From: a virus
Lineage: Duplodnaviria; Caudoviricetes
DNA length: 24,251 bases
IMG/VR virus record: IMGVR_UViG_3300048578_000401
Coordinates: 1-24,251 of that record
Reading direction: 5' to 3' (one strand)
Under the pieces are notes generated by a model. That model was not told the DNA's origin, made no database searches, and saw only the letters and a list, made by a program, of their open reading frames with translations. Made by a program: the position numbers and the translations under genes. Every line of letters begins with the position of its first letter. The stretch's first letter is position 1. Of this stretch, positions 1-24,251 are shown in pieces.

Positions 1-363
1 ATGACAGAACCCAAAAGGCCGGGGAGACCGCTGACCTACATCGAAAAACTCAATTTCGAGGCTCTCAAACGAGCGGCCGAAGAAGAGGTGCGTAACAATC
101 AAGCCAATCAGGTCTGTCCTCCTGATTCCGAAGGTCAGGAGCCGAATCTTCGGCAACTGTCCGCTGATCTGTGTGTCCTGCTGGATAATAATGTTCACCA
201 TGCCCAGACCCTGCGGTCCCATCTGTTTCTGACAGATGCCTCCCCAGAGCTCGCAGACGGTCAGGGGTACTACCAACAGGATGTCGAGTCACTGCTGAAG
301 TGTGCGAAGGACAGATCCAGCGAACTGAACCAGATCTTCCAGCAGTTACTGAAAAGCGTCTAA
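1..363 (+). CDS. Hypothetical protein (120 aa; start at window edge)
   Basis: Open frame co-oriented with downstream genes; no recognisable motif. Confidence 0.6.
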   Translation: MTEPKRPGRPLTYIEKLNFEALKRAAEEEVRNNQANQVCPPDSEGQEPNLRQLSADLCVLLDNNVHHAQTLRSHLFLTDASPELADGQGYYQQDVESLLKCAKDRSSELNQIFQQLLKSV

Positions 364-382
364 ATTCCCATATTTTTTTAAA

Positions 383-412
383 TGGCCTGTAAAGGCCGGA
401 GAGGTAGTTGCG
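383..412 (+). promoter_or_regulatory. Hairpin plus Shine-Dalgarno leader motif, copy 1
   Basis: TGGCCT-GTAA-AGGCC-GGAGAGG-TAGTT before ATG 413; near-identical to 731-758. Confidence 0.6.
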
Positions 413-658
413 ATGGAACCGAGAGATATTTCTTATGCATTGCGGTTGCTTAAGCAAGGAAAGCGAGTTGGCCGTGAAAATTGGAACGGAAAGAAAATGT
501 GGCTTAAGCTGCAAGTGCCCGACGAAAACAGCAAAATGACCCTACCTTACATCTATATCGAGTACCCGGAAGGCCATCCGGCATACCCCAATGGTTGTCG
601 CGTTCCCTGGCTTGCCAGCCAGACAGATCTGCTCGCTGAAGATTGGTTCGAAGTTTAA
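413..658 (+). CDS. DUF2829 / Thoeris anti-defence 2 (Tad2)-like protein
   Basis: Family motifs ALxxLKQGKRVxRxxWNGKxMWL and PWLASQTDLLAEDW; 81 aa; good SD. Confidence 0.85.
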   Translation: MEPRDISYALRLLKQGKRVGRENWNGKKMWLKLQVPDENSKMTLPYIYIEYPEGHPAYPNGCRVPWLASQTDLLAEDWFEV

Positions 659-669
659 CGGTAGCCCCC

Positions 670-712
670 AGCCCACCATCGTAAGGCAGGATCGACTCTG
701 CCATGGGCTTTT
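670..712 (+). terminator. Possible bulged stem-loop / weak intrinsic terminator
   Basis: AGCCCA...TGGGCT followed by TTT, with inner GGCAG/CTGCC stem; short U tract. Confidence 0.35.
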
Positions 713-730
713 GGATCTTTTAAATATGTT

Positions 731-758
731 TGGCCCTCAGGGCCGGAGAGGTTGTTTT
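731..758 (+). promoter_or_regulatory. Hairpin plus Shine-Dalgarno leader motif, copy 2
   Basis: TGGCCC-TCA-GGGCC-GGAGAGG-TTGTT before ATG 759. Confidence 0.6.
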
Positions 759-1265
759 ATGACAGACGAATTGAAGGAAGGGCAGGGGGCGGTAGAAACT
801 GTGGCCGTGTGTCCCGTTAACGATCAGGGCGATGTGGTTGTCGGTGAGACGAATTCTAATATCGCTGAACAGGTGGCCAAGGCCGAGCCGTCCATCGAGA
901 TCTACGATGACTCCAAGAAGGTATACGATATTGCCGGGCGGGCCTATGAGTGCCGACGGGCGATCGCGATCCACGTCCTGGATGTACATCGTGAGCCCTG
1001 GACGCATCTAACCCCGGAAGAGCAACGGTCCACGATCGAGAGCGTGATCGATACGCTCAAAGATCCGAGTCAATCGCCGTCCCAGTCTCACAACAAGTGG
1101 ATGGCCAGAAAAGCAAAACAGGGCTGGAGCTATGGACCTGACCGCAACGAGGCCTGCCAGCGATCTCCGTTCATGCTGCCCTGGTCGGAGCTTGATGATA
1201 ATTGTCGGCTCCTGTCGTTCGTGTTTCATACGGCGATCTTGGCCAGGATCCCGAAGACCGTTTAA
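759..1265 (+). CDS. RyR-domain-containing phage protein
   Basis: SHNKWMARKAKQGWSYGPDRN...SPFMLPWSEL matches the RyR repeat pattern HxxW...GWxYG...PxxxPyxxL; start moved to ATG 759 after GGAGAGG. Confidence 0.8.
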   Translation: MTDELKEGQGAVETVAVCPVNDQGDVVVGETNSNIAEQVAKAEPSIEIYDDSKKVYDIAGRAYECRRAIAIHVLDVHREPWTHLTPEEQRSTIESVIDTLKDPSQSPSQSHNKWMARKAKQGWSYGPDRNEACQRSPFMLPWSELDDNCRLLSFVFHTAILARIPKTV

Positions 1266-1310
1266 TACCTTTTTGAAATCCCTGGGCGGTGGAAGCCGCC
1301 TGGGGTGTGA

Positions 1311-1382
1311 CGCGGGTTTGGCATTGGAAGCCGCCGGGGACTAGCCGCCTCGGAAATGCCGGTTCGAGTCCGGCACCCGCGA
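1311..1382 (+). tRNA. tRNA-like cloverleaf with non-canonical 8-nt anticodon loop (identity undetermined; possibly pseudo-tRNA)
   Basis: Acceptor CGCGGGT/ACCCGCG (7 bp); D arm GGC-ATTGGAA-GCC; anticodon stem CCGGGG/CCTCGG with loop ACTAGCCG; T arm GCCGG-TTCGAGT-CCGGC; no encoded CCA. Confidence 0.7.
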
Positions 1383-1388
1383 TTATGA

Positions 1389-1452
1389 ATCGGGTTGGTT
1401 AACTACCAATCAACGCTGAATCGGTCTGGAGGCCAGGCCGGACCAACCCGAT
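1389..1452 (+). ncRNA. Structured RNA element downstream of the tRNA-like gene
   Basis: ATCGGGTTGGTT (1389-1400) pairs with GACCAACCCGAT (1441-1452), enclosing hairpin CGGTCTGG-AGG-CCAGGCCG. Confidence 0.4.
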
Positions 1453-1481
1453 CCATTTGATTTGCAACATGGAGGCTTGCT

Positions 1482-1607
1482 ATGTCTGGATTCTTTTTCC
1501 TGGGGTTGTTTACGGGGATGCTCCTGGGCTTTTATCTCCCGTTATTTCTCGCGTGGAATAAAGAACGCACACCTCTTCAACGCAAACGCCTGGACGTTCT
1601 GGGTTAA
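1482..1607 (+). CDS. Small single-pass membrane protein (41 aa; absent from the ORF track)
   Basis: GGAGG at 1471-1475, ATG 1482, MSGFFFLGLFTGMLLGFYLPLFLAWNKERTPLQRKRLDVLG*; hydrophobic N-half and basic tail. Confidence 0.7.
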   Translation: MSGFFFLGLFTGMLLGFYLPLFLAWNKERTPLQRKRLDVLG

Positions 1608-1637
1608 CCCTTTTTTATATTTATTGGAGGTAATGGT

Positions 1638-2468
1638 ATGTCTGAAAAAACGAAGATTGAAAGTATGCTGGGGGATGTCCGGCGAGGATGCGAAAACGTC
1701 TTCGACGTCATCCGGGAGACCATCGAGTTTGAAGGTGAGAAGGTGCCACAGACTCGTATTATTCTGTCGGAGAAGTTTACGCCACTGGAACGCAAAGAGA
1801 GCCCGAGACGCGCCCACACGTTCCAGGAGGTTGGCGGATTCGTCGCCTACTTGAAGGAATACGGCGGCGATCATACGGTTGTCTTGGCCGATGTGGCAGA
1901 TCCTGATTTGACCAGCATGGATGGGATCCTGGACGAGGAATCCCCGGATGGATTCGAGAAGGTGACCTTCAACCCGCGACTGCATCCTCTATTGGTACCG
2001 TGGATACATGCGATCCAGCATCCGATGGAGCTCGAAGACTTTGCCGACCTGGTGACGCGAAACCGTCGGACCCTGGTCAACGGGCGAGACCTCGCGATGA
2101 TGTTTGCCCAGGTGAAGTGCTCGATCAAGACCGAGGTACAAAAGGGCTTCGGGAAGAAAAGCGTCAACGGAGTCATGACAACCTTTGAGATTAATGGCCA
2201 GGTGCAGTCTCAGCCGGTAGATCTGCCCGAATCGATCACCCTCGAGTGTCCGATCTTTGTCGGGACACCAAAGATCAAGATCGATCTGGACCTGGTCATC
2301 AAGGGCAACAGTAATACCGTCGTGGTGTCCCTGGGCGATTCGGACTTCCAGGTCAAGCGGATTGAGGCGGTCGAAGATTTCGTCAAGCAGATCCGCGAAT
2401 CGGGGCTCATGGTCTCCCTGGGCCGGGCCATCAACCACAACTGGGATTATGTCGGGGGTGCGAAGTAA
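1638..2468 (+). CDS. Conserved phage protein, DUF2303 (YfdQ)-like
   Basis: GGAGG SD; features HTF...FVAYLKEY and LPESITLECPIFVG; typical size and pairing with the following small gene. Confidence 0.6.
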   Translation: MSEKTKIESMLGDVRRGCENVFDVIRETIEFEGEKVPQTRIILSEKFTPLERKESPRRAHTFQEVGGFVAYLKEYGGDHTVVLADVADPDLTSMDGILDEESPDGFEKVTFNPRLHPLLVPWIHAIQHPMELEDFADLVTRNRRTLVNGRDLAMMFAQVKCSIKTEVQKGFGKKSVNGVMTTFEINGQVQSQPVDLPESITLECPIFVGTPKIKIDLDLVIKGNSNTVVVSLGDSDFQVKRIEAVEDFVKQIRESGLMVSLGRAINHNWDYVGGAK

Positions 2469-2469
2469 C

Positions 2470-2904
2470 ATGGCTAAATACGTACCCATTAAACTCGAAT
2501 TGATCGACGAGGGGCTGTTCTCCAAGCAGATCGAAATCGATTTCGGCGAGGTCCAGCGGGCTCTGATCAATTACATCGCCCATAACGGCAAGCGGATCCA
2601 GAAGGGCTCTGCTAAACTCGTTATCGAGCTCACCGTCGGCGCGGCCAAGCCGAAGAATTCCGACGTCTTTAGCTACTACGTCGAAGCCAAGACGAAAAAG
2701 CAGCTGCCGGCAACGCCACCCTCGGTCTCGGTCGTTCTTCTGGACCTCAACGATGACAACGAGGATACGCTGTTTGTCTCATCCAGCGGTGGCCGACGGG
2801 ATACCCCTTTGCAGCAAGTCCTGTGTACTTCGGACGGTCGGACGGTGGACCAGGAGACCGGCGAAGTTTTGGATAAACAGCCGGGGACCGAGATTGTGAT
2901 CTAG
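2470..2904 (+). CDS. Conserved phage hypothetical protein (usual partner of DUF2303-like genes)
   Basis: Start moved to ATG 2470; AKLVIELTV...VEAKTKKQLP pattern; C-terminal VDQETGEVL motif common in phage proteins. Confidence 0.7.
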   Translation: MAKYVPIKLELIDEGLFSKQIEIDFGEVQRALINYIAHNGKRIQKGSAKLVIELTVGAAKPKNSDVFSYYVEAKTKKQLPATPPSVSVVLLDLNDDNEDTLFVSSSGGRRDTPLQQVLCTSDGRTVDQETGEVLDKQPGTEIVI

Positions 2905-2974
2905 TGTCGCCTGGATGGGAAGGAAGGCCCCGGTCGGAGTCATGCCCGGCCGGGGAATTTAGGAGGATTTAACA

Positions 2975-3160
2975 ATGGCTGGAAAAGGAATGCTGGTGCT
3001 CGAGCGGACGAAAGACCAAGTCATCTGCATCGGCGAGGACATCCGGATTATGGTCGTCGCCGTCGAGGGTGGGCGGGTCAAGCTGGGGGTCTGTGCTCCG
3101 GGCCTGCGGATCGATCGCCAGGAAATACGTGAGCGAAAGGACAGTAAACATGATGCCTAA
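2975..3160 (+). CDS. csrA: Carbon storage regulator CsrA/RsmA family RNA-binding protein
   Basis: MLVLERTKDQVICIGEDIRIMVVAVEGGRVKLGVCAP..IDRQEI matches the CsrA consensus; AGGAGG SD. Confidence 0.92.
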   Translation: MAGKGMLVLERTKDQVICIGEDIRIMVVAVEGGRVKLGVCAPGLRIDRQEIRERKDSKHDA

Positions 3161-3482
3161 AAAAGAGGTTGCACCCGTGATTGAAACCCCAGAGCAGCGA
3201 AAGGCGATGTTCCTGGCCATGAAAAACGCCGTCGTCTCTCAGCCCTGGTGCATCTACTGCTCGGAGTGCCGCTGGGGCTGGAACGGTCAGGGCAGCTGCT
3301 ACCGCGGCGGCTCGTTTGCCACTCGGAATGTCTTCGGCTGCCACCAGGGGCAGCTGATCGTCGGACTCAAACATCTGTACTACGCCCAGTGCGTGCGGCG
3401 AAATTGGACATCGCGTGATATCCGGGCCTGCATGCTCCATATGGGCGTTTTGCCACCCACTATAAAACAGGAGATTCTATGA
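3150..3482 (+). CDS. Hypothetical Cys-rich protein (possible Zn binding)
   Basis: CxxCxxC...C...C; overlaps the csrA stop; start moved to ATG 3150. Confidence 0.6.
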   Translation: MMPKKEVAPVIETPEQRKAMFLAMKNAVVSQPWCIYCSECRWGWNGQGSCYRGGSFATRNVFGCHQGQLIVGLKHLYYAQCVRRNWTSRDIRACMLHMGVLPPTIKQEIL

Positions 3483-3721
3483 AACCGGCACAAATGAAGG
3501 ATATTAAATTTCTGCTCTACCGACTCGAAGGCGAGTTGCACCGAGCCAGGCGAGAGATGCTCCATGATCTGCGGGAAGATTACGACAACGCCCATCAGAC
3601 CCTCGATCGGGCGATCAAGACCTTTGAAGTCAAGCCCAAGACTAAGGCTGGATCGTCGGCCGATCAACAGCCTGAAGTGGGCAAAGATAGTGATTTGCCG
3701 GGAATGGGTTCGAATTCGTAA
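3479..3721 (+). CDS. Hypothetical protein (helical)
   Basis: AGGAG SD; ATGA overlap with the upstream gene. Confidence 0.7.
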   Translation: MKPAQMKDIKFLLYRLEGELHRARREMLHDLREDYDNAHQTLDRAIKTFEVKPKTKAGSSADQQPEVGKDSDLPGMGSNS

Positions 3722-3745
3722 TGGTTTTTATATCAGGAGTGAATC

Positions 3746-4624
3746 ATGCTTTGTATACATCATAATGATTTGGATGGTCGATGTTCGGCGGCGATCGTGC
3801 GACGGAAGTTTCCGGAATGTCGGTTCATGGAGGTGGATTATAACACTGAATTCGACTATCCGGAGGATATGGTTGATTTTGGCGAGAGGGTCTTCATTGT
3901 CGACTTTTCGCTCAAGCCCAACGTGATGGCCAGATTTTTGCAGATGACGAAAGATATCACCTGGATCGACCATCACGCGACGGCCCTGGAGTACGATTAT
4001 GGGTTTGTATTGCCTGGGGTTCGAAATGTGGAATGGTCGGCCTGCAAGCTTACCTGGTACTACCTGTTTCCTCTCGAAGTTATTCCGCTGGCGGTGGGCT
4101 ATATCGATGATATGGATATGTGGAAATGGGATATGGCGGACACGGATCCCTTCACGGCCGCCCTGGCGATCCGTGATACATCTCCTGAAAGTCCGGTATG
4201 GGATGAATTGATTGGCGACAACCCGGTACTTCGGCAAGTCATTATTAGTGAGATGGTGCGTAACGGTCATATCCTGATTCTTCAGCGTGTGAAAAAGTGC
4301 GATGAGTTCCACAAGCGTCATGGATACAAATCCTGGTTCACAGTTAAGAAATGGCTCGGAATTGATAAGGGGATCGTTCGCGAAGAGGTGATGATGTTTG
4401 TTTCCAGTGAAAACGGATTTGGATCCAAAGGGATTATTAATCAGCGGGCGGAACATCCGATTGTTGCCCTGGTGAGCTGGCTGGGAGACGGCTGGAAGGT
4501 CGGACTTTATACCGATCGGGAAAATATCGATGTGGGGCAAATCGCCAAGCAATACGGTGGAGGGGGCCATAAAGGGGCGGCTGGGTTCTATTGCAGGGAA
4601 TTACCGTTTAAAAAGATTGACTGA
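3746..4624 (+). CDS. DHH/DHHA1 family phosphoesterase
   Basis: HxDxDG (HNDLDG), IVDFS, WIDHH, SACKLTW and C-terminal GGGGHKGAAGF motifs. Confidence 0.93.
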   Translation: MLCIHHNDLDGRCSAAIVRRKFPECRFMEVDYNTEFDYPEDMVDFGERVFIVDFSLKPNVMARFLQMTKDITWIDHHATALEYDYGFVLPGVRNVEWSACKLTWYYLFPLEVIPLAVGYIDDMDMWKWDMADTDPFTAALAIRDTSPESPVWDELIGDNPVLRQVIISEMVRNGHILILQRVKKCDEFHKRHGYKSWFTVKKWLGIDKGIVREEVMMFVSSENGFGSKGIINQRAEHPIVALVSWLGDGWKVGLYTDRENIDVGQIAKQYGGGGHKGAAGFYCRELPFKKID

Positions 4625-4625
4625 T

Positions 4626-5066
4626 ATGGGCACGCTGCGGAAGGAACAATTTATCTCCCTGGTCAACGAGATCAGACAACGCAATCCCCGGCTGGCGGAG
4701 TGCATGATGGCTCAATATGAGGTCAAAGCCGGTGGAAAACCCAACTGCCGGGTTAAAGGGATGACAAAACCCGAAAAGCTCTGGGGGCTGGAACTCAGGC
4801 GCCAACAGGAGGCCGGAGAGATAAAAGCCTTTGTTTATGAGCCGTTTAAGATGTCGCTCGGCGAACGATGCACCTATACGCCCGATTACGTGATCACCTT
4901 GAACGATGGGACGATTCGGATTGATGAATGCAAGGGACCGTTCATCCGCGAGGATGCCATGATCAAACTCAAATGGGTGGCTCAGAAGTATCCGGAGCAT
5001 ATCGTCAGACTCTGTCAGCGGCTTAAGGATGGTCGATGGAAGATTTCGGTTATTGGAAGAGAGTAA
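4626..5066 (+). CDS. PD-(D/E)XK endonuclease, DUF1064-like
   Basis: YTPDY...IDECKG..REDAMIKLK; start moved to ATG 4626. Confidence 0.8.
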   Translation: MGTLRKEQFISLVNEIRQRNPRLAECMMAQYEVKAGGKPNCRVKGMTKPEKLWGLELRRQQEAGEIKAFVYEPFKMSLGERCTYTPDYVITLNDGTIRIDECKGPFIREDAMIKLKWVAQKYPEHIVRLCQRLKDGRWKISVIGRE

Positions 5067-5088
5067 ACTTTTAAGAAAGGTCAAAAAT

Positions 5089-5307
5089 ATGACTAAGTAT
5101 TGGTGTAACGGCAAAATCATTGAGGTCCTGCAGGGGCTGGGCGATGCCTGGATGGTTGGAACGATGAAGAAGAATGGAACAGGCCGATCTCGCTTTGTCT
5201 CTAAAGCCTGCCCGGTCCGCACAACTAGAGAGGAATCTGAAGCGGACTTGAAGTCTTACGCTGCAAAGAATGGACTCAGGCCGGTTATAGAGGAGGATGG
5301 AGTTTAA
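5089..5307 (+). CDS. Hypothetical protein
   Basis: AAGG SD before ATG 5089; TAATG overlap with the next gene. Confidence 0.65.
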   Translation: MTKYWCNGKIIEVLQGLGDAWMVGTMKKNGTGRSRFVSKACPVRTTREESEADLKSYAAKNGLRPVIEEDGV

Positions 5308-5654
5308 TGAAACCCATGCGAAAGATACTTGATGATTTGGCTGGCGACTGCCACCTCATGGATTATGGCGATGATGGCATGTCAGGATACCTGCGCACCC
5401 CATTTGGCCATCAGTTGAAGTTTATCGCCTCCTGGGGCGAGGGCTGGGATCATGTAAGTGTGTCGCGTACCGATCGATGCCCGACGTGGGAAGAAATGGC
5501 CTGGGTGAAAGATCGATTCTTTGAGCCAGAAGAGGCAGCCATGCAACTGCATCCGCCGCAATCGCAGTACGTCAACCGCCATCCGTTCTGCCTGCATATC
5601 TGGCGGCCTCATAGATCGATTGTCCCGCTGCCTCCGATTGAATTTGTCGGATAA
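5307..5654 (+). CDS. Conserved phage protein (HVSVS...PTWEEM...HP..LHIW family)
   Basis: Widespread phage motif WDHVSVSR.DRCPTWEEM..VK..FF....AMQLHPP...YVN.HP.CLHIW; GGAGG SD. Confidence 0.8.
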   Translation: MKPMRKILDDLAGDCHLMDYGDDGMSGYLRTPFGHQLKFIASWGEGWDHVSVSRTDRCPTWEEMAWVKDRFFEPEEAAMQLHPPQSQYVNRHPFCLHIWRPHRSIVPLPPIEFVG

Positions 5655-5659
5655 GTTAA

Positions 5660-5687
5660 ACCACGAATGACACGAAGGGACACGAAG
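5660..5687 (+). repeat. Three short direct repeats of CACGAA
   Basis: ACCACGAATGACACGAAGGGACACGAAG; CACGAA at 5662, 5671 and 5681, intergenic. Confidence 0.7.
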
Positions 5688-5688
5688 A

Positions 5689-6021
5689 ATGAGTAAAGAC
5701 AAGAAATACACTTCCGATCAATGGTCGAGAACGAAATCGAACGAAATAGCTGCTGGCGTTGGTTATGACCGGATTATTATTGCCAGGACGGCTGCGAAGG
5801 CGAAAGGGCAGGATCTGCCACAGGCGGCCAACGCTCAGCTTATGTCGACAGCCAAGGATCTTTTAGAGGCATGCGAGGCGGTCCTGGATGCAATTAATCA
5901 GGCTGGAACTGGTCAACCGTCCCTTTGGATCAATCCTCCCTATGTACGCCCTGGAGTATACGAGTCAATTAATGAGCGATTAGAGTCTGTGATTGAAAAG
6001 GCGAAGAAGGTCGATGCGTGA
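5689..6021 (+). CDS. Hypothetical phage protein
   Basis: ANAQLMSTAKDLLEAC resembles the common phage ANARLIAAAPDLLEAL motif. Confidence 0.75.
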   Translation: MSKDKKYTSDQWSRTKSNEIAAGVGYDRIIIARTAAKAKGQDLPQAANAQLMSTAKDLLEACEAVLDAINQAGTGQPSLWINPPYVRPGVYESINERLESVIEKAKKVDA

Positions 6022-6060
6022 TGTTAAACGATCAGGCATTTAAAAAAAAGGATACAAAAA

Positions 6061-6753
6061 ATGAAAGAACGACCAATATTATTTAGCGGTCCGATGATCA
6101 TGGCGATCCATGATGGGCGAAAGACTATGACGAGGAGGATAAACACCCACCCTCGTCTTGGTGGTCCGGACGATGTAGCTGACATTGATGATATCGAGGC
6201 AGCTCTTGATGATTGCCCATATGGCCAGCCAGGCGATAGACTCTGGGTGCGTGAAACATGGAGACCTGAGATAGTTCATTCATGTACTGATACATGCGAT
6301 TGTGATGATTTTAAGATTACTTATTTAGCTGACGGTCATGTTGAATTCTTTTCTGGATACGATAAACGCGTTGATCCAGATTGGTGCATTCCAAAAGCTG
6401 CAAAAAAAGGAAATGTACCCAGTATATTTATGCCACGCTGGGCAAGCCGAATCCTGCTCGAGATCACCGATGTCAAGATTGAACGAGTGCAGGAAATCAG
6501 CGAGGAGGATGCGATTGCGGAAGGGGTTGATCGTAATTGTCTTGATTATCCAAATTGCGGAAGTTGTAAAACGGCATACGATGGATGTAAATCTGAATAT
6601 ATCCATTATCAGCGTGGTGATTGTGATTTTCCTGCATTTTCGGCAGTCGAGTCGTTTCGCTCTCTTTGGAATTCTATCAACGCAAAACGCGGCTTCGGAT
6701 GGGAATCAAATCCTTGGGTATGGGCGAACAGTTTTAAGCGGGTGGATGCATGA
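6061..6753 (+). CDS. ASCH/PUA-like domain phage protein
   Basis: MKERPILFSGPM...GRKTMTRR, CPYGQPGDRLWVRETW, PSIFMPRWASRILLEIT, NPWVW family motifs. Confidence 0.85.
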   Translation: MKERPILFSGPMIMAIHDGRKTMTRRINTHPRLGGPDDVADIDDIEAALDDCPYGQPGDRLWVRETWRPEIVHSCTDTCDCDDFKITYLADGHVEFFSGYDKRVDPDWCIPKAAKKGNVPSIFMPRWASRILLEITDVKIERVQEISEEDAIAEGVDRNCLDYPNCGSCKTAYDGCKSEYIHYQRGDCDFPAFSAVESFRSLWNSINAKRGFGWESNPWVWANSFKRVDA

Positions 6754-7805
6754 TGGCGAATTATGAAATCCTACAGGGCGATTGGGTCGAGGTACTAAAA
6801 TCATTGCCCGACGAATCCGTACATTGCTGCATTACATCCCCTCCATACTGGGGTCTGCGGGATTATGGGGTGGAGGGGCAATTGGGACTGGAAAAAACGC
6901 CGGCGGAATATGTCGATCGGATTGTTGCCGGATTTGAACAAGTGAGGCGTGTCCTGCGATCGGATGGAACGCTTTGGCTTAATTTAGGGGATAGTTATCA
7001 TACTGGAGATGGCTACAAAAAAGAACCTACTGGATCTCGACATCGTGGCCATATCCAGGAAACAAATACCATGTCCGATATCAAGGCGGCTCCACACCGA
7101 CAAAAACAACCAGGATTAAAGACTAAAGACATGGTGGGCATTCCCTGGCGTGTGGCGTTTGCCCTTCAAGCGGCCGGGTGGTATCTGCGGTCGGACATAA
7201 TTTGGCATAAGCCCAATCCAATGCCTGAAAGCGTGCGAGATCGACCGACAAAAGGTCATGAATACCTGTTTTTACTCTCGAAGTCGGAGAAATATTATTA
7301 CGACATCAAGGCTTATGCGGAGCCGTGTATTGAGAGTAACGCGAGTCGCCCACGAATGGGGCAAGGTGGAAACACGGTATATAAGCAGAAACGATCGATG
7401 ATGAAAGTTCCTGCGGGGTGGGCGACGGGGGCTGGAAGCCATAAAGCCATCTTTCATGCGAGAGTTGAGGCATGGAGAAAAGGTTGTCAGACGGTTCCGT
7501 TCAGCTCTGTCGATAAACCCGAAACACGAAATCGTCGGACGGTTTGGACTGTGCCTATTCAGCCCTTTAAAGGTGCCCATTTCGCTACTTTTCCACTGCG
7601 ACTAATCGAGCCTTGCGTTCTGGCTGGTTGTCCGGAAGGTGGGGTCGTGCTTGATCCATTCAATGGATCTGGGACAACGGGGATCGCAGCTGTTAAACAT
7701 CAACGGAAATATTTGGGCGTCGAACTCAATTCGGAATATATCGCGATGGCCAAAAAGCGGATTAGTGACTATCAGAATAAACATGGGATGGGGTTATTAT
7801 CATGA
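6750..7805 (+). CDS. Site-specific DNA methyltransferase (N4-C/N6-A, beta class)
   Basis: Catalytic TSPPY near the N-terminus, HFATFP, SAM-binding VLDPFNGSGTT near the C-terminus; no cognate restriction enzyme adjacent. Confidence 0.95.
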   Translation: MMANYEILQGDWVEVLKSLPDESVHCCITSPPYWGLRDYGVEGQLGLEKTPAEYVDRIVAGFEQVRRVLRSDGTLWLNLGDSYHTGDGYKKEPTGSRHRGHIQETNTMSDIKAAPHRQKQPGLKTKDMVGIPWRVAFALQAAGWYLRSDIIWHKPNPMPESVRDRPTKGHEYLFLLSKSEKYYYDIKAYAEPCIESNASRPRMGQGGNTVYKQKRSMMKVPAGWATGAGSHKAIFHARVEAWRKGCQTVPFSSVDKPETRNRRTVWTVPIQPFKGAHFATFPLRLIEPCVLAGCPEGGVVLDPFNGSGTTGIAAVKHQRKYLGVELNSEYIAMAKKRISDYQNKHGMGLLS

Positions 7806-8089
7806 TGGAATGGATTTTATATGCTTTGTCCTTCGGCGGGAATGTCCTGGTCATTAAAAAACGCCCCGAGGGTTTTTTGCTGTGGATACTCGGGAACGCT
7901 GGATGGCTCACGATCGCGGTAAGAGATCAGCGGCTGGCCCAGGCGGCACTTTGGCTGACATACCTGGGCTTTGCGGTCTGGGGGCTGATGGCCTGGGCCC
8001 GCGAAGGCCTGGCCGGGAATCAAGTCGTCAAGGAACAGGAAGGCAGTAAGATTAAAGATGCTATAGATTGGATTGATTTTCATGTATGA
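7802..8089 (+). CDS. Short PnuC-like (nicotinamide riboside transporter-like) 3-TM membrane protein
   Basis: Three hydrophobic segments with G..L...K...GFLLWILGN..W...and Y....VWG...W pattern. Confidence 0.65.
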   Translation: MMEWILYALSFGGNVLVIKKRPEGFLLWILGNAGWLTIAVRDQRLAQAALWLTYLGFAVWGLMAWAREGLAGNQVVKEQEGSKIKDAIDWIDFHV

Positions 8090-8711
8090 CCCTCACGATA
8101 AAAACTACTGGTCCCTGGCGGGAGACCTCAAGGGGCAGATTAAATGCGACAAGAATCGCCGCGGGGATCTGGTGACATCCTTTGTCCTGGTCAACCGGCA
8201 GCGGACGCCCGATGGCGTTGGAAAAGTCCTGGATTACAAGGTTAGCGTTCCTGGTGACTGCCGGGCCGATCTGGATAAGCGGTCGACCGATCAACAGATC
8301 TCGGTCTCGGGGATTCTGCTCCAGTCCAGCTTTGGCAAGTGTTTGGCCTGGTGTCTGGCTACGGAGCTGGACCTGGTGGATGCCGAGGAGTATCCGGTCC
8401 ATAAGTTCGAGATCTCGGGTAAATTCTGCGGTAAACCCTATGTCTGTCATCACGGCTCGGGCGATCAGACGCGGACGGTGACGATTATCGCGGTCCAGCA
8501 GACCTGGTGGACGGGATTTAGCCGTCGGCATCGAACCTTGGCCGTTCCGGTCCTGGGCGACAAGCTCGAGAGCCTTGAAAAGATTAATGCCAGTCCAGGT
8601 AACGGCATTTTGATTCAAGGCAGACTCAGCGTCGGGTCTACCTCGCCGGAGCCCCTGGGCTGGCGGTACGAGATCGATCTGGCAACACAGGAATGGAGGG
8701 TGAAGGTGTGA
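8082..8711 (+). CDS. Putative tandem OB-fold, SSB-like protein
   Basis: Two SSB-like halves: NYWSLAGDL...TSFVLV...QISVSGIL and HKFEISGKF..KP...TIIAV...GILIQGRL. Confidence 0.5.
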   Translation: MYDPHDKNYWSLAGDLKGQIKCDKNRRGDLVTSFVLVNRQRTPDGVGKVLDYKVSVPGDCRADLDKRSTDQQISVSGILLQSSFGKCLAWCLATELDLVDAEEYPVHKFEISGKFCGKPYVCHHGSGDQTRTVTIIAVQQTWWTGFSRRHRTLAVPVLGDKLESLEKINASPGNGILIQGRLSVGSTSPEPLGWRYEIDLATQEWRVKV

Positions 8712-9025
8712 GTTATTATTATGATCTGCATGATTGCAGCGTCCTGACCATGGAAATCATGGAGTTGTTCTCCCGAACCCTTGAAGATCCTGGTCTAAGC
8801 AAGGATCTGGGCAGGGATGTGTTGACAGTGAAAATCCCTAGCGAGTTCGATCCGAATGAAACCCGCTCGATCTTACGGGATATGCAGGACACAATCACCT
8901 TACATCTGCGACTGATACGAGATAAGCATAATCATTACTATTGGGCGTGGTTCTGGAGGGAGCTGATGGTATGTCGTGCGCGTAGACCTTGCATTGAATC
9001 TAGAACCCCTCAACATAAAGGATAA
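8708..9025 (+). CDS. Hypothetical protein
   Basis: GGAGG upstream; GTGA overlap with the previous gene. Confidence 0.55.
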   Translation: MSYYYDLHDCSVLTMEIMELFSRTLEDPGLSKDLGRDVLTVKIPSEFDPNETRSILRDMQDTITLHLRLIRDKHNHYYWAWFWRELMVCRARRPCIESRTPQHKG

Positions 9026-9029
9026 ATCA

Positions 9030-9980
9030 ATGGCTAAAATGGGACGAAAACTAAAAGAATCGGCCGACTACTTCCGGCACGAGGTCTCCATCAGGACACC
9101 CATGCAGGCGTTTATTAATCTCTACGGCCTGGAGGGGTACGGTGTTTACATGGTCATGCTCGAGTCGATCGCCCAGGGCGGCATGCACTGGCGGCGAGAT
9201 GGAAAGAGCGTCATCGACTTCGCCAGCGCCAACCATATCGAGATCAAAAAGCTCGATGAGATCCTGGATTATTTGATCGATCGGGGATTCCTAACGTGTA
9301 AACGTAGTGTAATTTCATCTCCATACCTCGACAGACATTTACAGCCCCTGTTTGATGCCCGCGAGGAAGACCGAAAACGCAAATCGGCATTAAAGGCCCA
9401 GGAAGGGGATGAAACAGGCGATCCAAGCGATCCGGGGCCGCCCGACATTTCCGGCCGGAAAAGTACCGGAAATGTATCGGAAAAGTCTCCAAGCAAGCAA
9501 GCAAGTATAAGTAAGCAAGTAAAAGACAGAAAGCAAGAGAGCGGCGGCGATGCCGCGGATGGCCTTCGGCTCCAGTATCACCCGGCCTCCCAGGATTCTC
9601 CAGAGACCGGAGCAGACCCGACTGCGTCGGGCATTCAGGGTGAGGATGAGCTGGCCTTCATCAAGATTGCCCAGGTCAACGATGATGTCCTGGGGATGTT
9701 CAAGATTCACCCGCTGGGACTTTCTGAGAGGCAACGAAAACGAAACAGCAACTCCGTCGAGATGGTCAACCAGATCTTTGCCCAGGTTGCCAAACAGGAG
9801 GCCCTCAAGGGCAAGTGCCCCGACGGCTGGCTTCAGCGGCTTGGGCGGCTGGCGGGTGTGGCCATGACGGCGAAGAATATCAAATCACCGGTCGGGTTCT
9901 GGGTCTCGGCGGTGCGGCGGGAATTTAATCTGGTGGATAGGAAGTCTGCGGTCTGCGGGCTGCAGGCTACGGGAAATTAA
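9030..9980 (+). CDS. Phage replication initiator, DUF4373 (Lin1244/Lin1753-like) N-terminal domain
   Basis: DYFRHE...YGLEGYGVY..MLE.I winged-helix motif; low-complexity linker containing DNA repeats; start moved to ATG 9030. Confidence 0.8.
   Translation: MAKMGRKLKESADYFRHEVSIRTPMQAFINLYGLEGYGVYMVMLESIAQGGMHWRRDGKSVIDFASANHIEIKKLDEILDYLIDRGFLTCKRSVISSPYLDRHLQPLFDAREEDRKRKSALKAQEGDETGDPSDPGPPDISGRKSTGNVSEKSPSKQASISKQVKDRKQESGGDAADGLRLQYHPASQDSPETGADPTASGIQGEDELAFIKIAQVNDDVLGMFKIHPLGLSERQRKRNSNSVEMVNQIFAQVAKQEALKGKCPDGWLQRLGRLAGVAMTAKNIKSPVGFWVSAVRREFNLVDRKSAVCGLQATGN
9444..9540. repeat. Iteron array and purine-rich tract: putative replication origin
   Basis: CGGAAAAGTAC (9456), CGGAAATGTAT (9467), CGGAAAAGTCT (9478) plus an inverted copy GACATTTCCG (9444), followed by an AAGC/AAGT repeat tract at 9491-9540. 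Confidence 0.7.
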
Positions 9981-10009
9981 AGCGGCTTCTGGCTGCGGAA
10001 AGGGAAAAT

Positions 10010-10363
10010 ATGGTTACTGGCGATGGGTATTTAAACAGTTTAAGGGCTGAAAACGGTTACTTCCGAAGTAAATGGGCTCAGGAAGAGATTCGGTCAAACA
10101 AGCTTGAACTGGCGATCAATGGGATTAAAGAGTTGCTTAAGGGGATTCCGATGTCTCACTGGAAGGAAGGGGTTACAGGAATTAATCTCTGTTGTCTGGT
10201 CTGTAAAGCGGTTCTTAAATCCAGCGACCCTTCAGAAATTACCGGACATGATGCCGGTTGCAAGGTGGAGGCCCTTAAACGTGTTTTGGAAAGTACGGGA
10301 GCCTTAAAGCCGGCCATTAAAGAGAAACATGAGGCGGTTGGTGTTTGTAGAGAAGGGGGTTAG
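10010..10363 (+). CDS. Hypothetical protein (CxxC...HxxxC possible Zn finger)
   Basis: CLVC...HDAGC; SD-like AAGGG upstream. Confidence 0.7.
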   Translation: MVTGDGYLNSLRAENGYFRSKWAQEEIRSNKLELAINGIKELLKGIPMSHWKEGVTGINLCCLVCKAVLKSSDPSEITGHDAGCKVEALKRVLESTGALKPAIKEKHEAVGVCREGG

Positions 10364-10365
10364 AA

Positions 10366-10746
10366 ATGCTGACTAAAAGACAGATAGAGACCGCAATTAA
10401 TGGACTTCAATTGGCAATCTCGGATCGAATAGCTTTTGTAGATGCCTATAGGCATACACTCCGAAAAGGCTTGATCTATAAAACGGTATGCGAGATCAAC
10501 AGTTATCGCCGATTAATGACGAAAATGACGCAAGAATTGGAGAAGTTGAATCCTGGAAAACTTCGACAATCTGAGAAGTCAGAGTTGCAGATAGTAAAGC
10601 GTAAGATCAATGATGCTTTGGGGATGATTCGTGCTTTTAACCTTGATGTTCCTGAAGTGCTGACTGTGGCAGAGAGAGATTTGACGGAAGCACTCTCTGT
10701 TATCGGCAAGGCCAGCGAGTGCAGACAAGAAGGCGGTGTGAAATGA
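10366..10746 (+). CDS. Hypothetical protein (helical)
   Basis: Tightly packed ORF with AGGGGG SD. Confidence 0.7.
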   Translation: MLTKRQIETAINGLQLAISDRIAFVDAYRHTLRKGLIYKTVCEINSYRRLMTKMTQELEKLNPGKLRQSEKSELQIVKRKINDALGMIRAFNLDVPEVLTVAERDLTEALSVIGKASECRQEGGVK

Positions 10747-11015
10747 CGAAATACACGATCGAGCGATGGGTGATGATGTTTGTTTTAGGGGTTTTGCTTT
10801 GGCCGTTTGGGCGGCTCCTGATGTGGATGAAGGAAACTTTCTATGCTCTGCCTGACGATGAGGGTATTCGCGGATCTAGATTCACTTTGGATTTATGGGC
10901 AATGCTCGGCGTCAGGGGTAATACCAGTCAGGTGAAAAAGTTTATAAGGGAGGGGCAGAAAGTTTATGATTCAGTAAAGAGAGATGAAGAGACCTTTAGT
11001 GATATTTGGTCATGA
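10743..11015 (+). CDS. Hypothetical membrane protein
   Basis: ATGA overlap; hydrophobic WVMMFVLGVLLWPFGRLLMW. Confidence 0.65.
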   Translation: MTKYTIERWVMMFVLGVLLWPFGRLLMWMKETFYALPDDEGIRGSRFTLDLWAMLGVRGNTSQVKKFIREGQKVYDSVKRDEETFSDIWS

Positions 11016-11210
11016 CTCACACTCGAGGATGGCTTTGACCAGGGTGGCCAGGGTTACTTCGTAGATCCTGGCCATCCGTACGAGTGGGGGCAGGCTGGGT
11101 GTGATGGCTCCGGTCTCCCAGCGAGAGACTTCGGTCTGGTGGCAATGCAAGGCCTGGGCCACCTGGGCCTGGGTCAGCTTTTTGGATTTACGAAGCGATT
11201 TGAGTGTCAT
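11010..11210 (-). CDS. XRE/Cro-CI family helix-turn-helix transcriptional regulator
   Basis: LKSLRKSKKLTQAQVAQALHCHQTEVSRWETGAITP; start moved to ATG 11210; the only convincing minus-strand gene. Confidence 0.9.
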   Translation of the reverse strand: MTLKSLRKSKKLTQAQVAQALHCHQTEVSRWETGAITPSLPPLVRMARIYEVTLATLVKAILECES

Positions 11211-11246
11211 TGCTACTACTATAACTCGGGTGTTATAATTGGTAAA
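11211..11246 (-). promoter_or_regulatory. Sigma70-like promoter for a leaderless HTH mRNA with overlapping palindromic operator
   Basis: Minus strand TTTACC-17 nt-TATAGT-7 nt-ATG; no SD; inverted repeat TATAAC-N6-GTTATA at 11220-11237. Confidence 0.6.
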
Positions 11247-11481
11247 TGCGTTTCTCATCTCAATCCTGCGTAACCCATCGAAGGATCAGGCATTACCGCA
11301 GGGGAACTCATTTTGGCCACCCGGAAAAGATCGGCAATTTGCCGCGGTTGGCACTTATAATCCGGGCTCCCCGGCCACGATTTTGCAGAAATACCGCTTG
11401 AAACAGGGCAAAATTGTGATAGTGGGTAAATTATATACAGTGGCAATGAGCCGGACATTAATCGAAATCGGAGGATAGGCT

Positions 11482-11985
11482 ATGGTATTTACACCGAACG
11501 AAAAGGAATATTTCAATTCCAGGACGGCAAAAGCTGTGGAAGCTCTGGCAACACTGATTACTGCTGCAGGGCGTCTTCCGGTCGATGCATCGGGCTTGAC
11601 TCTGACGGCAGATATGGTACAGGCGGACATGGAGCAGGTGACGGGCGCTGGAGCCGCTGCAAAGACGCTGGCGGATGTGGTGGCGATAATTACCGCAAAT
11701 CTTAAAATCCCGACGGTAATGACCTGTGGGGTAAAGACGGTTGCGGCCGCTGCGACGCCGGAGCAATTGGTTGCCGTGGCGACTCCGTGTAAGTATGTGG
11801 TGATCTCGGCCAGGCGATTAACGCCCAATACCGGCGATGCGTTTATTGGCACTGCGGCGACGCAGAATCTGTTTATCGATAAAGCCAATTTTGAGGGCCG
11901 GGTTATCCCGATCGACGATGCTTCCAAGCTGTACATCAAGGTTGGCGTCAACGGCGAAGGCGTCAATTATTCCATTTTTGCATAG
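11482..11985 (+). CDS. Hypothetical protein, virion-protein-like composition
   Basis: GGAGG SD; Ala/Thr/Val-rich; beta-rich C-terminal domain (TPEQL...V.I.A....NTG..FIG). Confidence 0.8.
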   Translation: MVFTPNEKEYFNSRTAKAVEALATLITAAGRLPVDASGLTLTADMVQADMEQVTGAGAAAKTLADVVAIITANLKIPTVMTCGVKTVAAAATPEQLVAVATPCKYVVISARRLTPNTGDAFIGTAATQNLFIDKANFEGRVIPIDDASKLYIKVGVNGEGVNYSIFA

Positions 11986-11994
11986 GAGATAACA

Positions 11995-12747
11995 ATGCTG
12001 AGATTTGGCCATTTAGGCACGATTGATCCGATGCTTGCGGAACGGCGGGCCTCTAAACTACCCAAAACGGGACAGACGACGAGTTATCGCACGGGCGATG
12101 ACGGCGTCGTCAAGGCTGGTAAGGATCATCGATTTACAGTCAAGGACAATCTCGTCGAAGACTGTGCAACCGGACTCTGCTGGGTGGCGAACCCGGCGGC
12201 GATTATTCCGGGGGATGCGAACGGTATTGCAGCTGTCGCCAAAGGCAATTGGAGTTCTATTCCTGATTACGTCTACGGCGATCTTGTTTACACTAACGCA
12301 GGCGATTTGAAGTATTATGTCTGTATCTCCCCTCACATCAATCAAGCCCCTCCCAATGCAACGTACTGGGTTGAGACGATCTGGACGGCCTCGGCAGTGA
12401 ATCTAGCTACACCTGTGACGGCGGATTGGAATAATGCGATAGACAAGTGCCTGGCTCTGAATTACGGCGGGATCGGCGGATGGTCGGCAAATAATCCGCT
12501 TGGCTGGCGGTTACCAAATGTTACAGAGCTTCGATCGTTGTGTGATCACAGCAAGGCGGCATATCCATCTATTGTATCACAGATACCACTTCCGTCTACG
12601 GCCGGATATGAATGCTGGTCGAGCACAACGCATTCATTGTCTACTGGTTCCGCGATGTGTGCGATGTATCAGTATGGTAATATCGTGGAATCTGTTGTTA
12701 AAACTGGTATAAAACAGGTACTTCCCGTCCGTAGTTTAATTGTGTAG
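11995..12747 (+). CDS. DUF1566 (Lcl C-terminal, C-type-lectin-like fold) protein with an inserted CBM5/12-like module
   Basis: LPKTGQTTSY..GDDG, V.D..TGL.W, W..A...C, GWRLPNVTELRSL, WSSTT...VLPVR; insert WSSIPDYVYGDLVY...YVCISPH....PPNATYW. Confidence 0.88.
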   Translation: MLRFGHLGTIDPMLAERRASKLPKTGQTTSYRTGDDGVVKAGKDHRFTVKDNLVEDCATGLCWVANPAAIIPGDANGIAAVAKGNWSSIPDYVYGDLVYTNAGDLKYYVCISPHINQAPPNATYWVETIWTASAVNLATPVTADWNNAIDKCLALNYGGIGGWSANNPLGWRLPNVTELRSLCDHSKAAYPSIVSQIPLPSTAGYECWSSTTHSLSTGSAMCAMYQYGNIVESVVKTGIKQVLPVRSLIV

Positions 12748-12751
12748 GATA

Positions 12752-12780
12752 TTGATAAAACTCTTGTAATTCGCTATATT
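12752..12780 (+). promoter_or_regulatory. Sigma70-like promoter for the PEP-CTERM gene
   Basis: TTGATA (12752-12757), 17-nt spacer, TATATT (12775-12780) in an AT-rich intergenic gap. Confidence 0.65.
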
Positions 12781-12818
12781 GGTAGCAACTTTTATATTTT
12801 TAAGAAGGGGTTTACACC

Positions 12819-13880
12819 ATGAAGAATCTGATTTGTTGTGTGCTACTGGCCGTTGTGACAATCCTTGCTCCGCAATCGTATGGCATTATGGAATGGTACG
12901 ACATTAACACGGGAGTTGTAACGACCGTTTCGACGGACACGCCCGGCCTGTACAGTTATGTTGATGTGTCGGGCACGTGGATGACCTGGACGTCTCAGCC
13001 ACCAGCCGACGATAATGACAACTACGAGATTGTCGCTTGCGATCTGACGACAGGAATCACCTATAATCTTTCCAATGCTCCAGGGCAGCAGCGAGGCGGG
13101 GCGATCAGCGGAACGAAGGTAATCTGGACGGATAATACTCGATCGCCTGGTATCCACGGATATGACCTTTCAACGATGCAGCCATTTTATTATGGAATTT
13201 CAGACGCTTATGGTAACGACATGGCTATATCCGGCAATAAAGTCGCTTACGTTCGTGGCGTCTGGGGCGAATATTGCTCGCTGTCCGTGTTTAATTTAGA
13301 GTCGCAGACCAATCTTGACGTTGTAACCTATGACACCTGCAAGACAACGGGTTGGGCTATCGGCGGTAATTATGTTGCATGGTCTGAAAGGGTCTCAGAC
13401 TACTCTACAGAGAGTATTATTAAAGCCAAAAACATCGTCACCGGAACGATGTATGATTTGAGCAATCAGACATTTGGCGGCGGCGGAATCAGTACCGACG
13501 GAGAAAAGATTCTCTGGTGGGAATCGACGTTCAGTGGTCAGCATACGCTCAAGTCGTATGATGTTCTGCTGGGTCAGACCGACACGCTCTTTACGGGGTT
13601 ATATCAGCTCTGGGATGATACCGCGGACGTTGATAACGGCCGAGCGGTCTACACCTGGGCCGGGTCGATCTACATGTATGACTTTGCATCGGGCAATACT
13701 TCGCTCATTCGTGAGGCCTGGATGGACGCTGAGGGTACGATGATCAATTACACCTCTCCGCGGATCAGCGGGAATATCATCGTATGGGATCCTCCTCAAG
13801 GGACGGTTCCTGAGCCAGTGACGCTGGTATTGATGGGATTGGGTCTGTTGGGTGTTGTGCGCAGGGCGAGAAAGGTTTAA
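12819..13880 (+). CDS. Secreted beta-propeller-repeat protein with PEP-CTERM sorting signal
   Basis: N-terminal signal peptide; repeated (I/V)SGxxVxW...YDLxTG units; C-terminal VPEP + hydrophobic helix + RRARK. Confidence 0.92.
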   Translation: MKNLICCVLLAVVTILAPQSYGIMEWYDINTGVVTTVSTDTPGLYSYVDVSGTWMTWTSQPPADDNDNYEIVACDLTTGITYNLSNAPGQQRGGAISGTKVIWTDNTRSPGIHGYDLSTMQPFYYGISDAYGNDMAISGNKVAYVRGVWGEYCSLSVFNLESQTNLDVVTYDTCKTTGWAIGGNYVAWSERVSDYSTESIIKAKNIVTGTMYDLSNQTFGGGGISTDGEKILWWESTFSGQHTLKSYDVLLGQTDTLFTGLYQLWDDTADVDNGRAVYTWAGSIYMYDFASGNTSLIREAWMDAEGTMINYTSPRISGNIIVWDPPQGTVPEPVTLVLMGLGLLGVVRRARKV

Positions 13881-13908
13881 TAATCCATTGGAAAAGACGA
13901 AATCAGAC

Positions 13909-14070
13909 ATGGCGACAGACAAGGCCAGGCGGCTGGTTGATCAGCTCCTGAAGGACAATCCGACTTATACGGGCAAGCTCGTCCTGAACTTCCATAGTGG
14001 AGATCTTTCGGACAATGCCGCCGTTGAGCATTCGCTGAAGCTCAAAGATATTGGTGCCTCCAGGAACTGA
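13909..14070 (+). CDS. Small protein (53 aa), DUF2292/YezD-like
   Basis: Helix followed by YTGKLVLNFHSGDL...EHSLK, resembling the [FY]GxxxxxxHxGxx...ExxK beta-hairpin pattern; weak SD. Confidence 0.55.
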   Translation: MATDKARRLVDQLLKDNPTYTGKLVLNFHSGDLSDNAAVEHSLKLKDIGASRN

Positions 14071-14076
14071 TAAGAC

Positions 14077-14170
14077 TCTGACAACCGAATAACCCAACGG
14101 GACCACCGAAAATTCGAAGCCCGGCAATGTGACGCAGATGCGTTCGCATTGTCGGGCTTTTTATTTTTTT
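14077..14170 (+). terminator. Attenuator unit 1: conserved upstream motif overlapping an intrinsic terminator
   Basis: CAACGGGACCAC-CGAAAATTCG-AAGCCCGGC; stem 14117-14159 (AAGCCCGGCAATGTGA...TCGCATTGTCGGGCTT) then a long T tract. Confidence 0.85.
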
Positions 14171-14182
14171 ACGTCCGATCGA

Positions 14183-14330
14183 TCTGAAAACTCAATAGCA
14201 ACGGGACCAACGTAAACACGAAGCCCGGCGAAATCAGGCCTTAGGCCCTGGACCTTAGGCTTTGGGATTATCTCCCAGAGTCTAAAGACCAAAGTCTAAA
14301 GCCCGATTTCGTCGGGCTTTTTTTATTTTT
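14183..14330 (+). terminator. Attenuator unit 2: same motif overlapping a long intrinsic terminator hairpin
   Basis: CAACGGGACCAA-CGTAAACACG-AAGCCCGGC; stem AAGCCCGGCGAAATC (14221-14235) / GATTTCGTCGGGCTT (14305-14319) then a long T tract. Confidence 0.85.
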
Positions 14331-14349
14331 ACACCGAAGAGGGAACGCA

Positions 14350-14610
14350 ATGGTAGCCGACATCAAATGTCCGAATCCTGAACGTCAGTGCCTGATCGAC
14401 CCGATCGATCTGACCGATCGCATGGCCCGCATGGAGACCAAGCTCGACCAGATCATCAAGGATCAGGATGAGGCCAAGAAGAACGTCTCGACGGGCATGT
14501 CCGGCAAGACGGTCGCGGGCTGGAGCATCCTCAATACCGGACTCCTCGTGGGGCTCTATGAAGGCCTTCGAGCCTATCTGGCCTCGAGAGGGATCCATTT
14601 CGGTCAATAG
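14350..14610 (+). CDS. Small membrane protein (coiled coil plus C-terminal TM; holin-like position)
   Basis: DRMARMETKLDQII followed by a hydrophobic segment; first gene after the terminators; GAGG SD. Confidence 0.65.
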   Translation: MVADIKCPNPERQCLIDPIDLTDRMARMETKLDQIIKDQDEAKKNVSTGMSGKTVAGWSILNTGLLVGLYEGLRAYLASRGIHFGQ

Positions 14611-14646
14611 TGTTTTCAACCTTTTTTATTTTATAGGAGATGGAAG

Positions 14647-15177
14647 ATGAAGAGTCGACTGATCACGCGAGTTACGTTGTTTGTGTTTGCCCTGCTGGGG
14701 TTGCCCGGATGCACCCAGCTCCAGAACCTGACCGATATCGGCACAGGCCTGCTGGGATTTGGTCGTATGACCGGCGATGGTGTCCGATCCATCATCGGAT
14801 GGTTTACGATGATGTCGGTTGCTTTCGCCCTGTTCGTTGGGGTGGGCGGTTGTTCTCAGGAATCCCGGCACAACATGGCCCGAGATGTCGTTTATGTGGC
14901 ATCGGCCCTGGATGATCTGGGGTATGAAGGTGAGATTAACGGGACGATTGACCCCTCCAGCTCGACAACGTTGGGAGCAGGAGGTCTTTCTCATGTCTCC
15001 AAGACTGTCGTCAATTTCAATGTCAAAAAGACCGGGCAAACCAAGGCCAAGGACAAGTTGCTGTGTCCCTGGCTGGCCGATCCGTATGCCAATACGCTCG
15101 ATAATGTGCCGATCACCGAACCCTCTGGCCCGATAGTCATGCCTGCCACGCAACCGGCAACGAAGGAGCCTGACTAA
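14647..15177 (+). CDS. Putative lipoprotein with two lipobox-like signal segments
   Basis: MKSR..LFVFALLGLPGC and internal FTMMSVAFALFVGVGGC; AGGAG SD. Confidence 0.7.
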   Translation: MKSRLITRVTLFVFALLGLPGCTQLQNLTDIGTGLLGFGRMTGDGVRSIIGWFTMMSVAFALFVGVGGCSQESRHNMARDVVYVASALDDLGYEGEINGTIDPSSSTTLGAGGLSHVSKTVVNFNVKKTGQTKAKDKLLCPWLADPYANTLDNVPITEPSGPIVMPATQPATKEPD

Positions 15178-15179
15178 CC

Positions 15180-15695
15180 ATGCAGACAAAAACCCTTTAC
15201 ATCATTTCCGGGGTTCTCCTGCTGACGATCGGCGCGTGTGTGAACACCAAAAAACTCACCGGCGCTGAGATCCTGCCCAGGGAACAATCTGGCAAGGTGA
15301 TTCAGGATCAGCATGCGGGTGGCAATCTGACCAACACCACGATTAATGTCGTGGGTGATGATGTCCTTCTCGCCGGGGCTGCAATCGGCGGCTTGATGGC
15401 GTTTGGCTGGTGGTACGCCGCTCATGGCCGAAAGATCCAGTCAACGGCCGTCTCGGAGATCGTCAAGGGGATAGAGATGAGCAAGCGAACGCTCAAACGC
15501 GAACTAGATAGTCCGCCACCTGTCAGGGGCGATGAGCCGGATGACGCTCCGGTTAAATGTCGTGTCAAGGATGTCCTGACCTGGATGAAGGTCTCGAACA
15601 ACTTCCATCAAACCGAAAGAACGCGGGCCATTGTCCGCAAGCTCCGCGGGAAACCCAAGAAGGAAACGACTGATGGCGAAACGAACGAAATATGA
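15180..15695 (+). CDS. Putative lipoprotein with internal transmembrane helix (possible spanin-like lysis protein)
   Basis: Lipobox IGAC at about residue 20; second hydrophobic segment VLLAGAAIGGLMAFGWWYAA; basic C-terminus. Confidence 0.65.
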   Translation: MQTKTLYIISGVLLLTIGACVNTKKLTGAEILPREQSGKVIQDQHAGGNLTNTTINVVGDDVLLAGAAIGGLMAFGWWYAAHGRKIQSTAVSEIVKGIEMSKRTLKRELDSPPPVRGDEPDDAPVKCRVKDVLTWMKVSNNFHQTERTRAIVRKLRGKPKKETTDGETNEI

Positions 15696-16182
15696 ACCGC
15701 TGTTTACCCAGATTGCTGAGGAGCTCACAGCCCTGTACGGCTGGCGACCCGGCGAGCTGGCCGCGGTGTTTCGTGTCGATGCCGATTCGGTCCAGGCCTG
15801 GCGAGAGAAGCGGGCCAACTTCAAAGAGGCGATCGAGCGAGGGCTTGAGCGATTTGACAAGGTGCGATCGGACCCCGAGCGGACCCGCAACGTCGAGGAA
15901 GAGCTCTACCGCCGGGCGGTGGGCTATGACTATGTCGAGGAAAAGGTCTCGATCGGACCCAAGGGAAAGACCGTCACGACGACCAAGTATCACCTGTCCG
16001 GGGATGTGGGAGCCCAGCGGACCTGGCTGCATAACCGCGACAAGGGACGGTGGCCCGAGAAGGTCGCCGAGGAAACCGGCGGCGACAAGACCGAAAACAA
16101 CGACTTTTTCATCGTCCTGGATGCCAATGCGATGGCCGGGAAGTTGAAGGATCAAAAGAAGAAAGAAGACAAAGCCGAGTGA
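15673..16182 (+). CDS. terS: Terminase small subunit
   Basis: R.TKY, N-terminal HTH, VEEELYRRAVGYDY, DVGA...WL.NR...W motifs; directly upstream of TerL; start moved to ATG 15673. Confidence 0.9.
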   Translation: MAKRTKYEPLFTQIAEELTALYGWRPGELAAVFRVDADSVQAWREKRANFKEAIERGLERFDKVRSDPERTRNVEEELYRRAVGYDYVEEKVSIGPKGKTVTTTKYHLSGDVGAQRTWLHNRDKGRWPEKVAEETGGDKTENNDFFIVLDANAMAGKLKDQKKKEDKAE

Positions 16183-17600
16183 TCGCTAACGCCGTAGACA
16201 TTCCGACGACCGCCAGACGCCTGGAGCTCCATGAGCGGCAGACGATCGCCTGGTCTACGCTCGATATGCCCAACGTGCGAGAGCTGCTCTATGGCGGGGC
16301 CAAGGGCGGTGGCAAGTCGGTCTTCCTGTGCGCCTGGTGCTTTGCCGAGGCCAAGCGGCTCATCCGCGAAAACAACCTCAAGCCCACCAAAAACCCGATC
16401 CCGGTCGGATGGATGGGACGCGTCCAGGGCAGCGACTTTATGACAACGACCCTCGAGACCTGGAAGGCCATCATCCCCGAGGACAAATACCGCATCAAAC
16501 ATTATTCGGGCACCTCCGGCGAGATCGTCATCGACGAGTGCGTCAAGATCGTCTTTTCAGGGTTGGACAACACCTCCAAGGTGAAAAAGTTCAACTCGGC
16601 CGAGTTCGTCTTTTTTGCCCTGGATCAGGCCGAAGAGGCGACCCAGGACCAGATCGGCGAGCTCCGAGGATCCCTGCGAAGGAAGATCAACGGCAAGGAT
16701 CAATGGTACCGGGCCCTCTTTACCGCCAATCCCCGGCAATGCTACCTGAAAGAAGAATTCATTGTATCCCCGATGCCGGAACGGCGATTCGTCCAGGCGT
16801 TGCCGTCGGATAATCCGCACGTCGCCGCCAACTACATCGAAACCCTGACCGCGGCTTTCCGACATCGTCCCGAGCTGCTCGAGGCCTACCTCCATGGCTC
16901 CTGGGATGCATTTGCAGATGATGATCAGATCATCCGCGATATGTGGATTCGGTCGGCCATGGCCCGACAGCTCTTTACCCCGGTCGAAAAACGATACCTC
17001 TCGGTAGATCCGGCGAGGTTCGGTAACGATGAGGCCGTTGTGCTGTCGTTTACGAATACCGACGTCGAAAAGGCCGAATGCCATCATAAACTCGATGCCG
17101 ACGCCCTGGCCACGAAGGTCCATCTGCGAGCGATCGCACACAAGGCCAGTGTTGTGGGGATCGATGAGATCGGCCTGGGCGGCCCTGTGGGCGATATCCT
17201 GGTGGCCCTGGCTGATGGTGCCTATGAGGTCATGTTCATCAATGGCTCCAATGCATCGAGCAAGCCCAAGATCTACGGCAATCTCAGAGCGGAAATCTGG
17301 GATACCGCCGCACAGATGCTGGCCACCGGCCAGGTCGTTTTGACCTGGGACGATGTGACCCTGCGGACGGAGCTCTGCACTCCCAAATACAGCTTTAAAC
17401 GCGGCCTGATGTACGTCCAGGACAAGGATGAAATCCGAGAGATCCTGGGCCACTCACCCGACCGCGGTGATAGCTACACCCAGGGACTCTGGATGTACGA
17501 GCGCGTGCCCAATGCGGCGGCTCACCCCGATCGGTACCGCAAGGAAAAAGGTGGCTATCGACGCCGCCTGCGAAATTCCGTTGGGGCTATGTCAGCTTAG
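16179..17600 (+). CDS. terL: Terminase large subunit
   Basis: Walker A YGGAKGGGKS, Walker B-like FFALDQAEE, coupling motif TANP, DNPH, nuclease VDPARFGND, IDEIGLG, SPDRGDS; GTG start overlapping the terS stop. Confidence 0.96.
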   Translation: MIANAVDIPTTARRLELHERQTIAWSTLDMPNVRELLYGGAKGGGKSVFLCAWCFAEAKRLIRENNLKPTKNPIPVGWMGRVQGSDFMTTTLETWKAIIPEDKYRIKHYSGTSGEIVIDECVKIVFSGLDNTSKVKKFNSAEFVFFALDQAEEATQDQIGELRGSLRRKINGKDQWYRALFTANPRQCYLKEEFIVSPMPERRFVQALPSDNPHVAANYIETLTAAFRHRPELLEAYLHGSWDAFADDDQIIRDMWIRSAMARQLFTPVEKRYLSVDPARFGNDEAVVLSFTNTDVEKAECHHKLDADALATKVHLRAIAHKASVVGIDEIGLGGPVGDILVALADGAYEVMFINGSNASSKPKIYGNLRAEIWDTAAQMLATGQVVLTWDDVTLRTELCTPKYSFKRGLMYVQDKDEIREILGHSPDRGDSYTQGLWMYERVPNAAAHPDRYRKEKGGYRRRLRNSVGAMSA

Positions 17601-17623
17601 AACCTTTTAGAGAGAGGAAATCC

Positions 17624-17878
17624 ATGTCAACGAAAAAGAAATCGAAACCGGCCCAGCCGACCGCTGGTGATGCGGAAACCCAAGCAGGGCCAGTAGAGGC
17701 CCAGGGCCTTATTCCCGATCGCAAACGTCCCTGGTTGGCCTGGGACGTCCAGCGAAACGAGCAGGAGAAGCGGAAAGCCGCCCTCGAGGCCAAGAAGAAA
17801 GAAGAAGCGAAAAAGTCCATCCTTTCGCCAGCGTTCGCGAAGAATCCGAACCTGGCCTGGGATCTGAAAAAGAGGTAA
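17624..17878 (+). CDS. Hypothetical basic protein with duplicated PxLAWD motif
   Basis: GAGG SD; PWLAWDV and PNLAWDL; fills the TerL-portal gap. Confidence 0.7.
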   Translation: MSTKKKSKPAQPTAGDAETQAGPVEAQGLIPDRKRPWLAWDVQRNEQEKRKAALEAKKKEEAKKSILSPAFAKNPNLAWDLKKR

Positions 17879-17881
17879 GTA

Positions 17882-19669
17882 ATGGTGACTGAAAACGACA
17901 GACTGGTGATGGTCAAAGATTTCTGGGACAACTCGAAATCGGAGAACCGCAACTGGATGGAACGGGCGAAGCTCGGCCGCCAGATGTGGTTCGGCAATCA
18001 ATGGGACGCCGACGATATGTCCTACCTGAAGGACAGCGGACGCCCGGCGCTGACGATCAACCGGATACTGCCCGTCATCAATGTATTATCGGGTACCCAG
18101 AGACAGAACCGAACCGATTTTCGGTGCTACCCCAGACGCGGTGGCCTGGCGGTCATCGCCCAGATTCTGACGGCGATGCTCAAGCACACGATGGACACCT
18201 CCAATGGTGACTGGGAGCTCTCCGACTGCTTCCTGGATGGTGTGATCGACGGCAAGGGGTGGATGGGGATCGATATCGATTATCTTTATGACCCGATCCA
18301 GGGCGATCTGGTGATCCAGAAGGAAAACCCCTTCGGCATCCTGGAAGACAGATCGGCCGTCGAGTACGACCTGAACAAGTCTGCCAAATTCATCATCAAG
18401 ACCTATTTCCGGGACAAAGATGAGCTGTCCCTGATGTACCCGCGAAAGAAAAAGGACCTGATGGGGGGAGGCCTGGAAAAAGAGGCCCATGAACGGCCGG
18501 ACATTGATGAGGACCCCGATGATGTCCTCCTCCAGGAGGACATGGTCAACCACAAGTACCGATTCCGCGTGAAAGAGTGCTGGTGGAAGTCTTACGACAA
18601 GATCTGGTACCTGGTGGATAAATCCGATCTCCAGGTGCGACGGATTCCAGCGAACAAGAAAACCATCGCCGAGCAGCTGATCCTGGGACACCCCGAGCAG
18701 TTTAGCCTGGTAAGCCGGATCGCACCGACGATGCACCTGACGACGACGTGCGGCGAGGTCGTCCTGGAGGACATCGTCAATCCTTTGGGCGATCTGGTGA
18801 TGTTCCCCTTCATCCGGTTTTGTCCGTACCACGTCGATGGCAACATCATGGGGGCGGTCGATAACCTGGTGGATGCCCAGCGGGAATACAACAAACGCCG
18901 ATCGCAGATGCTTCATCACCTCAATCAGACGGCCAACTCCGGCTGGATCGGTGACAATAACGCACTGACACCCTCCGGCTGGGAAGACCTGGAAGACTTT
19001 GGGGCCCTGCCCGGCAAGATCATCAAGAAAACCCCAGGCTCAGAACTGCGAAAGATGGAACCGAGTCCGATCTCCCAGGGGCATATGGACCTGGCCAATA
19101 TCTCCGGGACTGAGATCAAAGAGATATCCGGTGTGAATGCGGACATGATGGGCCATCAGTCCGAGGCTCAAAAGAGCGGCCGGGCAATGGAGATCCGCAA
19201 CCGCCAGGGGATGCTCGTCTCTGAGATCATTTTCGATAACTTTTCACGGACCGAACAGATCTTCGGGACCACGCTCACCGAAATGCTTCGGACCAGCGAT
19301 GGCACGCACATGTCTCGCATCTACTCGAACGAAGAGATTCGGGCGATCTGCGATGAGGCCAACCTGAATGTGGACCTGGAACAGATCCACAACTTCGCCA
19401 CCGGCCGGTACGGCATCAAGGTGGAGCAATCCAAGCATTTACCGACGGCTCGCATGAATCAACGCAATGAGCTGCTCGATCTGCGAGACCAAGGCGTCGA
19501 GATCAGCCCGATCCACATCCTGGAGCTCTCGGACAATCCCAAGAAGGATGAGATCATCGCCGACCTTCGACAGAAGGAAGAAATGCAACAGGCGATGATG
19601 CAGCAGCAGGCCCAGGCACAAGCCCTGGCTGCGGCTGCCGGTGCCGCACCAAAGGTGCCTCCCAAGTAA
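17882..19669 (+). CDS. Portal protein (P22/N4-like podoviral type)
   Basis: GNQW...GRPALTINRI.P.I..LSG, FPFI.F, G.V..L.DAQREYNKRRS, SGRAM..R..QG; Gln-rich C-terminal helix; position after TerL. Confidence 0.93.
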   Translation: MVTENDRLVMVKDFWDNSKSENRNWMERAKLGRQMWFGNQWDADDMSYLKDSGRPALTINRILPVINVLSGTQRQNRTDFRCYPRRGGLAVIAQILTAMLKHTMDTSNGDWELSDCFLDGVIDGKGWMGIDIDYLYDPIQGDLVIQKENPFGILEDRSAVEYDLNKSAKFIIKTYFRDKDELSLMYPRKKKDLMGGGLEKEAHERPDIDEDPDDVLLQEDMVNHKYRFRVKECWWKSYDKIWYLVDKSDLQVRRIPANKKTIAEQLILGHPEQFSLVSRIAPTMHLTTTCGEVVLEDIVNPLGDLVMFPFIRFCPYHVDGNIMGAVDNLVDAQREYNKRRSQMLHHLNQTANSGWIGDNNALTPSGWEDLEDFGALPGKIIKKTPGSELRKMEPSPISQGHMDLANISGTEIKEISGVNADMMGHQSEAQKSGRAMEIRNRQGMLVSEIIFDNFSRTEQIFGTTLTEMLRTSDGTHMSRIYSNEEIRAICDEANLNVDLEQIHNFATGRYGIKVEQSKHLPTARMNQRNELLDLRDQGVEISPIHILELSDNPKKDEIIADLRQKEEMQQAMMQQQAQAQALAAAAGAAPKVPPK

Positions 19670-19675
19670 GAGTTT

Positions 19676-19765
19676 ATCCCCCCGCAAACCGACAGCGGGG
19701 TTTCGCTAAATAGTCGGGTTCCCTCCCCTGAAGGGTTTATCAGGGTAACCGGGCCCCTCCGGCCC
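19676..19765 (+). promoter_or_regulatory. Multi-hairpin leader upstream of the scaffold gene
   Basis: CCCCGC/GCGGGG, CCCTGA/TCAGGG and GGGCC/GGCCC stems between the portal stop and the scaffold SD. Confidence 0.45.
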
Positions 19766-19787
19766 AGACAACGAAGGAGTGTATGAG

Positions 19788-20627
19788 ATGAGTAAGAAAG
19801 AACTGCACGAGATGGACCAGGCTGAATTGGATGCAATGCTCGAACAGGAAGAACAGGGGCATGGCGACGATGCACCGCCGGCAGAAACCGATGATGAAAC
19901 GCCGCCGGAAAAAGAGGATGAGACTTCCGTTGAAACGGAAGAAGAAACTCCCCCCGACTCCCGCGACAAACGCGGCTTGATCAAGGATCTGCAATCCGAA
20001 AGAGCCCGTGCCCGTCTACTGCGGGAAGAGGCCGAGGCCCTGAGGCTCGAGCTTGATGCGATGAAACGCGGCAAGAAAGCGGAGTCTGAACCCGAACCTG
20101 AACCGGAACCCGTAGAAGATCCTGAGGAGCTTCTCACGCGGGCCGAGGTCAAGGCTCTTCTGGAGAAAGAACGTGCCGCACTCAAACAAGCGGACATCGA
20201 ACGCATGGCCAAGGCCAAAACGGAGAACGCCAAAAAGTGTGTGGCCAAGGCCGAGAAGGAACTGACGGCAGACAAGACAGGTGTGGGCCTGGATTACAAA
20301 ACCGTCGCGAACCTGGGCAAGGACTCACTCCGGAAGGGCGACTTTGAAGAGATTCAGGAATCCGAGGACCCGGCCAGAACGTTCTACGAGCTGTGCCTCC
20401 TGCGAAATCCTGAGCTGCGGAAACGTCAGCAGATCCGCGAACGCGAAAAGCTGCTGAAGGAAACCCGCGGCGGCGGCCGGGTCACGCTCCCCAAGGGTGG
20501 CAGTGGGTCCGGCAAAGCGGAATCGGTGTTGGAGGTGGTCACTGGCGGCGGCCAGGACCCGGAATACGAAAGCCTGCTCGGGAAGTCTCAGAAGGAGCTC
20601 CTGGAGATGCTGGGCGAAGATGAATAA
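19788..20627 (+). CDS. Capsid scaffolding protein
   Basis: Acidic low-complexity N-terminus and coiled coil (LQSERARAR), between portal and capsid; ATG 19788 follows AAGGAG. Confidence 0.82.
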   Translation: MSKKELHEMDQAELDAMLEQEEQGHGDDAPPAETDDETPPEKEDETSVETEEETPPDSRDKRGLIKDLQSERARARLLREEAEALRLELDAMKRGKKAESEPEPEPEPVEDPEELLTRAEVKALLEKERAALKQADIERMAKAKTENAKKCVAKAEKELTADKTGVGLDYKTVANLGKDSLRKGDFEEIQESEDPARTFYELCLLRNPELRKRQQIREREKLLKETRGGGRVTLPKGGSGSGKAESVLEVVTGGGQDPEYESLLGKSQKELLEMLGEDE

Positions 20628-20698
20628 CGGTCGGGCGTGTGCCTGATCACGAAATTTAATTTTGTCCTGACCAAGCGTCGGACAGAAAGGAACGAATC

Positions 20699-21826
20699 AT
20701 GGGTGATACAGTTTTCAAAAGTTCTGCTCCGCAGACGGTCAAAATCTGGTCCGCGATGCTTTTCAAGGAAACGCGGGGTCAGATCTTTTTCGGCAAGTTT
20801 GTGGGCAAGGATGACAAGTCCCTGATCCAGGAGAAAGTGGATCTGAGCAAAGAGCGAGGCGACAAGATCGGCTTTGATCTTCGCATGAAGCTCTCGGGCC
20901 GCGGACGGACGAACGACCAGACCCTCGAAGGACAGGAAGAGGAAATGGTCTTCAAGCATTTTGCAACTCAGGTCTTCCTGCGGCAAAATGGCGTCAAGGC
21001 TAAAGGCAAAATGACCCTGCGTCGGACCAAGCACGACATCAAAGTCGAAGGTCGTGATGCCCTCGCCGACTGGATGGCCGAGATGATCGACGATGACACG
21101 GTGTTGGCCCTGTCCGGCTTGGAAAATCCGAGTCTGATCGACGATGACGATGTTGTGGTGCCGGCTGTGCCCCCATCCGCTAACCGCATCCTCTACGGCG
21201 GTGTCTCTCCGGCGGGTGTCGTGGGCATGGTGGCCAGCGACAGCCTGATCGCCAATACGAGCCACGCCCATTTGTTTGGGCCCAAGCTCCTGGAGATCCT
21301 CAAGCGCAAGGCCCAGCTCGTGCGGCCCAAGATCCGGCCGGTGAAGGTCAACGGCAAGGAGTATTATGTCTGTTTCATCCACCCGCTCCAGGCCAAGGCG
21401 TTGACCGCCTCGGAAGAGTGGCTGGCTGATCAGCGGAATGCGAACGTCCGCGGGACCGATAACCCGATCTTCTCGGGAATGCTCGGCATCTATAAGGGCG
21501 TCGTGGTCCACGAATACGAGCGGATTATGACCCGACTCGGCGAAGCGGGCAACGGGACCGGCTCTTACTTCGACATCCGAAGTAATACCGAGGACAATCT
21601 CCCGACGGGCGTGATGGCCGCTCGGGCGCTGTTCTGCGGGGCTCAGGCGGGTGTGCATTGCTACGCCCAGTACCCTGGCTGGTACGAGAAGGACTTCGAC
21701 TACAACCGAGTCCCTGGTGTGGCGACGGATGTGATCTATCGGGCCGACAAGACCCGGTTCACGCTCGACGGCGTCAGCGAGGACTTTGCGGTGATCTGCA
21801 TGGATACCGCGGTTGAAGAAGACTAG
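20699..21826 (+). CDS. Major capsid protein (N4-gp56 / DUF4043-like)
   Basis: VKIWS..LF.E, DLSKERGDKI.F.L...LSG.G, LEG.EE, IHP.Q...L, NPIFSG.LG.Y.GVVVHE, RALFCGAQA. Confidence 0.93.
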   Translation: MGDTVFKSSAPQTVKIWSAMLFKETRGQIFFGKFVGKDDKSLIQEKVDLSKERGDKIGFDLRMKLSGRGRTNDQTLEGQEEEMVFKHFATQVFLRQNGVKAKGKMTLRRTKHDIKVEGRDALADWMAEMIDDDTVLALSGLENPSLIDDDDVVVPAVPPSANRILYGGVSPAGVVGMVASDSLIANTSHAHLFGPKLLEILKRKAQLVRPKIRPVKVNGKEYYVCFIHPLQAKALTASEEWLADQRNANVRGTDNPIFSGMLGIYKGVVVHEYERIMTRLGEAGNGTGSYFDIRSNTEDNLPTGVMAARALFCGAQAGVHCYAQYPGWYEKDFDYNRVPGVATDVIYRADKTRFTLDGVSEDFAVICMDTAVEED

Positions 21827-21837
21827 TAACCACAGGA

Positions 21838-21863
21838 GGGGTCCCGGATAAGACCGGGGCCCC
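21838..21863 (+). terminator. GC-rich hairpin after the capsid gene (possible terminator or processing site)
   Basis: GGGGTCCCGG-ATAAGA-CCGGGGCCCC; no immediately adjacent U tract. Confidence 0.45.
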
Positions 21864-21886
21864 ATCCTACTTTTGAAGGGACCCGG

Positions 21887-22204
21887 GTGATGATGAAATT
21901 CTGGTTTAACGTTTTAAACCTCCGGCGAGAAAAGATCCTGTCCGGGATGACGGTGACGATCCTGGAGGCGGGAACCTCGACTCCGGCGGCCGTTTACCGC
22001 GATCCTGAAGGCAAGGATGTGATCGTCAATCCCATCACCCCGGCGATCTATGCGAGACTCTCGGGCTCAATCAACTTCTACGGCTCATCGAACAAGTACG
22101 ACATCCTCCTGGAGGATGACTATGGCCAGTGCCTGGTCTGCGGGGTCGGCGCTTTGACCCACCAGGTCTTTTTTGAGCGGATGCCCAAGGCGGTCCCGGA
22201 ATGA
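21887..22204 (+). CDS. Putative virion protein, paralog 1 (about 100-aa beta domain)
   Basis: SGMTVTI...AAVYRD...NPITPA.YA.L..INFY...H.VFFERMP shared with the next two genes. Confidence 0.8.
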   Translation: MMMKFWFNVLNLRREKILSGMTVTILEAGTSTPAAVYRDPEGKDVIVNPITPAIYARLSGSINFYGSSNKYDILLEDDYGQCLVCGVGALTHQVFFERMPKAVPE

Positions 22205-22800
22205 ACGGACTGATCCGATACAACCTGACGATCAATAACCTGGCTGGAGATCCCGTCTTGTCCGGACTGTCGGTGGCGATCTATGACGCCCAGGATCCAG
22301 CGATGTCCATGGCCCAGATCTGGAGGGACGACAGCAAGCAGATTGCGATCGCCAATCCGGTGACTCCGGCGGCGTATGCCCAACTGGACAACCATTGTCT
22401 GTCCTGGTGGGGCACTGCCCATCGGTATCGGCTCAGGATTGCGGATGTCTATGGCTGCTGCTGGGTGGAGGTCGGTCCCCTGGATCATACGGTTGTCTTC
22501 GAGCGGATGCCGATGGGATATAGATCTGTTACGGTGATCAAGGAATGCAGTGGCCCTGGCAACGGCATGCTCGGAACGATCATGATTAACAAGGCGACAG
22601 GAGATCCCAGGCCGGTCGCAGAGTTTAGCGGCAACACCTTCGCACTCGAGGCCGACGATGAGTCGATTACGATTACCTACTGGCAGATTGTCTTCACCGT
22701 GCCCAAGGGATTGAATCAGACGGCTCAATACGAATGGTGCGGCAATGGGCAATTCTACCACTGCTTTCCGCGGTGGATTGTCCGATGGAACGAACTATAA
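22201..22800 (+). CDS. Putative virion protein, paralog 2 (shared N-terminal domain plus unique C-terminus)
   Basis: SGLSVAI...AQIWRD...ANPVTPAAYAQL...WW...H.VVFERMP; ATGA overlap. Confidence 0.8.
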   Translation: MNGLIRYNLTINNLAGDPVLSGLSVAIYDAQDPAMSMAQIWRDDSKQIAIANPVTPAAYAQLDNHCLSWWGTAHRYRLRIADVYGCCWVEVGPLDHTVVFERMPMGYRSVTVIKECSGPGNGMLGTIMINKATGDPRPVAEFSGNTFALEADDESITITYWQIVFTVPKGLNQTAQYEWCGNGQFYHCFPRWIVRWNEL

Positions 22801-22822
22801 AAACTTTTATGAGGAAAAAACT

Positions 22823-23677
22823 ATGTTAGGAAGATTTGGTGAATCACAATTTTGGGTTCAATTCGTGGATCTCAATGGGAATCCGGTCTTGGGTACCATG
22901 GAAATCCGCATCAATAATCAATCGCGGCAGCTGGCCACGATCTATAAAGACGCGGTTCGAGGGGCCATGGCCAATCCGATCGTGACGACTCGTCCCCTGG
23001 AGCTGGAGAATGGAATCCTCCGCTGGTGGTCCGGTGAGCCCGTGCTCATGCTGGAGGTTCTGTACGGCGGCAGCCAGTTCTATATCTTCCGGGTCGATCC
23101 ATTTACCCACCGGCTCGTCCTGGATGCCAATAATGCCATCGACCAGGGGCTGGTCCTGAGTCTGCGGGAAACGGGTGAATCTCTGCCGAATGCGGCCGTC
23201 GATGTGGGCCATTATGTGGAGTATGGTCCGCCCTATGAGTACATCGGCACGAGTCTTCGACCGGGCGACATCCTGCGGGTTCACGCCCAGGTGGAAGTGG
23301 AGGATGTAACGGCTCTTAATACCCTGGATGTGGCCCTCCTGATGACGGCACCCGGCCAGGATCCCCCGATCGTCCTGATCGCAACGGGCGATCTGCAGCC
23401 CGCTGCGGCCGCCGACCTGATCGATCTGAGATTTGACCTGGTGATCCGAGATCTGGACACGGCCGCAGATCCGGCGAACATCAGCGGATTCGGCTACATC
23501 ATGACCAAGCTCGGGGCGACCGAGGCCTCCAGGGTTCATACCATGGCCGTTGGACGAATCCCGCTGACGGGTCTCTTTGGGATCACCGTTGCCGGCGACT
23601 ACTCGGCCTCCGCGGTGACGAACCTTTCGCACCTGAAGGAATTTACGGTTGAATTGGTCCGATACCGACGAATCTAA
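22823..23677 (+). CDS. Putative virion protein, paralog 3 (shared N-terminal domain plus beta-rich C-terminal domain)
   Basis: GNPVLG...ATIYKD...ANPIVT...GILRWW...THRLV; GAGG SD; start moved to ATG 22823. Confidence 0.8.
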   Translation: MLGRFGESQFWVQFVDLNGNPVLGTMEIRINNQSRQLATIYKDAVRGAMANPIVTTRPLELENGILRWWSGEPVLMLEVLYGGSQFYIFRVDPFTHRLVLDANNAIDQGLVLSLRETGESLPNAAVDVGHYVEYGPPYEYIGTSLRPGDILRVHAQVEVEDVTALNTLDVALLMTAPGQDPPIVLIATGDLQPAAAADLIDLRFDLVIRDLDTAADPANISGFGYIMTKLGATEASRVHTMAVGRIPLTGLFGITVAGDYSASAVTNLSHLKEFTVELVRYRRI

Positions 23678-23753
23678 AAACGGGAGGGCCCCTGGTGCAG
23701 GTCCTCTCCGCTGTGCCGGGGGCCAATTCCCTTAACCCAAGAGGTTAACCAAA

Positions 23754-24251
23754 ATGACTATCTCCGCAAGCGATATTACCGCGGCTCTGAATGTGGCCTT
23801 GACCCGCAACGAGTCCAATGTGGACTACTGGCTCAAGCTGGCCCTGCAGGATATCTCCCTTCAGATCGACTGCCTGACGGGGACAACCCAGATCCAGACG
23901 GTCTTCGGTAAGGTCGATTACGCGTTGCCCAGTACCGTCAAATCCATCGTCACGGCCAAGCGGGACATGGGACCCACGCTTACGCGAACCCTGCTCGATG
24001 ACTATATGGAGGTGTTTAACCTGGTGGAGGCTTTCGCCTGGATCCAGACGCCCCCTGATGCCTGGGCTCAGTACACGACCTACGCCAAGGGGACTAAGGT
24101 CACCTACGAAGAGAAGGTCTACATCTGCCTGCAGGAACACACATCCACAACCAACTCCGGCCCGCCGGATTTCACCTGGGTCGATCGGTACCCGGATGAA
24201 TCCCCACTGCTCTGGCAGCGGTGGATGTATCCCAACCAGGGGCCGCCGACT
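23754..24251 (+). CDS. Putative head-tail adaptor protein with inserted CBM5/12-like module (3'-truncated by window; absent from the ORF track)
   Basis: GAGG SD, ATG 23754, frame open to the window end: MTISASDI...DYWLKLALQDIS...QTVFGKVDYALP...WAQYTTYAKGTKVTYEEKVYICLQEHTS. Confidence 0.75.
   Translation, partial: MTISASDITAALNVALTRNESNVDYWLKLALQDISLQIDCLTGTTQIQTVFGKVDYALPSTVKSIVTAKRDMGPTLTRTLLDDYMEVFNLVEAFAWIQTPPDAWAQYTTYAKGTKVTYEEKVYICLQEHTSTTNSGPPDFTWVDRYPDESPLLWQRWMYPNQGPPT

Follow-up and report, generated by a model that had tools for sequence, protein, structure and literature searches.

Genes around a 53-residue reading frame

The window, which is the whole stretch of 24,251 bases analysed here, is a virus record of the provirus class that is 28% complete. 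Its left half contains mostly replication- and methylase-type genes, and positions 591–1265 encode a 224-residue phage protein with a match to the RyR domain (PF02026, E 2e-8). At the boundary of early and late genes lies moron-like cargo, namely a gene with an Lcl C-terminal domain and, beyond an AT-rich promoter-like gap, a PEP-CTERM secreted-protein gene. The PEP-CTERM gene lies directly 5′ of an open reading frame (ORF) of 53 residues. The ORF is followed by a gap of 279 bases containing two RNA units, here called gates 1 and 2, and then by three genes of 86, 176 and 171 residues with hydrophobic stretches and, in one case, a lipoprotein-like N terminus. Further downstream lie the large terminase, portal and major capsid genes, and the 282-residue ORF at the scaffold position between the latter two matches no family. 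All genes from the 53-residue ORF to the capsid gene are on the same strand (Table 1). The initial annotation had placed the gates between early genes and a lysis and packaging operon; the packaging genes are supported by family matches, whereas no lysis family was matched downstream. The promoter-like site before the PEP-CTERM gene is the best upstream candidate for the promoter of a transcript reaching the 53-residue gene and both gates, and the feature listing contains no plus-strand terminator-like site between it and position 14117.

Table 1. Positions of genes and predicted RNA features in the window
Feature	Position	Strand	Remarks
Lcl C-terminal domain gene	11995–12747		
Promoter-like site	12752–12780	+	consensus match only, 10/12
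PEP-CTERM secreted protein gene	12819–13880	+	beta-propeller-like; Pfam PF07589, E 4e-6; TIGR02595 above its cut-off
53-residue ORF	13909–14070	+	candidate RNA-binding antiterminator
Gate 1, antiterminator-like fold	14098–14123	+	4-bp stem, ACCAC/AAG internal loop, 3-bp hairpin, AAAU loop
Gate 1, predicted intrinsic terminator	14117–14170	+	5′ arm AAGCCCG common to antiterminator fold
Gate 2, antiterminator-like fold	14202–14227	+	apical pair compensated relative to gate 1
Gate 2, predicted terminator	14221–14330	+	47-nt arms, internal 14-nt repeats
First three downstream genes (86, 176, 171 residues)	14350–15695	+	no convincing family match
Large terminase, P22-like portal, 282-residue ORF, major capsid	16050–21826	+	PHROGs 2, 156, 334; Pfam PF16510, PF13252

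Two RNA units and their overlapping predicted terminators

The RNA cores at positions 14095–14125 and 14199–14229 are identical at 27 of 31 bases. The next best match to the core within the window reaches 19 of 31, and no score above 22 arises when the window is shuffled 300 times, so the tandem repeat with a spacing of 104 nt, as initially annotated, is borne out. The repeated unit had been drawn more widely. Its core recurs at 104 nt, whereas the 5′ extension TCTGA...AATA recurs at 106 nt and requires a 2-nt gap; the extension is not conserved in relatives. Each unit folds alone into a 26-nt core made of a 4-bp stem, a 5 × 3 internal loop and a 3-bp hairpin. The CGGG/CCCG stems are formed by 14098–14101 with 14120–14123 and by 14202–14205 with 14224–14227, as had been proposed, and the apical hairpins covary between unit 1 (CGA-AAAT-TCG) and unit 2 (CGT-AAAC-ACG). 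The fold is the minimum free energy structure of the short RNA in both units (−7.6 kcal/mol), with a stability no better than that of shuffled sequences (z −0.6 and −0.2). A search with the RNA model revealed no third site anywhere in the window.

The fold is not catalogued in Rfam: the window has no match at the gathering score and no relevant one at E ≤ 10, and 11 related and comparison loci have none at E ≤ 1. Sub-gathering matches to microRNA families were rejected because they reflect the long hairpin only. The Moco-II RNA motif (RF01713) resembles the window fold in being a small cis-regulatory hairpin with internal loops, described from Proteobacteria (PMC2864571). However, its alignment rows lack the GACCA/AAG loop, and with no Rfam match in the window or the 11 loci, Moco-II was rejected.

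The RNAs that include the terminators are strongly folded (−39 and −65.4 kcal/mol; z −6.2 and −7.5), with T tracts at 14158–14162 and 14164–14170 in gate 1 and at 14318–14324 and 14326–14330 in gate 2. The mutual exclusion of antiterminator and terminator through the shared AAGCCCG, claimed in the initial annotation, is upheld by the computed folds and by the overlap kept in relatives. Imposing the antiterminator on the full RNA costs 11.9 kcal/mol in unit 1 and 11.6 kcal/mol in unit 2; at equilibrium, once the downstream sequence is present, AAGCCCG goes to the terminator, which is favoured by about 12 kcal/mol. When the RNA is folded stepwise at equilibrium, the antiterminator pair of unit 1 stays above 0.9 until the 3′ arm of the terminator is made, and that of unit 2 dips transiently to about 0.3 at 14267–14275.

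Gate 2 contains a third AAGCCCG at 14299–14305, previously overlooked, which is able to close a short terminator alone. Alongside the antiterminator, this inner terminator can form at −50.4 kcal/mol, 3.4 kcal/mol above the read-through fold at −53.8 kcal/mol. Therefore, gate 2 may not open fully, and the inner terminator may make it tighter. Within the long arm of terminator 2 (14228–14311), two pairs of 14-nt direct repeats face each other, as if the arm had grown through local duplication. The arm also contains GACCA-N7-AAGCCCG at 14287–14305, which resembles a degenerate third unit without an outer stem.

Further copies of the fold and a linked protein family

A search of 21 sources with an RNA model built on four copies gave 13 copies in total, two in the window and 11 in phages and Nitrospiria. 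In their alignment, 96.7% of 90 cells are paired and six of seven pairs are changed on both sides, compared with none of 500 shuffles pairing as highly and 32–42% in slid controls; these values are inflated, since pairing was the criterion for choosing the viral rows, the rows were aligned to fit the structure and six of the 13 are near-identical Nitrospiria copies. Among the copies, the apical stem occurs in five versions and the outer stem in three, while the loop letters stay GACCA and A[A/C]G. All 13 overlap their own terminators through the same bases. Where the loop reads ACG, as in most Nitrospiria copies, the far terminator arm reads CGT or TGT, which indicates that the overlap itself is conserved. 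The initial annotation had named a lack of conservation in other genomes as evidence against the motif; the fold and its terminator overlap are kept in the 11 further copies. The conserved regulatory element is real.

A full scan of viral sequences for the pattern yielded 100 loci, 77 of them distinct, and four of these are structured, with three of three apical pairs, at least two of three further outer pairs and a terminator. Matches to the exact motif are mostly due to chance: one viral match lies inside a gene, and in a further viral scan one of 45 matches has a terminator. A tighter viral pattern gave no matches, none of 33 metagenome matches combines the 3-bp hairpin with a terminator, and a loose pattern occurred at control level in 301 Nitrospirota genomes. 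By eye, one of 15 genome matches was judged real, a fold between a heavy-metal-binding-like gene and apbE on a Nitrospiria chromosome (L089), and most of the others resemble ends of genes or tRNAs preceding ordinary terminators.

The 53-residue protein has no match in Pfam (E ≤ 0.01 or ≤ 10), PHROGs or NCBIfam. A profile search of 1.84 billion proteins gave six matches, three of which are short relatives, and an alignment search added a fourth relative. Phage database searches gave nothing useful, and searches for related loci found no relatives of the protein or of the terminase. In the family alignment of 20 sequences, G22, N27 and G31 are invariant. The protein has a predicted N-terminal helix. 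Its charge is nearly neutral (8 K/R, 7 D/E) and its structure models are weak (pLDDT 68 and 72, pTM 0.4), so the models lend no support to an RNA-binding surface, which counts against RNA binding by the protein. Fold searches with the models found no match.

The label "DUF2292-like" given initially is unproven. Neither the protein, its four relatives nor the virus record matches PF10055 at the cut-off, and alignment of the family profile to DUF2292 by hhalign is not significant (probabilities 0.3, 0.8 and 1.1; E 0.23, 0.07 and 0.049). Atlas scores of 0.78 and 0.81 to clusters with 25% and 11% DUF2292 members are leads only. The low-confidence monomer models contain no strands (best Z 3.1), and a search of solved structures with the DUF2292 profile gave no match under E 0.36. 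The gene arrangements are alike. In 151 Nitrospirota genomes, a hairpin follows the canonical PF10055 gene at 15 of 15 loci, twice at eight of them, and several of these hairpins overlap a terminator. As in the window, a tiny gene precedes a hairpin with a GACC...AG-type internal loop, and the protein cores align on G-x-hydrophobic-x-hydrophobic-x-hydrophobic-H. However, the canonical hairpin closes CCAG/CUGG over a tetraloop, whereas the window folds leave CCA unpaired and are topped by a separate hairpin; the window-type RNA model found nothing in the nine canonical loci searched (of 15). The 53-residue family and DUF2292 are treated here as probable distant branches. In one group of Nitrospirota loci (L128–L135), a pair of hairpins spaced by about 54 nt lies downstream of the canonical DUF2292 gene, and the second hairpin seems to run into a stem over the next ribosome-binding site, hinting at translational control.

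The linkage of the RNA to the protein family, which the initial annotation had made a point of decision, is seen in other genomes in both directions, from RNA to protein and from protein to RNA. A profile (A4) of the window protein and its four relatives, containing no RNA-selected sequence, was run against 8,656 segments of 223 viral loci, about 60 of which had flanks of just about 300 bases and thus provide a shallower control. Matches with E < 0.001 occurred only in loci of three of the four structured phages, and the next best match had E 0.12. The gene orders are terminase, protein, RNA and portal in L325; portal, ORF, protein, RNA, scaffold-like gene and capsid in L264; and portal, ORFs, protein, two ORFs, RNA and scaffold-like gene in L365, where the protein gene is about 560 nt from the RNA. 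In L399, as read from the printed sequence, the RNA lies directly before the portal gene. In L035, the fourth structured phage, the apical stem is GAG/CTC, and the fold and its terminator precede a long ORF that was taken by eye for a capsid protease or scaffold; the small ORF of this phage is a different one, with no family-profile match and a faint DUF2292-profile match. L325 also contains TTGACA followed by an AT-rich stretch at 1800–1845, between the terminase and the small gene, which is a possible dedicated promoter.

Among 201 genomes of the class Nitrospiria, the family profile found eight genes in seven genomes. The fold lies within 35 nt downstream of three of the eight genes, and in four genomes the RNA is 0.8–1.3 kb away, at up to several genes' distance. 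When all 201 genomes were searched with a pattern, six of the seven carriers and 10 of the 194 others gave matches. By one and the same test, the fold with an overlapping terminator is present in six of seven carriers and in none of the 194 other genomes; the carriers form one clade, approximately one event, and were chosen since one member held the RNA. The 3-bp hairpin and overlapping terminator are present at seven of seven sites in carriers and at none of the 10 matches in other genomes. The seventh carrier has a loop variant found solely by a targeted search with the RNA model, which was not applied to the 194 negatives. The chromosomal cluster with protein and RNA gate (L367–L374, L385–L391) also encodes a ResA-like thioredoxin, His-rich small proteins, a heavy-metal-binding-like protein, ApbE and a likely outer-membrane receptor.

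Searches of 168 genomes from the phylum of G425 and of five single genomes gave no member of the family. In 301 genomes of the phylum of G426, there were nine weak profile matches in eight genomes, one of which, in a long ORF, was dropped. At three of the remaining eight loci, a loose core, GG(G/T)ACC...A(A/C/T)G(C/T)CC, is present with an overlapping terminator within 450 nt, compared with none of 920 control stretches, the pattern having been drawn after seeing the loci. Two more loci have a similar core by eye. One phage locus has a 6-bp apical hairpin; others, without an apical hairpin, lie ahead of genes for secreted proteins, one of which matches VPLPA-CTERM above the cut-off, and L397 has two cores 200 nt apart. 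The stem with its ACC/AG loop is the constant part and thus the place where a ligand would be expected to bind. At L394, L396, L397 and L402, distant relatives precede genes with PEP-CTERM-like signals, with the minimal core and terminator in between. The PEP-CTERM gene just upstream of the 53-residue gene in the window may point to the source from which the phage obtained the module.

Proposed mechanism and its alternatives

With moderate confidence, we favour the reading that the 53-residue protein is a stand-alone RNA-binding antiterminator that works in a manner similar to BglG and LicT on RAT, and forms a separate subtype beside the DUF2292/YezD hairpin system. The reading is favoured because of the covariation, the kept loop letters, the terminator overlap and the co-occurrence with the protein family. 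It is weakened by L035, one of the four structured phages, which lacks a family protein, and by the distant-protein loci, only three of eight of which pass a loose, after-the-fact RNA test. The genomic case for a partner protein is good, and the 53-residue protein is the likely ligand of the fold. It would bind the ACCA/AAG internal loop of each nascent RNA and hold the fold long enough to keep the overlapping terminator from closing, so that transcription would pass two gates in series to the packaging and capsid genes. The RNA sites at 0.56–1.3 kb from the protein gene suggest action in trans. Two gates in series would lower the leak and sharpen the response to the level of the protein. The initial annotation had proposed positive feedback; however, both gates come after the 53-residue gene, no site before it was found with the RNA model, and the predicted logic is therefore a threshold or delay. 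As a late-gene switch, the element fits the phage copies preceding portal and scaffold-like genes, but the bacterial copies lie in redox/metal-related and PEP-CTERM-type loci.

A close parallel is provided by BglG, SacY and LicT. Their RAT hairpin is about 30 nt long, partly overlaps an intrinsic terminator and forms first, and the RNA-binding domain of LicT has 55 residues, close to the size of the whole window protein (PMC12591593; PMC5393181). The window fold is likewise short and, as computed, overlaps and excludes an intrinsic terminator. The balance of about 12 kcal/mol between a weak fold and a strong terminator fits the kinetic capture outlined for LicT and RAT (PMC5393181), and local, protein-stabilised antitermination by such capture would be the simplest account. 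In contrast, BglG, SacY and LicT combine a CAT RNA-binding domain with two PRD domains and control sugar operons, whereas the window protein stands alone, has no CAT or PRD match and no phosphorylation domains, begins with a predicted helix and would target phage morphogenesis genes. Rfam gives no RAT match in the window at the gathering score or at E ≤ 10.

In phage lambda, the terminators before the late genes are overcome by small phage proteins in the Q/tR′ and N/nut systems; the loading site of Q is in the DNA next to the promoter, and N acts processively with Nus factors. The window also has predicted terminators ahead of late genes and a candidate small phage protein. The fold could load the protein onto RNA polymerase, as in lambda N/nut or conAn logic, and many terminators would then be read through. 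The element does open long phage morphogenesis operons, and no Q or N family was matched among the 38 window ORFs scanned, in a record that is 28% complete. Nevertheless, we regard processive antitermination as unlikely: all 13 copies overlap their own terminator, and each window terminator has its own competing fold, which a processive factor would not need. Moreover, conAn-type processive antitermination is resisted by long stems (PMC10325885), and the arms of gate 2 are 47 nt long.

A metabolite, an ion or a host protein might instead stabilise the fold in a riboswitch-like manner, with the small gene as a co-inherited passenger or regulated output. The conserved letters in the internal loop and the chromosomal copies that precede apbE near ResA-like and heavy-metal-binding genes are in line with this. 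We consider it very unlikely, because the targets are unrelated (portal, scaffold, apbE and VPLPA-CTERM proteins) and share the protein family as their common neighbour, no structured copy is present in the 194 Nitrospiria genomes without the protein, and the core has merely 26 nt. To the same low degree, we believe that the gates are fixed leaky attenuators setting gene dosage, or that the protein acts negatively, the extra fold just tuning the leak. The equilibrium advantage of the terminator and the unexceptional stability of the small fold speak for this, but under a fixed leak there would be no need for the loop letters to stay invariant while the stems are compensated in phages and bacteria alike, or for a link to a single protein family. 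Least probable is translation-coupled attenuation, in which a ribosome ending the small ORF 27 nt before gate 1 would set which fold forms; the fold does begin at most 35 nt from the stop codon in the window, L325, L264, L399 and three of eight Nitrospiria loci, but about 130 nt separate gate 2 from the ORF, the distance between gene and fold is about 560 nt, with two ORFs in between, in L365 and 0.8–1.3 kb in four Nitrospiria genomes, and the peptide is conserved as a protein.

The type of switch favoured here, local antitermination by an RNA-binding protein, is known, and this RNA and this protein are uncatalogued. No description of either was found in a literature search that had most subscription journals outside its reach, nor was a paper on the DUF2292/YezD and hairpin system, judged by titles or abstract openings. 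The words "phage", "YezD" and "DUF" are absent from the text of a 2025 review of RNA-binding antiterminators (PMC12591593). Going further, we speculate, at slightly less than even chances, that stand-alone RNA-binding antiterminators of 50–60 residues form a widespread undescribed class, with DUF2292/YezD as one branch, split into protein–RNA pairs of separate specificity. The loop read by all of them would be GACC...AG, on a stem that also serves as an arm of the terminator, and the apical part would be interchangeable (absent, 3 bp or 6 bp). One branch would replace Q or N in phages, timing the packaging and capsid genes, and would serve bacteria at redox/metal and PEP-CTERM loci.

Phages otherwise time their late genes by Q-type antitermination or by late sigma or activator factors. 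If the favoured reading is true, they would gain a third way, and a protein and RNA family would be added to the RNA-binding antiterminators. The sizes of the partners, 53 residues and 26 nt, suit direct work in vitro, and separate subtypes could act as switches that do not cross-react. The reading would also suggest what role is played by a family of tiny genes that often go unannotated.
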